Part shown: piece after piece, positions 1-64,000 of the stretch | Position numbering within the stretch: position 1 is the stretch's first letter | Layout of the letters: each line of letters starts with the position of its first letter | Source: Candidatus Methylacidiphilaceae bacterium | GTDB taxonomy: Bacteria; Verrucomicrobiota; Verrucomicrobiia; Methylacidiphilales; Methylacidiphilaceae | NCBI GenBank assembly: GCA_050179015.1 | Contig: JBFXFN010000004.1 | Location: forward strand, 1,800 to 65,799 | Length of the DNA: 64,000 bases | Direction of reading: 5' to 3' | Made by a program: the position numbers and the translations under genes | The notes under the pieces: generated by a model | The model's input: only the letters and a program-made list of their open reading frames with translations | Told to the model about the DNA's origin: nothing | Database searches by the model: none

Positions 1-482
1 TCTCGGTGCTGGTAGCGAACCGGTTTGGGGTGCTGACTCGAATCGCGGGCTTATTCAGCGGGCGTGGATACAACATCGACACGCTCAATGTCGGCCCGAC
101 TCATGATGAGAAGGTTTCGCGGATGACGATCGTCGTAAAGGGGGACGACAAGGTCCTGGACCAAGTAACGAGACAGTTGAACAAGCTGGTGGATGTGATC
201 GCCGTGCAGGATTTTCGCGAAGGGGAATATATCGATCGTCAGCTGATCCTGGTGAAGGTCAGGAGCACCGAACGCTCCCGGGCGGAACTCATGCAGATTT
301 GCGACATATTTCGTGCGAAGATCGTGAACGTGGAGCCAGCGGATTTAACCATTGAGATCACCGGCGACGAGAGCAAGGTAGAGAAGTTCCTCTATCTGAT
401 GACGTCCTTCGGGATTCTTGATATTTCCCGGACGGGCAAGATTGCTCTCCCGCGACAAGGGAAACAGGAGGAGGCTGCTTAG
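1..482 (+). CDS. ilvN: acetolactate synthase small (regulatory) subunit, N-terminus cut by window edge
   Basis: The ORF 6..482 translation (VANRFGVLTRIAGLFSGRGYNIDTLNVGPT...VKGDD...) has an IlvN/IlvH-type ACT domain plus C-terminal domain. The frame is open to nt 1 and a few N-terminal residues seem to be missing. ilvC follows directly. Confidence 0.85.
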   Translation, partial: SVLVANRFGVLTRIAGLFSGRGYNIDTLNVGPTHDEKVSRMTIVVKGDDKVLDQVTRQLNKLVDVIAVQDFREGEYIDRQLILVKVRSTERSRAELMQICDIFRAKIVNVEPADLTIEITGDESKVEKFLYLMTSFGILDISRTGKIALPRQGKQEEAA

Positions 483-489
483 CACTTTT

Positions 490-1542
490 ATGGCTGCTCA
501 GATTTATACGGAAAAAGAGGCGAGTCTCGCCCCATTGCAGGGACGAGTGTTTGGTGTCATCGGCTTCGGATCGCAGGGACATGCACACGCGCTCAACCTG
601 CGCGACTCCGGAGTCGAGGTGATTGTGGGTCTCCCGGAGAAGAGCCGGTCGGTGAGTGCAGCGCAGGAACTCGGTTTCGCGGTCTGCCGAAGCGCAGAGG
701 TGGCAGCGAAAGCGGATGTGCTTTTCTTTGCGACGCCCGATCTCGTGATTCCTGGTTTGTATGCGGCCGAGATCGCCCCGCACCTCCGGCCGGGCCAGAC
801 GCTGGGCTTCGCTCACGGCTTCGCCGTTCATTACCGGACGATCACTCCCCCGGGGAACGTGGATGTCGTCTTGGTTGCTCCCAAGGGACCCGGCCACCTG
901 GTGCGCCGGGAATTTACCCAAGGGAAGGGGGTGCCCGCTCTCGTTGCCGTGGGACAGAACCCTTCCGGGAAAGCGCTATCCACCGCCCTCGCTTGGGCGG
1001 TTGGCATCGGATCGGCGCGGGCCGGAGTGATGGAGACGACCTTCCGGGAGGAGACGGAGACCGATCTCTTTGGAGAGCAGGCGGTCCTCTGCGGGGGGCT
1101 CACTGCCCTGGTGCAGGCGGGCTTTGAAACCCTGGTTCAGGCCGGATACCAGCCGGAAATGGCCTACTTCGAATGTCTTCACGAGCTGAAGCTGATCGTA
1201 GACCTGATGCAGGAAGCGGGAATCTCCGGAATGCGTTTCTCGATCTCGGAAACCGCAAAGTGGGGCGATGTTTCGGTGGGCCCACAGATCATCGACGAGC
1301 ATGTGCGCGAAACGATGCGCAGGGTTCTCGGCCGTATCCAGGACGGGAGCTTCGCGCGGGAATGGATCGCGGAGGCGAGCACCGGCAAGAAGCGTTACCA
1401 AGAGCTTTTGCGGCAGGGAGCGGAGCATCCGATCGAACAGGTGGGCGCACGGATGCGCTCGCTCATGCCGTGGCTGAAGAAGCGGGATGTTTCGGGAGCA
1501 CAGGCGGCTTACGAAGGGGGTGGAGGAAAGCCGGTCGGATGA
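490..1542 (+). CDS. ilvC: ketol-acid reductoisomerase
   Basis: Starting from internal Met25 of ORF 418..1542, the product reads MAAQIYTEKEA...GVIGFGSQGHAHALNLRDSG (class I KARI Rossmann motif). The upstream part of the ORF overlaps ilvN in another frame. Confidence 0.93.
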   Translation: MAAQIYTEKEASLAPLQGRVFGVIGFGSQGHAHALNLRDSGVEVIVGLPEKSRSVSAAQELGFAVCRSAEVAAKADVLFFATPDLVIPGLYAAEIAPHLRPGQTLGFAHGFAVHYRTITPPGNVDVVLVAPKGPGHLVRREFTQGKGVPALVAVGQNPSGKALSTALAWAVGIGSARAGVMETTFREETETDLFGEQAVLCGGLTALVQAGFETLVQAGYQPEMAYFECLHELKLIVDLMQEAGISGMRFSISETAKWGDVSVGPQIIDEHVRETMRRVLGRIQDGSFAREWIAEASTGKKRYQELLRQGAEHPIEQVGARMRSLMPWLKKRDVSGAQAAYEGGGGKPVG

Positions 1543-3152
1543 AATCCTCAAATCGAGTCGTTGTCTTCGATACGACGTTGCGGGATGGAGAGCAGTGTCC
1601 GGGGGCGAGCATGACGTCCCGGCAAAAGCTTGAAGTCGCTCGCCAGTTGGCGCGGCTGGGCGTCGACGTGATCGAGGCGGGATTCCCGGTAATCAGCCAA
1701 GGAGACTTCACCTCGGTCCGGGAAATCGCCGAGCAGATCGAAGGCCCAAAGATCTGTGGGCTGGCGCGCTGCATTCCCGCAGACATCGACGCGGCGGGAG
1801 AAGCGCTGCGGCCGGCTGGGAAGCGCGGTCGCATTCATGTTTTCTTGGCGACCTCGATCATCCATCGAGAGTACAAGCTTGCGAAGAGCCAAGAGGAGAT
1901 CGTTCGCATCGCAATCGAGTCGATCCGTCGCGCTCGTGGTTTTGTGGAGGATGTAGAATTTTCCCCGGAGGACGCGACGCGAACGGAGCCCGAATTTCTG
2001 CTGCGGATCGTGGCGGAGGCCATCGCCGCAGGAGCGACGACGATCAATATTCCCGATACGGTGGGGTACACTACCCCTGGCGAGTTTGCGGAGCGGATGC
2101 GATTGCTCCTGGAAGGGGTTCCCAACATCGGGTCGGCTGTATTGAGCGTCCATTGCCACAACGATCTCGGCTTAGCGGTCGCCAATTCGCTTGCCGCGAT
2201 CCAAGCCGGGGCGCGGCAAGTGGAGGGCACGATCAACGGGATCGGAGAACGAGCGGGCAATGCCGCGCTCGAGGAGATCGTGATGGCACTGAACACGCGC
2301 CGCGACGTTTTCGGCGGGCTCGAAACGGGTATTCAAACCAAGGAGATCGTTCGAACCAGCCGATTGGTCTCTCGCATGTCGGGTCTCCACGTCCAACGAA
2401 ACAAGGCGGTGGTCGGAGAAAATGCGTTTGCCCACAGCGCCGGTATCCACCAAGACGGCGTACTCAAAAAGCGAGAGACTTACGAGATCATGGATCCGAC
2501 CGCGATCGGGTGGGGCGAGACCGAGCTCCCGCTTACCAAGCATAGCGGGAGAGCCGCCTTGGAAAAGAGGCTTGTTGCTCTTGGGTTTGGGTTGAGCCGG
2601 GAAGAAATCGCCGCGATCTTCGGGAAATTTAAGGAGATTGGAGACAAGAAGAAGTTTGTCTACGACGATGATCTGGTGGCTCTTGCCGAAGGACAGATCA
2701 CGCGGATCCAGGAGACATTTGAACTCGTCTATTGGAGCGTATCGACGGCATTTCACGGGGTCCCTACGGCAACCGTCCGCCTGCGCAAGGGAGATGAAGT
2801 CTTGACGGACGCTGGAGTCGGAGGCGGCTCGGTCGACGCGGCGATGAAAGCGATCGATCGGATCACCGGGCGGCGTGGGCACTTAGTCGAGTATAGCGTG
2901 GAGGCCGTTACCGAAGGGAAAGATGCTATTGGCGAAGTGACGGTGCGGGTCGATTTTGGCGACGGTCGGCTTGTCACGGGAAAAGCCGCCTCAACCGATG
3001 TCGTGGAGGCGAGTGTCCGGGCCTACCTCAACGCGATCAACCGCTCTCTCCTCATCCGGACGGATGAGGTTTCGCTGAAGGAAGGGCCCTCTTCCGTAAA
3101 GAAAAACGAGATCGATCAGGAGAGAACGGTGCCGGCATCGGCCTCATCCTAG
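1539..3152 (+). CDS. leuA: 2-isopropylmalate synthase
   Basis: Starting from Met123 of ORF 1173..3152, the product reads MKSSNRVVVFDTTLRDGEQ..., with HCHNDLGLAVAN and a C-terminal LeuA dimerisation/regulatory domain. Its ATG overlaps the ilvC stop (ATGA). Confidence 0.93.
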   Translation: MKSSNRVVVFDTTLRDGEQCPGASMTSRQKLEVARQLARLGVDVIEAGFPVISQGDFTSVREIAEQIEGPKICGLARCIPADIDAAGEALRPAGKRGRIHVFLATSIIHREYKLAKSQEEIVRIAIESIRRARGFVEDVEFSPEDATRTEPEFLLRIVAEAIAAGATTINIPDTVGYTTPGEFAERMRLLLEGVPNIGSAVLSVHCHNDLGLAVANSLAAIQAGARQVEGTINGIGERAGNAALEEIVMALNTRRDVFGGLETGIQTKEIVRTSRLVSRMSGLHVQRNKAVVGENAFAHSAGIHQDGVLKKRETYEIMDPTAIGWGETELPLTKHSGRAALEKRLVALGFGLSREEIAAIFGKFKEIGDKKKFVYDDDLVALAEGQITRIQETFELVYWSVSTAFHGVPTATVRLRKGDEVLTDAGVGGGSVDAAMKAIDRITGRRGHLVEYSVEAVTEGKDAIGEVTVRVDFGDGRLVTGKAASTDVVEASVRAYLNAINRSLLIRTDEVSLKEGPSSVKKNEIDQERTVPASASS

Positions 3153-3171
3153 CCGGCGGCATGCCGGCTAG
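3149..3171. terminator. GC-rich perfect hairpin between convergent leuA and mop genes (possible bidirectional terminator)
   Basis: The sequence ctagccggc-ggcat-gccggctag forms a 9-bp perfect stem with a 5-nt loop and begins in the leuA stop codon. No clear U-tract follows, so its function is uncertain. Confidence 0.35.
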
Positions 3172-3231
3172 CTCGCGTGCAGGTCGAAAACGATTCGGCA
3201 ATCTGCGGAGAGCTTTTCCCATTTCCCTTCT

Positions 3232-3660
3232 TCACGGGGTGAGGGCGAGAAGCACGCTCGAGGGACTAAAAGCGGCGCAGACTCTCTTGCCGATCTGGAG
3301 ATTAAGCTCCTTCGCCGACTCGTTGGTAACGATCGCGACGATGGGGAGACCCTTTCCGATCTGGAGGAGGACCTCGGTGTTAATCGTGCCGGCGCGGAGC
3401 TCCGACACGGCTCCGCAAAAGTGGTTCCGGGTGCTTAGACGCACGGGAGAATTCTCGACAAGCAAGATTACTTGGGATGCCTTTACCAGGGCTTGAACCC
3501 TGGAGCCCACCGAGAGACCTAAATCGCCTAAGCTTGCGAAGGCGATATGGGAAACCAGCGAAGTCTCTTCGTCAACCTCGATCTCCAGTTCCGCGAGAAT
3601 TGGACCTTTTTTAATGACGACGATCTTTCCGGGGAAGGAATTGCGAGCGCTGGCCTGCAT
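3232..3660 (-). CDS. tandem TOBE/Mop domain molybdate-binding protein (ModG/Mop-like)
   Basis: The 142-aa product has two repeats, each opening with S(A/T)RN (SARNSFPGKIV..., STRNHFCGAVS...). This is typical of Mop/TOBE domains. Confidence 0.75.
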   Translation of the reverse strand: MQASARNSFPGKIVVIKKGPILAELEIEVDEETSLVSHIAFASLGDLGLSVGSRVQALVKASQVILLVENSPVRLSTRNHFCGAVSELRAGTINTEVLLQIGKGLPIVAIVTNESAKELNLQIGKRVCAAFSPSSVLLALTP

Positions 3661-3778
3661 GGTTACGAGACGCTAGGAGGCTTCCCGGAAGAAGGGAAGA
3701 AAAAACCCGCTGTGCTCTCTGCAAAGATTCGAATGCCAATGCTTGCCCCGTTCGCCGATGAGCCTCAGGATCACGCGC

Positions 3779-4756
3779 ATGCGCGCAATTGTGGTCAAGG
3801 GTTACGGGGGACCGGAAGTCTTGTCATGGGAAGATTGGGAAGAGCCGCACCCCGCTCCGGGCGAGCTTCTCGTGTCTGTGAAGGCGGCCGGGGTCAATCC
3901 CGTCGACGTCTATCTTCGGTCGGGTGGACATCAGAGATCCGCCTTGCCGTTCGTGCCGGGATTTGACGGTTCCGGCATTGTCGAGGAGATCGGAGAGGGC
4001 GTCCATGCCTTTGGTCCAGGGGACCGAGTCTATTTTTCCTTATGGGAGAAAACCGGCGCCTATGCCGAGCGGGTCGTCTGCCGTAGCGGAGAGGTGGAGG
4101 CCCTTCCGGAACCATTGGATTTCGTTCAAGGGGCTGCCATCGGAATTCCCTGTGCTACCGCCTATCGAGCTCTCTTCCTGCGCGCACAGGCGGCGCCGGG
4201 CGACATCGTCCTCATCCATGGGGCAAGCGGGAGCGTGGGACTGGCCGCCGTCCAGCTCGCACGAGCTGCTGGCCTGATTGTCATCGGGACCGCCGGCGGC
4301 GAAGAGGGTAGGAAACGAATTGCGAAGGAAGGCGCGCACCATGCTTTGGATCATCGCTCGCCCGGCCATTTCCGCCAGATCCTGGAGATCACGCGAGGGA
4401 GAGGAGCGGACATCGTGTTGGAAATGTTGGCGAATGCCAACCTAGGGAAGGACTTTGACGTTACGGCCTCCGGCGGAAAGGTCATTGTCATCGGATCCCG
4501 GGGACTGGTGGAAATCGATCCGCGGGGTCTGATTGCCCGAGATGTTTCTGTCTTGGGCATGTCGCTTTTCTGTGCCTCGCCGAAAGAACGACAAATCATC
4601 GCGGCCGCAGTGAGGGCGCATTTAGCAAAAGGGCTACTGCGGCCCGTCATTCGAGCTGTTCTGCCGATGTCGGCAGCAGCCCAAGCGCAACGGCTGATAA
4701 TGGAACCCGGGGTTTCCGGAAAAATCGTCCTAGTCCCGGGTCCCACCAGGGATTGA
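3779..4756 (+). CDS. qor: NADPH:quinone oxidoreductase / zeta-crystallin family medium-chain dehydrogenase
   Basis: Starting from Met13 of ORF 3743..4756, the product reads MRAIVVKGYGGPEVL...GVNPVD...IHGASGSVGLAAVQLA. This is MDR family without the zinc ligand pattern. The specific substrate is unknown. Confidence 0.8.
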   Translation: MRAIVVKGYGGPEVLSWEDWEEPHPAPGELLVSVKAAGVNPVDVYLRSGGHQRSALPFVPGFDGSGIVEEIGEGVHAFGPGDRVYFSLWEKTGAYAERVVCRSGEVEALPEPLDFVQGAAIGIPCATAYRALFLRAQAAPGDIVLIHGASGSVGLAAVQLARAAGLIVIGTAGGEEGRKRIAKEGAHHALDHRSPGHFRQILEITRGRGADIVLEMLANANLGKDFDVTASGGKVIVIGSRGLVEIDPRGLIARDVSVLGMSLFCASPKERQIIAAAVRAHLAKGLLRPVIRAVLPMSAAAQAQRLIMEPGVSGKIVLVPGPTRD

Positions 4757-4768
4757 CTGGGAGAAGAA

Positions 4769-5692
4769 CTACCGTCGCTCCTGCAACGCGTTTTCCGGAA
4801 GACGCTGCAAGGCGGCGATCCTCTCTTCGAGCGGAGGATGGGTTGCCAAGAGGGAGAGAAGACCTCCCGTCTTGCCATTGATTTTGAAGGCGCTGAGGCT
4901 GGCCGAACGCTCGTCGACGACCGGCGCGCCCTCTGCGAGAGATTGAAGTTCGCGAAGTGCCGAGATCATGGCGTCTCTGCCCGCAATGCGGGCACTCCCC
5001 GCGTCGGCTCGAAACTCTCTCTGCCGCGAAAACCAGGCAACGATAAAAGAGGCGAGGAGACCCAAGACAATCTCGGAAAGAAACATGCCGATGAAGAATC
5101 CCAGTCCTACCCCGCGGCGCTCTTCCTGCCCTCGATTAAGAAAGCTGTCGATGGCGACACCGATGATCCGCGAGAAGAACACCACGAAGGTATTCAGAAC
5201 CCCTTGGAGCAGAGTCATGGTGACCATATCCCCATTCGAGACGTGGGTGATTTCATGGCCAAGCACGCCCTCTACCTCGCGGCGATCCATCTGGGAGAGC
5301 AAGCCGGTGCTCACCGCTACCAGCGCATTGGAACGAGATGGCCCAGTTGCAAACGCATTGACCTCCGGACTCTGGTAGATGCCTACCTCCGGCATCGCGA
5401 TCCGGGCGCGCGCCGCGAGTGATCGCACCGTGTTCACTAGCCACTCCTCCCCTTCGGTCTGCGGCGAATCGATGACCTGTATGTTATAGGCCATCTTAGC
5501 CATCCACTTCGACATGGCCAACGAGATGAAGCTTCCCGTAAACCCGACGACCAGCGAGAAGACTAGGAGAAGCGGATAATTGATTCCGGCTGCGGTGAGC
5601 CAGCGATCCAGATGTAAAAGGGAAATGACGGCGGTCAGCAGCACCAAGACTGCGACGTTGGTGGCCGTCCAAAGCAGAATGCGCTTGATCAT
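4769..5692 (-). CDS. htpX: M48 family membrane zinc protease HtpX
   Basis: The product has the HEITHVSNGD zinc motif and four hydrophobic segments. The N-terminus MIKRILLWTATNVAV matches the usual HtpX start, so I chose Met10 of ORF 4769..5719. Confidence 0.88.
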   Translation of the reverse strand: MIKRILLWTATNVAVLVLLTAVISLLHLDRWLTAAGINYPLLLVFSLVVGFTGSFISLAMSKWMAKMAYNIQVIDSPQTEGEEWLVNTVRSLAARARIAMPEVGIYQSPEVNAFATGPSRSNALVAVSTGLLSQMDRREVEGVLGHEITHVSNGDMVTMTLLQGVLNTFVVFFSRIIGVAIDSFLNRGQEERRGVGLGFFIGMFLSEIVLGLLASFIVAWFSRQREFRADAGSARIAGRDAMISALRELQSLAEGAPVVDERSASLSAFKINGKTGGLLSLLATHPPLEERIAALQRLPENALQERR

Positions 5693-5733
5693 GTGCAGTA
5701 GTATAATCGCGAAGGGCAAGAAAGCAAGACGTC

Positions 5734-7032
5734 CTAGCCTTCCGGCTCCGGAACGGTCCGACCGGCGAGGAATGTTGCGATATCCTTGCGGAACTGCATC
5801 CCGGGGACGGAGACCGCGTTCACCTCCTCGTAGGCGCGCTCTCTGGCCTCAGCCAGGCGATCGCCCCAGCCGACCGCCGTGAAGAGTCTGCCTCCGGCCG
5901 TCCGCAGAATACCTTGGGTACGCTTCGTAGCTCCGTGAAAGAGAAAGCCTTGCCCTCCCGAAGCGGGGGTTTCGGATCGGGAAAGGGTAATCGGGTCATC
6001 CAGATGTGGGTTTTCGGGATAGCCGGACGACGCGATCACGACCCCGACGACGGAGCGATGATGCCGGAGAAGATGGAGTTCTCCCAGCTCGTCTAGGCAG
6101 ACGGCTCGGGCAATCTCGCTCAATGGCGTTTGCAGAGTGGGGAGGAGCACTTGAGCCTCGGGATCTCCAAAGCGGACATTGATCTCCAAGAGGAAAGGAC
6201 CGTTCTGTGTGGCCATAAGCCCGGCGTAAAGGACGCCGCGATAGTCGAGATGCTCCGCGACGCATGCGGCGTGCAGCGGAGAGAAGATCAATTCGTCGAT
6301 CTGTCGTAATAGGGACGGAGAGACGAAGGGGCTGGGAAAAAAGGCGCCCATGCCGCCCGTGTTCGGCCCGCGGTCGCCATCGCTCACCCGTTTGTAGTCG
6401 TGAGCGATGCCCAATAGGGAGTACTGCTTCCTATCAAAAAGGGCGAAAGCTGAAAGCTCGATCCCTTCCAGAAAGGCTTCGATCAAGATCCGCCGACCAG
6501 CCGATCCGTGAATCCTTTCCTCCATGAGCGACGCGATCGCTTTGCGGGCTTGAGAAAAATCTGTTGCGATGAAGACGCCCTTACCCGAAGCCAGGCCGTC
6601 CGCTTTGATCACTTGGGGAAAGGAAAACCCCCGGCTGAAGGCGAGGGCTTCCAGTGGATCTTCGAAAGAACGCGCTTCCGCCGTGGGAATGCCGTAGCGC
6701 TGCGCGAGCTCCTTTGTCCATACCTTGCTGCCTTCGAGCAGCGCCGCTCGTCGGGGCGGACCGAAAACAGAAAGACCGTGGCGACCAAATGCGTCGACGA
6801 TGCCGGCACAGAGGGGGGCTTCGGGTCCGACGATGGTCAAATCCGGCTTCAACTCTTGTGCGTGTCGAGTCAGAGAGACGATGTCGTGAGCGGCGACCGG
6901 TAGATTTTCGGCAAGTGACGCCGTTCCAGCGTTGCCGGGAGCCGCGTAAAGTTTTTCGACGGCTGAATCTTGCCGGAGGGACCAACAAAGGGCGTGTTCG
7001 CGGGCCCCCCCGCCCACGACCAGCACTTTCAT
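5734..7032 (-). CDS. purD: phosphoribosylamine--glycine ligase
   Basis: The 432-aa product starts MKVLVVGGGAREHAL and has ATP-grasp GARS architecture. Its ATG overlaps the stop of the upstream gene (ATGA). Confidence 0.93.
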   Translation of the reverse strand: MKVLVVGGGAREHALCWSLRQDSAVEKLYAAPGNAGTASLAENLPVAAHDIVSLTRHAQELKPDLTIVGPEAPLCAGIVDAFGRHGLSVFGPPRRAALLEGSKVWTKELAQRYGIPTAEARSFEDPLEALAFSRGFSFPQVIKADGLASGKGVFIATDFSQARKAIASLMEERIHGSAGRRILIEAFLEGIELSAFALFDRKQYSLLGIAHDYKRVSDGDRGPNTGGMGAFFPSPFVSPSLLRQIDELIFSPLHAACVAEHLDYRGVLYAGLMATQNGPFLLEINVRFGDPEAQVLLPTLQTPLSEIARAVCLDELGELHLLRHHRSVVGVVIASSGYPENPHLDDPITLSRSETPASGGQGFLFHGATKRTQGILRTAGGRLFTAVGWGDRLAEARERAYEEVNAVSVPGMQFRKDIATFLAGRTVPEPEG

Positions 7033-7841
7033 GGAGCACCTCGGAATGCGTAGATCATGGGAGAGGGAGGGAGCTCCGGTGCGGAAAGAGAAAACTCCGA
7101 ACCGTCGATCCAGCGAATATTGGGCCGGTTGTCCAGATAGCTTGCCAGCGGGCGCAACTCCAGGTCGCCGCTCAATTCGGTTCGATAGGCGATGGGAACA
7201 ATCACTCGCGCGGCCAGATCCGCAGCGATTTTGTCGAGTTCGGAGAGCATCAGGGTATCTCGGCCGACAGGAAGGAAGAGAACGTCCACCTTTCCGAACT
7301 CGGCCAGCAATTCCGGATTCAAGGGATGACCCAGGTCGCCCAAGTGGGCAAAGCGTATTCCGTCGAGTTCGAAGGTAAAAGCGGTATTGTGGCCGTGAAT
7401 CGCGCCTTGCGACTTGTCTCGAAAGGTCAAGATGCCGCGGAAGAGAAGCCCTCGGGCGTTATTCGTGCCAAGAGCCGCTATACTGCGAAAGATCTGAGGC
7501 GATCCCTGGATGCGTTCGCCTGCAGACCGATCGTTCGCCTCGTTGCTGATCAATACGACATCGGCCTGGAGAGACCCAGGGAAGCGATAGTGAACCGCCT
7601 CGTCTCCGAAAGGATCGATCGCGATCCGAATGCCCGAAGAGGCGATGAGATAGATAAAAGCGTGTCCATACCAGCGGACTAGGACGCTTGGAGCCGCCGC
7701 GCATCCAAGCGGCGCAAGGAGGAGGAGGAGCGCCTGGGCGAATAACAGGAGCAATGCATCGCGCGTGCACTTCCATCGGCGAAAAGTTCTCCTGTGGAAG
7801 GAGAGATCGTCGTCCCTCCCCAACCATCGGTTTTGTGGCAT
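7029..7841 (-). CDS. secreted MBL-fold (Lactamase_B_2/3-like) protein with degenerate metal motif
   Basis: The product has an N-terminal signal-like segment ([22 protein letters not shown]) and MBL-like blocks (WYGHAFIYL, AHLGDLGH). The place of HxHxDH reads LISNEANDRS. Confidence 0.6.
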   Translation of the reverse strand: MPQNRWLGRDDDLSFHRRTFRRWKCTRDALLLLFAQALLLLLAPLGCAAAPSVLVRWYGHAFIYLIASSGIRIAIDPFGDEAVHYRFPGSLQADVVLISNEANDRSAGERIQGSPQIFRSIAALGTNNARGLLFRGILTFRDKSQGAIHGHNTAFTFELDGIRFAHLGDLGHPLNPELLAEFGKVDVLFLPVGRDTLMLSELDKIAADLAARVIVPIAYRTELSGDLELRPLASYLDNRPNIRWIDGSEFSLSAPELPPSPMIYAFRGAP

Positions 7842-7852
7842 AATCGTTAAAC

Positions 7853-7926
7853 CGGAGCCAACGGGTCTCGAACCCGCAACCTCTGCCGTGACAGGGCAGC
7901 GCTCTAACCAATTGAGCTATGGCTCC
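7853..7926 (-). tRNA. tRNA-Asp (anticodon GUC)
   Basis: The reverse complement GGAGCCATAGCTCAATTGGTTAGAGCGCTGCCCTGTCACGGCAGAGGTTGCGGGTTCGAGACCCGTTGGCTCCG folds as a cloverleaf. The anticodon loop is CTGTCAC, a T-loop GGTTCGAG is present, and no CCA is encoded. Confidence 0.9.
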
Positions 7927-8166
7927 CTGGTTTGTTCGACGCATCCCTCTTCCGAAAGGAAGAGAAGCGAGTTTCGTAGGGATTCCAACCCCATGGAAGA
8001 AAGGACACCCTATTCATAATTCATGGGAGTGACAATGCAAATCCGTCTGACCTTTGCGGCAACATGGTTGGTTGGAGGGGCTACCTATGACAAAATCAAA
8101 TCTCGGAATCGGAAACCTGCGCTTCGGGGGAGAAGCCTTTCTGCGTTTCTCCTCGGCTAGATTCGG

Positions 8167-9033
8167 TCAAAAGACGCGCGGTACCCCTTCGTGCAAAAAG
8201 TGGACTTGCGAAAGGATGCCTGCCCGTCTTGCGGCAACGAGTAGCCGATGAGCAGGCTCATGAAGGGGTTCGTAGCTCATTCTGTACGTTCCAAAGTGCA
8301 TGGGTATGAGAATCTTGCCATGCACGTCCAAGAAAGCTTGAACGGCTTTCTCCGGAGTGATGTGGGACACTCGCCTGGAAACCTGATCATAGGAGCCGAT
8401 CGGCATTAGGACGATTTGCGGCTGAAGCCGCTTCCCGATCTCCGGGAACTCCCTGAAATAGGCAGTGTCGCCACAATGATAGATCGTGCGAGAGCCATAG
8501 GCGAGCGAATAGCCTCCGTAGCCCCGATTGCGATCCGCGAGATAGCGCGCCCCCCAATGGTGCGCAGGAGTGAACGTGATCGACAGCCCTTGGAAGTCCC
8601 AACGATCCCACCAGGCCATCTCTCGGATCTGTTCAAAACCTAAGTCGCGGACGAGACCGCTCACCCCGGAGGGAACGATTACGGGCTGGCGGGCGGCAAT
8701 TTCCCGGAGGGAACGTCGATTCAGGTGATCGAAATGAGCGTGGGTGATGAGCACCAAATCGATGTTCGGCAGGTCTCGGATGGCAAAACCCGCCCGTTTG
8801 AGCCTGCGGATCACAAGCATCCAATTGGCCCAGTTTGGATCGATCAGGACATTGTGCCGTGGAGTTTGAATCAGAAAAGAGGCATGGCCTACCCATGTCA
8901 GGCAGACTTGACCTTCGGACAGAGTGGGAAAAGTCGGAGAAAGCCTAACGCCTCCGCGACGCATAAAGAGCGAAGGCAGCAAGACATCCAAGAGGAAATT
9001 GCGCCGGCTCCTCCTAGCCTGCATTTCTCCCAA
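8167..9033 (-). CDS. MBL-fold metallo-hydrolase
   Basis: The 288-aa product has an intact LVLITHAHFDHL motif and downstream His/Asp ligand blocks (HCGDTAY, PMHFGT). Confidence 0.8.
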   Translation of the reverse strand: MGEMQARRSRRNFLLDVLLPSLFMRRGGVRLSPTFPTLSEGQVCLTWVGHASFLIQTPRHNVLIDPNWANWMLVIRRLKRAGFAIRDLPNIDLVLITHAHFDHLNRRSLREIAARQPVIVPSGVSGLVRDLGFEQIREMAWWDRWDFQGLSITFTPAHHWGARYLADRNRGYGGYSLAYGSRTIYHCGDTAYFREFPEIGKRLQPQIVLMPIGSYDQVSRRVSHITPEKAVQAFLDVHGKILIPMHFGTYRMSYEPLHEPAHRLLVAARRAGILSQVHFLHEGVPRVF

Positions 9034-9081
9034 AGTTTCTCCTACGGATGGAGCTGCGCACCGTGTCGATGGCTCGCTTGA

Positions 9082-9369
9082 CTATCTTCGGCGGCCTCCG
9101 CGTCGGAATCTTTGGGTGCTACGAGGGGGACGCCGGTCCTGAGAAGGGCGATCCAGGCGGTAGAGAATCCGAGCCTTGGTGAGGTCATGCGGAGACATTT
9201 CCAGCTTGACGCGATCGCCGCAGGTCAGGCGCACGAAGTGCTTCCGCATTTTCCCGGAGATATGTGCCAGCACCTGATGCTGGCTTTCGTCCAGTTCAAC
9301 CCGGAACATCGTGCCGGGCAGGATAGTGACGATGGTGCCTTCAACCTCGATCGTGTTCGGTGTGGTCAT
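9082..9369 (-). CDS. infA: translation initiation factor IF-1 with C-terminal Arg-rich extension
   Basis: [66 protein letters not shown] aligns with the IF-1 S1-like fold. An extra tail, [23 protein letters not shown], follows. Confidence 0.9.
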
Positions 9370-9394
9370 TTCGGAAGCAAGCAGGAGAGGGCCT

Positions 9395-11560
9395 TCATTG
9401 GTCTTTTTTAGCTGCCAGGGAACTGCCCGGCTTTTGCAGTAGGGTAACGTAATCGTCCAATATGTTCAGAGTTTCCTCCAGAGTGAAATCGTTGCCTACC
9501 TGGGGAGTGCCCTCTTCCCAACCTTTTTCTTCAATCTCTCGGACGGTTGACGCATCTCCAGACCCATCCGCAGGAGTACTCTTCGCTGTAGACCGCGGCA
9601 GAAGCTTTAATGGTTTCCGGCTCCGTGCAGAATCGATATCTAGATAGTATACGTTCTCGTTCAGCGGAGGACGATGCGCTCGCTTTGCATCCAACGCCGT
9701 CTTGTTCGCTTCCGCATCTTGCTTTTCTTTAAGCCGGATTGACTGATTGAGGGAAACCGTCTTGTCCTCGTTTTTGCGCTTGATGAGATCGATTTGCGTC
9801 AGAACGTAGGCAAAGTCTGGATTGGACGCCACTCGCTCGGAAGAACGTTTCTGCAAGACAGGAAGAAAGGCCTGGTCCCCACTCGCTTTTTGATAGTAGG
9901 CGGGCGGAATAGCGTCCGCCGGGAGAGCATGGGGGAGAGATGCTTCTCCGAGCTCGAGGTAGTCGTCGATCGATGGGAGCACGATATCGGAAGCGACCCC
10001 TCGTTGTTGAGTGCTCAGCCCTGTCACCCGGTAGAACTTTTGAACCGTAACCTTCAGTTTGCCTGGATCTGCGCGGAAATCCCAAGGCACGTAATCGGAG
10101 AGGGGGAGTAGAGTCTGCACCGTGCCCTTGCCGTGAGTCGCCTGATCGCCGATGATCACGGCGCGCCCGTAATCTTGGAGCGCGGCGGCGACGATCTCGG
10201 ATGCCGAGGCGCTAAACCGGCTGACCAAGACGATCAGCGGACCCGTATAAGAGAGATGATTTGCGGGGATGCGGAAGGACTGGGTTCGCCCGTGATAATC
10301 CTTGACTTGTACGATGGGTCCATCTCGAAGAAAGAGGCCGGCTAGGTTGATCGCTTCTTCTAACATTCCGCCGCCATTGCGGCGCAGGTCAAGCACCACG
10401 CCCGAGACGCGCTCCTTTTCGAGGCGTTTCAACAGCAGCGCGACATCCTCGCTGCATTTCTCGTAGAAGCCGGGAAGCTGGACGACCCCGAAGCGCTCCG
10501 CCCCATGTCCTTGTGCTTGAGGCCTCTCGTAGACGAACGCCTTGGCGTGCTGCTCGGTGAGCTTGACCACGTCGCGAGTGAGCGTGATGGATCGCCTGAC
10601 CGATTCATCCGTGGCGTCTGCGGGAATCACCAGGAGTGTCACTTTGCTGCCCCTTTCGCCGCGAATCTGTTCGACGACTTTGTTTAGCTTCATGTCGACC
10701 ACATCCACAGGCTCGCCGTGTTCCTGTTGGACAGCCACGATCCGATCGTTGGGCTTCAGCCGCTTGTCGAGATCGGCAGGGGCACCCGGAACCAAGCTGA
10801 CGATCTTTGGATAGCCGTCTTCGGATTTTAAGACGGCTCCAATTCCGGTCAAAGAGAGCTTGATGCTATTGATTTCGAAGTTCTCCGCTTCGCTTGGAGA
10901 TTGGTAATCCGAGTGCGGGTCATAGGCATGCGCAAGGGCGTTCAGGTAATAATCGAGGATCTCCTCCGTGTCTGCCTCGCGCATCTCCTTGAGAAAACGG
11001 CTGTAGCGCCGGGCAATGGTCTTCCGCGTCAGCGCCGGGCTCTCTTTTGCAAGCAATCCCTGGAGAAGCTCATATTTGACCCGCTTTCTCCATAACTCGC
11101 GCGCCTCGGCTTCATCCTTCGGCCAAGGCAGCTTGCTCCGATCCGGCCGGTAGGCCTCATCTTTGGAGAAGTCATGGGGTTCCGAGAGTAGAGTCTCGAT
11201 CCCGCGCTCCTGTTCCGCTGCCCGCGTAAGAAAGCGGTTGTAAATATCCAGAGCGGGCGAGATGTCCTCTCGCCGGGTGTAGTCTCCGAGGCTGGTTCCG
11301 TATTTCTTCTCGAACTCGTCGATGTCCGACTGGAGGAAAATGGTATGATTGAAATCGAGCGCATCCAGATAGTTGTGCAGAAAGGTCTGGGAGATCTGTT
11401 CGTCGAAGGGTCTTTGCGAAAAATGGGCTTGTTGCAGAAAGACCGCCACAAGCTTGGCGATCTTCCCACCCTGCGTCTGATCCAGGCTCGCGCGCAACTC
11501 CGCCGGAGCGAGCAGCAAGAGCAGTGCGCAAAAGAGGAAAGGACGCAACAGGCGGCTCAT
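9395..11560 (-). CDS. prc: carboxy-terminal processing (tail-specific) protease, S41 family
   Basis: From Met56 of ORF 9395..11725 there is a signal peptide ([24 protein letters not shown]). A PDZ region is present, along with the S41 catalytic blocks [13 protein letters not shown] and THGKGTVQ. The ATG overlaps the serS stop (ATGA). Confidence 0.88.
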
Positions 11561-12828
11561 AGAAAGTCGTTTCCATAATAAGCGCGAAACGCCTCCGGGA
11601 GCAACACCCGTCCATCTTCCTCCTGGTGATTTTCGAGAAGAGCCGCCACGATGCGGGGGAGAGCTGTCCCGGACCCATTGAGGCTGTGGCAATAGCGCGC
11701 CTTGCCCGCAGTATCTGGCTTGCAACGGAGATTCATTCGGCGAGCTTGAAAGTCCTCGAGGTTGCTACAGGAGGAGACCTCGAGCCAGGCTCCCACGCCG
11801 GGAGCCCAAACTTCCACGTCGTAGCATTTCGCGGCGCCAAACCCCATGTCGCCGGTGCAGAGGAGGATGATGCGATAGGGCAACTCGAGAAGCTGGAGGA
11901 CCTTTTCCGCGTGGCGGACAATTTCTTCCAAAGCCTCGTAGGAGCGCTCAGGCTTGGTAATCTGAACGAGCTCCACCTTTTCGAATTGATGAATCCGCAG
12001 GAGTCCCCGGGTGTCCTTCCCCGCGCTCCCCGCTTCTCTTCGGAAGCAAGGGCTGTAGGCGGCATACCGAATAGGAAGCGTGGATTCCCGAAGGATTTCC
12101 TCACGATGTAGATTGGCAAGCGCAAGCTCGGCGGTTGGTAGGAGGTAGAGATCGTCGGAAGGGACGTGATACATCTCCTCGGCAAATTTTGGCAGATGGC
12201 CGCTGCCGACGGCGACTTCGCCTCGAACGAGGAACGGCGGCCAAATCTCGGTGTAGCCGTGTTCCCGGACGTGCAGATCGAGCATGAAACGGATGAGGGC
12301 TCGCTGCAAGCGCGCTCCGTCTCCGCGGAAGAGCGCAAATCCGCTGCCGGCCAGTTTGACGGCGGCGGCAAAATCAAACAGGCCTCTCTTTTCGCCGATT
12401 TCCCAATGAGGTTTGGGTGAAAAAAGGAAGGTGCGAGGGGTGCCCCACGTGCGAACCGTCTGATTCGCCTCGCCCATGGTTCCGATTGGAACGGTAGGAT
12501 GCGGGAGATTGGGTAGGAGAAGAAGGAGAGCCTTCACCTCCGCTTCCAACTGCTGCCGCTTGGATTCCAACTCCTGAATGGCTTCTCCCACCGTCCTCAT
12601 TTCCCTTAGAAGATCTTCCGGGAGCTTCTCTTTGCCTCGACGGAATCCAATTTCCCGGCTCACCAGGTTGCGTCTGGCTCGGAGTTCTTCGACGGCGTGG
12701 ATGATTGCGCGGAGATCCTCGTCGCGATGGAGAAGTCTGTCGACCAGTTCTTCGTCTCCGGCCCCCCGGGTCTTCAGGCGCTCTCGGGCCTCCTGCGGAT
12801 GTTGACGGAGCCAGTGAATGTCGAGCAT
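11557..12828 (-). CDS. serS: seryl-tRNA synthetase
   Basis: The 423-aa product has an N-terminal coiled-coil arm (MLDIHWLRQHPQEARERLKTRG...) and class II aaRS motifs (FRREAGSAGKDTRGLLRIHQFEKVE). Confidence 0.94.
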   Translation of the reverse strand: MLDIHWLRQHPQEARERLKTRGAGDEELVDRLLHRDEDLRAIIHAVEELRARRNLVSREIGFRRGKEKLPEDLLREMRTVGEAIQELESKRQQLEAEVKALLLLLPNLPHPTVPIGTMGEANQTVRTWGTPRTFLFSPKPHWEIGEKRGLFDFAAAVKLAGSGFALFRGDGARLQRALIRFMLDLHVREHGYTEIWPPFLVRGEVAVGSGHLPKFAEEMYHVPSDDLYLLPTAELALANLHREEILRESTLPIRYAAYSPCFRREAGSAGKDTRGLLRIHQFEKVELVQITKPERSYEALEEIVRHAEKVLQLLELPYRIILLCTGDMGFGAAKCYDVEVWAPGVGAWLEVSSCSNLEDFQARRMNLRCKPDTAGKARYCHSLNGSGTALPRIVAALLENHQEEDGRVLLPEAFRAYYGNDFL

Positions 12829-12846
12829 GAAGCCTTCCGAATCGGG

Positions 12847-14418
12847 TTAGGCCATCTCCTCGCCCGTGATCGCGTTGAGCAGGGTGAACTGTTCCGCGTC
12901 GAGGCGTGGATCCGGTCGGAAATAGAGCTTCCCCTGCAAGCGGCGCTCCAGGTCGAGCAGAAGCTCTTCGTCTTCGGTTTTCAATCTTTCAAGCGTCGAG
13001 GGGTGGACGAGGACCCGCAACTCCTTGATCTCGGGGTGGAGCCGCATGGCTCGGACGATGGCCCGCTGAATTTCGATGCTCATGGTCTCCGGAGATTTCA
13101 CCATGCCTCGTCCATGGCACGAGGGACAGGGGACGTAGAGGGAATGCCGGATGCTTTCTTGTACGCGCTGCCGGGTCATCTCTACGAGGCCGAAGTCGGA
13201 CATGGGCAGGATGTTGGTCTTCGCCTTGTCCCGCCGGACACACTCCTTGAGTCTCTGAACGACCGCTTCCCCTTCTCGGCGGAGCTTCATGTCGATGAAG
13301 TCGATCACAATCAGCCCGCCGATGTTGCGCAAGCGCAGCTGACGGGCGACTTCCCGGGCGGCCTCCATATTCGTCTGGAAAATGGCTCCGCCTTGCTCGC
13401 GCCCGCCGCGAGCCCGTCCGGTATTGACATCGATCGCAACGAGCGCTTCCGCCTCGTCGATCACAATGTAGCCTCCGCTTGGCAGCTCTACTTTCCGGCC
13501 GAAGGCGCTATCAATCTGCTTTTCGATGTCGAGTCGTTCGAAAAGCGGGGTAGGGTCTTTGTACGAGACGATCTTGCTTTGAGACCGAGAGGAGATGAGG
13601 CCGACCATCTCCCGTATGCGTTTAGCCTCTTCTTCGTCGTCAACGAGGATGCGCTCGACATCCTCGGTAAGAAAATCTCGCACCGTCCTTTGGACGAGGT
13701 CGAGCTCTTCATAGACGAGGCTTGGCGCGGGAAGAGAGCGGATCTTTTCATTGATCTCTTGCCACTGCTGAAGCAGGAAAGCGAGATCGCGAACAAAATA
13801 ACGCGCCCGCGCTCCCTCGCCCACCGTGCGAAAGATCAAGCCCATTCCTTCCGGTACCTCTAAAGAATCGAGAATGCCGCGGAGTCGAGCCCGTTCTTTC
13901 GGGTCCTCGATTTTCCGGGAGATCCCGAACTGCTCGCTGAACGGGCTCAACACAAGGTATCGGCCCGCTAGGCTGATGTTCGTTGTTACCCGGGCTCCCT
14001 TCGTACCGATAGGTCCCTTGGTCACCTGGACGACTACCTCGGAGCCAGCCGGGTAGATTTTTGGGATGTCCTCGGCTCGAGGAGCGCGCGACTTGCTCTT
14101 GCGCCTACGGCGCTGCACCGCTTCGAAGCTCGCGTCGAGCGCGGCCGGAATGGCGTCCCAATAGTGGAGGAAAGCGTTTTTCCCCACCCCAATGTCGACG
14201 AAGAGAGCCTTCAGGGCGGGCTCGGCATTGTTTACACGCCCCTTGTAGATATTGCCTGCAATCCCGCGTTGTTCGCGTCGTTCCAGCGCCAACTCCTCGA
14301 GTTGGCCGTCTTCCAAAAGAGCAACCCGATATTCGAGCGGTTCGCTGCTGATCGCGATCTCTTTTCTGTCCGCATTCGGCTTGAGACGGACCCAGCGCCG
14401 GATTCGATCGAAAAACAT
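12847..14418 (-). CDS. rng: ribonuclease G/E family endoribonuclease
   Basis: Starting from Met83 of ORF 12847..14664, the product reads MFFDRIRRW.... It has an S1 domain (GNIYKGRVNNAEPALKALFVDIG) and a catalytic core (IVIDFIDM). At 523 aa it fits RNase G. An AAGGAGA Shine-Dalgarno (SD) sequence sits about 7 nt upstream of this ATG. Confidence 0.88.
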   Translation of the reverse strand: MFFDRIRRWVRLKPNADRKEIAISSEPLEYRVALLEDGQLEELALERREQRGIAGNIYKGRVNNAEPALKALFVDIGVGKNAFLHYWDAIPAALDASFEAVQRRRRKSKSRAPRAEDIPKIYPAGSEVVVQVTKGPIGTKGARVTTNISLAGRYLVLSPFSEQFGISRKIEDPKERARLRGILDSLEVPEGMGLIFRTVGEGARARYFVRDLAFLLQQWQEINEKIRSLPAPSLVYEELDLVQRTVRDFLTEDVERILVDDEEEAKRIREMVGLISSRSQSKIVSYKDPTPLFERLDIEKQIDSAFGRKVELPSGGYIVIDEAEALVAIDVNTGRARGGREQGGAIFQTNMEAAREVARQLRLRNIGGLIVIDFIDMKLRREGEAVVQRLKECVRRDKAKTNILPMSDFGLVEMTRQRVQESIRHSLYVPCPSCHGRGMVKSPETMSIEIQRAIVRAMRLHPEIKELRVLVHPSTLERLKTEDEELLLDLERRLQGKLYFRPDPRLDAEQFTLLNAITGEEMA

Positions 14419-14614
14419 AAATGGTCTCCTTCTTTTTTTGCCCCTTCTTTTGCCCGGTACTGCAGGCGTCGTGCCTTTCGGGCCAGAGGCTTCCTTGGTG
14501 AGCTTTGTACGAGCGGTGGACCGGAGAGAGGCTCCGCCGGACACGGCCGATCTCCCCTCTTTCCCACCGCGGCGAGCCGGTGTGGGATGGCAACAAAAAC
14601 GCGGACGAATCCCG

Positions 14615-15781
14615 TCAGACACCGCGCAAATGGGTTTCTTCGGTTCTCCGATGGATCCATACACTTTCCACTAGACCCAATCCCGCCAGGCAACTGATGA
14701 GAAAGGTTCCTCCATAGCTGATGAAAGGCAAGGGGATGCCTGTAATGGGCACTACCTTGATGGTCATCCCGACGTTCACGAAAATGTGCGTAAAAAGAAT
14801 CGTGGCAATGCCGGTCGCCACGGCTCGCCCTGCGGGTTCCCGAGCTCCAAAGGCTATGCGGAGGCAGAGAAGGAGCAGGACGCACTCTGCGGCGATCACC
14901 GCCGCACCACCCAAAAATCCCCACTCCTCGCCAATGACCGAGAAGATGAAGTCGGTGTAAGAGATGTTCTTGGGAAGGAAGCCAAGCATGTTCTGGGTGC
15001 CCTTGAGATAGCCTTTACCGGACATGCCTCCGGAGCCGATCGCAATCAGCGATTGGTTGATCGTCCAGCCCGCGCCCAGCGGGTCGAGTGTGGGGTCGAA
15101 AAAGGTGCGAATCCGGTTCATCTGGTAAGGTTTGAGACCGGGGATGTCCCAACCAAGCTTGCCCACTCCCAAGTAGGCGTAGGCGAGAACCGCGAGCAGC
15201 CCGAGTACGCCGAGAAAGACATACCGCATCCTCAAGCCGCCGACGAAGAGGATCGCAAAGCAGAGGGGTAGGAAGACCCCGGCGGAACCTAACGCCGGCT
15301 GTTTTAGGACGAGGATCGTGGGGACGGCCATGGCCGCCACAAGGGGGGCTGCGAAAAGAATGCCCCGGCTCTTGGTTCGACCAAGCCACCATGCCCCAAA
15401 GAGAACGAAGCCTACCTTCGTCAGGTCGGCGGGCTCGATGCTGATCGGACCGATCCGTAGCCAGCTCTTGGCTCCGTTGACCGTCTGCCCTACGACAAGC
15501 ACTATGAAGAGCGCGGGGAGAGAGGCGAGAAAAAAGAGCCATCCCCACCTTACCCAGTTCCGGTAGTCGATGAATGCCAGGATAAAGAAGGCCGCCGTAC
15601 CGGTCAGCAGCCAAACGGTCTGCGAAAAAGCGGCATTGCGGAAGTCTTGGCTCTCGCTCGAGTAGGTCGCGCTGTAGACGACGATGATCCCAAAAGTCGA
15701 CAGGGCCAGTGCCACCACCAAGAGGGACCAATCAAAGCGCGCCACCTTTGTCAGAAAGCTAAGCCGCTCCTTTTCCTCCAT
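14615..15781 (-). CDS. rodA: SEDS family peptidoglycan polymerase RodA
   Basis: The 388-aa polytopic membrane protein has FtsW/RodA signature regions (LGAGWTINQSLIAIGSGGMSGKG, TDFIFSVIGEEWGF). It lies directly downstream of the PBP2 gene. Confidence 0.9.
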   Translation of the reverse strand: MEEKERLSFLTKVARFDWSLLVVALALSTFGIIVVYSATYSSESQDFRNAAFSQTVWLLTGTAAFFILAFIDYRNWVRWGWLFFLASLPALFIVLVVGQTVNGAKSWLRIGPISIEPADLTKVGFVLFGAWWLGRTKSRGILFAAPLVAAMAVPTILVLKQPALGSAGVFLPLCFAILFVGGLRMRYVFLGVLGLLAVLAYAYLGVGKLGWDIPGLKPYQMNRIRTFFDPTLDPLGAGWTINQSLIAIGSGGMSGKGYLKGTQNMLGFLPKNISYTDFIFSVIGEEWGFLGGAAVIAAECVLLLLCLRIAFGAREPAGRAVATGIATILFTHIFVNVGMTIKVVPITGIPLPFISYGGTFLISCLAGLGLVESVWIHRRTEETHLRGV

Positions 15782-15792
15782 GACTCTTCTTT

Positions 15793-17811
15793 CTAGCCTT
15801 CGTCCGAGGAAGAGCCGTCTTGCGCGTCTTCCTGTTCGCGCACCGGAACGGCCGGACGAACTGGTTGCGGGGTGTCGGCCTTGGGCTGAATTTCGGTCAG
15901 GCCATTGAAGTTGCCCCGGGCTGGCGGAAAATAGACGAGTTGGGGACCGGCACCACTTCGTTCCAGTTCCAAAAGCCCCTCCAGGATCTTGTGGACGATG
16001 GGACCTGCCGTTGCTCCTCCTCCAATGCCTCCTTCCACCATCACGCCGACGACGTACTTTGGACGCTCATACGGGGCGAAACCGATAAACCAAGCGCGAA
16101 CATCGTTGTAGAGCTTGCCGTTCCACCGCCGCTTCGCCTGAGCCGAACCGGTCTTGCCCGCGATGGCGATTCCGGGAATCGCCACGGAATGGCCGGTTCC
16201 GTTTTCGACGACGTCGAGCAAGCCCTTGCGAATTGCATTCAGATCTTCCGTCCGCATTCCGAGATTCGCGCGTGGTCGAGGGGGAATGGAAGCGAGCTGA
16301 TGGCCCTGAGAATCGGAGACGCCGACCACAAGCCGGGGATAGAGGACGGTGCCGCCGTTAGCAACCGCAGCCATCAGAAGAACCATTTGAAGAGGGGTGA
16401 CTTCAAGAAAACCCTGACCGATCGAGAAGTTAGCGGTGTGGGCGGTCGTCCACCGCTCGCTGGGGTGGTGGATCCTCATCCATTCCGGCCCCGGTAGAAG
16501 GCCCGAGGACTCTCCAAGATAGGGCAGCCCGGTCGGCTCTCCGAAGCCGCAGAGGGCGGCTGTCTCATCCAGGTGCTTGATTCCGGTGCGTATGCCGAGT
16601 TGATAAAAAAAGGTATTGCACGAGTACTGGAGTGCCTCGTCCAGGGTGATGTTCCCGCGCCCCGTCTTGGTCCAATCATGGAAAAGGTGGCCGCCGATGT
16701 CGATCGCGGCAGGCGAATAGATCTGGGTCTTGGGGGTGATGGCCCCGTATTTCAGGGCGGCTAGCGAGACCAGCACTTTGAACGTCGAGCCGGGAGAGTA
16801 GGCGGCGACACTTCGGTTGAGAAGGGGTCGCGTGGGATCGGATGTGAGTTTTTTCCAATCTTCTTGGCTGATTTTCGGAACGAATCCGTTGGGATCGAAG
16901 TCCGGTACTGAAGCCATGGCTAAGATGTCCCCGGTATTCGGATCCAGAACGATCGCCGCCCCGCGCCCCACCTCGCGGAGAGCCTCTTGGACAATGGCTT
17001 GCATGCGAGCATCGAGGGTTAAGTAGACGGAAGCTCCCAAGTTTGGGCTCCTGTAGCCCTCTTCGGCGACGATGTAGCCCCGATAGTTGACGCGCAGAAT
17101 TCTGCCTCCCGGCTTTCCTTGCAATTGCCCATCCATCAAACGCTCGACGCCGATACGGCCGATGGTTTCCAGGTCGTTGCCATCGGGCCCGATCCGTTCC
17201 TTGTCTCCCGGAGGTCCGACGTATCCGAGAACATGCGATGCGAAGGCTCCGAAGTTGTAGTGGCGCACCGGTCGGACGGCGACGTCGATCCCGGGGACGC
17301 CCAAATTCTGTTCGGCGAACCGGGCGACGGTTACGTAGCTGAGTTCTGACGCAAAGCGAAAGGGAACGTTCGGACTTGTGAAATAGTGGCGCTGGAGTTC
17401 TTTCGGATCGAGTTTCACCTCCAGGTGAAGAGCGTTGGCGATGGGAATCAGATCGGTCATGACCACCCGATAGATATCGGGCTCCTTCCGAAGCAGCGTG
17501 GCCCCGCCCATCCTGCGTTCCACCTGGATTCGGGGAACTCGACCCCGATGGCGCTTCGGATAGTCGCGCACCAGTTGATCCAGATAGAGATCGATTTCGT
17601 AGGTGGCTCGGTTTTCAGCAAGGGCGATGCCATTTCGATCGAGGATGGGACCACGGGCGCCGTCCAGACGAAGGGCGATCGTGGTCTGATTCCGCAAGCG
17701 ACTTGCATAAGTCTGCCCTTCAACGACTTGGATAACCCATAGACGGGCGATCAGCAGACCGAGGCAAGCCGTAATGCCCAGGGCGACGATGCCGACACGG
17801 AGTTTCGCCAT
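15793..17811 (-). CDS. mrdA: penicillin-binding protein 2 (elongasome transpeptidase)
   Basis: From Met130 of ORF 15793..18198 there is a membrane anchor (MAKLRVGIVALGITACLGLLIARLW). The product carries the SxxK (SPGSTFK), SxN (YSCNTF) and KTG (AGKTGSAQ) motifs. Confidence 0.9.
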   Translation of the reverse strand: MAKLRVGIVALGITACLGLLIARLWVIQVVEGQTYASRLRNQTTIALRLDGARGPILDRNGIALAENRATYEIDLYLDQLVRDYPKRHRGRVPRIQVERRMGGATLLRKEPDIYRVVMTDLIPIANALHLEVKLDPKELQRHYFTSPNVPFRFASELSYVTVARFAEQNLGVPGIDVAVRPVRHYNFGAFASHVLGYVGPPGDKERIGPDGNDLETIGRIGVERLMDGQLQGKPGGRILRVNYRGYIVAEEGYRSPNLGASVYLTLDARMQAIVQEALREVGRGAAIVLDPNTGDILAMASVPDFDPNGFVPKISQEDWKKLTSDPTRPLLNRSVAAYSPGSTFKVLVSLAALKYGAITPKTQIYSPAAIDIGGHLFHDWTKTGRGNITLDEALQYSCNTFFYQLGIRTGIKHLDETAALCGFGEPTGLPYLGESSGLLPGPEWMRIHHPSERWTTAHTANFSIGQGFLEVTPLQMVLLMAAVANGGTVLYPRLVVGVSDSQGHQLASIPPRPRANLGMRTEDLNAIRKGLLDVVENGTGHSVAIPGIAIAGKTGSAQAKRRWNGKLYNDVRAWFIGFAPYERPKYVVGVMVEGGIGGGATAGPIVHKILEGLLELERSGAGPQLVYFPPARGNFNGLTEIQPKADTPQPVRPAVPVREQEDAQDGSSSDEG

Positions 17812-17840
17812 GTACGGGGGTGGAGAAGAGGGCGCATCTC

Positions 17841-18455
17841 TCACAACAATTCGATCTCCAATAGATCGTCCTCCGTCCCGGCGGCTGTCCTGGGCAGGAG
17901 CAATTTCCAGCTCCAATCGAAAAGCCAGCCGATAGGGAGGCTGGCTGCTGCGCTCAGGAGCGATGCGATCAGGAAGCCTCTCCAAGCGGGCGCCACCCAA
18001 ACCCATTCGCGGTGCTCCAGAAGACGCACCGCGTGCGTCATCCCGAGAATCGTGAACGTTGCCAGGGCGGCGATTCCCGGAAGGAACCAGAGGCTTCGCA
18101 GGCAAAATCCCTGCCGTAGCAGGAAGACCAGAATGGAAGCCGCCGTAAAGGCAAGCAGGCACGGGCCGATATGGCCTGTCGAGAGCAGATCGCGCCAAAA
18201 GCCCGCCGCGGCGGCGAGACCGAAGGAAGGGATCAGCGGGAGCCGGAAGGCGGCATAGGCGATCAATAGGGCAGGCAAATCCGGACTAACGAGGGTCAGG
18301 GGCAGGCTTGGGAGAATCATCTGCAGCGGCACCGCAACGATGCAAAAAAACAGGCAGAAGAGAGCCGGTATCGCACAGATCCCCTTGCGCAAGAGATCCG
18401 TGCCGGACGAGCGCATCCTGACTCCGCCAGTTGCCATTGTCATCAAGCCGTTCAC
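17841..18455 (-). CDS. mreD: rod shape-determining protein MreD (start uncertain)
   Basis: The product is small and very hydrophobic, with multiple transmembrane (TM) segments, and the gene sits between mreC and mrdA. The call rests mainly on position and topology. An internal Met14 is an alternative start. Confidence 0.6.
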   Translation of the reverse strand: MNGLMTMATGGVRMRSSGTDLLRKGICAIPALFCLFFCIVAVPLQMILPSLPLTLVSPDLPALLIAYAAFRLPLIPSFGLAAAAGFWRDLLSTGHIGPCLLAFTAASILVFLLRQGFCLRSLWFLPGIAALATFTILGMTHAVRLLEHREWVWVAPAWRGFLIASLLSAAASLPIGWLFDWSWKLLLPRTAAGTEDDLLEIELL

Positions 18456-18664
18456 TCTTCCTTGTGTTTCACACTGCCGGAGGTAAGATGCGATCTGAAA
18501 GCTTTCCTAACGCCCGTTCTTGTCGCAGCCTTTGTAGACGAGGCTCACCGGGCAGGTGGTTAAAATGGAAACTCTGCGTTAGCCATCCGCATCGTTTCCT
18601 TTTTCTATAGCGCCTGTGGACATGGATAGCAATGGAAAGAGAGCTCGAGAGGGAGACCGCTGCC

Positions 18665-19558
18665 CTATCGGCCCGGCAAGACAACGAACATCTCCGATAG
18701 CTGCGTCAAATCGACTCCAGGTTCGATCGTAGCCTCCCGATAGAGCCCGAACGAGCGGGAGGCTTCCAGAGGCAATACTCGCGTGATGCTTCCTACATAG
18801 AGCCCGGTGGGAAAGACGCCGCCCAAGCCGCTCGTCAACACGCGTTCCCCCGTGGCGGCCTGGGCGTTTCTGGGCAAATAGATCATGCGCGCGTAGGGCT
18901 TGTTATCTGCCGATGTCCCAGCACCGACCACCAGCCCTTGGTCCTTTGAAACCTCGCCTATTGCGGAAATCTTACAGTTCTCGTTGGTGAGCAAAATAAT
19001 TTGACTAAGATTTCGGGCAACGATCCCCGTTTTGCCCACAACCCCTCGAGGAGTCACTACCGGAAGATCGGAAGAGAGCCGGCCGTCGTCGCCCCAACCC
19101 ACGTCCACGTAAATATTGCTCCACCAGTTGGAGGGATCGCGGCTGATCACCCGGCAGGAGAGCAAGCGAAACGAGGAGTTTTGCCGAAAAGAGAGCATTT
19201 CTCGCAGCCGGTCATTCTCCTCTTGCAAGTGGCTGAGATAGCTATTCTGCATCGCCAACTCGGCATTCCGGACCCGCAACTGCTTCAGCTCGGTCTGGAC
19301 TTGGGTCAGCGTCTTCGTGCCGAGTTCGAAGTCCTCCCAGAACTTCAAGGTATGACTCCAGACGGAAAGGAAGGGGGATGCCATTTCGAGCCCGAGCCTG
19401 TGCAACTCCGCTTCCCATCCGCGAGGAAGCGCGAGCCCGATCAACAGAAGGAAAAGGGATGCAGCCCCCAGGTAAAGAGGCACACGGCCCATTCCGCGCC
19501 GGGGCGCGACGGTCGAATTTCCGTGCGCGGGAAGAGGCGAATCTTCGTCAACCGGCAT
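18665..19558 (-). CDS. mreC: rod shape-determining protein MreC
   Basis: The 297-aa product has an N-terminal TM segment, a coiled coil (TQVQTELKQLRVRNAELAMQNSYLSHLQEENDRLREML), and beta-barrel repeats (VVTPRGVVGKTGIV..., VLTSGLGGVFPTGLYVGSI). Confidence 0.88.
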   Translation of the reverse strand: MPVDEDSPLPAHGNSTVAPRRGMGRVPLYLGAASLFLLLIGLALPRGWEAELHRLGLEMASPFLSVWSHTLKFWEDFELGTKTLTQVQTELKQLRVRNAELAMQNSYLSHLQEENDRLREMLSFRQNSSFRLLSCRVISRDPSNWWSNIYVDVGWGDDGRLSSDLPVVTPRGVVGKTGIVARNLSQIILLTNENCKISAIGEVSKDQGLVVGAGTSADNKPYARMIYLPRNAQAATGERVLTSGLGGVFPTGLYVGSITRVLPLEASRSFGLYREATIEPGVDLTQLSEMFVVLPGR

Positions 19559-19608
19559 GATGCGAGGATATTTCCGAGATCGCGGAACTCTTCGACAAGG
19601 ATCTTAGC

Positions 19609-20739
19609 TTAACGGCGACCTTCGGCCCGGGCGACCTTTTTGAGAACGGAGTATTCTTCGAGAACCTTCCCGGTCCCCTCGGCGACCGCGCTCAACGGAT
19701 CCTCGGCAACATGGACCGGCAGGGAAGTCTCCTCGGTTAGAAGACGGTCTAGGCCGCGCAGCAGGGCGCCACCTCCCGCCAAAACCACCCCTCGCTCGAG
19801 AAGATCGGCCGAAAGTTCCGGAGGGCAACGTTCCAGGGTGATTCGGACCGACTCCACGATCACCGACATGGGCTCCATCATCGCTTCCCTCACTTCCTGC
19901 GAAGTGACCGTCAATGTCTTCGGAAGTCCCGCAACCAGATCACGTCCGCGGACCTCCATCACGGTCTCCGTTTCCAGCGGGTGCGCGGAACCGATCCGCA
20001 TCTTGATCTCCTCCGCCGTCCGCTCGCCGATCATCAAGTTGTAGGCTCGCCGGAGGTAGTTTGAAATGCTCTCGTCGAGCTCGTCGCCCGCTACGCGGAC
20101 GCTGCGGGAATAGACGATGCCGGAAAGGGAGATGATGGCTACCTCCGTTGTCCCTCCGCCGATGTCGACGATCATATTACCCGAAGCCTCATGAATGGGG
20201 AGGCCGACTCCGATAGCGGCTGCCATTGGCTCTTCGACCAGATAGACCTCCCGAGCCCCGGCATGCCGGGCGGATTCTTCGACGGCCCGTCTCTCGACTT
20301 CGGTAATTCCGCTCGGCACTGCGATGACAATCCGGGGTCGCCGGAAAGAAATCCTCGCTTGGGTCTTCCGGATGAAAGCTTTGAGCATTTCTTCGGTGAG
20401 TTGGAAGTCCGCGATGACTCCATCCCTCATCGGGCGGATCGCCTGAATGTTTCCAGGGGTGCGACCCAGCATCCGCTTGGCCTCTGCCCCGACAGCCACC
20501 ACTTGTTTGGTCGATTGATGCACGGCGACCACCGAGGGCTCCCGCAAGACGATGCCCCTGCCGCGGATATATACCAAGGTGTTTGCCGTTCCCAGGTCGA
20601 TGCCGATGTCATTGTTGAGCGCGGAGGACGCCCATTCCCATGAGCGTGTCGACGAGCCCCGGGGCTGGTTGCTGCGTTCCGGAAGAGACGGCTCTTCCGT
20701 CGCGGAAGTAGCGGCGCTTAGTAGAGGAGGATTGTTCAC
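19609..20739 (-). CDS. mreB: actin-like rod shape-determining protein MreB (start codon uncertain)
   Basis: The product has [33 protein letters not shown] and [14 protein letters not shown], the actin/HSP70 fold phosphate and adenosine motifs. The nearest in-frame start upstream of the core is GTG at 20739. The ORF is open up to 20958. Confidence 0.88.
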
Positions 20740-20884
20740 GATCGCAGCGGTAGCTTGAAAAAAAATGGGGAGGATTGCTAGAAAAAAGGGAGGTCTAAGT
20801 AAATCCGCCTCGCGTGGCCTGCGCAGTTCTTCCCTTAGGAAGCATTCCCTCCCTCGCAGGAGAACGGAGAAACTGAGTATTGCC

Positions 20885-21646
20885 ATGGAAAGTCTAGACG
20901 AGTCAAGACACGGTGGAGACGAAGGGCGGCCGCAAGGTCCGTGGATCGTTGGAACCATAACGACGGCTTCGGGCTTGTCCTTTCTAAAGACTGCGCTATC
21001 GCCGGCTCATCTGGTCGAAGTTCGGCTCGATGCCCTACTCGAAGCCGGAGTCCCCCTCCGGGAAGTGCATGCCCATCTGGCCGAGCGTACTCAGCCCGCA
21101 CTTTTGACGCTGCGCTCGCCGGACGAAGGAGGACGGCGGCAATGGGCGGGAGGGGAAAGAGAGAGGATTCTCGATGAACTCTCTCCCGTTGCCGATGTGC
21201 TCGATGTGGAATACCGCTCTCTTCCCCAATTGCGGGAATGGTGGGAGCGCGCTCGATTGGAGGGGAGGCGGAGGATTCTCTCCACTCATTGGCTCGAGGG
21301 CAGCCCAGGCGAGGGCCGGGTTCTGGAGCACTGCTCCCTACTGGAGAGCGCAGCGCCCGACTGGGCGAAGATTGCTCTGCGGCTTCGCGCACCGGAGGAT
21401 CTTCGAACGCTGGCGCGGGTGTTGCTCGAACGTCGATCGCAAGCTTGGGCTCTCATGGGTATTGGTTCCTGGGGTGGCCTCTCCCGCATTGTCCTATCGG
21501 CCCTGGGAAGCGCGCTGGCATACGGCTACCTGGATCTGCCGGGGGCTGCGGGTCAACCTTCAGTCGATGAACTAGTCAACGGCTTTCGCTGCGTCGGGTT
21601 GGCGCCGTCCTCCGACCGGAGAATGATGCGGGCCCCTAGGCGGTAA
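20885..21646 (+). CDS. aroD: type I 3-dehydroquinate dehydratase-like protein
   Basis: From Met41 of ORF 20765..21646 the sequence [11 protein letters not shown]...[11 protein letters not shown]...[11 protein letters not shown]...ILSTH resembles AroD type I blocks. The match is divergent and the 3' end overlaps ndh convergently. Confidence 0.6.
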
Positions 21647-22866
21647 GTCAGGTAGGACCAGGTCCACTGAAAGAGGACGACGGCCTTGTTCCGAAATCCG
21701 ATCAAAAAGACCAGATGGATCGCCAGCCAGGCCAGCCAAGCGATCGGGCCGTCGAAGGCCGCATTTCCGATCCAGACGACGGCGGCCGCCCGCCCAATCG
21801 TGGCCATCATCCCCTTGTTCCGATAGGAGAAGGGTTGGCGTCTCTCTGGAGGGAGAGCGCCGGCGGAAATCTCGCGCGCCACCAGGTTCGCGACATGCCG
21901 CCCCATTTGCATGGCGGCGGGGGCAATGGCCGGAACGCCCGGGATGGAAACCATGTCGCCGATCGCAAAAACGTTGGCATGCCCGGGAAGACTCAGATCT
22001 GGAAGCACCGAGAGCCGCCCCGTCCGATCATGTGGTGCGGGCAGTGCAGCGGTCAGCGGGTGGGGGCCGATCCCTGCCCCCCAAAGAATATTGGCGCAGC
22101 GGATCGTCTCCGTGGCAAGCGTTACGAAGCCATCGCCAAGATCCTGAACGGGGCTCGAGAGTCGAACGTCAACTCCGAGAGCCCGCAGTCTTTTTTCCGC
22201 ATGCGTTCCCAGCTTTTCCGGAAATTGTGCCAGGAGACGAGGCCCGCCCTCGATCAGCAGGATGCGCGCCTTTGTCGGATCGATGTGGCGAAAGTCCCGG
22301 CGGAGCACATGACGAGCCAGTTCGGCGATAGCGCCCGCTAGCTCGACTCCGGTCGGGCCACCTCCAACGACCACCACCGTGAGAAGCTCCTCTCGTCGAC
22401 CCGGGTCTTCCGTGCATTCGGCCTCCTCGAAAGCTAGGAGGAGTTGGTCGCGGATGCGGTGGGCGTCGGAAAGGCTTTTGAGACCCGCGGCGGGCCCGCT
22501 CCAAGCTTTTCGGCCGAAGTAACTGGTCACGGCCCCCAGTGATAGGATGAGATAATCATAGCTGAGAGAACTTCCTTCCAGCAGGACCTTTCGCTTTTCG
22601 AGATCGAAGCCCCGAATCAGATCCATATGGACGGTGATTTGCGGATAGCGTCGGAGGATCGAGCGAATCGGTACCGCGATGTCCGGACCCGAAAGCCCTG
22701 CGGTGGCCACTTGATAGAGTAACGGCTGGAAGAGGTGATAATTTTCCTTGTCGATGAGGAGGACCTCGCCCGGCAGATGGCATCGCGATAGCCGTTCTCC
22801 GATGGCCCTAGCTGCGGTCAGGCCGCCGAAGCCGGCCCCACAGATCACGATGCGCGGGGAGCTCAT
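21553..22866 (-). CDS. ndh: type II NADH dehydrogenase (NDH-2)
   Basis: The product starts MSSPRIVICGAGFGGLTAA (FAD GxGxxG), has a second Rossmann motif VVVGGGPTGVELAG, contains GDMVS, and ends in a C-terminal membrane-association segment. Confidence 0.88.
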   Translation of the reverse strand: MSSPRIVICGAGFGGLTAARAIGERLSRCHLPGEVLLIDKENYHLFQPLLYQVATAGLSGPDIAVPIRSILRRYPQITVHMDLIRGFDLEKRKVLLEGSSLSYDYLILSLGAVTSYFGRKAWSGPAAGLKSLSDAHRIRDQLLLAFEEAECTEDPGRREELLTVVVVGGGPTGVELAGAIAELARHVLRRDFRHIDPTKARILLIEGGPRLLAQFPEKLGTHAEKRLRALGVDVRLSSPVQDLGDGFVTLATETIRCANILWGAGIGPHPLTAALPAPHDRTGRLSVLPDLSLPGHANVFAIGDMVSIPGVPAIAPAAMQMGRHVANLVAREISAGALPPERRQPFSYRNKGMMATIGRAAAVVWIGNAAFDGPIAWLAWLAIHLVFLIGFRNKAVVLFQWTWSYLTYRLGARIILRSEDGANPTQRKPLTSSSTEG

Positions 22867-22967
22867 AAAAAGGGTCTCTTTGCCGGCGGCCGCTTCCCGT
22901 GCACCGTCGGCTCATTACACTTCCTTCCGTACACAAAGATATGCCGGAGCGCCGCCGAGCCAAGCGG

Positions 22968-24437
22968 CTATAAGCCTTGCCAGAAGAGGTTGATGGGTAG
23001 GAAGCTGTCCGCCCGCACAACGATCTCTGTTTTCGCGTAGGCGGAAATCGAGAACGGGAAGAGGCTCCAGTATTCCTGGCCTCCTTCTTCCGTGACCAGC
23101 CATAGAAAATGATGGCCGACCTGGAATCGTCCGTTTTCATCGAGACGGCGCCACTCGAAGCGCCCATCCGGGCCGATGGGAATCGTCGTGATAATCGAGC
23201 GTCGAGGAAGCTGGAGCAGCTGCTTTTGGAAATTGGCTCGCGCGGTCTCGGCTTGTGCCGTTGCGGCGGAAAGCTCGTTTTGATTTGCCGTAAACTCGTG
23301 TTGGAGAGGCAGCATCTCCTCTTCGGATTCCGTGATTCGTCCCTCGATAAGCGAGATCTGATTGCGAATGTCCGCTACCTTTGGCGCAACCTGCGCCTGG
23401 AACTCTTCAGTCTTCTTTTTCAGCGCCTGTTGCTTCTGCTCGTAAGCGCTTTGAAATTGGTGCCAGACCTGCAAGCCCTCCTCCGCCCACTTTCGCTCCT
23501 CCGTCACGTTTACGGAGGGAGGGGCGGAGTAGAGGGCGAGCTCGTAGGCATTGGCCCACGCTTCAGGCACGTGGACCGAGACGTCTTTCATCGTGACCGG
23601 CAGTCCGATCTGCTTGCTCCGCTCCTCAAAGGTGGATTCGATATGCGAGGCTATCGCATCATATTCTCGTTCCAGGGCGGCTCCCTCGGTTGCCCAGAGT
23701 TCCTTCCCCTTCTCTTGGGCCTCCTTGCCGAGGCTCTTCAACTCCTCCTCCGCCGCATGGAGCTGCTCTTTCAACAGATGGATGCGCTCTTGCTGGGCGG
23801 CTAGGTCGGATCGCACGCGCCGCAAGTTGTTTTCGGCGCTTTCAACCGTTTGCCGATAGGGTTCCACCGAGCTTCCGAAATCCCGTTGCAAGGCGCGGAC
23901 GTCTCCTGAAAAGTCGTAGACCACATACGCCTTGGTCGGCAGGGGAAGCTTGCCGGGAAAAATTTGCCCTTCCACCCGGGTTTCTCGCAGCGAGTAGTAG
24001 GTGCCAAAACCCGTCGCGGCTACGGCGCTGTAGAAGAGCAACCGGGCGAAGACGGCTAGCCATAGGCCCGCCCGAACACCGGTCTTCTCCGCCTTCTCTT
24101 CCTCGCCCAGCACCTCTGCGCGAAACTCCTCGTCGGAGACAGCGGTTGATTTCCGGGTTCCGAAGGATTCCTCTTCCCAAGCAGCTGGAGCGGAGCGCGG
24201 ATTGGCGTTCGGGGAGGGGCCGGCGTGGCCGGGAGGTGGCTTGCTTTTCGTTTCGGGCTCTTTGGGAACCGATCCGGACAAGGCACGGGGTGGACGGTGA
24301 GTTCCCTTCCCAGCCGCCATCCAAGGAGGACCTTTGCTTCTTGGTCCGCGACGGGAGGCGAGAGTAGGCCGGGCGTTTGCGCCCCCGGATGTCTCCGAAT
24401 CGAAAGATGGATCCCCCTTGCCGGATCGAGTGCTCAT
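22968..24437 (-). CDS. hypothetical membrane-anchored coiled-coil protein
   Basis: The start is Met78 of ORF 22968..24668, whose ATG overlaps the upstream stop (ATGA). The first ~125 aa or so are low-complexity, basic and Pro-rich. One TM segment follows (GLWLAVFARLLFYSAVAATGFGTYY), then about 250 aa of heptad-like Glu/Lys/Gln-rich sequence and a small C-terminal domain. I recognise no family. Confidence 0.6.
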   Translation of the reverse strand: MSTRSGKGDPSFDSETSGGANARPTLASRRGPRSKGPPWMAAGKGTHRPPRALSGSVPKEPETKSKPPPGHAGPSPNANPRSAPAAWEEESFGTRKSTAVSDEEFRAEVLGEEEKAEKTGVRAGLWLAVFARLLFYSAVAATGFGTYYSLRETRVEGQIFPGKLPLPTKAYVVYDFSGDVRALQRDFGSSVEPYRQTVESAENNLRRVRSDLAAQQERIHLLKEQLHAAEEELKSLGKEAQEKGKELWATEGAALEREYDAIASHIESTFEERSKQIGLPVTMKDVSVHVPEAWANAYELALYSAPPSVNVTEERKWAEEGLQVWHQFQSAYEQKQQALKKKTEEFQAQVAPKVADIRNQISLIEGRITESEEEMLPLQHEFTANQNELSAATAQAETARANFQKQLLQLPRRSIITTIPIGPDGRFEWRRLDENGRFQVGHHFLWLVTEEGGQEYWSLFPFSISAYAKTEIVVRADSFLPINLFWQGL

Positions 24438-25303
24438 AAGCGGGCGGCTAACGATACAGGGTAAGCCCCTAAGTGCACGATCCAAGCGGAATCTCCGCAG
24501 ATCTCCAGGCAGCCCGCTCGCAGCGTCTCCAGGGGAGGAGGATCGAACGTTTCCCATAGGCAAAGAAGAGCGCCCTCCGGCGACCATTCGGTCCCGGCGC
24601 ATGCGCAGGTTCGCTGCCAGCAGCCACCGAAGCGGTGGCGCCATCGGCCGATCGCTTCGGGCGAGCATCCCGCCATGAGAAAGACGGCTTTTTGAGTGAG
24701 CGAACAGTCCGGCAAACCGCGCGGCTCCGCTGCCAGCCAGACGATGTAGAAACCGGCGCGCCTCATCGAGCGGTTTGCGAGGTGGTAGGGCAGATCGATC
24801 TCGCCGCAGACCGCGAAGGGGGATTGGGTGTCGGGCCTGTGCGGCAGAGAGAGGAAAAGGTCGAGCAACCTCCGTTTGGGAAGCACAAGAAGATCGATCG
24901 CTTCTTCGGCCAGTAGCCGCCGGCCCTCCTCCGTGGAACGGACCGCTCGGTACTGGTCGGACGCGCCAAAACGCCTAAGGGCGGCCAACAGGCTTGCCGC
25001 TCCTCCGCAGCAGCCAATTCGGAGGACGCCTTGCTGGGCACGCGAACTCGAGAAGATTTCTTGGAAGATCGCTCGGATCCCTGAAGCGGAGAGAGAGCCG
25101 GTATTCTGCTCAATTAGATCCGCGACCACTTCTTCTTCGCGAATCGGATCGAAAATAAGCTGCGCTTTCCGGCGCTTTCGCTCTCCGATTCTTTTCGCCA
25201 CATCCATTCTCCGGTTGAGGAGGGTCAGAAGCTGACGATCCATCTCGTCGAGACTTCGGCGCAGCCGATCGATCTCCGCCTTTTGGGCGCGTTCAGGATT
25301 CAT
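24434..25303 (-). CDS. chorismate mutase fused to a short, divergent prephenate dehydratase/ACT-like region
   Basis: The N-terminal EIDRLRRSLDEMDRQLLTLLNRRMDVAKRIGERK is an AroQ-type CM_2 helix pattern. The C-terminus ends ...IVHLGAYPV, like the P-protein ACT end (LGSYP). The middle region is only about 110 aa and lacks recognisable PDT catalytic blocks. Confidence 0.65.
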   Translation of the reverse strand: MNPERAQKAEIDRLRRSLDEMDRQLLTLLNRRMDVAKRIGERKRRKAQLIFDPIREEEVVADLIEQNTGSLSASGIRAIFQEIFSSSRAQQGVLRIGCCGGAASLLAALRRFGASDQYRAVRSTEEGRRLLAEEAIDLLVLPKRRLLDLFLSLPHRPDTQSPFAVCGEIDLPYHLANRSMRRAGFYIVWLAAEPRGLPDCSLTQKAVFLMAGCSPEAIGRWRHRFGGCWQRTCACAGTEWSPEGALLCLWETFDPPPLETLRAGCLEICGDSAWIVHLGAYPVSLAARL

Positions 25304-25498
25304 GGGAAGCTTCCCGCTGCGCCGCAAGGGAGAGCTCGACTACCTCGATCTCCCGCTCGCGGACCGGAAGGCAGAGCAGAGGCAGCGGGTCTTCACAAAT
25401 CGGGAGCGCTGCCCGACAGACTGCCTCGACCGCGATCGGATTTCTCGGCGCGTCCATCTCGCTACGGTCGTGCTCCAGCCCCTTGCTTAGCTCTATAC

Positions 25499-26461
25499 CT
25501 AGAGTAGACCAACGGCCTTTCGCGCCGCCTCCAATGTTGGAGCTGCCGCTGCCCGCGCCGTGTGAGCGCCTGCTTCCAAAATCTCATCCACGAGGCTCGG
25601 CTGCCGTTTCAACTCCTCATAACGTTCACGATAAGGAGCCAAAAAACGTTCGAACTTGGCGAGAAGCTCCTTCTTGAGGGCTGCGTAACCGACTCCTCCT
25701 CGTCGCATCGATGCGACAAATTCCTCCAATTCCTGCGGCTGGCTGACCAGTCGATAGAGGGAGACCAGCACCGAGCCGGCGATCGGCTTCGGCTCTCCGG
25801 CGGGCGTCGAGTCGGTGCGAATGGCCATCACCCGCCTGCGGAACTCTTCCCATTCGCCGAAGAGTTCGAGGGTGTTTCCGTAGGACTTCGACATCTTTTG
25901 CCCGTCGATTCCCGGAATTGCGGCGAGGCCCTCCTCGATATCTTCCTTTGGAATCACAAACACGGGTCCAAAGGCTTGGTTGAACTTCACGGCCAGATCG
26001 CGAGTCACTTCCAGATGCTGTTTCTGATCGATTCCCACCGGAACGATATCCGCCTGATAAAGCAGGATGTCGGCCGCCATGAGGACCGGATAGGCAAAAA
26101 GGGCATGGGTCGGGGAGACTCCCTTGGCGAGCTTGTCCTTGTAACTGTGGCATCTTTCCAAGAGGCCGACGGGCGTCACCGCAGAAAGGAGCCAAGCGAG
26201 CTCCATGACTTCCGGTACCGCGCTCTGTCGGAAAAAGACCGTTCGCTTCGGATCGAGCCCGCATGCCAAAAATGCCAAGGCCGCTTCCCGGATATTCCGG
26301 CGCAAGGCTTCGGGGTCGCTCACTGTGGTCAGGGCGTGAAAATCGGCTATGAAGAAGAAAGTCTCCCCCTTTTCCTGCCATCGGATTCCCCGCTGCATCA
26401 TTCCGAAGAAGTTTCCAAGATGGAGGAACCCGGAGGGCTGAATGCCAGATAGAATGCGCAT
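25499..26461 (-). CDS. trpS: tryptophanyl-tRNA synthetase
   Basis: The 320-aa product starts MRILSGIQPSGFLHLGNFFG (HIGH-type) and carries the KMSKS motif (GQKMSKSYGN). Confidence 0.94.
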   Translation of the reverse strand: MRILSGIQPSGFLHLGNFFGMMQRGIRWQEKGETFFFIADFHALTTVSDPEALRRNIREAALAFLACGLDPKRTVFFRQSAVPEVMELAWLLSAVTPVGLLERCHSYKDKLAKGVSPTHALFAYPVLMAADILLYQADIVPVGIDQKQHLEVTRDLAVKFNQAFGPVFVIPKEDIEEGLAAIPGIDGQKMSKSYGNTLELFGEWEEFRRRVMAIRTDSTPAGEPKPIAGSVLVSLYRLVSQPQELEEFVASMRRGGVGYAALKKELLAKFERFLAPYRERYEELKRQPSLVDEILEAGAHTARAAAAPTLEAARKAVGLL

Positions 26462-26541
26462 GAACGATGGATTTTATCGCGATCGCCGGAGAGCCTGTCC
26501 AAGTGGAATTTGCGGCATCTCCTGCCTTGCCCGCATTGTCG

Positions 26542-27027
26542 TCACCAGCGAGCTTTCCGGTGCGCGCGACCTAAGGCTTCTGCCAAGTTTTCGTGCTGTT
26601 CCGCTAGTACGGAAGAGAGCCATTCGGGCGAGGAGCACCAGGCGCCGAGCGCTTCTACGGAGCGACGTTCCCCTTGATCCGCCGTAACCACAGTCAACCG
26701 CTCTCGATCCTTCCGCCCGGCTACGATGGCCTCGATCAGGGAGTCGGCCGTGCAATCGGGCGAGGAATAGGTGACGGTCATGTCGCCCGGTGAGGACCCG
26801 ATTCCCCGGGGTCCAGACCGGTAGCGCCCGTCGAAAACAAGGATCACCGACCATGCCCCCGAGTCGTGCATCTGCTGCAGCCGCTCGGTGAGAAGGCGGC
26901 GAGCCTGACTGGGCGAATGTGCGTGCAGCTCTCGCAATTCTTTCCATGCGAAAATCACGCTGTGACCGTCGACGACCAGCGCCGGAGCGGAGGAATGCTC
27001 CCGAGCGATGGCAGCCTTGGTTTTCAT
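26542..27027 (-). CDS. YacP-like NYN domain protein (predicted RNase)
   Basis: The 161-aa product has LVVDGHSVIF...VILVFDG...VTYSSPDCTADSLIE...VVTAD, the pattern of the NYN_YacP family. Confidence 0.7.
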   Translation of the reverse strand: MKTKAAIAREHSSAPALVVDGHSVIFAWKELRELHAHSPSQARRLLTERLQQMHDSGAWSVILVFDGRYRSGPRGIGSSPGDMTVTYSSPDCTADSLIEAIVAGRKDRERLTVVTADQGERRSVEALGAWCSSPEWLSSVLAEQHENLAEALGRAHRKARW

Positions 27028-27031
27028 CTCT

Positions 27032-27298
27032 TCACTTCTTTGCCGGCTTAGTCTCGGTCGCCACGGCTCTCTCGCGCCTTCTCTTCAGATAAGCCTTGCG
27101 GCGTTTCCGCTTTTCGCACTTATTCCACTGTTTACTCACGATAATCGTTAGTGGGCGCAACGCCACCCACTCTGTCAAGGCCCAACTGCTTAAGTCACCT
27201 TGGTTCTCGGCCTGGAAACGGATGCCGAATGCTTTATCGCTTGAAAGGAGCGTGGGTTTCCGCTCAACTTCACCGACAAGTTCGGAAGATTGACTCAA
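27032..27298 (-). CDS. hypothetical small protein with highly basic C-terminus
   Basis: This 88-aa ORF ends 4 nt before the NYN gene start. Its C-terminal KCEKRKRRKAYLKRRRERAVATETKPAKK is highly basic. I recognise no family, and coding status is uncertain. Confidence 0.35.
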   Translation of the reverse strand: MSQSSELVGEVERKPTLLSSDKAFGIRFQAENQGDLSSWALTEWVALRPLTIIVSKQWNKCEKRKRRKAYLKRRRERAVATETKPAKK

Positions 27299-27319
27299 CG
27301 TAACGCACTCATATCACGC

Positions 27320-28873
27320 ATGAAATCCTTTTGGCAGGCCGGCGCAGGCTTGGCCGTATTCACCTATTGCCTGCTCTTTTTCTCCCTCGGCTCCTCCGCG
27401 ACCGTCCAGTCCCTCACTCTGGCGAGTCCTTCCAAACAGGCCGCGGCGACCTCTTTCTCGATCCAGGTCGATGATGCCGCGCTTCCACGGCAGGGGATAG
27501 GCCTCCTGACCAGCTTCGCCCCCATCGTTAAGAAAGTGGTCCCGAGTGTCGTGCAGATCACGACTACTCAGCGGGTAAAGGCTCCGGAAGGCTGGCCGTT
27601 TCCCTTTCCTCCCTTCTTTAACGAGCCACCGTTCCGCCGCTTTTTCGGGCCGCCGGGTGAAGAAGATCAAGGGGGACGGCGGGCTCCCTCGCAGCCTCCT
27701 CGCTCTCACCGTCAGAGCGGACTTGGATCCGGGGTGATCGTCTCGCCGGACGGCTACATCTTGACAAACAACCATGTCGTGGAAGTTGCCGAAGAGATCA
27801 AGGTCCTGGTGGGCGAGGCGAAAAAGGAGTATTCCGCAAAAGTGGTCGGGAAGGATCCCAACACCGATATTGCGCTCGTCAAGATCGAGGCGAGCGAGCT
27901 TCCTGCGGCCGTTTTTACGGATAGCGACAAGGTCGAGGTGGGGGACATCGTTCTGGCGGTAGGCAACCCGTTCGCGTTGAGTCAGACCGTGACAATGGGC
28001 ATTGTAAGCGGCAAGGGGCGGAAGGATGTCGGAATCGAGGAGTATGAGGATTTCATTCAGACCGACGCAGCGATCAACCCCGGAAATTCGGGAGGGGCTC
28101 TGGTCGATGTCGAGGGCCGGCTGGTTGGGATCAACACGGCAATCGTGAGCCCGGGCCGCATCGGCAATCTCGGCATCGGGTTCGCCGTTCCTTCGGACAT
28201 GGCACGCTACGTCATGCAAGAACTCGTGACGCACGGGAAGGTGATCCGCGGCTTTCTGGGCGTGACGATTTCGGAAGTCACTCCGGAGTTGGCCCGGGCC
28301 TTCAAGCTGCCGGAGCCGGTTGGCGCCCTGGTCGAGCAGGTGACTCCAGGCGCTCCCGCCGCCCAGGCTGGTGTCAAGGATGGGGACGTTATCATCGGAT
28401 TCAACGGACAGAAAGTGATCGATCCTCGGGTCTTTCGCTTGGCCGTGTCGCAGACTCCTCCCGGATCGAAGGTCTCCTTAAAGATCTGGCGCGACGGAAA
28501 GGAGATGACGGTGCAAACCGTTCTTAAGGAGCGGCCGAACGAACCGATCGCCGGCGGGGGCACTCCCGGAAGCTCGGAGCCGGGGTCCTTCCTTCCTGGA
28601 GTCGAGATCACCGATCTCAACAGCGCGGCACGCCAACAGTTGGAAGTTCCGGCGGAAATCCAAGGAGTCTTGGTCACCAATGTCGATCAGGATTCGCCCG
28701 CCGCCCGTCCGGGGAGGAACCAGCTGCAACCAGGCGATGTCATTCTTCAAGTCAACCATCACGCCGTTCATGCGGTTCGCGAGGCGCAGGATGCGGTGAA
28801 ATCGAGCCAGGGTGACATACTCTTGCAGGTCTGGTCGCGGGGAATGACGCGATTTGTCGTGGTGAAACGATAG
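27320..28873 (+). CDS. periplasmic serine endoprotease DegP/DegQ (HtrA family, two PDZ domains)
   Basis: From Met11 of ORF 27290..28873 there is a signal peptide. The catalytic triad context is present (TNNHVV, DIALVKI, GNSGGALV), followed by two PDZ-like regions. Confidence 0.9.
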   Translation: MKSFWQAGAGLAVFTYCLLFFSLGSSATVQSLTLASPSKQAAATSFSIQVDDAALPRQGIGLLTSFAPIVKKVVPSVVQITTTQRVKAPEGWPFPFPPFFNEPPFRRFFGPPGEEDQGGRRAPSQPPRSHRQSGLGSGVIVSPDGYILTNNHVVEVAEEIKVLVGEAKKEYSAKVVGKDPNTDIALVKIEASELPAAVFTDSDKVEVGDIVLAVGNPFALSQTVTMGIVSGKGRKDVGIEEYEDFIQTDAAINPGNSGGALVDVEGRLVGINTAIVSPGRIGNLGIGFAVPSDMARYVMQELVTHGKVIRGFLGVTISEVTPELARAFKLPEPVGALVEQVTPGAPAAQAGVKDGDVIIGFNGQKVIDPRVFRLAVSQTPPGSKVSLKIWRDGKEMTVQTVLKERPNEPIAGGGTPGSSEPGSFLPGVEITDLNSAARQQLEVPAEIQGVLVTNVDQDSPAARPGRNQLQPGDVILQVNHHAVHAVREAQDAVKSSQGDILLQVWSRGMTRFVVVKR

Positions 28874-28908
28874 GAAGCGCCAGGCAGGAACGAGGAAAAG
28901 ACCGAGGA

Positions 28909-29415
28909 ATGGGAGAAGAGGGCTCTGGGCAAGCGGTTTCGGCGAGCGAAGCCGCAGAACGGAGCTTTTCCCGTAGCCAGATCGAGAGGCTCCTTCCGCA
29001 AAAGCCGCCCTTCCTGTTTTTGGACGAGGCTGTTGTCGAAGAGAGCGGGGTACGGGCTAGCTATCTACTTCGAGGGGAGGAGGATTTCTTCCGTGGTCAC
29101 TTCCCGGGGAACCCGACCACTCCGGCTGCTATCGTCTTTGAGTCGCTTGGCCAGGCGGGCTGCCTCTGGCTCCGGACCATCAGGGGCGGTGCGAACGCGG
29201 GCGAGATTCTTTTTGCCTCATCCGATGGCGCCCGCTTCTATCGGAAGACGGGTCCGGGCGATCGACTGGAGTTGGAGCTCCGCACCATGCGGGCTATGGG
29301 AAGGATGGCCATCTTTTCCGGCAAAGTCTTTGCGTGCGGGCAAGAGGTTGCGCGAGTGAAGAGCATTACGCTGATCGTGATCGAACAAGAGCGCCTCATT
29401 GGAGGAGGCTTGTGA
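28909..29415 (+). CDS. FabZ/FabA-like hotdog-fold 3-hydroxyacyl-ACP dehydratase family protein
   Basis: LLPQKPPFLFLDEAV...FFRGHFPGNPTTPAAIVFESLGQAG matches the FabZ active-site His region. Exact specificity is unknown. Confidence 0.7.
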   Translation: MGEEGSGQAVSASEAAERSFSRSQIERLLPQKPPFLFLDEAVVEESGVRASYLLRGEEDFFRGHFPGNPTTPAAIVFESLGQAGCLWLRTIRGGANAGEILFASSDGARFYRKTGPGDRLELELRTMRAMGRMAIFSGKVFACGQEVARVKSITLIVIEQERLIGGGL

Positions 29416-30203
29416 GTGATGACGGCCGGCGGACGAGTTTTCTGGTCGTCGACGTCAGCAACTCCTTCACTAAAATCGCGGCGGTCCGGGAAGGCCGGCT
29501 CTGTGACCTTCAGCGGAGGACCACGAAAGAGATTGACCAGTCTTTTGTCCACTCGCTGGCGGCCTCTGCACCGGCCGTTCCGCTGGTTCTGGCGAGCGTG
29601 GTGCCCTCCCATACCAGACTCTTCCGACCTGCGTTCGGCCGTCGTCTTTTCCTTGTGCATGGCAGAGCTCGACTCGGTTTTCCCATCGACTATCCGAAGC
29701 CATCGGAGATCGGGGCGGATCGGCTCGCGAATGCGGCTGCGGCGCTCCACTTCTGGCAGCCCCCCGTGGTCGTCATCGATTTCGGGACGGCGACCAATTT
29801 CGATATCGTAAATGTCTCGGGTGCCTTCTGTGGAGGAGTGATCGCTCCTGGCCTCGACTTGATGACCCATTATCTTCACGAGCGAACCGCACTTTTGCCC
29901 AAAGTCCGACTGATCGAGCCGAGGCGGGGCTTCGGTCGGAGCACGGTCGAAGCGATTCGCGTCGGAGCGATCCACGGGTATCGCGAAATGATTCGCGGCC
30001 TGCTTATGGGAATTCGCAAGGAGCTTGGTGTGGACCGATTGACCGTAGCGGCCACCGGAGGGCATGCGTCTCTGATCGTGCGGGGGCTGCCCGAAGTATC
30101 CGCCCTGCGACCGAATTTGACCTTGGAAGGGTTGCGCCTCCTGGGGGAAAGGTGGCTTGCCGCCCCGGGTCTTGGAAGAACGCTCTCTTCCGGCTCACGA
30201 TAG
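29412..30203 (+). CDS. coaX: type III pantothenate kinase
   Basis: The GTG start overlaps the fabZ-like stop (GTGA) and is preceded by GGAGGAGG. The product has FLVVDVSNSFTK, GADRLANAAAA and VVIDFGTATNFD, the CoaX motifs. Confidence 0.88.
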   Translation: MSDDGRRTSFLVVDVSNSFTKIAAVREGRLCDLQRRTTKEIDQSFVHSLAASAPAVPLVLASVVPSHTRLFRPAFGRRLFLVHGRARLGFPIDYPKPSEIGADRLANAAAALHFWQPPVVVIDFGTATNFDIVNVSGAFCGGVIAPGLDLMTHYLHERTALLPKVRLIEPRRGFGRSTVEAIRVGAIHGYREMIRGLLMGIRKELGVDRLTVAATGGHASLIVRGLPEVSALRPNLTLEGLRLLGERWLAAPGLGRTLSSGSR

Positions 30204-30217
30204 AGCGCTAACTCAGT

Positions 30218-30703
30218 TCAGTCGCGGAAGTTTTGAAAAGAGAGCGAGAAGGGAAATTCTCTGGCTCGCAGCGCGGCGATCACCTGTTGGAGATCATCAC
30301 GGTTCTTGCCCGTGACACGAACCTGCTCTCCCTGGATCTGTGCTTGAACCTTCCGGCCTATCTCGCGGACGGCACGGGTCAGGAGCCGGGCGGCGTCGGG
30401 GTCGATCCCCTGCTTTACAACAAGCTCTTGGGACGCCTTTCCCGTGGAAGAAACCGAAGGTGGCTTGATTTCGATGTTTTTGAGGCTCACGTCTCGGCGG
30501 GCTAGCTTTGCCAACAGGATCTCGCGAATCACCGAGAGCTTGAATCCGTCGTTTGCCCTTAAATGGAGGGTGGGGCGCTCATAATCGATTTCGGCCCCCG
30601 CCCCCTTGAGGTCGAAGCGGTTGGCGATTTCCTTGCGCGCTTGGTTGAGTGCATTCGCCACCTCTTGCTCCTCTACTTCTGAAACAATATCGAACGAAGG
30701 CAT
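30218..30703 (-). CDS. yajQ: YajQ family nucleotide (c-di-GMP)-binding protein
   Basis: MPSFDIVSEVEEQEVANALNQARKEIANRFDLKG is the canonical YajQ/UPF0234 N-terminus. The product is about 161 aa. Confidence 0.88.
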   Translation of the reverse strand: MPSFDIVSEVEEQEVANALNQARKEIANRFDLKGAGAEIDYERPTLHLRANDGFKLSVIREILLAKLARRDVSLKNIEIKPPSVSSTGKASQELVVKQGIDPDAARLLTRAVREIGRKVQAQIQGEQVRVTGKNRDDLQQVIAALRAREFPFSLSFQNFRD

Positions 30704-30765
30704 GATGCGAGTTTCCACAGGGGATAACCGCTGGGCAACCCGGAAAATGCGCCTTTTCTCCGAGG

Positions 30766-34791
<4,026 letters not shown>

Positions 34792-34898
34792 CGGTCGCCT
34801 CAGCGCCGCCGGACTTCCTCGTGTTGACCGCAGGAAATCAACAATAAATCTCCACCAAGAGAGCGCCGAAATCCGTTGTTTGAGCGAGCTTCTGCTTG

Positions 34899-35672
34899 CT
34901 AATCCGCAGGGCAAGCGGGCTCCCCCGGAGAGGGAGGCCTCCGGGCAGCCTCGCGAGGGATCGAGGAGAGTCCGCCGTTGGGAACAGGAGTCGTCTCCGC
35001 AAGCAAAGCCGTGCGCTCTGCAGCTTCCTCCCAAAGACGGAACCCCCCGAGAAACGCAAAGGAGTTATCTCCTAGGCGCACGTAAGGCGGAAGCGACTTG
35101 AGAAGCTTGCGATTGCCTCCACCGACCACGAGGTAATCGACTTGAAAGGCTTCCCGGAAGAGCTTAACGACGCAGCGGACCTCCTCGCGCCATCGCTTCC
35201 TCCCCAAGCGGGAAAGCCCCGCATCACCCAGGATCTCTTCGTATGTCAACCCTTTCTTGTAGGGGAGATGGCTCGCTTCTAGGGGATGAAGAAGGCCGTC
35301 CAGGATCAGGGCCGTTCCCAGTCCAGTCCCCAAACCGAGGAAGAGCATTCGCCCGCCGGCATAGCTTCCCCAGGCCTGCATCGCGGCGTCGTTCACCAGC
35401 TTGACCGGGGTCCCAAAAGCACGCTCAAAATCGAACTCAACCCAACCGGAGCCGAGGTTGCGCGGCTCCGCTGCGGGTCTTCCTCCGGCCACCGGCCCTG
35501 GATAGCCGATCGAAATCGCTTCGAAGGGCCATCCGGTCACAACCTCGGGAAGGCGGGCGACTAGGTGCTGGGGAGTGAAGGCTGGCCCCGAAGGGATCTT
35601 CCGGGGACGCTTTTGGCCGGTAGCGAGCAGCTTCACATTGCGCCCACCGATGTCGATCGCAAGGACCTTCAT
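34899..35672 (-). CDS. ROK family sugar kinase (polyphosphate/ATP glucokinase-like)
   Basis: MKVLAIDIGGRNVKLL (phosphate-1 motif) and LFLGLGTGLGTALI are present. The product is 257 aa. Confidence 0.75.
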   Translation of the reverse strand: MKVLAIDIGGRNVKLLATGQKRPRKIPSGPAFTPQHLVARLPEVVTGWPFEAISIGYPGPVAGGRPAAEPRNLGSGWVEFDFERAFGTPVKLVNDAAMQAWGSYAGGRMLFLGLGTGLGTALILDGLLHPLEASHLPYKKGLTYEEILGDAGLSRLGRKRWREEVRCVVKLFREAFQVDYLVVGGGNRKLLKSLPPYVRLGDNSFAFLGGFRLWEEAAERTALLAETTPVPNGGLSSIPREAARRPPSPGEPACPAD

Positions 35673-35745
35673 CGTCTTAAGTCCATGCAGAGCCTCCCTT
35701 GCTCGACACCAAAGCGCAAGCGAAAATCCGCCGTCCTAGCAGTCG

Positions 35746-36582
35746 CTATTTTCGCTGCTCCTTCCGAAGGAGAGCCTTGCGGGCCCGTTCGAGGGCTTCC
35801 CGCTCGGATTTAGTCAGGCTGTCAATGCCGTTTCGAGAAATCTTATCGAGAATCATATCGATCGACTCAACCGGGGCATTCGTTCCCTTCTGTCGAGCCG
35901 GGGTGCGGGGAGAAGCGAAAGAGCGAGTCCGCTTTGTCCACTGCCGCCCCCAGAAGCGCAGCCACGACACGTTCGGCATGCGCACGGACAGATAGGCGAT
36001 CGCGGAGGCCACGCTGAGCATGAGCAGTGGAGTCCAAGCGTGGGCCGAGAGATCAATGAGAACATAGAGGGCCAGCAACACGATGGCATACCACTTCGCG
36101 GTGATGCCGAACATGAGCTCGGCGGCGGGGGACAGCGCGGCAAAGGCGACGAAGATCGCCATGTGAGCTTCGTCCGGACCATAAAAAGTTCCTCCGTTCG
36201 AGTCGATCAGGCTAAAGAGGACCGCGCAAACCGCCGGAGCCAGAATGAGCGAGAGATAGAGGAAAAAATACTTCTTTCGCCCCAGCGAAAACTCCACTTC
36301 GCGCCCGAACCAGAAGAACATCAACATCCAGAGAGCAAACCAGAGGGAAGGGGAATGAACCCAGGCATAGGTGAAGATCTGCCAGACCTTGCCCTGGGAG
36401 AGCACCGCCTGCGGGCTTAAAGAGAGCTCTTGGAACCATGCAAGCCGGTAGGTCGCGACCGACAACACGCCTACCACGAAGGAAAGGCAATGAAACGCAA
36501 TGAAGATGTCGGTCAGGTAAACCGGACGGTTTTGTAGGCGAAAAACCGGTTCTCCCCGACCATCTCCAGGCCAGTATCCCAT
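35746..36582 (-). CDS. rhomboid-like membrane protein (catalytic serine not evident) with C-terminal cytosolic helical tail
   Basis: The product has six or so TM segments and a rhomboid-type TM2 block, GKVWQIFTYAWVH. Where GxSG is expected I see only FYGPDEAH. The C-terminal segment is ILDKISRNGIDSLTKSEREALERARKAL. Confidence 0.6.
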   Translation of the reverse strand: MGYWPGDGRGEPVFRLQNRPVYLTDIFIAFHCLSFVVGVLSVATYRLAWFQELSLSPQAVLSQGKVWQIFTYAWVHSPSLWFALWMLMFFWFGREVEFSLGRKKYFFLYLSLILAPAVCAVLFSLIDSNGGTFYGPDEAHMAIFVAFAALSPAAELMFGITAKWYAIVLLALYVLIDLSAHAWTPLLMLSVASAIAYLSVRMPNVSWLRFWGRQWTKRTRSFASPRTPARQKGTNAPVESIDMILDKISRNGIDSLTKSEREALERARKALLRKEQRK

Positions 36583-36674
36583 GTGCTTGAGTCTGCCGAA
36601 TCTTGATTCGGTCGTAAATTCTGTTTTCTTAAGAAAAACGATCTCAGCGGCTTCTGCTCAAGCCGAAAATGACG

Positions 36675-38249
36675 CTAGGGGCGTACAAGGACGAACGTTT
36701 GCGCGCCTCCCCGGCGAATATAGAAAAGCACGGGCTCCTTGGCATGCTCTGCTGCGGCGATGCGAAGGAGGTCGCCGGTGTTGCGTATCTTTTCCGAGGC
36801 CTTGCCGACGTTGCGGATCTCTTCGATGACGTCTCCCGGTTGAAGCAGATCAAGAGACGGCGCCCCTTCTTCGACGTCGACGACATAAACGCCGACGGCA
36901 CGGGGCTGGAGCCCCAGCTGCGCCCGCAAGCCCTCGTCCAGGTTGACGATCTGCAATCCAGCGAAGGCGTTGCCGAGATCTCCGGTGCGGACGACTTGCC
37001 ATCGAGAGCTCTCTTCGGTACGGCTCCCTTGCTCCGGCTGCTCCGTAATCTGGGCTTGAACCGTGAGGGATCGCCCGTCCCGATAGAAGATGATGGGGAT
37101 CTCGGTGGAAGCCGATGTCTCGGAAACATAGAGCCGTAATTCCGCCGGATCGCGCACATTCATCCCATGGTATCGGACGATCACATCTCCCCGACGGATT
37201 CCCGCCTTTGCCGCCGGGGAATTCGGTTCGACTCGCGTTACAAGCGCTCCTGAGGTGTCCGGCAAGTTGAAGGCTTGCTGCATGTCTTCGTCCACTTCCT
37301 GGGCTTCTACGCCGAGGAATCCGCGGACTACTTTCCCCCGCGCGACAAGGCTTTCATACGCGAACCGAGCCAGCTTGCTGGGGATGGCGAAGCCGATGCC
37401 GTTGGACCCGCCGGTGCGCGAATAAATGGCCGTGTTCACGCCCACCAGCAATCCCTCCACGTTGATCAGGGCTCCGCCCGAATTGCCCGGGTTGATGGCG
37501 GCATCGGTCTGGATGTAATTCTCGAAGCCCGAGGAAGAAAGGTTCGGGTTGCGGCCCTTGGCGCTCACAATGCCGCGGCTGACCGATCCGCTGAGGCCGA
37601 ACGGATTGCCTACGGCGAAGACCTGTTCACCGACCTCGAGCCGGTCGGAGTCTCCCCAAAGGGCGGGCACAAGCCCTTTGGCTTCCACTTTGAGCACGGC
37701 GACATCTGCCGGCTCGTCCAATCCGAGGAGCTTGGCCTGATAGCGTCTGCCGTCAAAAAGCTGGATGCGAATCTCCCGAGCATTCTTGACTAGGTGTGCG
37801 TTGGTCAGGATGTGCCCCTGCGGGCTGAGGATGACCCCGGAACCGAGGGAGGTTTCCTCGTCCATGAGGACGCGGTGGGAGTTGCGGCTGCCCGGGTCCG
37901 CGGGCGGAGCCGACTCCGCGGAGTCGGCGCTGACGGGTCGCGCGGTGAAGATGTTCACGACACTGGGGAGAATCCGCGAGAGGACGTCCACATATTCGCG
38001 GTTTATCTCTTGCAGCAGCCCGCCGGCGGTGGAGTGAGACTCAATGCCGTGCGGCACCGGGATCGCACGGGGAATCAGAGGTTCCGACGCAGCGGGCGGC
38101 GGGGGCACGGGCTTAGGGGATGGGAGCAAAAGCTCCCGAATCCCCAAACCCAGCGCAACTCCCAGAAGCGCGACAAGGAGGAAGAGCCCTCCCCGTTTCC
38201 AGGGTCCCTTCAACTGCGTATGCCCTTCCATAAGGCGCAACATTTCCAC
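36675..38249 (-). CDS. periplasmic serine endoprotease DegP/DegQ paralogue (HtrA family)
   Basis: The 524-aa product has an N-terminal anchor and the triad context TNAHLV, DVAVLKV, GNSGGALI. Two PDZ-like regions follow. Confidence 0.9.
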   Translation of the reverse strand: MEMLRLMEGHTQLKGPWKRGGLFLLVALLGVALGLGIRELLLPSPKPVPPPPAASEPLIPRAIPVPHGIESHSTAGGLLQEINREYVDVLSRILPSVVNIFTARPVSADSAESAPPADPGSRNSHRVLMDEETSLGSGVILSPQGHILTNAHLVKNAREIRIQLFDGRRYQAKLLGLDEPADVAVLKVEAKGLVPALWGDSDRLEVGEQVFAVGNPFGLSGSVSRGIVSAKGRNPNLSSSGFENYIQTDAAINPGNSGGALINVEGLLVGVNTAIYSRTGGSNGIGFAIPSKLARFAYESLVARGKVVRGFLGVEAQEVDEDMQQAFNLPDTSGALVTRVEPNSPAAKAGIRRGDVIVRYHGMNVRDPAELRLYVSETSASTEIPIIFYRDGRSLTVQAQITEQPEQGSRTEESSRWQVVRTGDLGNAFAGLQIVNLDEGLRAQLGLQPRAVGVYVVDVEEGAPSLDLLQPGDVIEEIRNVGKASEKIRNTGDLLRIAAAEHAKEPVLFYIRRGGAQTFVLVRP

Positions 38250-38424
38250 AATTCCTCTCTCGCGGAAGCTGCTCTGCGATCAGGTCGGTTTCGCGCGTGA
38301 AGTCTCAGCGAGCGAAAAATGTCTTTCCCCCAAACTCTCCGAACACGTCCCCTTCCGGATTTCTCTCTCCCGCAAAGGGGGGCTAGACGAAACGTATATT
38401 GTCGAGCGTATTGTGCTGGCTATC

Positions 38425-39564
38425 TTAACGGCCCCTTCTCTTGGATTGCTCTATCACATCATACCCGTCTGAGGAAGCAGCGCAAGAGGGGCGAGAGGGG
38501 GTTGCGGCGGAATACGGTTCGGCGATCGTCGTCTGTATGGAAGGGCGACCGGCCGTTTGCGCCGCTTGACTGAAGGTACGGAAGTGCACCTTGGCCAAGC
38601 GGTGGAGCCTCTCGAGGCCGTGGCGGAGTGCGATTTCTCGAGCGACTTCCAGGACGAGGGAAGAGGCTCCCTTCGGGAGAGTCATTCCGGCCTCCTTGCC
38701 GAGAAGGGCGAGGCGGCGGAGGAACTCTGCTCGAGCCAGAAGAGATGCCGCGGCCACGGCGATATCAGACTCCGCCCGCGGCCTCTGTTCCACGAGAAGG
38801 GTTAGGCCCTGCTGCTCGAGCGCACGTTCGAGTACGTGGCCTTTGGCGAACTGATCGACGACCGCTCGGGGACACGCGGGGACCTTGCGCAGGAGTTCAG
38901 CGAGGGCTGTAGCATGCGCCCATGCAAGCAACCGGTTGAGATTGCCGAAACGGCGGTAGAGCTCATTGTACTTGGCCGGTCCAAGGACAACCACCGCGTA
39001 GCGGCCTGCCGCCGCTTTGCGGATCTCCTCGCTTAGTTGAATAGCGCGCCGATCGCTCTTCACCTCTTTGCTGTCGCGCACCCCGAGGCGTCGAAGCGCG
39101 CGGGCGATCTCTGGATCGACGTAAGCCGCCGCGACGATCAGGGGGCCGAAAAAGTCGCCCTTTCCACACTCGTCCGACCCCGCGTGTGGTAGGCTCTCTT
39201 CCGGCTCCAAGGCTTCTTCGTAACCCAGCCGCGCTTCCCGCAGAATCTCCGGCTCCAGAACCATTTCCACGAATTCCGCGGCATCCCTTCCCTGGATCAG
39301 GACCTTGCCGCTCCGGTAGGCGCGAACGTTTACCGATGGTCCACGCCCGTCGAAAAAGCCATGCTCGAGAGCCCGCATCTCGAATCCCTTCTCCCGCAAG
39401 CGCTTCCGAAGTTCGTCGATCTGCTTGGGCAACAGAGAGAAGGAAAAAGTGGAAGGGCCGGAAGAAGGCGGGGAGGTCGGGGAGGAATCGCATCCCCCCG
39501 AGGGGCTTCCCGACAAGAAAAAGTCCTTGGATCGGAAGAGCGTTCGCGTCAGAAGAGAGAACAC
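38425..39564 (-). CDS. rnhC: ribonuclease HIII
   Basis: The catalytic block HAGSDECGKGDFFGPLIVAAAYV (DE..GKGD) is preceded by an N-terminal TBP-like substrate-binding domain (VRAYRSGKVLIQG). The N- and C-terminal low-complexity ends make the exact start uncertain. Confidence 0.8.
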   Translation of the reverse strand: MFSLLTRTLFRSKDFFLSGSPSGGCDSSPTSPPSSGPSTFSFSLLPKQIDELRKRLREKGFEMRALEHGFFDGRGPSVNVRAYRSGKVLIQGRDAAEFVEMVLEPEILREARLGYEEALEPEESLPHAGSDECGKGDFFGPLIVAAAYVDPEIARALRRLGVRDSKEVKSDRRAIQLSEEIRKAAAGRYAVVVLGPAKYNELYRRFGNLNRLLAWAHATALAELLRKVPACPRAVVDQFAKGHVLERALEQQGLTLLVEQRPRAESDIAVAAASLLARAEFLRRLALLGKEAGMTLPKGASSLVLEVAREIALRHGLERLHRLAKVHFRTFSQAAQTAGRPSIQTTIAEPYSAATPSRPSCAASSDGYDVIEQSKRRGR

Positions 39565-39586
39565 GGGAAGAGCTTAGCGGATCGCG

Positions 39587-40621
39587 ATGAGAATCGAGAG
39601 CAAATTCCGTCACGAGTTCGGCCGGAGGCTGCTCGCCTGGTATCGCGAACATTCCGCGGACCTCCCCTGGCGGCGCGCGCCCAATCCCTACTCGGTGCTC
39701 GTGTCCGAGTTCATGCTGCAGCAGACCCGCGTCGCCTCGGTCGTTGCTTACTACACCCGCTGGATGGAGCGTTTCCCGAACTTTTCTACGTTGGCGGAAG
39801 CCTCGGAAGAGGAGGTGCTCCTATACTGGGAAGGACTGGGCTACTACACCCGCGCTTGCAATCTTCGCCGGATTGCGTGCCTGGTGGTGGCGGAGCACCA
39901 GGGCGAGTTGCCGTCGAGGCTGGACGAGCTTGAGCGCCTGCCGGGAGTCGGACGCTACACCGCGGGGGCCATCGCAAGCCTCGCCTTCGGGAAGAGAGCC
40001 CCTCTGGTGGATGGAAATGTCCGCAGGCTTTTTCGCCGGCTCTTCGCCTTACCGGAGGAGATCAGTTCTGATCACCTCTGGGAGATTGCCGAGGCCCTCC
40101 TGCCGCGCCCCAGCGATTGTGCCGCCCACAATTCGGCCTTGATGGAGATGGGGCGCACCATCTGCATGCCGAGGAGGGCGGACTGCCCGCGGTGCCCGGT
40201 AGCAGACCTCTGCGGGAGCCGTGGAAGATGGGTCTCGGGAGTGCGCAGAGCGTCTCCGACTCGGTGCGAGGAGTCCGCCGCCTTGATCGTCCGGGGGAGT
40301 CGGACCTGGCTTGAGCCCTCTCAAGGCGGCCGATATCGGGGTCTCTGGAAGCTGCCGATGCTCGATTCCGACCGGATGAGAAACCTCGGAGAAGCCTGTG
40401 GACTTTCGTATTCCATCACTCGATACCGCGTGCGTCTCACCGTGTTCTGGGCCGAGTGGAAAGAAAGAGAGCACGGAGAGGGAAGATGGGTCTTATGGGA
40501 AGAACTGGCGAGCCTTCCACTCCCTACTCCGCATCGAAAAGTCTTGGCCATCGCCTTGCCCTCCGGTGGTGCGGTGTCGAAGCCAACGGGAAGCGGATGC
40601 ATTCCGGGCAAGCCCGCGTAG
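39587..40621 (+). CDS. mutY: A/G-specific adenine DNA glycosylase
   Basis: DLPWRR...PYSVLVSEFMLQQT, HhH-GPD (LPGVGRYTAGAIASLAF) and a 4Fe-4S cluster loop (CMPRRADCPRCPVADLC) are present, with a C-terminal NUDIX-like domain. Confidence 0.92.
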   Translation: MRIESKFRHEFGRRLLAWYREHSADLPWRRAPNPYSVLVSEFMLQQTRVASVVAYYTRWMERFPNFSTLAEASEEEVLLYWEGLGYYTRACNLRRIACLVVAEHQGELPSRLDELERLPGVGRYTAGAIASLAFGKRAPLVDGNVRRLFRRLFALPEEISSDHLWEIAEALLPRPSDCAAHNSALMEMGRTICMPRRADCPRCPVADLCGSRGRWVSGVRRASPTRCEESAALIVRGSRTWLEPSQGGRYRGLWKLPMLDSDRMRNLGEACGLSYSITRYRVRLTVFWAEWKEREHGEGRWVLWEELASLPLPTPHRKVLAIALPSGGAVSKPTGSGCIPGKPA

Positions 40622-40708
40622 GCTAAGTTCATCCATTCCGGCTCATTCACCCCGGCTGTGCGGGGGAAGCGGTTGCTCTCCTGTCGCGCTTGCGCTACTC
40701 TCCCGAGG

Positions 40709-41776
40709 ATGATGTTGCCGATACAGGACCTTCGCGTTCGCTCCGTCGAGCGCTTGGTCTCTCCTCGCGCTCTCAAGGAAAGCCTCCCCTTGACCGAGAC
40801 CGCGAACCAGACCGTCTATGAGAGCCGCCTCACCATCCAGCGGATCTTATCGGGGGAGGATAGGCGTTTCTTGATGATCGCCGGTCCCTGCTCGATCCAC
40901 GATCCGGTGGCCGCTTTGGATTACGCCCGCTCTCTTCGGGAGCTGCAGGATGAACTCGATGGAGAACTCTTCCTTGTGATGAGGGCCTATTTCGAAAAAC
41001 CCAGGACGACGATCGGTTGGAAGGGGCTCATCAACGATCCCTTCCTGGACGGCTCGTGCAACATCCAGGAAGGACTGCGGCTCGCCAGGAAGCTACTGCT
41101 TCAAATCAACGAGATGGGTCTTCCGACCGCGAGCGAATTTCTCGATTCGATCACACCGCAGTATATCGACGATCTGGTCAGTTGGGCGGCCATCGGAGCA
41201 CGGACGACCGAGTCCCAGCTCCATCGGGAGATGGCGAGCGGGCTCTCCATGCCGGTCGGCTTCAAGAACGGGACCGACGGTTCGCTGCAAATCGCCGTCG
41301 ATGCTCTCGGCGCCGCGCTCCAACCCCATAGTTTCGTTGGAATCGACCAGGAAGGTTTCACCAGCGTCATTCGGACCTCCGGGAACCCTTGGGGCCATCT
41401 GGTTCTGCGGGGCGGGCATAAACGGAGCAACTATGATCCGGAAAGCATCCAGGAAGCTTGCGTTCGGCTTCTCAAAGGCGGGATGCCCCAACGACTCATC
41501 GTGGATTGCAGCCATGCGAACTCCGCGAAGCGGCCGGCCGTGCAGGAGACCGTGTTGGGAAGTATCCTCGAGCAGAAGCTCAGGGGAACCCCAGCGATCA
41601 TTGGGGCGATGCTCGAAAGCTACATATACGAAGGGAGTCAGAAGATTCCCGAAGATCTGACGCAGCTTCGGTATGGGGTCTCGGTCACCGATCCCTGCAT
41701 GGACTGGAAGACGACCGAGAAGGTGCTTCGTCATAGCAGCCGGCGAATCCGAGAAGCGTTCTCATCCGAATCGTGA
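40709..41776 (+). CDS. aroG: class I 3-deoxy-7-phosphoheptulonate (DAHP) synthase
   Basis: From Met18 of ORF 40658..41776 the blocks IAGPCSIHD, FEKPRTTIGWKGLINDP and VDCSHANS match the AroF/G/H family. The isozyme is not assignable. Confidence 0.9.
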   Translation: MMLPIQDLRVRSVERLVSPRALKESLPLTETANQTVYESRLTIQRILSGEDRRFLMIAGPCSIHDPVAALDYARSLRELQDELDGELFLVMRAYFEKPRTTIGWKGLINDPFLDGSCNIQEGLRLARKLLLQINEMGLPTASEFLDSITPQYIDDLVSWAAIGARTTESQLHREMASGLSMPVGFKNGTDGSLQIAVDALGAALQPHSFVGIDQEGFTSVIRTSGNPWGHLVLRGGHKRSNYDPESIQEACVRLLKGGMPQRLIVDCSHANSAKRPAVQETVLGSILEQKLRGTPAIIGAMLESYIYEGSQKIPEDLTQLRYGVSVTDPCMDWKTTEKVLRHSSRRIREAFSSES

Positions 41777-41791
41777 ATCGGTGCCAACCAG

Positions 41792-41819
41792 CCTTTCCCG
41801 TTCCGAGAGGACTTTTTTT
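41792..41819 (+). terminator. candidate intrinsic terminator after the DAHP synthase gene
   Basis: cctttc-ccgttcc-gagagg forms a 6-bp stem (one G-U pair) and is followed by acTTTTTTT. It lies 16 nt after the stop and ends 10 nt before the next ATG. The stem is weak. Confidence 0.35.
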
Positions 41820-41828
41820 CGAGCCACG

Positions 41829-43040
41829 ATGAACCTGTCGGCCGGACTCGCGGCTCTCCGGCGGCCTCGCGTTTTGTTCCTGATCGGCTTTGCCATCGCC
41901 TGCCTCTATGGCCGGGGATCCGAAGAATCTCTTGCGGCTCCGACGCGAAACCGGGAAGTCCCCCCCGCAGCCTGGCATCAGCTGGAACGAGCCGCACGGC
42001 ATGGAGATGCGGAGGCTCAATATCGATTGGGCGCCACCTATTTGGAGGGCCAGGGTGTGGAGCCCGACCCGAAAAAAGCCGTTGAATGGTACACGCAGGC
42101 CGCTCGGAACGGGTCGGCACCCGCCCAGGCCGCTCTAGGATTGCTTTACACCGTTGGTCTCGGCGTCGAACGAGATTTCCATCAGGCCTTTGACTGGAGC
42201 CGCCGGGCGGCCGAGCGGGGCGATGCCTTGGGAGAGTGGAGCCTTGGCGTCCTTTATGCTCATGGGTTGGGTGTAGAGCAGGATTATAGTCGAGCAGCCG
42301 AGTGGTACCGGAAGGCGGCCGAAGCAGGTCAGGCGGAAGCCCAGTATAGCTTGGGACGCTTGTTCGCCAAAGGCCGCGGGGTAGAGCGGAATCCCGCCAC
42401 CGCGGCCTTTTGGTATCGGAAAGCCGCCGAGCAGGGGTATGTGCCGGCACTGTTCCGTCTGGGTGTTGCTTACGCTAAAGGAGCGGGTGTCTCTTTGGAT
42501 TACGGCCAGGCGGCCTTCTGGCTCAAACGAGCGGCCCAAGAGGGCGATCCCTTGGCGCAGTCGGATTTGGCCGTGCTCTATGCCGAAGGGAAGGGTGTCT
42601 CGCAGGATCCGAAGGAAGCCGCTGCCTGGTGGCAGAGGGCGGCCGAGCAGGGGGAGGTTAAGGCTCAGGACAACCTGGGTGCCGCCTATGAGGCTGGGCA
42701 GGGGGTTCAGTCGGACTTAAGCACTGCGGCCCTCTGGTATCGGAAGGCGGCCGAGCATGGGTATCCGCCTGCAGCACGCCACTTGGCCCGCCTATACGAG
42801 GATGGCAGAGGGGTGCCCCGGGACCTGGCAGAAGCGGCTCTCTGGTATCGGAAGGCGGCGGAGATGGGGGATGTCGTCGCGGAGCGCGAGCTTGGGCATC
42901 TCTATCTCTCCAATGAGGAGAGCAAGGCCAATCGAGAAGAGGCCGAAGCCTGGCTCGAAAAAGCGGCTGAACAGGGAGACGCCGAGGCCAAGGAAGAGCT
43001 CTCGCTCTTGGAAAAGGCCGCAAAGCCCCGCACGCGCTGA
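41829..43040 (+). CDS. secreted Sel1-like (SLR/TPR-family) repeat protein
   Basis: From Met53 of ORF 41673..43040 there is a signal peptide. About nine to ten tandem 36-aa repeats follow, of the form A..WY.KAAEQG...AQ..LG.LY..G.GV..D. Confidence 0.88.
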   Translation: MNLSAGLAALRRPRVLFLIGFAIACLYGRGSEESLAAPTRNREVPPAAWHQLERAARHGDAEAQYRLGATYLEGQGVEPDPKKAVEWYTQAARNGSAPAQAALGLLYTVGLGVERDFHQAFDWSRRAAERGDALGEWSLGVLYAHGLGVEQDYSRAAEWYRKAAEAGQAEAQYSLGRLFAKGRGVERNPATAAFWYRKAAEQGYVPALFRLGVAYAKGAGVSLDYGQAAFWLKRAAQEGDPLAQSDLAVLYAEGKGVSQDPKEAAAWWQRAAEQGEVKAQDNLGAAYEAGQGVQSDLSTAALWYRKAAEHGYPPAARHLARLYEDGRGVPRDLAEAALWYRKAAEMGDVVAERELGHLYLSNEESKANREEAEAWLEKAAEQGDAEAKEELSLLEKAAKPRTR

Positions 43041-43113
43041 AAAGGGAAGGACTCGTGACCAGCCTTTCCCTTGACAGGATGCTCGAACGGTGGCACGGAT
43101 GTGGAACTTGGCC

Positions 43114-43186
43114 GGGGTCTTAGCTCAGTTGGTAGAGCGCCTCAATGGCATTGAGGAGGTCAGGGGTTCGAATCCCCTAGGCTCCA
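43114..43186 (+). tRNA. tRNA-Ala (anticodon GGC)
   Basis: GGGGTCTTAGCTCAGTTGGTAGAGCGCCTCAATGGCATTGAGGAGGTCAGGGGTTCGAATCCCCTAGGCTCCA carries the G3:U70 identity pair. The anticodon loop is ATGGCAT and no CCA is encoded. Confidence 0.9.
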
Positions 43187-43385
43187 TTCTTGGTGGCATG
43201 GGGTCGGCCTGATTAGCTGAAGAAGCGTCGGGAGGGACGTTACACTAAGTCCGCTCACGCGGGAGCGCTCGTTCCAGCCTGCAAGCTATTCCTCGCACAG
43301 CAGCGTCCTCAATTTTCGACGACGTTCTATAGGAAACAGGACAGCGCGGCGCTTGGCTGGCTCTGGCGCCCGTTGCAAGGCTCGG

Positions 43386-44249
43386 ATGACCGATCGCTTC
43401 GATCCAGAGCGGGAAGAATTGCCGGAGGCAGCACGGGTCCGCAACAGGAGTAGTCGGTTTTTCGGGAATGGGATTAAGCGGGTTGAGTTTCGTTTCTATG
43501 CGGGGCTCAACGACTTCCTGCCGAGAGCCAAGAAGCAACGCTCTTTCCCCCATTCTCTTTTGGGGAATGCATCGGTCAAAGATCTCATCGAGTCCCAAGG
43601 GGTCCCCCACACCGAAGTCGACCTAATCCTCGTCGATGGGCGACCAGTCGGCTTCTCCCATCCCGTCCAACACGGCGACCGGATCAGCATCTACCCCAAG
43701 TTCGAGTCGATCGAGATCGCCTCGCTTGCTCTCCTGCGCCCCAGGCCGGTGCAAGAGCCACGCTTCGTGCTCGACGTTCATCTGGGCCGGCTGGCGCGCT
43801 ACCTGCGCCTGTTGGGATTCGATTGCTTTTACCGGAACGATCTTGTGGACGAAGAACTCGTGAAAATAGCCTCTGCCGACCAGAGAATCCTGCTCACCCG
43901 CGATACGGGTCTTCTCATGCGAGCCGCCGTGACCCATGGCTATTGGCTGCGGGAGATCGAGATTCATCGGCAGGTTCTGGAGGTGATCCGCCGCTTCGAT
44001 CTCTCCAGGCGGGTTGCCCCCTTTACCCGCTGCCTTCTTTGCAACGGCCGTCTCCAGCCGACGGAAAAACGGGAGATCGCCGACCAGCTACCACAGAGAG
44101 TCGCGAACGCATTCGAGAAGTTTGTCCGCTGCGCGGAGTGTGGGAAGATTTATTGGAAGGGATCCCACTACGACCGCATGGCACGTTTTGTGACGAGGCT
44201 TTATCTGGACGGGAAGGAAGCGCCCAACGCGGGAGATGGTCGTGATTGA
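43386..44249 (+). CDS. Mut7-C (DUF82) PIN-like RNase domain protein with N-terminal ubiquitin-like beta-grasp domain
   Basis: The N-terminal part, VEFRFYAGLNDFLP...VKDLIESQGVPHTEVDLILVDGRPV...GDRISIYP, looks like a MoaD/ThiS-type beta-grasp. The RNase part follows (RFVLDVHLGRLARYLRLLGFD...ILLTRD), then a C-terminal Zn ribbon (CLLCNG...CAECGKIYWKGSH). The start could be Met1 or Met12 of the ORF. Confidence 0.75.
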   Translation: MTDRFDPEREELPEAARVRNRSSRFFGNGIKRVEFRFYAGLNDFLPRAKKQRSFPHSLLGNASVKDLIESQGVPHTEVDLILVDGRPVGFSHPVQHGDRISIYPKFESIEIASLALLRPRPVQEPRFVLDVHLGRLARYLRLLGFDCFYRNDLVDEELVKIASADQRILLTRDTGLLMRAAVTHGYWLREIEIHRQVLEVIRRFDLSRRVAPFTRCLLCNGRLQPTEKREIADQLPQRVANAFEKFVRCAECGKIYWKGSHYDRMARFVTRLYLDGKEAPNAGDGRD

Positions 44250-44281
44250 GTGGAGATCCGGGAATTTGCGAAACATCGGAG

Positions 44282-44830
44282 CTAATCGGCGGGCTTCTCT
44301 TTGTCCATGCCAAGCAGGGCGTAGGCTTCTCGGTAGGCGAGCATGGTCTCCTCACGGAAACAGACGAGAAAGACCTTTTCCGGAAGCCGATTGCTGTCGA
44401 GGAAGGTGGCGATCTCCCTTGTGGCGATGCGGGCTGCCCGGTCGACCGGAAAGCGGTAGGCCCCGGTGCTGATCGCTGGAAAGGCGACGGAACGGGCGGG
44501 TAGCGCGACAGCGAGACGAAGTGCTTCCCGGTAGCAACTGGCCAGAAGACCATCTTCTCCATATCCCCCGCCTCGCCAGAATGGCCCAACGGCATGAATC
44601 ACCCACTTGGCGGGAAGGCGAAATCCCTTCGTGACCTTTGCCTTTCCTACCGGGCAACCCCCGAGAGCGCGACATTGCTCCAACAACTCGGGACCTGCGG
44701 CATGGTGAATTGCGCCGTCGACTCCGCCTCCGCCAAGCAAGCTTGAATTCGCGGCGTTGACAACGGCATCAACGGGAAGGCGGGTGATATCGCCCAAAAG
44801 AATTTCAATCCGGCCAGGCGGGGAGGGCAT
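44282..44830 (-). CDS. macro domain protein (O-acetyl-ADP-ribose deacetylase / ADP-ribose binding, YmdB-like)
   Basis: [30 protein letters not shown] and [12 protein letters not shown] are the canonical Macro motifs. Confidence 0.9.
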
Positions 44831-45126
44831 GATCGGACGAACTCACTAAATGTCGGAAGACGCTTCCTTACACGAGCTGCTCCTCAAAGGCGAGTCCACA
44901 TTCCGGTGATTGGGGGTTTTTTCTTGGAATCTCTCCAGTCGAAGCCAGGAACGGGAACGATCCCCCGCTAGCTGCTTTTTCGATCCGCCGTGGAGGTGAC
45001 CGAGGCCGAAATGCAGGATAGTGTCCGATTTTTTGAGTGGGGTTCGCTTTTTCGGTATTTTCTTAAACTACACTCAGGCTCATGGCGGGTTTCTGGAACC
45101 CCGGCGGATGCCCCGAAATGGTGCGA

Positions 45127-45202
45127 TGGTGGAGGTTGGGGGATTCGAACCCCCGACCTTCTCATTGCGAACGAGACGCTCTACCAACTGAGCTAAACCC
45201 CC
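45127..45202 (-). tRNA. tRNA-Ala (anticodon CGC), CCA encoded
   Basis: The reverse complement GGGGGTTTAGCTCAGTTGGTAGAGCGTCTCGTTCGCAATGAGAAGGTCGGGGGTTCGAATCCCCCAACCTCCACCA carries G3:U70. The anticodon loop is TTCGCAA and a 3' CCA is present. Confidence 0.9.
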
Positions 45203-45398
45203 AACGGACTGCCGCAAAATCTACAAAAGAAATAGGCGCTTGGAAACCGCAATTTCGCGCGCTGTCCGCCCGGCGGCCTGCCGAGACGCAGGACCAGCCC
45301 CATAAAGAGGGAGAAGCGGTTCCCGGAACCTGCTTTCCGCCGGCCCGCCCGTTGCACCATTCCCAGGATGGGGGCTTCGGGGCAAGACGAGCCGATTG

Positions 45399-46853
45399 CT
45401 AATGCGTCTCTTTCGGACGGAGCAGGGGAAAGAAGATCACGTCGCGAATCGATTCGCTGCCGGTAAGAAGCATCGCCAGCCGATCGATCCCGAGGCCGAT
45501 ACCTCCGGCGGGCGGCATCCCGTACTCAAGCGCCAAGAGGAACTCCTCGTCGACCTTCTGCTGCTCCTCACCCGCTTGATGTTCCAGGCGTCCCCTTTGC
45601 GCGATCGGATCGTTGAGTTCGCTATAGCCGGGGGCGATCTCTTGGCCGCCGATAATGAGCTCGAAGACATCGACTACGGAGGAATCTTCCCGAGATTGGC
45701 GCGCAAGGGGCACCATTTGCGTGGGAAGGTGGGTTACGAAGAGCGGGCCGGCGGTACGGGCCTCGACCAGCTTTTCGAAGGTGTGCCGGGTGACGTCGAT
45801 CTCCTCGGCATTCGGCAAAAGCTCGACGCCAAGCCCTTCGGCAAGGTTGCGCCGCTCTTCCGGGGCGAGCGAGAACCAGTCCTTCCCCGTCGCCTCTTGC
45901 AGGCACTGGTCGAATCTCTTTCTGGGCCAGGGAGGGGATAGATCGATCGAGGGGAAGGCTAGCGCCGGAGAAGAGAGATGGAAGCCGCCGCGAACCACCT
46001 CGGCCAGATGGCAGATGAGCGACTCGAGAAGCTCTGCCATCTGCGAGAAGTCCGCATAAGCCCAATAGGCTTCGAGCATTGTGAACTCGGGATTGTGCTT
46101 GCGGGAGAGGCCCTCGTTGCGAAAGTTCCGATTGAGTTCGAAGATACGCTCGAAGCCTCCGACCAGAAGCCTCTTGAGGTAGAGTTCCGGTGCGATGCGG
46201 AGGTAGAGCGGGATGCCGAGGGCCTCGTGGAAAGTCGAAAAGGGCATGGCTGCGGCTCCGCCGGGAATGGGCTGCATCATCGGAGTTTCGACTTCGAGGA
46301 ACCCGCGCTCCTCGAGGAAGCGGCGAATCTCGCGGACGATCCGGATCCGCTTGTGGAAGATCTCTCGAACCTCGGGATTGGCGATAAGGTCGAGATAGCG
46401 CTGTCGGTAGCGGGCCTCCACGTCGTGGAGGCCATGCCACTTCGAGGGGAGAGGGCGGAGCGACTTGGAAAGAAGCGTGCAGTGGAGGACCCTTAAGGTC
46501 TTTTCGCCGGTCTTCGTCTGGAAGCATTCTCCTTCAACCCCAACGATGTCTCCCAAGTCGAGGAGCTTAAGATCGGCGAATCGGTCCCCCAGCGATTGGA
46601 GATTGGCGTAAATCTGCATCTTGCCGCTCGAGTCCTGAATGTGGGCAAAGACGCTTTTGCCCATCTCGCGGATGGAGAGAAGCCGCCCCGCCAGCTTCGC
46701 CTGCTTCCCCTCGGCAAAGACGGAGAGTAGCTCGGCGACGGACATGGTGCCGGGAAAGGCGGCGCCGAAGGGGTCCACGCCGCGGGCCCGCCAAGCGGCC
46801 AGCTTTTCTCGCCGGAGGCGGAGGAGATCTTCAGTTCCTTCGTTCGCGCTCAT
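45399..46853 (-). CDS. lysS: lysyl-tRNA synthetase, class II
   Basis: The 484-aa product has an N-terminal OB anticodon-binding domain and class II motifs (FLEVETPMMQ, FRNEGLSRKHNPEFTMLE, GIGLGIDRLAMLL). Its ATG overlaps the queD stop. Confidence 0.94.
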   Translation of the reverse strand: MSANEGTEDLLRLRREKLAAWRARGVDPFGAAFPGTMSVAELLSVFAEGKQAKLAGRLLSIREMGKSVFAHIQDSSGKMQIYANLQSLGDRFADLKLLDLGDIVGVEGECFQTKTGEKTLRVLHCTLLSKSLRPLPSKWHGLHDVEARYRQRYLDLIANPEVREIFHKRIRIVREIRRFLEERGFLEVETPMMQPIPGGAAAMPFSTFHEALGIPLYLRIAPELYLKRLLVGGFERIFELNRNFRNEGLSRKHNPEFTMLEAYWAYADFSQMAELLESLICHLAEVVRGGFHLSSPALAFPSIDLSPPWPRKRFDQCLQEATGKDWFSLAPEERRNLAEGLGVELLPNAEEIDVTRHTFEKLVEARTAGPLFVTHLPTQMVPLARQSREDSSVVDVFELIIGGQEIAPGYSELNDPIAQRGRLEHQAGEEQQKVDEEFLLALEYGMPPAGGIGLGIDRLAMLLTGSESIRDVIFFPLLRPKETH

Positions 46854-47233
46854 GCTGGGGGCGACGCCTGCTTGGCGCCTCGGTAGCTACACCGGACCCG
46901 CGGCGTTTCGCAAATCGTGATCCGGGCAAGTCCTGGGAGAAGTGGATCGAGCCTATCCCAAAACCAGCGGGCCATCGATTCGATGGTCGGATTTTCTAGG
47001 CCGGGAATCTCGTTGAGGAGATGATGATCCAACTGTTCCAGGAGGGGTTCGACGGCGCGCGATATCCGGGCATGGTCATAGAGAATGCCTGTCGTGGGGT
47101 CGACTTCGCCCTCGACCGTCACACGCACCTCGAAACTATGGCCGTGGAGGCGGCGGCACTTGTGGCCTTCCGGAAACCCGGGAAGCTGCTGAGCCGCCTC
47201 GAAAGTAAAATCCTTTTCAAGCGTTACGTGCAT
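46850..47233 (-). CDS. queD: 6-carboxy-5,6,7,8-tetrahydropterin synthase
   Basis: From Met23 of ORF 46850..47299 the sequence MHVTLEKDFTFEAAQQLPGFPEGHKCRRLHGHSFEV is the QueD/PTPS Zn-His motif. Confidence 0.88.
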   Translation of the reverse strand: MHVTLEKDFTFEAAQQLPGFPEGHKCRRLHGHSFEVRVTVEGEVDPTTGILYDHARISRAVEPLLEQLDHHLLNEIPGLENPTIESMARWFWDRLDPLLPGLARITICETPRVRCSYRGAKQASPPA

Positions 47234-47665
47234 AGAGCGTAGGCCACCTTCTCCATATGGGCGGAAGCCTGCGTGCGTGCAAGCGGCCATTTCGCACAAA
47301 TTTCATGCGCGCACGCGCCGCAGAAGACTGTGGATGCAAGTTCGGCACCGTTTGTGCGCCGGAGGTGCACATGATGGGCATATTGCCAGGATGGAAAAAC
47401 CAAGCCGAACGAAGCAGTCATGCCCCTTCCGCCGGCCGCAGGAGAAAGCTTGGAAAAGGTGGCCACGCAGCCCACGGACGACCTGTTTCTAGCACACGCT
47501 CCGTCCCGGCGACGGGGTCCTCAAGGCGGGTTGCCGTCGATTCGAGGGAGAGCATTCGCCTGCGGCAATGTAGGGGAAAGATCGGATGAGCCCATCGGCG
47601 CCGAGTCGAAAGCGAAAGATGCGCATCGCCAGTTCCCTTTTTTCGCGCTAAGCTTCGCCTGCAAA

Positions 47666-48592
47666 ATGCGATTCCAGCCTCTTGGGAAAACCGGACTGCT
47701 CGTCTTCCCGCTTGGCTTGGGAGCCGCCGAGATGGGCTTTGTGGGAATGGACCAGGCGGCGGCCACCGAGCTGCTCCACTTTGCCATCGATCACGGGATC
47801 AACGTGATCGACACCGCGGCGGGCTACGGAGCCTCCGAGGAGCGGATCGGCGCGGCGCTTGGCCCGCGGCGACGGCAGTGCGTGCTCGTCTCGAAATGCG
47901 GTTGGGCGGGGGAGGGAGAAGGGGGCCCGGAATCCTGGACGGCTGAACACATTGCGCGCTCCATCGAACGGTCGCTGCGGCGACTGCGAACCGATCATAT
48001 CGATCTCATGCTGCTCCACTCGTGCGACCGTCCGGTTCTTGAGCGCGGCGAAGCTCTGGCCGCATTACGAAGGGCTCAGGAGGCGGGGAAGGTCCGGTAC
48101 ATCGGCTATTCGGGGGATGGCGAGGCTGCTGAGTTCGCCTGCCGGCTGCCGGAAGTATCAGCAATCGAGATCAGCGTGAGCTTCTGCGACCAGGCGAACC
48201 TCGAAACGGTCTTGCCCGCCGCTCGAGCGGCCCAGATCGGAGTATTGGCCAAACGATCGCTGGCGAATGGAGCTTGGCGTTCAGTGGAGGAAGTTCACCC
48301 CGCCTATCGGGAGTACGTGCGCCCCTACGCCGACCGCTTCCGGGCGATGGGGGTCGAACTCGCCAAATTGGGGGCCAAGGAGATGGGATGGGCCGAAGCG
48401 GCCCTGCGGTTTGTGCTGGCCCAGCCGGGAGTTCACGTCGCCTTGGCAGGAAGCGCCCGTTTCGAGCATCTTTTCGAGAATTTGGAGGCGGTCCGGCGGG
48501 GTCCCTTGCCGCACGAGATGGTGACCCGGCTGCGTCATGCTTTCGCCGAGGCGGAGAGCCGGTCGGGAAAAAGGTGGCAAGCATTGCGATGA
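47666..48592 (+). CDS. aldo/keto reductase family oxidoreductase
   Basis: Starting from Met83 of ORF 47420..48592, the product reads MRFQPLGKTGLLVFPLGLGAAEMG. GINVIDTAAGYG and DLMLLHS match AKR blocks. Confidence 0.85.
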   Translation: MRFQPLGKTGLLVFPLGLGAAEMGFVGMDQAAATELLHFAIDHGINVIDTAAGYGASEERIGAALGPRRRQCVLVSKCGWAGEGEGGPESWTAEHIARSIERSLRRLRTDHIDLMLLHSCDRPVLERGEALAALRRAQEAGKVRYIGYSGDGEAAEFACRLPEVSAIEISVSFCDQANLETVLPAARAAQIGVLAKRSLANGAWRSVEEVHPAYREYVRPYADRFRAMGVELAKLGAKEMGWAEAALRFVLAQPGVHVALAGSARFEHLFENLEAVRRGPLPHEMVTRLRHAFAEAESRSGKRWQALR

Positions 48593-48939
48593 AGGAGAAA
48601 GGAACCGATTGGATCGAAGCGACTCCGCTGAATCGGAACTCTCTGGCCGTCCGAGTGGTTCCCAACGCTCGAAAGACCGAGATTGCGGGATATGTGGACG
48701 GGGTCGTGCGGGTGCGGCTGCGTGCCCCGGCGCTCGAGGGGCGAGCCAACGAGGAGCTCATTTGCTTGCTCGCCAAAGTGTTCGGCACACGGAGATCGCA
48801 GGTCGTGCTGGTGCGTGGAGCCAAATCACGCGAGAAGCGGTTCCAAATTCAGGGCTGGGAGGGAAATGGAGAGTCCGCCGGGGTCTGGGTGGCGCGCTGG
48901 GCGCAGCGGACAGCCGGTCCAAGAGGCAAGTCCCAATGA
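48589..48939 (+). CDS. DUF167 (YggU) family protein
   Basis: LAVRVVPNARKTEIAGYVDGVVRVRLRAPALEGRANEELICLLAKVFGTRRSQVVLVRGAKSREKRFQI is the typical YggU pattern. The ATG overlaps the AKR stop (ATGA). Confidence 0.8.
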   Translation: MKEKGTDWIEATPLNRNSLAVRVVPNARKTEIAGYVDGVVRVRLRAPALEGRANEELICLLAKVFGTRRSQVVLVRGAKSREKRFQIQGWEGNGESAGVWVARWAQRTAGPRGKSQ

Positions 48940-49763
48940 TCCAGCAGGAATGGCGGCGCGTACGGTACCCCGCCGGCATCGGGGCTCTTCTTCTGATCGG
49001 CTGGAGTTCTCTGCTCGGCGCTGTTGAAGCGGCGGAAGGCCCACTGATCACCAATCCGCCCATCATCGTCGCCTTCCCCGTGGAGGATGGCTCCGACGGA
49101 GTCCATTTTCGATATCCCGTCGCCATCAACGAGCAGATCGTGGTCCATCCAAAAGAGAAGCTTCGGACTCTCTATGTGAAACCCGAGCTCGAGGAAAAGG
49201 TCGAAGAGGAGCAGAAGAACGCCGAGCATAAGGCGGCGGCCTACTCGCGGAAGCCGACGCCCGATCCGCTCAGCGAAACGCCGGCGGAGCGCGCCCTGAA
49301 AAAGTTCACCCGCACGGTCTGGCCTTCCAAGACGACATTTCTTCAGGCGCTCGAAGTGCTAAACGGCGCCGATCTGCGGCTGATTTATGAGCGGGTGGAA
49401 GAGGACAAGATTTGCGACGAGCCGGTGAGCCTGCCGGCAGGCCTCTTGTTGGCTGCGGTCGATGGGCGCATTACGGTCTTGGCTGTTCAGGCCGGCGAAA
49501 AAGGCGAGCGGGGAGGCTTTCAGCCGGAGGATCGCATCATTACCATTCGCGGGCAGCCCTTTGTTGGGACGCTCGAGGAGTTCCTGGAACTCTACAGGAG
49601 GGCCAATCTCGGGAGAAAATCCGGCGAAAGCGAGGAACTCCGCTTCACGGTCTACCGAGCGGGAAACGCGGAGCCGGTCTCCGTTTCCCTTCCGCTTCCC
49701 CCCAGCCTCCAACAGAGCCTCTTGGACGTTTCGTCGGAAACGGAGCATGGACATTCGAATTAG
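48936..49763 (+). CDS. hypothetical secreted protein with C-terminal PDZ-like domain
   Basis: The ATG overlaps the DUF167 stop (ATGA). A signal peptide is present (AGIGALLLIGWSSLLGAVEAAEG). The C-terminal LLAAVDGRITVLAVQAGEKGERGGFQPEDRIITIRGQPF...LRFTVYRAG is PDZ-like. Confidence 0.65.
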   Translation: MIQQEWRRVRYPAGIGALLLIGWSSLLGAVEAAEGPLITNPPIIVAFPVEDGSDGVHFRYPVAINEQIVVHPKEKLRTLYVKPELEEKVEEEQKNAEHKAAAYSRKPTPDPLSETPAERALKKFTRTVWPSKTTFLQALEVLNGADLRLIYERVEEDKICDEPVSLPAGLLLAAVDGRITVLAVQAGEKGERGGFQPEDRIITIRGQPFVGTLEEFLELYRRANLGRKSGESEELRFTVYRAGNAEPVSVSLPLPPSLQQSLLDVSSETEHGHSN

Positions 49764-49919
49764 CGGCCATGTCCTTTCTGCCAACCGGGAGAGCAAGCTT
49801 GTGAGAAATGGCTGGTACCCTAGAGGCGGGGCAACAGGAGAGTTTTCGATGGAGTTTTTGGAAGGGATGGGTAAAAAGACCGACGGCAGCCCGGAACGAA
49901 CGAAAAGGAAGGGACACTG

Positions 49920-50660
49920 GTGATCAAGTTCTTTTTGGGAATTGCGTTGATCGGCAGTTTGGCGACCGCGGTGCTCGGATTTTTGGTGGCAAACCAGCGA
50001 AACAGCTATCGCCGGGAGTACGAAAAAACCGCCGCGCATCTCAAAGCCGTGACCGAGCAGGCCGAAGAGAGCAAGGTTTTGGCGGCCGAGGCTCAAAAGA
50101 AGTACGAGGAGGCACGCGCCAAGATAGCCGAGGCCACCGAAAAGTTGGCCCAGGCGGAAAATCAGGTGGGCAGTGGAGACAGCCGGCTCGAGGAGGCGGA
50201 GAAGCGCGCCAAGGATGCCGAGCAACGGGCGCAGCAGGAGAAGGCGGAAATCGAAGAACTAGGGAGCAAGCTCGAGTCGGAGAAAGCCGCGAGCGAAGCG
50301 GCAACCGCCAAGGTCGAAAGCCTGCTCAAGGAGAAGCAGGCGTTAGAGGAAAACCTCTCCAAGCTGAGCTCGGAGGTCGGACGGATGCGCGAGGTTTCCC
50401 CCTCGATCGCCCGGGCGGCGTCAATGCGCTCGGGAATTCGGGGCAAGGTCGTATCGGTCAATCGCAATTGGAATTTCGTGGTCTTGAATGTCGGCGAAAA
50501 GGATGGCTTGGTGGAAAACGGTCAGCTTAACGTCTTTCGAAGCGGCCAACCGGTCGGCAAGGTAAAAATCGTCTCGACCGAGGCAAACACGGCGGTGGCC
50601 GACGTGGAGGCCGGAACCGGCCAAGGAGGGATTCAGCCTGGAGACGATGTGTTGAATTAA
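49920..50660 (+). CDS. hypothetical membrane-anchored coiled-coil protein with small C-terminal beta-rich domain
   Basis: The gene has a GTG start. The product has an N-terminal TM segment (FFLGIALIGSLATAVLGFLV), about 150 aa of Ala/Glu/Lys coiled coil, and a C-terminal GKVVSVNRNWNFVVLNVGEKDGLVENGQLNVFRSGQPVGKVKIV. I recognise no family. Confidence 0.6.
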   Translation: MIKFFLGIALIGSLATAVLGFLVANQRNSYRREYEKTAAHLKAVTEQAEESKVLAAEAQKKYEEARAKIAEATEKLAQAENQVGSGDSRLEEAEKRAKDAEQRAQQEKAEIEELGSKLESEKAASEAATAKVESLLKEKQALEENLSKLSSEVGRMREVSPSIARAASMRSGIRGKVVSVNRNWNFVVLNVGEKDGLVENGQLNVFRSGQPVGKVKIVSTEANTAVADVEAGTGQGGIQPGDDVLN

Positions 50661-50762
50661 CCTTCGAGCTCTGGCATTTTCGGAGGATGTCGTCTGAACG
50701 GTCCGGGCGACTGTACGGATTGGAAAAGAGGAGAGTATCGTCCGTCTTGGAACTGGAGAAAG

Positions 50763-50993
50763 ATGCGGAAGATGAGGACAAATGCCAAGTTCGGTTTAAT
50801 TCTGGCCGCCGGAGCGATCTTGCTTGGAGGGTGCGCTTCCTCCAACAACCAGTCGTCGGCGCAGAAGCAGGCGGCAAAACAGGGGAAACAGGTATCCGAC
50901 CTCCCGTGGAATCGGCCTCCGTCCTGGCAGCAGGCCGGAGCGGCGGGAGCCTACTTGGGAGGAATGGGGACCACCCCCGGAGCTCCTTATTAA
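50763..50993 (+). CDS. small putative lipoprotein
   Basis: The 76-aa product has a signal peptide with a lipobox-like LLGGC|ASS. The mature part is low-complexity and rich in Gln, Ser, Ala and Gly. Confidence 0.5.
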   Translation: MRKMRTNAKFGLILAAGAILLGGCASSNNQSSAQKQAAKQGKQVSDLPWNRPPSWQQAGAAGAYLGGMGTTPGAPY

Positions 50994-51201
50994 GCCCTTG
51001 TTAAGAAAGCGGCTTATCAACGGAAATTTGGCACGCAGGCAAGCCTAGAAAGAAGGCGGTTCGATGTCGGCGGACCAAGGTTTCCACCTGCGTTGCGCGG
51101 AAAACTCCGCTGCGGCTGGCGCCAGGACGCCGTGCGTTTCGTTGAATTCGGGGAGCATTTCTTCGCTCCTCCCTCAGCAGAAAGCCTGCGAGATGCGCGG
51201 G

Positions 51202-51882
51202 CTATACCCCTCGGGTACCGGGATCCCAGATGAACTTGTGGAGCTGGAAGCCCAGGCGAACGGGCAGGCGATCGCGGAGCAGCCAGCTCGCCAATGTTTC
51301 CAAGGATAGCTCGCCATACACCGGAGAGAAGTGGATGGCTCGGACCAGCTTTGCCCACGGAGCCTGGCGGACCCGATCTCGGGCCCACCGGTAGTCGAGT
51401 TCCGTGCCGATGACAAACTTCACCTCGTCCCGCGACCCCAGTAGGTCGAGGTTTGCGGCAAGATTGCGGGAGGATTCCCCGCTCGATGGACACTTGTAAT
51501 CGACGATGCGATGGACGCGCGGATCGATTCCGGCAATCGAGTGCGCTCCGCTGGTTTCTAGGAGGACGGTGTAGCCCGCATCGGAGAGACGTCGGAGAAG
51601 AAGACGGCTATGTTTCTGGAGAAGGGGTTCCCCGCCAGTCACTTCGACGAGCTCGCAGCCGAATCGCTCGACCTCCTGCAATAGATGGCTCAGTGGCGCT
51701 CGCTTCCCTTCGAAAAACGCATATTGGGTGTCGCACCAGTGACAGCGGAGGTCGCATCCCGTCAGCCGGATAAAGACACATGGCTCCCCGGCAAATGTGC
51801 TCTCTCCCTGGATGCTCTGGAAAATCTCATTGACTACAACTGCCGGCTCTTGGCGTGCTGTATCAGTAGAGGAGCCCCCCAT
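51202..51882 (-). CDS. queE: 7-carboxy-7-deazaguanine synthase (radical SAM)
   Basis: VNEIFQSIQGESTFAGEPCVFIRLTGCDLRCHWCDTQYAF is the QueE N-terminal block with the CxxxCxxC cluster. Confidence 0.9.
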   Translation of the reverse strand: MGGSSTDTARQEPAVVVNEIFQSIQGESTFAGEPCVFIRLTGCDLRCHWCDTQYAFFEGKRAPLSHLLQEVERFGCELVEVTGGEPLLQKHSRLLLRRLSDAGYTVLLETSGAHSIAGIDPRVHRIVDYKCPSSGESSRNLAANLDLLGSRDEVKFVIGTELDYRWARDRVRQAPWAKLVRAIHFSPVYGELSLETLASWLLRDRLPVRLGFQLHKFIWDPGTRGV

Positions 51883-51910
51883 GGGTTAGATCTCCAGCTG
51901 GCTCAATCTC

Positions 51911-53086
51911 TTACGAGGGAATCCGACCTTGGAGGTCGGCGGGTTGGAAGGGGCCGGGTTCGGCGAGGAGCGCGCGCGCCGCATCGACTTGGCCCCAGAC
52001 ATTCCAGAGGAGGACTCCGCGAACTCTCCGGCGGTCCAAATAATAGATGACCCCGGTACGGAATCGTTCCTTCCAGTCGCAGAAGACCTCCAGACGGTTG
52101 TCGATCAGTCCGACGGCTTCGTAACCAAGGTCGAAGAGATCGGAATAAAAATAAGGAATGTGATCGTATTTTTCCTCTCTACCAGCCATGTTCCTACCGG
52201 CCAGGATGCCCATATGACGGGCGTTGTCTTCGTGCTCGAAGCGAACCCGCTGCCCCAGCGCGGGATTAAAGAAGGCCGCCACGTCTCCCGCCGCGTAGAC
52301 ATCGGGGTGAGCCGTGCGGAGAAACTCGTCGACGATAATGCCGTTTTCGACCGCTAGGCGGGCTTGCTTGGCCAGTCCGACGTTGGGGGATATGCCGATG
52401 CCCGCGACGAGGGCGTTGACCGAGAGAGTCCCTTGGCCGAGCCGGATGGTCAGGAGACCTTCCTGCTCTTCCGCGGCCGAGACCGTCTGCCGAGCGAGCA
52501 CCTCCACTCCCTTCTGGTGGTAATAGTCGTTGAGGAAAACGCAAAGTTCCTCCGGAAAGATCCTGCCGCCAATTCCGGTCTCCGCGAAGAGGAGGGTCAC
52601 GCGTTTGCCGTTCAGGGCGAGCGCGGCAGCGATCTCCGAGCCGATAAAGCCTCCTCCCAGTACGCAGATCCGCTCCTCCGATTCGCTCCAGGAGCGCAGC
52701 TTCCGATAGTCCGCCAGCGTCCGGAAATAGAGGATCCTCTGGCTGATCGTCGGAAGACGGCGTGCATCTCCTCCTGTCGCCAAGAGAAGCTTATCGAACG
52801 AGAAAGTCGCGCCCTCCGAGGCCGTGACCGTTTTCGACGGGAGGTCTAGAGCGAGTGCAGTACACTGGCGATGGAAAACCACTCCCGCCTCGGGCGTGTG
52901 ACACCAGATGGAGTCGAGGGACTCCCCCTTCCAGAGCCCTTTGGAGAGAGGTGGGCGATTGTAGGGGAGATCCGGCTCCGTCGTCAGCACTCCGATAGAT
53001 CCATCCGGGTCGATTTCCCGGATGCCGCGGACGGCGGCATCGGCCGTCATCCCGCCGCCGACAATCAGGTAGGTATATTTTTGCAT
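51911..53086 (-). CDS. FAD-dependent pyridine nucleotide-disulfide oxidoreductase (ferredoxin/rubredoxin reductase- or AIF-like)
   Basis: YLIVGGGMTADAA (FAD), ICVLGGGFIGSEIAAAL (NAD) and YAAGDVA are present. The physiological partner is unknown. I chose the start at Met5 of ORF 51911..53098. Confidence 0.8.
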   Translation of the reverse strand: MQKYTYLIVGGGMTADAAVRGIREIDPDGSIGVLTTEPDLPYNRPPLSKGLWKGESLDSIWCHTPEAGVVFHRQCTALALDLPSKTVTASEGATFSFDKLLLATGGDARRLPTISQRILYFRTLADYRKLRSWSESEERICVLGGGFIGSEIAAALALNGKRVTLLFAETGIGGRIFPEELCVFLNDYYHQKGVEVLARQTVSAAEEQEGLLTIRLGQGTLSVNALVAGIGISPNVGLAKQARLAVENGIIVDEFLRTAHPDVYAAGDVAAFFNPALGQRVRFEHEDNARHMGILAGRNMAGREEKYDHIPYFYSDLFDLGYEAVGLIDNRLEVFCDWKERFRTGVIYYLDRRRVRGVLLWNVWGQVDAARALLAEPGPFQPADLQGRIPS

Positions 53087-53181
53087 AGAGAAAATCAAGG
53101 CGTGTAGTCGAGGAGCCGCAGTCGCTTACTAACATCTTAGCCTCTTTTTCCGGCAGGTCTAGCTCTAGCAAATGGGGCTGT

Positions 53182-54096
53182 TCAGGATGGGGAGATAGAA
53201 CGCGGAAGCGAATCGTGCTCATGGGTGGTTTCGCCGCTCAAGATGGAGAAGGGCTGGATCCAGGCTTCCGACCCGAAGAAGAGCCGGGCGCGGGCCACGA
53301 GCTCCGGGCTGGGAAGGTTTTCCCAGAGACCGAAGATCGAGCTTCCACTTCCGCTCATTAGGGCGAGATGGGCTCCCGCCTCCTTTTGGAGCCAGGTTTG
53401 GGCGGAGGCGATCCAGAGATACTTTTCGAAGACGGCGGGCTCCAGATCATTTCGGACGGGGCCCCAGGGCGGAATCCCTTGCTCTTTTCCTGGGCGAGGT
53501 CTTCGGGCGTAGGCTTGGTAGGCCCATGGAGTGGGAACGGGAAAGCCAGGAAAGAGCAAGAGCCCATGCCGCGGGCCGGACCAGGGCTCGGGAGAGACGA
53601 TCTCTCCCCGACCGTAGCAACGCGCCGGCTTCCGGACGAGAAAGAAAGGAACGTCGCTGCCCAAGGAGGCCGCCAGCGGCTGGAGGGCGTCTCGGGAAGC
53701 AGGATAACCGAGAAGGCTACGGAGGGCCAAGAGCGTGGCGGCGGCATCGCTGCTGCCTCCGCCCAAGCCGGCTCCTGCGGGAAGCCTCTTTTCGAGAGAG
53801 ATCGTCAGGCCGCAAGGGACGCCGAAGGAGTCGGCGAAGAGGCGTGCAGCCCGGCAGACTAGATTCTCTTCTCCGGATGGGACACGCGGATCCTCGCAGT
53901 GGAAGGAGAACTCTTGTCCGGGACCAGCGGTGACGCGGAGTCGATCGCCGAGCGAGACCGGCGCCATCCGTGTCGTGAGCTCGTGAAAGCCATCAGAGCG
54001 TCGGCCGAGAATGCGGAGGTCGAGGTTGATTTTTGCCGGGGCGAAGAGTTCAATTGTCTTCGAAGTGTCCTCCCTGCCCTTAGCGGATGGGCTCAT
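53182..54096 (-). CDS. ispE: 4-diphosphocytidyl-2-C-methyl-D-erythritol kinase
   Basis: From Met27 of ORF 53182..54174 the product has FAPAKINLDLRILGRRSDGFHEL and the GHMP motif LPAGAGLGGGSSDAAA. Confidence 0.88.
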   Translation of the reverse strand: MSPSAKGREDTSKTIELFAPAKINLDLRILGRRSDGFHELTTRMAPVSLGDRLRVTAGPGQEFSFHCEDPRVPSGEENLVCRAARLFADSFGVPCGLTISLEKRLPAGAGLGGGSSDAAATLLALRSLLGYPASRDALQPLAASLGSDVPFFLVRKPARCYGRGEIVSPEPWSGPRHGLLLFPGFPVPTPWAYQAYARRPRPGKEQGIPPWGPVRNDLEPAVFEKYLWIASAQTWLQKEAGAHLALMSGSGSSIFGLWENLPSPELVARARLFFGSEAWIQPFSILSGETTHEHDSLPRSISPS

Positions 54097-54793
54097 TGTA
54101 GCCTTGGATCTTTCCGAGGTGGAGACCGCGCTCTTTCTGGCGCGTCGACTGCGCGAGCATGTCAATTGGTTCAAGGTGGGAAGTCAACTCTTCTTGCGCG
54201 GCGGACCAAAAGTCGTGCAGGAGCTTCGTTCTCTAGGCGCCCAAGTCTTTCTGGATCTGAAGTTTCACGACATCCCTGCCACGGTCGAGCGGGCCGTCCG
54301 AGCTTGCGTGGAGATGGATGTGGGCTATCTGACCGTGCATGCCCTTGGGGGACGAAGAATGCTGACCGCTGCCGCGGAGGCGGCTGCGGGCAGTAAGACC
54401 AGGATCCTCGCGGTGACCGTGCTGACAAGCTTGGAAGAGGAGGATCTCTCGGATATCGGTCTTGCCGGAAACCCTGCCGAATGTGTCTCTTCCCTTGCGG
54501 CGCTCGCCGGCGAGTGCGGCATTCACGGCATCGTCTGCTCCGCCCGCGACCTTTCCTCGCTGCGGAAAGCAGGCATCCGGCCGGAAGTGGTCGTGACTCC
54601 GGGGATCCGGCTTACGCCTCGGAAGGGGGATGACCAGCGGCGCACCGTCTCCCCTCAGGAGGCGTTCGCCCTCGGAGCGACTCACATCGTGGTCGGCCGT
54701 CCGGTGCTCGAAGCGGCGGATCCGGTCAAGTTGGTGCGAAACTTGCTTCGGAAGAACAATGACCCTGCTGAGGCTGGAGATTTCAGCAATTAG
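54065..54793 (+). CDS. pyrF: orotidine 5'-phosphate decarboxylase
   Basis: LIVALDL, FKVGSQLF and FLDLKFHDIPATV (the DxKxxD catalytic block) are present. I chose the GTG start at 54065. ATG 54011 is the alternative and the start remains uncertain. Confidence 0.85.
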   Translation: MSSLPLADGLIVALDLSEVETALFLARRLREHVNWFKVGSQLFLRGGPKVVQELRSLGAQVFLDLKFHDIPATVERAVRACVEMDVGYLTVHALGGRRMLTAAAEAAAGSKTRILAVTVLTSLEEEDLSDIGLAGNPAECVSSLAALAGECGIHGIVCSARDLSSLRKAGIRPEVVVTPGIRLTPRKGDDQRRTVSPQEAFALGATHIVVGRPVLEAADPVKLVRNLLRKNNDPAEAGDFSN

Positions 54794-55005
54794 GCATCCG
54801 AGGATCGCCTCTAGGGACGGAGAAATGGCCGGCGGACCCGTTTGTCGTCGGATCGGCCTGGGGAGATGCGGCAGGGAGAGAATGCCAGCCACAAGGAGCA
54901 GGGAGCTCTCCAAGCTCATCTTGCCATCCGCAGGAGAAATCCCGGAAGAGCGCCGGCTGAGAGGCCGATTTGCGGAGTAAAGCACATGCGCCTATTGTTG
55001 AAAGC

Positions 55006-56694
55006 ATGGCGAGAAAAGAAAAAGGATTCGGAGGGGACGCTCCTATGGCATTCGAAAACCTAGAATCGGCTTCCGCCTTGCAGGTCGTCGACCTGATCGG
55101 ACAATCCCTCTCCTTCGACGCGGTCTCGAGGGAGGCCTTCTTCTATCTTCGGCGCAGAGTCGCCGAGCTGGAGGAGACGAACGAACAGGCTCGCCAGACC
55201 CTGGAAAAGCTCAATGAGGCGGTGGAAAAGCTCTCAGCCCCGGCGAATCGGGTCGGCACCCTTCTCGGCCTGCCGAAGAAGGAGATCGCCCTAGTGGTGC
55301 AGGGAGGTACCGAGTTCTATTGCAAGATCGACCCGCGGCTTGGTCATGAGACGCTCTTGATCGGAACAAGGGTGTTGCTTAACGAGGCGTTTGCCGTCGT
55401 CGGCGATCTCGGCTTCGACTTTTCCGGCCCGGTGGTCAAGGTTCTCGACGTCTTGCCGGACAATCGGCTTCGCGTGGGCCATGAAGGAGTGGGAGGAAGC
55501 TTCGTGGTGATGCGCTCGACCCCGCTCGCCAAAGAGCGGATCAAGACGGGTCTCGAAATCCGGGTCGATGGTTCCTCCCGGGTTGCACTCGAGGTCGTGG
55601 CGGTCTCGAAGACCAAGCACCGTCTGCTCGATCAGGTTCCGGAACTTCCGTGGGAGAGGGTCGGGGGGCAGAAAGAAGCGGTGGGTGCTATCCGGGATGC
55701 GGTAGAACTGCCTTTCCTCTATGCGGACCTCTTCGCCAAGTATCACCATCACGTTCCGAAGGGATTTCTGCTTCATGGGCCGCCGGGGTGCGGGAAGACG
55801 CTCTTGGGAAAAGCAACCGCCTATAATCTGACTCGCAAGCTTCGAGAAGAGACGGGAGAGGAGCGGAAGGAGTTTTTCCTCCATGTAAAGGGCCCGGAGA
55901 TTCTTAACATGTGGGTCGGGGAATCGGAACGGCAGGTGCGGGACCTTTTCGAGCAGGCCCGGGAGCTTGCTCGGGAAGGGTACCTCCCCTTCATCTTCAT
56001 CGACGAGGCGGAATCGATTTTGGGCACCCGGCGGGCCGGGCGGTTCAACAGCATCCTCAACACGCTCGTTCCCATGTTCTGCGCCGAGATGGACGGTATC
56101 GAGTCGATGAGGGAGGTGGTGACCATTCTCGCCTCCAATCGGGCGGACCTGATCGATCCGGCTATTCTTCGGCCGGGCCGAATCGACCGGAAGATCAAGG
56201 TCAATCGGCCGGATCGTGCGGGCTCGGCCGAAATCTACCGGATCTACCTTGAGGAAGATCTCCCCTATGCCCCGGCTCTTCTGGCCGAGGCGGGCGAGGA
56301 TCGAGCAAAGGCGATCGACATCCTGATTAAGGGAGTGCTGGACGCCCAGTTCGCTCGGACGGAGCAGAACCGCTTCCTCGAAGTTACTTTCCGGAGCGGG
56401 AGAAAGGAATATCTCTATCGGGGCGACCTCATCAGCGGCGCGATCATTGCCTCGATTGTCGAGAGGGCCAAGGAGCTGGCGGTCAAGCGGGCGATCTCCG
56501 ATCCCTCGAATCATGGCTTGCGGTTGGAGGATCTTTTGACAGCGCTCGAGATCGAGTATCTTGAGAATGACATCTTCCCACCGTCCGATATCACGGAGGA
56601 CTGGTTGAAGCTCGTGGACTACGATCCACAGAATGTGGTTCGGCTGGCCCCCGTGCTCCGGAGGGAGGAAGCGACGGTGCGTCAGGTCGTCTGA
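55006..56694 (+). CDS. mpa: proteasome-associated AAA+ ATPase (Mpa/ARC family)
   Basis: The product has an N-terminal coiled coil (RRRVAELEETNEQARQTLEKLNEAVEKL), OB-like interdomain, Walker A GPPGCGKT, Walker B FIFIDEAES and an arginine-finger region ASNRADLIDPAILRPGRIDRKI. Met13 of ORF 54970..56694 is the chosen start and is uncertain. The C-terminus is ...TVRQVV. Confidence 0.9.
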   Translation: MARKEKGFGGDAPMAFENLESASALQVVDLIGQSLSFDAVSREAFFYLRRRVAELEETNEQARQTLEKLNEAVEKLSAPANRVGTLLGLPKKEIALVVQGGTEFYCKIDPRLGHETLLIGTRVLLNEAFAVVGDLGFDFSGPVVKVLDVLPDNRLRVGHEGVGGSFVVMRSTPLAKERIKTGLEIRVDGSSRVALEVVAVSKTKHRLLDQVPELPWERVGGQKEAVGAIRDAVELPFLYADLFAKYHHHVPKGFLLHGPPGCGKTLLGKATAYNLTRKLREETGEERKEFFLHVKGPEILNMWVGESERQVRDLFEQARELAREGYLPFIFIDEAESILGTRRAGRFNSILNTLVPMFCAEMDGIESMREVVTILASNRADLIDPAILRPGRIDRKIKVNRPDRAGSAEIYRIYLEEDLPYAPALLAEAGEDRAKAIDILIKGVLDAQFARTEQNRFLEVTFRSGRKEYLYRGDLISGAIIASIVERAKELAVKRAISDPSNHGLRLEDLLTALEIEYLENDIFPPSDITEDWLKLVDYDPQNVVRLAPVLRREEATVRQVV

Positions 56695-56733
56695 GCGATT
56701 GGGAAAAAAGAAACCGGAGGAGAGCACGGCACC

Positions 56734-58284
56734 ATGGACAAGCAGAGACCGATTCCGGCGTGGCCGATCTATTTTGGATTGGAAACCGAATTCGGGATTG
56801 CGGTTCGGGAGAACGCGGAGATCGATGTGGTCGAGGAGTCGATCCATCTGGTGCGGGCCGCCGCTCAGCTCGGCAGCCCAAATCTCTGGGACTATACCCG
56901 CGAAGATCCCCACCGCGATGCGCGCGGCTTCCGGGCGAAGGAGCTGCGGCAGGACGGGGATGAGGCGAACTTCTTTTCCCAAGATCGCCAGAGACCCTAT
57001 AGTTTCGAGGAGATCAAGAGCGACTTCGTCCTGCGGAACGGCGCGCGTTTTTATAACGATCACACCCATCCGGAATATTCGACTCCGGAATGCTCCACTC
57101 TGCTGGAGCTGGTGGCGCAGGACAAGGCGGGCGAAAGGATCCTGGAGGAGTGCGCTCGGGCGGCGAGTCGGAAGCGCAACCACACGATCTGCCTTTACAA
57201 GAACAACACCGACTTCGCCGGACACAGCTACGGCTGCCACGAGAACTATCTGATTCCGCGAATGATTCCCTGGGACCGGATCGTCGAGGGGATGATGGCA
57301 TTCCTGGTCACGCGGCAGATCTTCGGCGGTGCGGGGAAGCTGGGCTGGGAGAAGGAGGACCAGAGCATGGTCGGAGGTTTTCAGATCTCCCAGCGAGCCG
57401 ATTTCTTTACGGAGCTTGTGGGCATCGACACCATGAACCGGCGCCCTCTCATCAATACCCGGGACGAGCCCCACGCCAACCCCAAGCTCTACCGTCGCTT
57501 TCATGTCATCGTGGGCGACTCCAACCTCTCGGAGTATGCCACCTGGTTGAAGGTAGGCACGACGGCCTTGGTGTTGGAGGCGCTCCAGTACGACCGGGTG
57601 CCGCGCCGCTTCTTCCTGGCGGATCCGCTCTATGCCCATAGGAGCATCTCTCGGGACTGGACGAATCGCTGGGAAGTCGATCTCGCCCACGCGGGTTCGA
57701 CGACCGCCGCCCAGCTCCAGAACGACTACGCCGACTGGGTCGGCCGCTACGTGGACCTTGAGCATCCCGAAAAGCGGGCGGTTTGGAAGAGCTGGAAGGA
57801 GACCGTGGAGCTTCTGCAGACGGATGCAAATGCGTTGCGCGATCGGCTTGACTGGGTCGCAAAGCGGTCCATCCTGGAGACCTTTCGCGAGGAGCAGAAG
57901 CTTCCGTGGGATGATCCGTGGCTCCAAAGTCTCGACCTGGAATACCACCTGATGGACCGGGAGCGGGGTCTCTATTACGCTTTGGAATCGGCCGGCCAGA
58001 TCTGCCGGATCTCCCGGGAAGAGGACATCTATCGGGCGATCCAGCAGCCCCCCAATGCCTCCCGAGCCTATATCCGGGGCAAGTGCATCCAGAAGTTTGC
58101 CCGGGACTTGATCAACGTTCAGTGGGACTACATCGCCTTCTGCTGGAAAGGGCAGACCTATCGGGTCGAGCTCTCCTCGGCCTTTCCGGGTGTAGATTTG
58201 GAGCACTACTGTGATGTCATCGATCGGGCGCAGTTCGTTTCCGATATGATCGAGGGGTTGAAGCTGGAGCCGATTAGCGGCTAG
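56734..58284 (+). CDS. dop: Dop-like depupylase/deamidase homologue (Pup-ligase superfamily)
   Basis: GLETEFGI, an inserted loop with WDYTREDPHRDARGF (Dop-loop-like), NGARFYNDHTHPEYSTPEC, YGCHENYL, INTRDEPHA and RFHVIVGDSNLSE are present. The gene sits between the ATPase and the modifier, as in mycobacteria. Confidence 0.85.
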   Translation: MDKQRPIPAWPIYFGLETEFGIAVRENAEIDVVEESIHLVRAAAQLGSPNLWDYTREDPHRDARGFRAKELRQDGDEANFFSQDRQRPYSFEEIKSDFVLRNGARFYNDHTHPEYSTPECSTLLELVAQDKAGERILEECARAASRKRNHTICLYKNNTDFAGHSYGCHENYLIPRMIPWDRIVEGMMAFLVTRQIFGGAGKLGWEKEDQSMVGGFQISQRADFFTELVGIDTMNRRPLINTRDEPHANPKLYRRFHVIVGDSNLSEYATWLKVGTTALVLEALQYDRVPRRFFLADPLYAHRSISRDWTNRWEVDLAHAGSTTAAQLQNDYADWVGRYVDLEHPEKRAVWKSWKETVELLQTDANALRDRLDWVAKRSILETFREEQKLPWDDPWLQSLDLEYHLMDRERGLYYALESAGQICRISREEDIYRAIQQPPNASRAYIRGKCIQKFARDLINVQWDYIAFCWKGQTYRVELSSAFPGVDLEHYCDVIDRAQFVSDMIEGLKLEPISG

Positions 58285-58299
58285 AATTTAATTAAACCC

Positions 58300-58306
58300 A
58301 GGAGGG
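58300..58306 (+). promoter_or_regulatory. strong Shine-Dalgarno sequence for the small modifier ORF
   Basis: AGGAGGG lies 2 nt before ATG 58309 and 8 nt before the in-frame ATG 58315. The spacing favours 58315 as the start. Confidence 0.5.
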
Positions 58307-58308
58307 CT

Positions 58309-58491
58309 ATGTTGATGCCAGAACAAGTACGGAAGACGCAACCGGTTGGACCCGGCCCGGGGCCGGGAGGAGATGGGCCAGGCCCGAGGGCGCCTAGAGT
58401 GGATCGCCCGAACACCGAAGAAATCCTTAAGCGGATGCGCAAGGTCGATCCGGATCAGGCGAAGCGCTATCGCCAGCGGACCGGGGAGTAG
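58309..58491 (+). CDS. small Pup-like / UBact-like protein modifier ending in -RTGE
   Basis: This 60-aa ORF (58 aa from ATG 58315) lies exactly at the pup position between dop and prcB. It has a Gly/Pro-rich disordered N-terminus and a C-terminal helix-like EEILKRMRKVDPDQAKRYRQRTGE ending in Gly-Glu. A strong SD sequence lies upstream. Confidence 0.75.
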   Translation: MLMPEQVRKTQPVGPGPGPGGDGPGPRAPRVDRPNTEEILKRMRKVDPDQAKRYRQRTGE

Positions 58492-58495
58492 CTAG

Positions 58496-59293
58496 GTGGA
58501 GACCATAAGCGTCTCGTCCGGGGCGCAGACGGGCGATTTTTTCGCAGTGCTCCGATCGAGGAATCTTCTATTCCCGGAAGGAAAGCAGGCGATGGCCGGG
58601 GCGGGTTCGCTCGCCGCTTCGGAATCGACGACGGTCCTCAGCTTCCACTATAGGGATGGGGTGATCGTGGCGGGAGATCGGCGAGCCACGACGGGGCATA
58701 CGGTCATTCACGATCGAGCCGAGAAGGTTATCGAGATCGACCGGTTCACGGTAATGGCGATCGCAGGCGCTCCCGGGACCGCGTACGAGATCGCTCGAGT
58801 TCTCCAGCACTCCTTCGAGTACTACCGGCGGAGCCAGCTTCAACCCTTGTCGCTGGACGCCAAGGTGCGAATGGTCGGAAAGCTTCTCAAGGAGAACTTG
58901 GCCTTGACGCTTCAAGGAGTGGGGGTCGTGGTTCCCCTTCTCGGCCTGGTCGACCCTCTGGGAAAGGGGAGTCCAAAGATCTTTTTTTATGACGCCCTGG
59001 GCGCGCAATTCGAAGCCGTCGATTTCGCTGTTTCGGGCTCCGGAGCGCCCGCCGCTCGCAGCGTCCTTCAGTATCTCAACCGATGGAGCGGATCACCCCC
59101 GGCGCAACGCACGGAAGACGAGGCGATCGCGCTGGCTTTGCAACTTTTGGACGTAGCGGCGGAATCCGACACCGCCACGGGGGGCATCGATCGGAGGACG
59201 CGGATCTATCCCCAGGTGAAGGTCATTCGAAAAGCCGGAGTTCGGTCGATTGCCGACGAGCAACTGAGCCGCCTGCTCCCGACGGCGGCATAG
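58496..59293 (+). CDS. prcB: 20S proteasome beta subunit
   Basis: The gene has a GTG start. An N-terminal propeptide is followed by TTVLSFHYRDGVIVAGDRRAT...EKVIEI (Thr1/Asp17/Lys33 pattern) and SGSG, which is Ntn-hydrolase proteasome family. Confidence 0.9.
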   Translation: METISVSSGAQTGDFFAVLRSRNLLFPEGKQAMAGAGSLAASESTTVLSFHYRDGVIVAGDRRATTGHTVIHDRAEKVIEIDRFTVMAIAGAPGTAYEIARVLQHSFEYYRRSQLQPLSLDAKVRMVGKLLKENLALTLQGVGVVVPLLGLVDPLGKGSPKIFFYDALGAQFEAVDFAVSGSGAPAARSVLQYLNRWSGSPPAQRTEDEAIALALQLLDVAAESDTATGGIDRRTRIYPQVKVIRKAGVRSIADEQLSRLLPTAA

Positions 59294-59564
59294 GGTCTTT
59301 CACAAGGCTTTTCTTAAGAGATGCTGGATTCGTTCCAGCGGAAGAAGGCGAGGAACGTGCGCTGCCGCCGCTGGCAGCAACGGGGGTCACGAATGCCGGA
59401 AGGGGCATGTCTCGTCAGCCGGGAGGCGACGGATACTCATTTGCATTGAACTATGCCACGGTGCTGGTAGGCTTGCGACTTCCGTTTCCCTTCCGTCAAA
59501 GACCGTTCGGGCTTCGCCGAGATTTGGGGGGAGGGGAACCAGAGCTGCGAGAAAGAGGGCAAGC

Positions 59565-60341
59565 GTGATCGAGGAACCTTATCGGTGGTTGGAAGCGGTC
59601 CAGAATCGGCGCGAGTACATCGAGGATCAGCTTCGAGGGGCCGCACCCGTTGTCGCCGTTAGCGGAGAGCCGGGCATCCTCCTGCTCGCCGGCAAGGCGT
59701 CCACTCCGAAGATTTGCGAGATCTACGACCATTTGGCCCTGGGAGCGGTGGGCCATCCCGCCGACTTGGAAAAGATCCGCCAAACCGCGATCGAGGCGGC
59801 TCATGTCGAAGGATTTTCGCGGTCCCGGGCCGACGTGAGCGCACGGAGGATCGTTAGCTATGGGTTGGCCGGCGCCTTGAAAAGCGCCTTCGAGCAGATC
59901 TTTGCCGCTCCCCTGCTCTTTCGTGGAGTTCTCGTGGAGCTAGGGGGATCCCCTGCCGGGGACCAGGGATGGATTCTCGAATATGACGGGGGTTACGCCG
60001 GGGTGGAACTCGAGCAGTTGCGGCGCGGGGTTCTAATCGGCGCGCGACAAGACCTCTTCTCGCTCTGGCAAAAAGAGAGCCGGGGCTCGCCCTTCACTTC
60101 GGGCAAAAGCTGGAAGGAGCTGGCGCAGCACGCGCTGCGCGTGCTCGGCTGGGCGGCTCAGGAGGACGCGGAAAAGCGCGTCCCATGGACGCAATTCACG
60201 CCGCGCGAGCAATGGACCGAAGCCGAGTTGAGCGGCCGATTCGAAGTGGGCGCACTCTCCCGAGAAGCAGCTTCCGGCGGCGGACCGGCTTTTTTTGTGC
60301 CGGAAGCCCGGCAGCTTGGATGGACGGCAGAAAAGGAGTAG
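59565..60341 (+). CDS. prcA: 20S proteasome alpha subunit
   Basis: The gene has a GTG start. By eye the product aligns with bacterial PrcA (N-terminal helix EAVQNRREYIEDQLRGAAPVVAVSGEPGILLLA...KICEIYDHLALGAVG). It has no N-terminal Thr nucleophile. Confidence 0.8.
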   Translation: MIEEPYRWLEAVQNRREYIEDQLRGAAPVVAVSGEPGILLLAGKASTPKICEIYDHLALGAVGHPADLEKIRQTAIEAAHVEGFSRSRADVSARRIVSYGLAGALKSAFEQIFAAPLLFRGVLVELGGSPAGDQGWILEYDGGYAGVELEQLRRGVLIGARQDLFSLWQKESRGSPFTSGKSWKELAQHALRVLGWAAQEDAEKRVPWTQFTPREQWTEAELSGRFEVGALSREAASGGGPAFFVPEARQLGWTAEKE

Positions 60342-60344
60342 GAG

Positions 60345-61754
60345 ATGCGCAGGATTGCAGGCCTCGAAACCGAATATGGCTGTCTCTCCCAGCGAGCCAT
60401 GGATAGTCCGCCGGTACCCGAGCGGGTTCGAGACTATCTCTTCTTTCGAGAGCGGATCGGTCTCATCGATGTCCACGACCGGGATTATGACGAACCTGCG
60501 GGGAACGGAGGGTTTCTTTTCAACGGCGGGCGGCTCTATCTCGATATGGGACATATCGAGTATTGCACCGCTGAATGCCTCTTTCTGGAAGATCTGCTCG
60601 CTTCCGATCGAGCGGGCGAGAAGCTGCTGCAGCAGGCCCTGACCAACCTGGGTATCGCCGCGGAAGCGTCGTTCATCAAGAACAATATCGATCACTACAC
60701 GGGCGCAACCTTCGGCTGCCACGAGAATTACCTCCTCCACCGAGAGGCCCCGCTTTCGCAAGGCAACGTCGATGCCCTGCTCGCCTTTTTGGCCGTGCGA
60801 GGGCTGATGGTCGGAGCCGGCCGGGTAGGAACGGTGATGGTGCCGCGCGGCGTGGATCGGGGAGCAAGAACGCGCGCCATGCCTTTTCAAGTAATGCAGC
60901 GCGCCGACTACATTCAGACCGAGATTTACGAATGGGTCCAATTCAATCGGGCTCTGATCAACGCACGGGACGAGCCTTTGGGGGATCCTTGCCGCTTTCG
61001 CCGCTTGCATCTTCTCCTGGGAGACTCGAACATGCTTCCGTTTTCCCAAGCTCTCAAGGTAGGCAGCACTTCTCTCGTTCTCGATCTCCTGGAAGCGGAT
61101 CGGATGCCCCATATCGCCCTTGCCGACCCGGTGCGAACCATGCACCAGATTTCCCACTGTCCGGATGGCCCCTGGTTGATCGAATTGGCCGACGGAAGAA
61201 GATGGACCGCGGTGGAGCTCCTGGAGCACTTTTTGGCGGCGGCGAACCGGCTGGATCTGGAAGAGGATCAAGACAGCCTCTGGACCTCTATTGCTTGGGA
61301 AGAGGTTTTGCGCGGGCTGCGCGAGGAAAGCGATGCTCTCTTGGGGAAGGTCGATTGGATCACCAAGCGGCATCTGCTCGATCTCTTTCGAAGCCGCGAG
61401 GGGGTTCGTTGGGACGACCCCTGGATGGAGAGCCTCGATCTCGAGTACCACAATCTGAACGAAAAGCGGGGCTTGGCGGGGCTGATGCCCCACCCTTCGA
61501 TCGAGGAGCTCGGCCTTTCTGGCTTTGGAAACCAGGACCCGCAGCGAGAGGCTCCCCGGAACACCAGGGCCTACGCGCGCAGCCAGCTCATGCAGCGGGT
61601 AGTTGCGGGCAAGATCTCATACGTAATTGATTGGGACTACGTTCAGGTCGGCAACAGTGGATACTACTCCTTGGAGGATCCTTTCGTCAGTACAGTGCCT
61701 CCGAAGGCGGAGCTGCCGGGCCTGTGCGAGGATTTGGAGTTCCGGTCAAAATGA
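60345..61754 (+). CDS. pafA: PafA-like Pup/UBact--protein ligase
   Basis: MRRIAGLETEYG, NGGRLYLDMGHIEYCTAEC, FGCHENYL, INARDEPL and RRLHLLLGDSNM are present. The product is shorter than the Dop paralogue and lacks the Dop-type loop. GGAG lies upstream of the ATG. Confidence 0.85.
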   Translation: MRRIAGLETEYGCLSQRAMDSPPVPERVRDYLFFRERIGLIDVHDRDYDEPAGNGGFLFNGGRLYLDMGHIEYCTAECLFLEDLLASDRAGEKLLQQALTNLGIAAEASFIKNNIDHYTGATFGCHENYLLHREAPLSQGNVDALLAFLAVRGLMVGAGRVGTVMVPRGVDRGARTRAMPFQVMQRADYIQTEIYEWVQFNRALINARDEPLGDPCRFRRLHLLLGDSNMLPFSQALKVGSTSLVLDLLEADRMPHIALADPVRTMHQISHCPDGPWLIELADGRRWTAVELLEHFLAAANRLDLEEDQDSLWTSIAWEEVLRGLREESDALLGKVDWITKRHLLDLFRSREGVRWDDPWMESLDLEYHNLNEKRGLAGLMPHPSIEELGLSGFGNQDPQREAPRNTRAYARSQLMQRVVAGKISYVIDWDYVQVGNSGYYSLEDPFVSTVPPKAELPGLCEDLEFRSK

Positions 61755-61781
61755 TCCCCGCGTCCGTCGCTCCTCATTCCC

Positions 61782-63113
61782 ATGCTTGAAGCCCTCCAGA
61801 AGAAGCTCGAGTCGGTTTTTCGCGGCCTTCGGGGCTATGGAAAGCTTTCGGAGGCTAATATCGCCGATGCGCTCCGGGAGATTCGCCTCGCGCTCCTTGC
61901 CGCCGATGTCCACTATTCAGTAGCAAAGCGGCTCTGCGAAGAGATCCAGAAGAGGGCCCTCGGGAAAGAGGCGCTGACAGGCATTCGGCCGGGCGATCAA
62001 TTCGTCAAGCTCTTCCACGAGGAGCTTGTCCATCTCCTCGAAGAAGGCCAGAGGGAGATCCGGCCGGAACGGCCGATTCGACTTCTCCTTTGCGGACTCA
62101 ACGGATCGGGGAAGACCACAACCGCAGCAAAGCTCGCCCTCCGTTTCCGAAAGCAGCGTCAAAAAGTGGCACTTGTAGCGGGCGACCTGACGCGGCCCGC
62201 CGCTCGCGAGCAGCTCCAGCGGCTCGGAGAACAGATCCAGGTCCCGGTCTACTCCTGGCCGGATGGGACCGCGATGGAAACGGTCGTTCGCGAAGGACGG
62301 GCTCGAGGGGAGCAGGAGAGAATCGACGTGCTGATCTTCGACGCGGCAGGCCGGCTGGATGTCGATGCGGGCCTGCTCGAAGAGCTCGCGGGTGTAGCCA
62401 AGCTCTGGGAGCCTGGGGAATCACTGCTGGTGGTCGATGCGGCGACGGGACAGGTGGCGGTAAAGGTGGCGGAAGCCTTCGCGGCCAAGGTGCCGCTGAC
62501 CGGCTTGGTTCTATCGAGGGCCGACGGCGATGCCCGCGGGGGTGCCGCCCTCTCGATCCAGCAGGCGACAGGGCTTCCCATCAAGTTTTTGGGGGTAGGG
62601 GAGAAGCCGGATGCCTTGCAGGAGTTCGTTCCCGAACGATTCGTCGGGAGACTCTTGGGCATGGGGGACATCGTGGCGCTCGTCGATCGCGCACAGTCGG
62701 AAATCGACGCCCAGTCGATGGAGGAGATGACCAAGCGGCTGAAGAGCAATGAATTCGGGCTGCAGGATTTTCTCGGGCAGCTTCGGATGATGAAGCGGCT
62801 AGGTCCGCTCGAAAACCTCCTTGCGCTCCTCCCCAGCTTTCCCGGCAAGGAAGCGGTCAAGGTGGACGAGAAGAAGATCAAGCAGATCGAGGCCATCATC
62901 CTCTCCATGACGCCTGAAGAACGGCGCAGGCCGACCCTTCTTAACGGACGTCGCCGCCTACGGATCGCGCAGGGGAGTGGAACGCGGGTCAACGATGTCA
63001 ACGATCTCTTGCGCAAGTTCGATGCGATGCGGAAGATGATGCGGCAGGTTTCCAAGGGCGGATCGGGGAAGGGCTGGCCGAAGCTGGGTTTCCCTCGTTC
63101 CCTGCATGGTTGA
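61782..63113 (+). CDS. ffh: signal recognition particle protein Ffh
   Basis: The product has an N domain, a G domain ([36 protein letters not shown]) and a Met-rich M domain. Confidence 0.94.
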
Positions 63114-63135
63114 AGAGCAAAGGAGAAAGAGCAAT

Positions 63136-63408
63136 ATGTCAGTAGTTGTGCGTTTGCGGAGGGAAGGGAGGAAGAACCGCCCCTTCTTTCGAATCGTGGT
63201 CGCGGATCGGCGGGCCGCGCGGGACGGCAGGTTCTTGGAGGCGGTCGGCACCTACGACCCTCTGCTGAAGGAAGGCGGAGTCCATGTCAAGCTGGACCGC
63301 GTGGAACATTGGAGAAAGCTCGGAGCGCAGTTGAGTGCAACCGTGGCATGCCTAGTCAAGACGGCTCCGAGCGACCCCCCGCAGAAGGAAGCTTCCCCGG
63401 CGGTCTAA
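63136..63408 (+). CDS. rpsP: 30S ribosomal protein S16
   Basis: From Met11 of ORF 63106..63408 the product reads [42 protein letters not shown]. Confidence 0.93.
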
Positions 63409-63429
63409 CGGCTCTCGAGCGAGGGGGTC

Positions 63430-64000
63430 GTGCGGATCGACGTTATCACCCTGTTCCCCGGGCTGCTCGAAGCGGCGGGCCAGGAAAGCATCCTGCGCCG
63501 GGCGATCGAGAGCGGGCGGATGACCTTCCGCACGCACCAGCTCCGGGACTACGCTCGCGATCGGCATAAGACCGTCGATGACCGCCCTTACGGGGGCGGA
63601 CCGGGAATGGTGCTCAAATGTGAGCCACTGGTCGAAGCGATCGAGGCGGTCCAAGCCATGGCGGAGAAAGCGCCCGTCCGCCTTCTCTCTCCGGGAGGCA
63701 GAACGTTCGATCAGGCGATGGCCTGGGAGTTTTCCCGCGCTTCTCGGCTGATTTTCGTTTGCGGGCACTACGAAGGGGTCGATCAGCGGGTCATCGATCA
63801 TTGGATCGACGAGGAGGTCTCGATCGGTGATTTCGTCCTGGCAAACGGGGCGGTGGCCGCGCTTGCCATCGTCGATGCGGTGGTCCGGCTGCTCCCAGGC
63901 GTCCTGGGAAACGCAGAATCAGTATTGCACGAATCCTTCGAAGATGCTCTTCTAGAAGGTCCGCAATATACACGGCCGGCGGTTTTCCAGGGATGGGGAG
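63430..64000 (+). CDS. trmD: tRNA (guanine37-N1)-methyltransferase, 3' end beyond window
   Basis: An open frame runs from GTG 63430 to the window end. It reads VRIDVITLFPGLLEAAGQESILRRAIE...RDYARDRHKTVDDRPYGGGPGMVLK...FVCGHYEGVDQRV...EEVSIGDFVLANG, the TrmD SPOUT motifs. It is absent from the ORF track only because it has no stop in the window. Confidence 0.88.
   Translation, partial: MRIDVITLFPGLLEAAGQESILRRAIESGRMTFRTHQLRDYARDRHKTVDDRPYGGGPGMVLKCEPLVEAIEAVQAMAEKAPVRLLSPGGRTFDQAMAWEFSRASRLIFVCGHYEGVDQRVIDHWIDEEVSIGDFVLANGAVAALAIVDAVVRLLPGVLGNAESVLHESFEDALLEGPQYTRPAVFQGWG

What the first reader, a model, noticed from the sequence alone, without database searches (positions are those of the whole stretch)
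55006..61754. Complete proteasome plus small-modifier conjugation cluster (Mpa/ARC - Dop - modifier - PrcB - PrcA - PafA) in a non-actinobacterial-looking genome
Seen in the sequence: six co-directional genes with gaps of 3-39 nt, apart from one 271-nt spacer. They encode:
- an AAA ATPase with a coiled coil plus GPPGCGKT and FIFIDEAES;
- a 516-aa Dop-like enzyme;
- a 58-60 aa ORF ending in Gly-Glu;
- a proteasome beta subunit with a propeptide and the Thr1/Asp17/Lys33 pattern;
- an alpha subunit;
- a 469-aa PafA-like ligase.

Established knowledge: this is the gene order of the mycobacterial Pup-proteasome system (mpa-dop-pup-prcB-prcA ... pafA), which is classically an actinobacterial trait.

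Inference: the surrounding genes look like a Gram-negative PVC/Verrucomicrobia-type chromosome. These include RNase HIII, Sel1 and LysM envelope proteins, lipoprotein signals, and mreBCD-PBP2-rodA, in about 60% GC DNA. From memory (unverified here), homologous loci in Verrucomicrobia, Nitrospirae and a few other Gram-negative phyla were reported bioinformatically as the UBact system. I know of no biochemical demonstration of conjugation, substrates or proteasomal targeting. This is the most interesting system in the window, although probably not strictly undescribed.
Basis: partly seen in the sequence, partly recalled or inferred. Interest (0 to 1): 0.85.

Follow-up and report, generated by a model that had tools for sequence, protein, structure and literature searches.

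The report
UBact-proteasome gene cluster in a verrucomicrobial methanotroph
This is a real, complete set of genes for tagging proteins with a small modifier (UBact) and feeding them to a bacterial proteasome, found in a Methylacidimicrobium-like bacterium; the system has been described and is routinely annotated in this group, so it is correct but not new.

Summary
Six co-directional genes at 55006-61754 encode an Mpa/ARC-type AAA ATPase, a Dop-type enzyme, a 58-aa UBact modifier ending in RTGE, 20S beta and alpha subunits, and a PafA-type paralogue. The gaps are 39, 24-30, 4, 271 and 3 nt.

The small ORF passes the curated UBact models (Pfam PF20513, NCBIfam NF033388) and matches no Pup model. 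The organism is a Methylacidimicrobium relative, with 81-95% amino-acid identity to four named isolates and two MAGs. The same gene neighbourhood is present in Methylacidiphilum infernorum V4, whose proteasome locus was reported in 2008. UBact was named in 2017. UBact relatives occur in 357 species-level genomes, so the kind of system is already known.

Small additions from this work:
- A neighbour-joining tree, the missing Dop-loop and active-site motifs place the second paralogue on the PafA (ligase) side. Its 'alpha-loop' is a conserved sequence unlike actinobacterial PafA or Dop.
- UBact-linked ATPases end in two aliphatic residues, not the GQYL motif of Mpa.
- The 271-nt beta-alpha spacer carries a family-conserved TTGCATTGAA promoter-like box.
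- Sister lineages have an OsmC gene at that spot.

No biochemical study of UBact was found in the held library.

The parts
55006..56694 (+). Proteasomal AAA+ ATPase (Mpa/ARC type): N-terminal coiled coil, two OB domains, AAA module and a C-terminal region that aligns with Mpa up to its residue 587. It ends in ...RQVV instead of GQYL. An alternative start is ATG 55045 (549 aa).
   Evidence: Pfam AAA, Prot_ATP_ID_OB_N and Prot_ATP_ID_OB_C. TIGR03689 scores 451 bits, below its 504.75 cutoff. Mtb Mpa 7PX9 scores 344 bits, query aa 48-550 against Mpa 66-587. C-termini of the 45 UBact-linked ATPases listed (44 distinct loci). Start ambiguity.
56734..58284 (+). Dop-type deconjugase/deamidase (516 aa) with the Dop-loop
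   Evidence: Pup_ligase 525 bits. TIGR03688 (Dop) 440.7 vs TIGR03686 (PafA) 364.5 bits. It aligns end to end with A. cellulolyticus Dop 4B0R at 382.7 bits, vs 234.2 for PafA 4B0T, and the alignment covers the Dop-loop. Dop-specific residues from Hecht 2020 Table 1 are present.
58315..58491 (+). UBact modifier, 58 aa (60 aa if read from ATG 58309). It is basic (pI 10.5), has a Gly/Pro-rich N-terminal half, an invariant C-terminal half, and ends in RTGE.
   Evidence: PF20513 81.7 bits (cutoff 27.8) and NF033388 86.2 bits (cutoff 35). No Pup match even at E<=10. 21 invariant columns in 25 homologues. Excess of synonymous changes, and AGGAGG 10 nt upstream of ATG 58315.
58496..59293 (+). 20S proteasome beta subunit with a 44-aa propeptide; Thr1 = T45, Asp17 = D61, Lys33 = K77
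   Evidence: Pfam Proteasome 88.9 bits. TIGR03690 160.4 bits, below its 191.9 cutoff. Residue 45 aligns with residue 1 of the mature Rhodococcus (1Q5Q_H) and Mtb (2FHG_H) beta subunits.
59294..59564 (+). 271-nt beta-alpha spacer. The 5' half is variable. The 3' ~127 nt is conserved and holds a promoter-like box: TTGCATTGAA at 59441-59450, a -35-like TTGAAC at 59446-59451, and an extended -10-like TGGTAGGCT at 59465-59473.
   Evidence: Alignment of six Methylacidimicrobium-type spacers. The 10-mer occurs once in the window and once in each of the seven Methylacidiphilaceae loci (one of them, L001, is the window's own contig), always in this spacer and including low-GC M. infernorum. It is absent from the 75 other loci. 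No Rfam match, no unusual RNA fold (z = -0.9), no OsmC remnant. The strict promoter scan did not call it, so the promoter reading is inference.
59565..60341 (+). 20S proteasome alpha subunit, divergent, with a GTG start. The N-terminus M(I/T)EEPYRWLEA is conserved across the phylum, and the pocket lysine K49 is invariant.
   Evidence: TIGR03691 53.8 bits, below its cutoff. Profile A3 hits 1Q5Q_A at 1.7e-19 and Mtb PrcA at 1.1e-18. 62 distinct orthologous alpha ORFs begin at the same residue. Alignment.
60345..61754 (+). PafA-type paralogue (469 aa), the inferred UBact-protein ligase. It has no Dop-loop and carries a family-specific 'alpha-loop' (YIQTEIYEWVQFNR).
   Evidence: Pup_ligase 367.5 bits. 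TIGR03686 272.3 vs TIGR03688 259.2 bits. It aligns end to end only with PafA 4B0T; Dop structures align only from query aa 47-49 on, so the Dop-loop region is skipped. In an NJ tree it groups with C. glutamicum PafA in 90 of 100 bootstraps. AF2 model pLDDT 81.9. Foldseek gives PafA 4BJR 2.4e-27 and Dop 8e-27.
54970..54998 (+). Candidate promoter upstream of the ATPase gene (TTGCGG, 17 nt, TATTGT), inside a block conserved in six related loci
   Evidence: Alignment and sequence. The scan did not call it. This is a weak inference.

Best explanation
The cluster is the UBact-proteasome system of a Methylacidimicrobium-like verrucomicrobium. It is the sister system of the actinobacterial Pup-proteasome system.

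Inferred mechanism, by homology to the characterised Pup pathway:
1. UBact is translated with a C-terminal Glu, so it needs no deamidation here.
2. The PafA-type paralogue uses ATP to phosphorylate the gamma-carboxylate of that Glu and transfers UBact to the epsilon-amino group of a target lysine.
3. The hexameric ATPase captures the disordered tag through its N-terminal coiled coils. It threads the tag through its OB and AAA pore (WVG pore loop) and unfolds the substrate.
4. The substrate enters an alpha7-beta7-beta7-alpha7 core whose beta subunits self-process to expose Thr1.
5. The Dop-type enzyme removes UBact from substrates. In the roughly three quarters of relatives whose UBact ends in Gln, it would also deamidate the tag.

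Shown here: family membership of each part, catalytic motifs, gene order, purifying selection, and vertical conservation across Verrucomicrobiota.

Inferred only: conjugation itself, which paralogue is the ligase, tag recognition by the ATPase, and degradation.
For: - Domain and family assignments for all six products.
- Residue-level alignment to solved Dop, PafA, Mpa and 20S structures.
- Dop-specific residues and the Dop-loop are in gene 2. PafA-type LYLD(M)G..EY.TAEC, Phe34 and the IDW Asp are in gene 6, judged against Table 1 of Hecht 2020.
- The NJ tree splits Dop-side from PafA-side in 90 of 100 bootstraps.
- Catalytic Thr1/Asp17/Lys33 are intact in beta. The activator-pocket Lys in alpha is invariant.
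- The UBact C-terminal 27 residues are nearly invariant, and termini are RTGQ (60), RTGE (20), RSGQ (1) among the 81 UBact genes analysed: 80 fetched loci plus the window.
- The order ATPase-Dop-UBact-beta-alpha-PafA recurs in most of the 80 fetched loci.
- The locus and its pyrF...ffh-rpsP-trmD-rplS flanks are identical in order in M. infernorum V4.
- GC is uniform at about 0.60 across the window.
- The system type is described in the literature.
Against: - No experiment on any UBact system was found.
- All five large proteins score below the NCBIfam equivalog cutoffs built on actinobacterial sequences.
- The PafA-type paralogue is about equally distant from solved Dop and PafA in sequence (200-206 vs 190-192 bits) and in fold.
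- Its alpha-loop, which in PafA contacts targets, shares nothing with PafA. Public names for it are contradictory.
- The ATPase lacks the penultimate Tyr of the GQYL motif that Mpa inserts into the 20S pockets (PMC9599533).
- UBact is basic, whereas Pup is acidic (the Pup value is from my own knowledge), so the binding surfaces must differ.
Confidence: 0.82

Rival explanations
1. UBact conjugation mainly serves a non-degradative, regulatory or protective role, and the proteasome works largely independently of the tag. Pupylation exists without a proteasome in some actinobacteria (established knowledge). Iyer et al. proposed membrane-protein tagging in Plesiocystis and Rhodopirellula.
For: - The ATPase lacks the GQYL docking motif.
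- A promoter-like box separates prcA-pafA from ATPase-dop-ubact-prcB.
- In 13 Methylacidiphilales MAG loci the PafA-type gene is not next to the proteasome genes.
- Iyer 2008 notes proteasome-unlinked Pup systems.
Against: - In this window all six genes are contiguous, and the UBact gene lies 4 nt from prcB.
- The ATPase keeps the coiled coil and OB domains that in Mpa recruit the tag.
- The linkage recurs in most of the fetched loci, which are mostly Verrucomicrobiota.
Confidence: 0.1
2. The second Pup_ligase paralogue is not a ligase but a second hydrolase or an enzyme with another activity. The ligase function would then lie elsewhere or with the Dop-type protein.
For: - It is nearly equidistant from Dop and PafA in sequence and fold.
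- NCBI names many orthologues 'PafA2 family' or 'peptidase'.
- 40 of 47 orthologues have the Dop-like T-P-E rather than PafA's T-A-E.
- The alpha-loop is unlike PafA.
Against: - It has no Dop-loop, and it aligns end to end only with PafA.
- It shares the PafA-type insertion before the QRAD motif and the invariant Asp at the PafA-unique position 439.
- It falls on the PafA side of the duplication in 90 of 100 bootstraps.
- A conjugation system needs a ligase, and gene 2 is clearly Dop-like.
Confidence: 0.07
3. The cluster is a recent horizontal acquisition from Actinobacteria, not a resident verrucomicrobial system.
For: - Hou 2008 and Hecht 2020 favour horizontal transfer among bacteria at some depth.
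- The best solved-structure matches are actinobacterial.
Against: - GC equals the genome background, and the flanks are core genes with no mobile-element signs.
- The whole ~16-kb neighbourhood has the same gene order in Methylacidiphilum, and the order is kept in most fetched loci.
- The modifier belongs to a different sequence family from Pup.
- Scores to actinobacterial families are all below equivalog cutoffs.
Confidence: 0.03

Closest known systems
UBact-proteasome loci of Gram-negative phyla (Lehmann, Udasin, Livneh & Ciechanover 2017, BBRC 483:946). The same locus in Methylacidiphilum infernorum V4 covers Minf_1279-1284 (Hou et al. 2008; Iyer et al. 2008).
   Same: - Same modifier family (PF20513, NF033388), the same C-terminal R-T-G-[EQ], and the same six genes in the same order.
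- The gene neighbourhood, from radical-SAM/ispE/pyrF to ffh-rpsP-trmD-rplS-rnhB, is identical in M. infernorum.
- Protein identity to Methylacidimicrobium isolates is 81-95%.
   Different: Nothing of kind. This copy is from a species whose exact sequence I found only in one Logan metagenome contig. It has a window-specific 195-nt insertion between pyrF and the ATPase gene.
Actinobacterial Pup-proteasome system (mpa/arc-dop-pup-prcB-prcA ... pafA; M. tuberculosis Rv2115c-Rv2097c)
   Same: - Homologous ATPase with coiled coil, OB domains and AAA module.
- Dop with the Dop-loop, and a PafA-side paralogue.
- Self-processing beta subunit, and alpha with the pocket Lys.
- A small disordered modifier ending in G-[EQ], with the same gene order.
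   Different: - The modifier has no detectable sequence match to Pup. It is basic (pI 10.5) and ends in RTGE rather than GGQ/GGE.
- The ATPase ends in two aliphatic residues, not GQYL (vs PMC9599533).
- The ligase-side alpha-loop is a different conserved sequence.
- pafA lies directly after prcA rather than several genes away.
- All large proteins fall below the actinobacterial equivalog cutoffs.
Archaeal PAN-20S proteasome with SAMP/ubiquitin-fold modifiers
   Same: AAA ATPase with coiled coil and OB domain feeding a Thr1 20S core. PAN models hit the ATPase at 180-186 bits and archaeal beta models hit the beta subunit at 86 bits.
   Different: The modifier is not a beta-grasp protein. Conjugation uses glutamine-synthetase-fold enzymes rather than E1-like adenylation (Iyer 2008). 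The ATPase has two OB domains and the Mpa-type C-terminal region.

Membership tests
UBact (Pfam PF20513 / NCBIfam NF033388) | Scores above the curated cutoffs of the family models | tested here: met
   81.7 bits vs 27.8 and 86.2 bits vs 35
UBact (Pfam PF20513 / NCBIfam NF033388) | C-terminus R-[TS]-G-[EQ] after an invariant KRMRKVDPDQA[KR]RYRQ block | tested here: met
   Ends ...LKRMRKVDPDQAKRYRQRTGE. 21 invariant columns in 25 homologues. Termini are RTGQ/RTGE/RSGQ in the 81 UBact genes analysed.
UBact (Pfam PF20513 / NCBIfam NF033388) | Gene lies next to a Pup-ligase-family gene and the proteasome subunit genes | tested here: met
   Lies between the Dop-like and beta genes here and in every fetched locus that holds a Dop-like gene
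UBact (Pfam PF20513 / NCBIfam NF033388) | Covalent attachment through the C-terminal Glu to substrate lysines | not testable with these tools
   Needs biochemistry or proteomics. No published test was found.
Pup (actinobacterial prokaryotic ubiquitin-like protein) | Match to the Pup sequence family and a GG[QE] C-terminus | tested here: not met
   UBact was the only Pfam family matched by the window protein or by 24 homologues at E<=10, so no Pup model hit. The terminus is TGE. It works like Pup by inference, but it is not a member of that sequence family.
Dop (depupylase/deamidase, TIGR03688) | Pup_ligase fold with the ~40-residue Dop-loop and Dop-specific residues around the catalytic Asp (D-H-x-H-P-E-Y-S-T-P-E) | tested here: met
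   Aligns end to end with 4B0R, including the loop (WDYTREDPHRDARGF vs WDFEEENPLRDARGF). NDHTHPEYSTPE is present, and S36 and V40 match Dop Ser27 and Val31.
Dop (depupylase/deamidase, TIGR03688) | NCBIfam equivalog cutoff | tested here: not met
   440.7 bits vs 492.3. It is a divergent sister of the actinobacterial clade.
PafA (Pup-protein ligase, TIGR03686) | Pup_ligase fold without a Dop-loop, on the PafA side of the Dop/PafA duplication | tested here: met
   Aligns 2-448 with 4B0T residues 10-460, whereas Dop aligns only from query aa 47-49 on. The NJ split has 90 of 100 bootstraps, with only one PafA reference.
PafA (Pup-protein ligase, TIGR03686) | PafA-specific alpha-loop residues (H188, W190, E191, G192, S194, S195, A196, R199, S200 in C. 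glutamicum) | tested here: not met
   The window has YIQTEIYEWVQFN where PafA has HVWEGVSSATTRS. The replacement is conserved in 47 orthologues. AF2 gives this stretch pLDDT below 50.
PafA (Pup-protein ligase, TIGR03686) | NCBIfam equivalog cutoff | tested here: not met
   272.3 bits vs 551.3. The Dop model scores nearly the same, 259.2.
PafA (Pup-protein ligase, TIGR03686) | ATP-dependent ligation of the modifier's Glu to lysine | not testable with these tools
   Enzyme assay required
Mpa/ARC proteasomal ATPase (TIGR03689) | Coiled coil, two OB domains, AAA module with Walker A/B and pore loop, and the Mpa-type C-terminal region | tested here: met
   Pfam OB_N, OB_C and AAA. Query aa 48-550 align with Mpa 66-587 at 344 bits. 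GPPGCGKT, FIFIDEAES and WVG are in the translation.
Mpa/ARC proteasomal ATPase (TIGR03689) | C-terminal GQYL (penultimate Tyr) that docks in the 20S alpha pockets | tested here: not met
   The window ends RQVV. All 45 UBact-linked ATPases listed end in aliphatic or small residues and none has a penultimate Tyr. Motif definition is from PMC9599533.
Mpa/ARC proteasomal ATPase (TIGR03689) | NCBIfam equivalog cutoff | tested here: not met
   451 bits vs 504.75
Bacterial 20S proteasome beta (TIGR03690 / Pfam PF00227) | Ntn-hydrolase fold with a propeptide and Thr1, Asp17, Lys33 | tested here: met
   PF00227 88.9 bits. T45 aligns with residue 1 of mature beta subunits. D61 and K77 are at +16 and +32. 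TIGR03690 scores 160.4 bits, below its 191.9 cutoff.
Bacterial 20S proteasome alpha (TIGR03691 / Pfam PF00227) | Recognisable alpha-subunit homology, including the activator-pocket lysine | tested here: met
   The single sequence is below the cutoffs (18.3 vs 22.4 bits; 53.8 vs 139.05 bits). The orthologue profile hits the Rhodococcus and Mtb alpha subunits at 1.7e-19 and 1.1e-18. K49 is invariant and sits in the motif that aligns with the Rhodococcus alpha HKVSELYD; its equivalence to Mtb Lys52 is my reading from memory of the PrcA sequence.

The most novel reading that the evidence does not exclude
UBact systems may be a mechanistically distinct variant of the Pup pathway, not a relabelled copy. 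The evidence does not exclude the following reading:
- The basic tag is read by co-evolved surfaces.
- The ligase uses a different, family-specific target-recognition loop.
- The ATPase docks on the 20S core through an aliphatic C-terminus instead of the Tyr-containing GQYL/HbYX motif.
- In Methylacidiphilaceae, prcA-pafA has its own conserved promoter or operator (TTGCATTGAA), so ligase and alpha-subunit levels can be set separately from ATPase, Dop, UBact and beta. An OsmC/Ohr peroxidase gene sits in the same spacer in sister lineages, which would fit an oxidative-stress link.
Probability: 0.3. Interest if true: 0.45.

Novelty: already known. Interest (0 to 1): 0.25.

Why it matters
It confirms that proteasome-linked protein tagging is a resident, vertically kept trait of verrucomicrobial methanotrophs.

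Its practical value is modest. Cultured relatives (Methylacidiphilum infernorum V4 and the Methylacidimicrobium isolates) carry the same locus, so the open question can be addressed there. That question is whether UBact is really conjugated and targets proteins to the proteasome.

The residue-level differences listed here give concrete hypotheses for such work: the ATPase C-terminus, the ligase alpha-loop, the basic tag and the internal promoter box.

Tried and rejected
- **Spacer as a decayed OsmC gene.** tblastn with the OsmC-like ORF from L036 found nothing in the window's spacer.
- **Spacer as a known RNA.** No Rfam match at E<=1 over 54800-62000. The whole-window gathering search found only three tRNAs.
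- **Spacer as a structured RNA.** Folding z-score is -0.9, unremarkable.
- **Canonical promoters and terminators.** The scan found no more than chance and did not call the boxes I describe, so those remain inference.
- **Fold comparison to decide ligase vs hydrolase.** Foldseek scores for PafA and Dop structures are indistinguishable. AF2 confidence is low exactly in the alpha-loop.
- **Wasted and failed look-ups.** One search used too strict an E-value and did not print the PafA alignment; I repeated it. Look-up of P0125 failed, so P0119 was used instead. The Lehmann 2017 paper is not in the held library.
- **Recent transfer from Actinobacteria.** Rejected on composition, synteny and score grounds.
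- **Sigma-54 reading of the spacer box.** Rejected by eye because the GG-to-GC spacing does not fit.
- **Sigma-32-type reading of the spacer box.** Could not be decided.

Full report
**1. Observation.**
The window holds six co-directional ORFs on the + strand:
- ATPase, 55006-56694
- Dop-like, 56734-58284 (516 aa)
- Small ORF, 58309/58315-58491
- Beta subunit, 58496-59293
- Alpha subunit, 59565-60341
- PafA-like, 60345-61754 (469 aa)

GC is flat at about 0.60 across the whole window, including the cluster.

**2. What the parts are.**
Pfam gives AAA plus both proteasomal-ATPase OB domains for gene 1. It gives Pup_ligase for gene 2 (525 bits) and gene 6 (367 bits), UBact for the small ORF (81.7 bits, cutoff 27.8), and Proteasome for beta at 88.9 bits.

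NCBIfam agrees. The UBact equivalog passes (86.2 vs 35). The pup_AAA, Dop, PafA, 20S_bact_beta and 20S_bact_alpha models are each the top hit for their gene, but all fall below their equivalog cutoffs. That fits a sister clade of the actinobacterial proteins on which those models were built.

The alpha ORF is weak as a single sequence (18.3 bits vs Pfam's 22.4). Its N-terminus M(I/T)EEPYRWLEA is shared by 62 distinct orthologous alpha ORFs. A 32-sequence profile hits the Rhodococcus and M. tuberculosis alpha subunits at E=1.7e-19 and 1.1e-18.

Beta residue T45 aligns with residue 1 of mature actinobacterial beta subunits. This gives a 44-aa propeptide, with Asp17 = D61 and Lys33 = K77.

**3. 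The small ORF is a gene.**
It has an AGGAGG Shine-Dalgarno sequence 10 nt before ATG 58315. Family members start MPEQ/MPDQ, which favours the 58-aa form. Against six related loci it shows 11-17 synonymous vs 3-5 non-synonymous codon changes, and all the non-synonymous changes but two lie in the N-terminal half.

Across 25 homologues from several phyla the C-terminal half is nearly invariant. None of the 25 matches any Pfam family other than UBact, even at E<=10, so there is no Pup match. The protein is basic (pI 10.5). Pup is acidic by my own knowledge.

**4. Organism and conservation.**
The closest UBact proteins are from Methylacidimicrobium cyclopophantes and Methylacidimicrobium sp. AP8 (92% and 90% identity). 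Methylacidiphilum follows at 70-85%. NCBI already names several of these proteins 'ubiquitin-like protein UBact'.

A pattern scan of one genome per GTDB species found 357 stretches that encode a UBact relative, and the 80 best were fetched. tblastn with the window's proteins gave three results:
- The order ATPase-Dop-UBact-beta-alpha-PafA recurs in most of the 80 loci, which are mostly from Verrucomicrobiota.
- Identity to four Methylacidimicrobium isolates and two MAGs is 81-95%.
- In those relatives pyrF lies upstream and ffh downstream.

The exact Dop-like protein was found in only one public contig, a Logan assembly of SRR27751817.

M. infernorum V4 (CP000975) has the same gene order from a radical-SAM gene, through ispE, pyrF and the six genes, to ffh, rpsP, trmD, rplS and rnhB. 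So the locus is resident and vertically inherited within Methylacidiphilaceae. The rest of the window is ordinary chromosome: leuA, prc, RNase G/E, PBP2, two htrA/degP, ligA, lysS and a Sel1 protein.

**5. Which paralogue does what.**
*Gene 2 is a Dop orthologue.*
- It aligns end to end with A. cellulolyticus Dop at 382.7 bits, vs 234.2 for PafA.
- The alignment includes the Dop-loop: WDYTREDPHRDARGF against WDFEEENPLRDARGF.
- It carries the Dop-specific residues tabulated by Hecht et al. 2020 (PMC7947786): S36, V40, D-H, S-T-P and the alpha-loop Gly.

*Gene 6 is equidistant from solved Dop and PafA by score.* It scores 200-206 vs 190-192 bits, NCBIfam gives 272 vs 259, and Foldseek gives 2.4e-27 vs 8e-27.

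Several features still place it on the PafA side:
- It aligns end to end only with PafA and lacks the Dop-loop.
- It has LYLDMG-HIEYCTAEC, where PafA has LYLDVGSHPEYATAEC and Dop has LYVDHAHPEYSTPE.
- It keeps Phe34 (PafA Phe41) and the Asp of IDW (PafA-unique Asp439), which is invariant in 47 orthologues.
- A neighbour-joining tree of 24 UBact-type paralogues plus Acel and Mtb Dop and C. glutamicum PafA recovers the split {Dop side | PafA side} in 90 of 100 bootstraps.

There are caveats:
- The tree has only one PafA reference.
- 40 of 47 orthologues have T-P-E (Dop-like) where this genome has T-A-E.
- The alpha-loop (YIQTEIYEWVQFN) resembles neither enzyme, although it is highly conserved within the UBact-type family. 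Hecht et al. show that this loop controls ligase vs hydrolase behaviour and contacts targets.
- AF2 models the loop with low confidence.
- Public annotations of these orthologues disagree: 'PafA2 family', 'Pup--protein ligase', 'proteasome accessory factor A', 'peptidase'.

I conclude that it is the ligase. This is a well-supported inference, not a demonstrated fact.

**6. ATPase.**
Query aa 48-550 align with Mpa residues 66-587, which covers the coiled coil, both OB domains, the AAA module and the C-terminal region. In Mpa the C-terminal GQYL inserts into the alpha-ring pockets, with Tyr608 and the Leu609 carboxylate contacting alpha Arg26, Glu119 and Lys52 (PMC9599533).

The window protein ends ...TVRQVV. 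All 45 UBact-linked ATPases I could read end in two aliphatic or small residues (VV, II, IV, AV, TI and similar), and none has a penultimate Tyr. The alpha lysine that I take to be the counterpart of Mtb Lys52 (K49) is invariant. Docking of a C-terminal carboxylate is therefore plausible, but the aromatic contact is absent.

**7. The 271-nt spacer.**
In most Verrucomicrobiota the beta and alpha genes are a few nt apart. In Methylacidimicrobium the gap is about 250-340 nt. In 13 other Methylacidiphilales MAG loci it is about 470-580 nt and holds a 132-aa OsmC-family ORF (Pfam 58 bits), with no PafA-type gene downstream of alpha.

The window's spacer shows no OsmC remnant, no Rfam hit and no unusual fold. 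Its 5' half is variable, and its 3' ~127 nt is conserved among six Methylacidimicrobium-type loci.

The 10-mer TTGCATTGAA occurs once in the window, at 59441-59450. It also occurs once in each of the seven Methylacidiphilaceae loci, one of which (L001) is the window's own contig, and always in this spacer. That includes low-GC M. infernorum. It occurs in none of the 75 other loci.

I read the box as a sigma-70-family promoter: TTGAAC, 16 nt, TGnTAGGCT. It could also be an operator for prcA-pafA. The strict scan does not call it, so this remains an inference.

**8. Mechanism.**
By homology with the Pup pathway (Iyer 2008; Hecht 2020; PMC9599533):
- UBact-Glu is activated and ligated to lysines by the PafA-type enzyme.
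- Tagged proteins are captured and unfolded by the ATPase.
- They are degraded in the 20S core.
- The Dop-type enzyme removes the tag.

Among the 81 UBact genes analysed (80 fetched loci plus the window), termini are RTGQ in 60, RTGE in 20 and RSGQ in 1. The Gln forms imply that the deamidase activity of Dop is used in most lineages, though not in this one.

**9. Comparison and novelty.**
This is the UBact system. The proteasome genes of M. infernorum were pointed out in its genome paper (Hou 2008). Iyer, Burroughs and Aravind listed Methylacidiphilum and other verrucomicrobia among non-actinobacterial lineages with Pup-like modifiers and two PafA paralogues. Lehmann et al. 2017 introduced the name UBact. 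Pfam and NCBIfam both have dedicated models. Hence my rating is 'already known'.

I found no experimental work on UBact in the searchable library. The 2017 paper is not held, and later subscription-journal work could be missed.

**10. Verdict.**
The system is real, complete and apparently functional, but it is not new.

The points that go beyond what I could find stated in the papers I could read are variant-level details of moderate interest:
- the aliphatic ATPase C-terminus
- the family-specific alpha-loop
- the basic tag
- the conserved spacer box
- the OsmC insertion in sister lineages

Noticed in passing
L036:7050-7448, and the equivalent beta-alpha gaps in L018, L023, L027, L030, L032, L033, L039, L040, L041, L042, L043, L046: In 13 Methylacidiphilales-type MAG loci a 132-aa OsmC/Ohr-family gene (Pfam OsmC, 58 bits) sits between prcB and prcA. 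No PafA-type gene follows prcA there; in L036 the next ORFs look like purS, purQ and purL by eye. This may link the proteasome locus to peroxide stress.
   Followed up: partly
window 59438-59475; L082:9145-9154; L002:7202, L003:7097, L013:5088, L016:1885, L056:7195: TTGCATTGAA, followed by a TGnTA..T-type element, occurs exactly once per locus and always in the beta-alpha spacer of Methylacidiphilaceae. It is kept even in low-GC M. infernorum. It is a candidate internal promoter or operator for prcA-pafA.
   Followed up: partly
window 56659-56694 (ATPase C-terminus) and 44 related loci: UBact-linked proteasomal ATPases end in two aliphatic or small residues (VV, II, IV, AV, TI and similar). 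None has the penultimate Tyr of Mpa's GQYL or the archaeal HbYX motif.
   Followed up: partly
window 60912-60992 (PafA-type aa 190-216): The 'alpha-loop' of the PafA-side paralogue is a conserved motif of its own in 47 orthologues: QRADYI[NQ]N[DE][LF][FY]EWVQ[FH]NRAIINTRDEP. It is unlike the PafA or Dop loops. AF2 confidence is low there.
   Followed up: partly
window 54761-54955: A 195-nt stretch between pyrF and the ATPase gene is absent from five related Methylacidimicrobium loci. It has no other copy in the window or in any fetched locus. Its origin is unknown.
   Followed up: partly
window 55006 vs 55045: The ATPase start is ambiguous. ATG 55006 has no Shine-Dalgarno sequence but its N-terminal residues are conserved in relatives. 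ATG 55045 has GGAGG 10 nt upstream and is the start used by the public gene call. A TTGCGG-17-TATTGT promoter-like pair at 54970-54998 would put the transcript start near 55005.
   Followed up: partly
81 UBact genes (80 fetched loci L002-L081 plus the window): UBact ends in Gln in 61 of the 81 genes and in Glu in 20. All Methylacidimicrobium loci and the M. infernorum and M. kamchatkense proteins end in Glu. Most lineages would therefore need a deamidase step, and this one would not.
   Followed up: yes
L006, L011, L028 (record titles): MAG records titled Akkermansia muciniphila, 'uncultured Klebsiella sp.' and Klebsiella pneumoniae carry verrucomicrobial-type UBact loci. These are probably mislabelled bins.
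   Followed up: no
window 22968-24668 (- strand): A 566-aa ORF with no Pfam match at E<=1e-5.
   Followed up: no
L025:8833-9390: One Limisphaerales locus has an extra AAA-ATPase-like segment (35% identity to the window ATPase) inserted between prcA and the PafA-type gene.
   Followed up: no

What the first reader, a model, noticed from the sequence alone, without database searches (positions are those of the whole stretch)
58309..58491. Modifier is basic, Gly/Pro-rich and ends in RTGE, unlike canonical acidic Pup ending in GGQ/GGE
Seen: the ORF translates to MLMPEQVRKTQPVGPGPGPGGDGPGPRAPRVDRPNTEEILKRMRKVDPDQAKRYRQRTGE. By my count it has 13 Lys/Arg against 8 Asp/Glu, so it is net basic. Residues 12-29 are almost pure Gly/Pro. 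The last about 25 residues look helical and end in Arg-Thr-Gly-Glu.

Established: mycobacterial Pup is strongly acidic and ends in Gly-Gly-Gln. Its C-terminal half folds onto the Mpa coiled coil and onto PafA.

Inference: the charge reversal implies co-evolved, different recognition surfaces on the ATPase coiled coil and on the ligase. The R-[T/S]-G-[E/Q] terminus is what I recall as the UBact signature. The strong AGGAGGG SD sequence is best spaced for the second ATG (58315).
Basis: partly seen in the sequence, partly recalled or inferred. Interest (0 to 1): 0.8.

Follow-up and report, generated by a model that had tools for sequence, protein, structure and literature searches.

The report
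Known UBact protein-tag gene
This small gene encodes UBact, an already described bacterial protein tag that takes the place of Pup in a proteasome operon of a Methylacidimicrobium-like bacterium; its basic charge, Gly/Pro-rich front half and RTGE end are the normal hallmarks of that family, so the finding is correct but ordinary.

Summary
ORF 58309-58491 (+) translates as written, with 13 K/R against 8 D/E and pI 10.5.

It is an ordinary member of the published UBact family:
- It scores 81.7 bits on Pfam PF20513 (cutoff 27.8) and 86.2 bits on NCBIfam NF033388 (cutoff 35).
- It is 90-95% identical to Methylacidimicrobium UBact proteins.
- All 120 top homologues are net basic and end in RTGQ (90) or RTGE (30).
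- Relatives were found in 527 species genomes.

The gene sits in the usual operon: ATPase, Dop-like, UBact, PrcB, PrcA, PafA-like. Homologues and Shine-Dalgarno spacing favour the second ATG (58315), giving 58 aa. AlphaFold2 predicts a disordered N-terminal half and two short C-terminal helices.

There is no detectable sequence relation to Pup (Pfam Pup gives no hit; hhalign probability 1.5%).

- All 49 UBact-type PafA ligases carry a more negative net charge (-11 to -39) than three mycobacterial PafAs (-2 to -6).
- The ATPase coiled coil shifts only slightly (-1.1 against +1).

I found no conjugation experiment in the held literature.

Verdict: already known, low interest.

The parts
58315..58491 (+). 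UBact coding sequence: 58 aa from the second ATG, with stop TAG at 58489-58491. The longest ORF starts at ATG 58309 (60 aa).
   Evidence: Pfam UBact 81.7-81.8 bits and NCBIfam ubiq_like_UBact 86.2 bits. 90-95% identity to Methylacidimicrobium UBact. Homologues start MP[DE]Q.
58300..58306 (+). Shine-Dalgarno sequence AGGAGGG. The AGGAGG core ends 9 nt before ATG 58315 and 3 nt before ATG 58309.
   Evidence: Sequence read. AAACCCAGGAGGG is identical in 5 of 6 Methylacidimicrobium-clade loci; L070 has a variant, AAACATAGGAGGC.
58411..58488 (+). Conserved C-terminal module TEEILKRMRKVDPDQAKRYRQRTGE. It holds two predicted short helices separated by D-P and ends in the terminal Glu that would be ligated.
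   Evidence: 24 invariant columns among 40 homologues, 17 of them in this segment. AlphaFold2 helices 34-44 and 46-56, pLDDT 81-91. All 80 genome loci end RYRQR[TS]G[QE].
58342..58410 (+). Gly/Pro-rich, predicted disordered N-terminal half (PVGPGPGPGGDGPGPRAPRVDRPN).
   Evidence: Composition. pLDDT 48-57 with no secondary structure. Variable in sequence but Gly/Pro-rich across the closer homologues. The most divergent members keep the prolines and lose most glycines.
55006..56694 (+). Mpa/ARC-like proteasomal AAA ATPase. The ORF opens at TTG 54970; the ATG is at 55006. It has a short N-terminal coiled coil (about residues 59-91 of the 574-aa ORF) and ends in RQVV, not GQYL.
   Evidence: Pfam AAA, Prot_ATP_ID_OB_N and Prot_ATP_ID_OB_C. 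NCBIfam pup_AAA 450.8 bits, below its 504.75 cutoff. E 1e-101 to Mtb Mpa structures. C-terminus.
56734..58284 (+). Dop-like enzyme (516 aa) carrying a Dop-loop-like insertion with a Trp (…NLWDY…). Predicted to remove UBact from substrates.
   Evidence: Pfam Pup_ligase 525 bits. NCBIfam Dop 440.7 against PafA 364.5 bits. Sequence. Dop-loop Trp described in PMC8599861.
58496..59293 (+). Proteasome beta subunit PrcB. A propeptide is followed by TTVLSF…, with Thr1, Asp17 and Lys33 present. The GTG start lies 4 nt after the UBact stop.
   Evidence: NCBIfam 20S_bact_beta 160 bits, below its 191.9 cutoff. Pfam Proteasome 88.9 bits. Residues read.
59565..60341 (+). Divergent proteasome alpha subunit PrcA.
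   Evidence: NCBIfam 20S_bact_alpha E 1.8e-14, below cutoff. Pfam Proteasome E 0.0019, below the gathering score. Syntenic in related loci.
60345..61754 (+). PafA-like ligase (469 aa, no Dop loop). Predicted UBact-protein ligase.
   Evidence: Pfam Pup_ligase 367.5 bits. Colinear alignment to C. glutamicum PafA 4B0T/4BJR. D67 aligns with catalytic D64, and R202, R133, R208 and R219 are conserved.

Best explanation
The ORF is the UBact gene of a Methylacidimicrobium-like verrucomicrobium.

UBact is a small, intrinsically disordered, basic protein. In the Pup-proteasome-type operons of several Gram-negative phyla it occupies the position that Pup holds in actinobacteria.

Most likely mechanism, inferred by homology of the enzymes and not shown for UBact:
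1. The protein is made from ATG 58315.
2. Because it already ends in Glu, it needs no deamidation.
3. The PafA-like ligase (60345-61754) phosphorylates the gamma-carboxylate of the C-terminal Glu with ATP and joins it to lysine side chains of target proteins.
4. The two short C-terminal helices dock in the ligase and Dop groove.
5. The Mpa-like ATPase (55006-56694) recognises the tag through its N-terminal coiled coil and threads the disordered Gly/Pro-rich N-terminus into its pore.
6. The PrcA/PrcB 20S proteasome degrades the substrate.
7. The Dop-like enzyme (56734-58284) removes the tag.

The basic charge, the Gly/Pro-rich half and the RTG[EQ] end are family-wide features, not peculiarities of this copy.
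For: Identity (shown):
- Pfam UBact 81.7 bits against a 27.8 cutoff; NCBIfam UBact equivalog 86.2 against 35.
- 92% identity to M. cyclopophantes and 90% to Methylacidimicrobium sp. AP8 proteins, the latter annotated UBact; 95% to M. tartarophylax by tblastn.
- The operon DNA is 83-86% identical to Methylacidimicrobium genomes.

Family hallmarks (shown):
- 120 of 120 top homologues end RTGQ or RTGE and are net +2 to +12.
- A profile search of 1.84 billion representatives found 182 hits. Nearly all of the full-length ones listed keep [KR]Y[RK]QR[TS]G[EQ] at the very C-terminus.
- All 80 genome loci end RYRQR[TS]G[QE].

Context (shown):
- The window carries ATPase, Dop-like, UBact, PrcB, PrcA and PafA-like genes in that order.
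- The same order recurs in related loci.

Enzyme competence (shown by sequence):
- PafA-like D67 aligns with catalytic D64 of C. glutamicum PafA. R202 aligns with R201, which contacts the Pup C-terminus. R133, R208 and R219 are conserved in 48-49 of 49 sequences (PMC8599861, PMC10465538).
- PrcB has Thr1, Asp17 and Lys33.

Structure: disordered N-terminal half plus two helices, matching the two-helix mode that Pup adopts on PafA and Dop (PMC8599861).

Start codon.
Against: - I found no experiment showing UBact conjugation, removal or proteasomal targeting in the held literature. Every mechanistic step is by analogy with Pup.
- UBact has no detectable sequence similarity to Pup. Pfam Pup gives no hit at E<=10 and hhalign gives probability 1.5%.
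- The helix-compatible stretch is only about 23 residues and is broken by a Pro that is invariant among the 40 close homologues. The region upstream is Pro/Gly-rich. UBact therefore cannot copy the 30-residue helix that Pup forms on the Mpa coiled coil (PMC8755798).
- The ATPase lacks the C-terminal GQYL motif that Mpa needs to open the 20S gate (PMC8142254).
- The ATPase, Dop, PafA, PrcB and PrcA homologues all score below NCBIfam's equivalog cutoffs for the actinobacterial proteins.
Confidence: 0.85

Rival explanations
1. UBact is simply a very divergent Pup orthologue. It would work exactly as Pup does, forming a long helix on the ATPase coiled coil, so no distinct recognition logic exists.
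For: - Identical gene position and the same enzyme set.
- A G-[EQ] C-terminus and a two-helix prediction.
- Iyer et al. 2008 recovered the Methylacidiphilum protein as a Pup orthologue with profile searches (PMC2588565).
- The weak hhalign match is colinear and anchored at the C-terminus: xT[DE][DE]LL … Y.Q[KR].G[QE].
Against: - hhalign probability is only 1.5%, and Pfam Pup finds nothing at E<=10.
- A UBact profile pulled no Pup-like protein among its best 150 of 182 hits.
- Charge is reversed: pI 10.5 against 4.05.
- Pro/Gly-rich sequence occupies the region equivalent to the Mpa-binding helix.
- The ATPase coiled coil is shorter, about 33 against about 45 residues, and GQYL is absent.
- The ligases are uniformly more acidic.
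Confidence: 0.1
2. UBact is conjugated to proteins but mainly as a regulatory or non-degradative mark. Alternatively it reaches the 20S by a route that does not use ATPase C-terminal docking.
For: - All 43 UBact-linked ATPases examined end in small or hydrophobic residues (SAII, SGVV, RQVV and similar) with no penultimate Tyr. Mpa requires GQYL (PMC8142254).
- In at least 15 verrucomicrobial loci the UBact-PrcB-PrcA-PafA module has no Dop-like gene within 2.5 kb upstream, despite 2.6-7 kb of sequence on that side.
- Iyer et al. proposed regulatory pupylation in lineages without linked proteasome genes.
Against: - UBact is immediately followed by prcB, with a 4-nt gap here.
- It is followed by prcB in all 80 loci, with prcA and pafA next wherever the contig reaches.
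- PrcB keeps its catalytic residues.
- The ATPase keeps both OB domains and the AAA module.
Confidence: 0.04
3. The ORF is a chance open reading frame in a GC-rich intergenic region and is not translated.
For: It is short (58-60 aa), low in complexity in its first half, and lies in a 60% GC window where spurious ORFs abound.
Against: - HMM E-values are 1e-23 to 1e-24.
- 24 columns are invariant across 40 homologues from several phyla.
- Relatives occur in 527 species genomes.
- The SD sequence is conserved, and position and stop codon are conserved in all 80 loci.
Confidence: 0.01

Closest known systems
UBact (Pfam PF20513, NCBIfam NF033388; Lehmann, Udasin, Livneh & Ciechanover 2017, BBRC 483:946, cited in PMC12751074)
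   Same: Everything tested agrees:
- HMM scores are far above the cutoffs.
- Length is 56-60 aa and the start is MP[DE]Q.
- The N-terminal half is Gly/Pro-rich.
- It carries the LKRMRKVDPDQAKRYRQRTG[EQ] module, invariant among close homologues, and is net basic.
- It sits between the Dop-like gene and prcB.
   Different: Nothing of substance.
- This copy belongs to the roughly 25% of the family that ends in Glu rather than Gln.
- Like other Methylacidimicrobium copies it has two extra in-frame codons (ATG-TTG) before the conserved Met, and a somewhat more Pro-rich linker.
Pup (Pfam PF05639; actinobacterial prokaryotic ubiquitin-like protein)
   Same: - Same operon position and the same partner enzymes: Mpa/ARC-like ATPase, Dop, PafA and a 20S proteasome.
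- Small and intrinsically disordered, with a Gly-rich N-terminal part.
- Two short C-terminal helices.
- A terminal Gly-Glu/Gln, suited to gamma-carboxylate ligation (PMC2588565, PMC8599861).
   Different: - No significant sequence or profile similarity.
- Basic rather than acidic: pI 10.5 against 4.05.
- Ends RTGE, not GGQ/GGE.
- Pro-rich sequence sits where Pup forms its 30-residue Mpa-binding helix.
- The partner ATPase lacks GQYL and has a shorter coiled coil.
- The partner PafA carries about 15 more net negative charges. It also lacks the site-1 R38 and site-3 K444 positive residues.
Ubiquitin, SAMP and other beta-grasp modifiers
   Same: Functional analogy only: a small protein attached by its C-terminus to lysines and linked to a proteasome.
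   Different: - No beta-grasp fold is predicted; the model is disordered plus two helices.
- Ligation would go through a Glu side-chain carboxylate, using a glutamine-synthetase-fold ligase, rather than through an E1/E2/E3 thioester cascade (PMC2588565).

Membership tests
UBact (PF20513 / NF033388) | Scores above the curated family HMM cutoffs | tested here: met
   Pfam 81.7 bits against 27.8. NCBIfam equivalog 86.2 bits against 35, covering profile positions 2-54 of 54.
UBact (PF20513 / NF033388) | C-terminus [KR]-Y-[RK]-Q-R-[TS]-G-[EQ] directly followed by the stop codon | tested here: met
   The window protein ends KRYRQRTGE followed by TAG. The pattern holds in 120 of 120 top homologues, in nearly all full-length distant representatives, and in 80 of 80 genome loci.
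UBact (PF20513 / NF033388) | Small (about 55-70 aa) net-basic protein with a disordered Gly/Pro-rich N-terminal half and a conserved helical C-terminal half | tested here: met
   58-60 aa, +5 formal charge, pI 10.5. AlphaFold2 gives no structure for residues 1-33 and helices at 34-44 and 46-56. Homologues are net +2 to +12.
UBact (PF20513 / NF033388) | Encoded in a Pup-proteasome-type operon, next to Dop/PafA homologues, the proteasomal ATPase and 20S subunits | tested here: met
   The window order is ATPase, Dop-like, UBact, PrcB, PrcA, PafA-like. The same order recurs in related loci.
UBact (PF20513 / NF033388) | Covalent conjugation to substrate lysines and targeting to the proteasome | not testable with these tools
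   This needs biochemistry or proteomics. No experimental report turned up in the held literature.
Pup (PF05639) | Matches the Pup family profile | tested here: not met
   No Pfam Pup hit even at E<=10, while Mtb Pup scores 79.7 bits in the same call. hhalign of a UBact alignment against a Pup alignment gives probability 1.5%, E 0.034.
Pup (PF05639) | Acidic protein ending in Gly-Gly-Gln/Glu | tested here: not met
   The window protein is basic (13 K/R against 8 D/E) and ends Thr-Gly-Glu. The 28 aligned Pups all end GG followed by Q (27) or E (1) and are acidic.
Pup (PF05639) | Central region able to form a roughly 30-residue helix on the Mpa coiled coil (Pup residues 21-51) | tested here: not met
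   The equivalent region is Pro/Gly-rich; prolines sit at 58-aa positions 10, 13, 15, 17, 22, 24, 27 and 32. The helix-compatible stretch is about 23 residues, interrupted by P46, which is invariant among the 40 close homologues. The Pup-Mpa binding mode is taken from PMC8755798. This is a sequence-based inference, not a binding test.
Pup (PF05639) | Operon context with dop, prcB, prcA, pafA and mpa/arc | tested here: met
   Actinobacterial loci L081-L083 are available for comparison.

The most novel reading that the evidence does not exclude
UBact systems may be more than Pup systems with a relabelled tag. Four family-wide differences, seen here by sequence only, point to different recognition rules at three interfaces:
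- The tag is basic and Pro-interrupted, and cannot form the long helix that Pup forms on Mpa.
- The ATPase coiled coil is shorter and slightly acidic.
- The ATPase C-termini lack GQYL and any penultimate Tyr.
- The PafA ligases carry about 15 more net negative charges than mycobacterial PafAs. They also lack the positive substrate-guiding residues R38 (site 1) and K444 (site 3), while Dop is unchanged in charge.

Taken together, these suggest that tag-ATPase binding, ATPase-20S docking and ligase-substrate selection all work differently from the actinobacterial paradigm. I do not know whether these points have been published; the original UBact paper is not in the held library.
Probability: 0.3. 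Interest if true: 0.45.

Novelty: already known. Interest (0 to 1): 0.15.

Why it matters
For this window it matters little. The gene is a textbook member of a family that has curated Pfam and NCBIfam models, a 2017 naming paper, and a 2008 report of the orthologue in the neighbouring genus Methylacidiphilum. NCBI's pipeline already annotates it in related genomes.

The wider family remains of some interest because, as far as the held literature shows, nobody has demonstrated UBact conjugation or degradation experimentally. The comparative differences noted here give concrete hypotheses for whoever reconstitutes the system:
- acidic ligases;
- ATPases without GQYL;
- a short, Pro-broken helical region in the tag.

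Methylacidimicrobium and Methylacidiphilum are cultivable, so they could serve as models.

Tried and rejected
- **PDB by sequence.** The only matches were to the N-terminal low-complexity region of Prp8 (E 0.01-0.04). I judged these compositional, not homology. There is no solved UBact structure.
- **Pfam Pup at E<=10 and hhalign of UBact against Pup alignments.** No significant relation. The Pup alignment is narrow (Mycobacteriales only, mean column identity 85%), which limits sensitivity.
- **UBact profile against 1.84 billion representatives.** I hoped for bridging sequences to Pup. None appeared among the 150 listed.
- **Groove residues of PafA and Dop that contact Pup.** The contact lists are in figures that are not held. 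I could therefore not localise charge swaps to the groove. I fell back on whole-enzyme net charge and on the published rim sites.
- **Charge-swap columns.** There were only 4-5 basic-to-acidic columns against 2 acidic-to-basic per enzyme, too few to interpret. One pair (window R27/D30 against E35/R38 in C. glutamicum PafA numbering) looks like a swapped i/i+3 pair rather than a net change.
- **AlphaFold-Multimer-style complexes.** Not attempted.
- **Rfam scan of 54500-62000.** No hits.
- **Promoter and terminator scan.** Counts were at chance level.
- **Is the prcB-prcA spacer a decayed OsmC/Ohr gene?.** tblastn gave no significant match to the window spacer.

Full report
**1. The observation**

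- It has 13 Lys/Arg against 8 Asp/Glu. The computed pI is 10.5 and the charge at pH 7 is about +4.5.
- Residues 12-29 contain 7 Pro and 7 Gly out of 18.
- Mtb Pup, for comparison, has 7 K/R against 19 D/E and pI 4.05. It was checked by its 79.7-bit Pfam Pup match and by 98%-identical database proteins.
- AGGAGGG lies at 58300-58306. Its AGGAGG core ends 3 nt before the first ATG and 9 nt before the second ATG at 58315.

**2. What it is**

The protein matches the curated UBact models far above their thresholds:
- Pfam PF20513: 81.7 bits (cutoff 27.8, E 3e-23).
- NCBIfam NF033388 'ubiquitin-like protein UBact', equivalog: 86.2 bits (cutoff 35, E 1e-24).

The closest proteins come from Methylacidimicrobium: M. 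cyclopophantes at 92%, sp. AP8 at 90% (annotated UBact) and M. tartarophylax at 95% by tblastn. The whole operon is 83-86% identical in DNA to Methylacidimicrobium species genomes. The window therefore comes from a member or close relative of that verrucomicrobial genus.

The surrounding genes are those of a Pup-proteasome-type operon:

| Coordinates | Gene |
|---|---|
| 54970/55006-56694 | Mpa/ARC-like AAA ATPase |
| 56734-58284 | Dop-like enzyme |
| 58315-58491 | UBact |
| 58496-59293 | PrcB |
| 59565-60341 | PrcA |
| 60345-61754 | PafA-like enzyme |
| 61782-63113 | ffh |

**3. Every flagged feature is a family hallmark**

- Among the 120 best homologues, 90 end RTGQ and 30 end RTGE. All are net basic, +2 to +12.
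- In a 40-sequence alignment 24 columns are invariant, 17 of them in the C-terminal L-K-R-M-R-x-V-D-P-D-Q-A-x-R-Y-R-Q-R-T-G block. The N-terminal half is variable but Gly/Pro-rich.
- A profile search of 1.84 billion cluster representatives found only 182 hits at E<=0.001. Even the most divergent full-length ones keep [KR]Y[RK]QR[TS]G[EQ] at the extreme C-terminus.
- A scan of one genome per species found relatives in 527 genomes. All 80 loci fetched end RYRQR[TS]G[QE], 62 in Q and 18 in E.
- prcB follows UBact in all 80 loci, with prcA and pafA next wherever the contig reaches. ATPase and dop lie directly upstream in most loci.
- In at least 15 verrucomicrobial loci with 2.6-7 kb of upstream sequence there is no dop within 2.5 kb, so the operon is sometimes split.

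That test is passed.

**4. Start codon**

Most homologues begin MP[DE]Q. In several Verrucomicrobia a stop codon lies one to three codons upstream of that Met.

Within Methylacidimicrobium the SD sequence and both ATGs are conserved. The codon between the two ATGs varies (ATG, TTG or CTG). Only N-terminal proteomics can settle it.

**5. Structure**

AlphaFold2 with the 40-sequence alignment predicts no structure for residues 1-33 (pLDDT 48-57). It predicts two helices, 34-44 and 46-56 in 58-aa numbering, with pLDDT 81-91, separated at the D-P dipeptide (invariant in the 40-sequence alignment).

This mirrors the two short orthogonal helices that Pup forms in the binding groove of PafA and Dop (PMC8599861). 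No UBact structure is in the PDB.

**6. Relation to Pup**

There is no significant sequence relation. The Pfam Pup model does not hit UBact at E<=10. hhalign between a diverse UBact alignment and a Pup alignment gives probability 1.5% (E 0.034). The 26 aligned columns are colinear and C-terminally anchored.

Iyer, Burroughs and Aravind (2008) nevertheless counted the Methylacidiphilum protein as a Pup orthologue with a G[EQ] end (PMC2588565). Lehmann et al. (2017; reference found in PMC12751074) named the family UBact.

I therefore file the ORF as a member of UBact. It works like Pup, but it is not a member of the Pup sequence family.

**7. How it most likely works**

These points are shown by sequence:
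- The PafA-like enzyme aligns end to end with C. glutamicum PafA. It lacks the Dop loop and has the PafA-type motif LYLDxGHxEYxTAEC.
- It keeps the catalytic Asp: D67 aligns with D64, the residue mutated in 4BJR.
- It keeps R202, which aligns with R201, the residue that contacts the Pup C-terminus.
- It keeps R133, R208 and R219, which align with R137, R207 and R218 (PMC8599861, PMC10465538).
- The 516-aa paralogue scores best as Dop and carries a loop containing Trp.
- PrcB has Thr1, Asp17 and Lys33 after its propeptide.

The following sequence of events is inferred by analogy:
1. UBact-Glu is ligated through its gamma-carboxylate to lysines by the PafA-like enzyme, with no need for prior deamidation.
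2. The Dop-like enzyme removes it.
3. The ATPase binds it through its coiled coil.
4. The disordered N-terminus threads it into the proteasome.

I found no experiment on UBact in the held literature.

**8.

I tested what could be tested.

(a) ATPase coiled coil.
- In 39 UBact-linked ATPases the segment aligned to window residues 45-92 has a net charge of -1.1 +/- 1.3 (range -4 to +1).
- The conserved core 'YLRRRVxELEE..QAR.A.EKL..AV.KL..PA' is about 33 residues long.
- Mtb Mpa 46-96 has net charge +1 and is about 45 residues long (sequence verified against PDB 3M9B).
- The shift is in the expected direction but small.

(b) Ligase.
- Over shared alignment columns, all 49 UBact-type PafAs have net charge -11 to -39 (mean -18.8; window -21).
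- Three Mycobacteriales PafAs from loci L081-L083 have -2, -3 and -6.
- Of the positive rim sites that guide substrates in actinobacterial PafA (PMC10465538), site 2 is conserved.
- Site-1 R38 is D or N in 47 of 49 sequences, and site-3 K444 is mostly G, D, E or Q.

(c) Dop. There is no charge shift: -18.7 against -17 to -20.

(d) The tag itself.
- The Pro/Gly-rich sequence upstream of the helices, and the Pro at position 46 (invariant among close homologues), mean UBact cannot form the 30-residue helix that Pup forms on Mpa (PMC8755798).
- Some difference in ATPase recognition is therefore likely.

Overall the inference is plausible and partly supported for the ligase. It rests on only three Pup-type comparators from one order and on bulk charge, not on mapped contacts.

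**9. Novelty and score**

The gene is an unremarkable member of a known, curated family in a genus where it is already annotated. Nothing distinguishes this copy apart from belonging to the Glu-ending quarter of the family.
- Novelty: already known.
- Interest: low (0.15).
- Most novel reading not excluded: UBact systems differ systematically from Pup systems at the tag-ATPase, ATPase-20S and ligase-substrate interfaces (section 8, plus the missing GQYL). I give this about 0.3 probability of being both real and undescribed, and moderate interest if true.

Noticed in passing
window 56680-56694 (C-terminus of the ATPase); loci L001-L080: The Mpa-like ATPase ends …TVRQVV. All 43 UBact-linked ATPases examined end in small or hydrophobic residues (SAII x11, SGVV x5, RQVV, RQIV and others) with no penultimate Tyr. 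Mpa and an actinobacterial ARC (L083) end in GQYL, the motif required to open the 20S gate (PMC8142254).
   Followed up: partly
window 59294-59564 (between prcB and prcA): There is a 271-nt non-coding spacer here. In most Verrucomicrobia prcB and prcA instead overlap by 4 or 8 nt. Methylacidimicrobium genomes all have a 234-339-nt spacer whose 3' roughly 120 nt are conserved, including CATTTGCATTGAA…GCTGGTAGGCTT. It has no Rfam match and no family hit for the overlapping ORF 59083-59568. It could be an internal promoter or an RNA element.
   Followed up: partly
loci L017, L023-L025, L027, L028, L032, L033, L036-L038, L043 (between prcB and prcA): In a sister group of Methylacidiphilales MAGs, a roughly 140-aa OsmC/Ohr-like gene is inserted between prcB and prcA (Pfam PF02566, E 2.8e-8 for the L023 copy). 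This places a peroxide-stress protein inside the proteasome operon. The window spacer shows no significant remnant of it.
   Followed up: partly
window 60345-61754 and PafA homologues in L001-L080 against L081-L083: UBact-type PafA ligases are uniformly much more acidic (net -11 to -39) than three mycobacterial-order PafAs (-2 to -6). The paralogous Dop enzymes do not differ. The published positive substrate-guiding residues R38 and K444 of C. glutamicum PafA are replaced by D/N and by G/D/E/Q.
   Followed up: partly
window 59565-60341 (PrcA): The alpha subunit is very divergent. Pfam Proteasome gives only 18.3 bits (below the gathering score of 22.4), and NCBIfam 20S_bact_alpha gives 53.8 bits against a 139 cutoff. 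It is recognisable mainly through synteny.
   Followed up: no
loci L007, L009, L035, L039, L040, L047-L049, L055, L056, L059, L063 and others: In at least 15 verrucomicrobial genomes the UBact-PrcB-PrcA-PafA module has no Dop-like gene within 2.5 kb upstream, despite 2.6-7 kb of available sequence on that side. The operon is therefore split in some lineages.
   Followed up: no
window 58258-58287: A sigma-70-like site (TTGAAG, 18 nt, TAGAAT) lies at the 3' end of the dop-like gene, about 25 nt upstream of the UBact start. Its second hexamer overlaps the dop stop codon. The number of such sites in the region is at chance level (2 found, 1.1 expected). The second hexamer is not conserved in related genomes.
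   Followed up: partly
loci L007, L009, L018, L076, L078: Contigs with typical verrucomicrobial UBact operons sit in MAG records titled Klebsiella or Akkermansia muciniphila. These are probably taxonomic mislabels or binning errors in the public records.
   Followed up: no
window 58309-58488 against PDB: The only PDB sequence matches of UBact are to the N-terminal Pro/Gly-rich region of the spliceosomal protein Prp8 (E 0.01-0.04), including a '…QAKRY' stretch. I judged this compositional coincidence.
   Followed up: no
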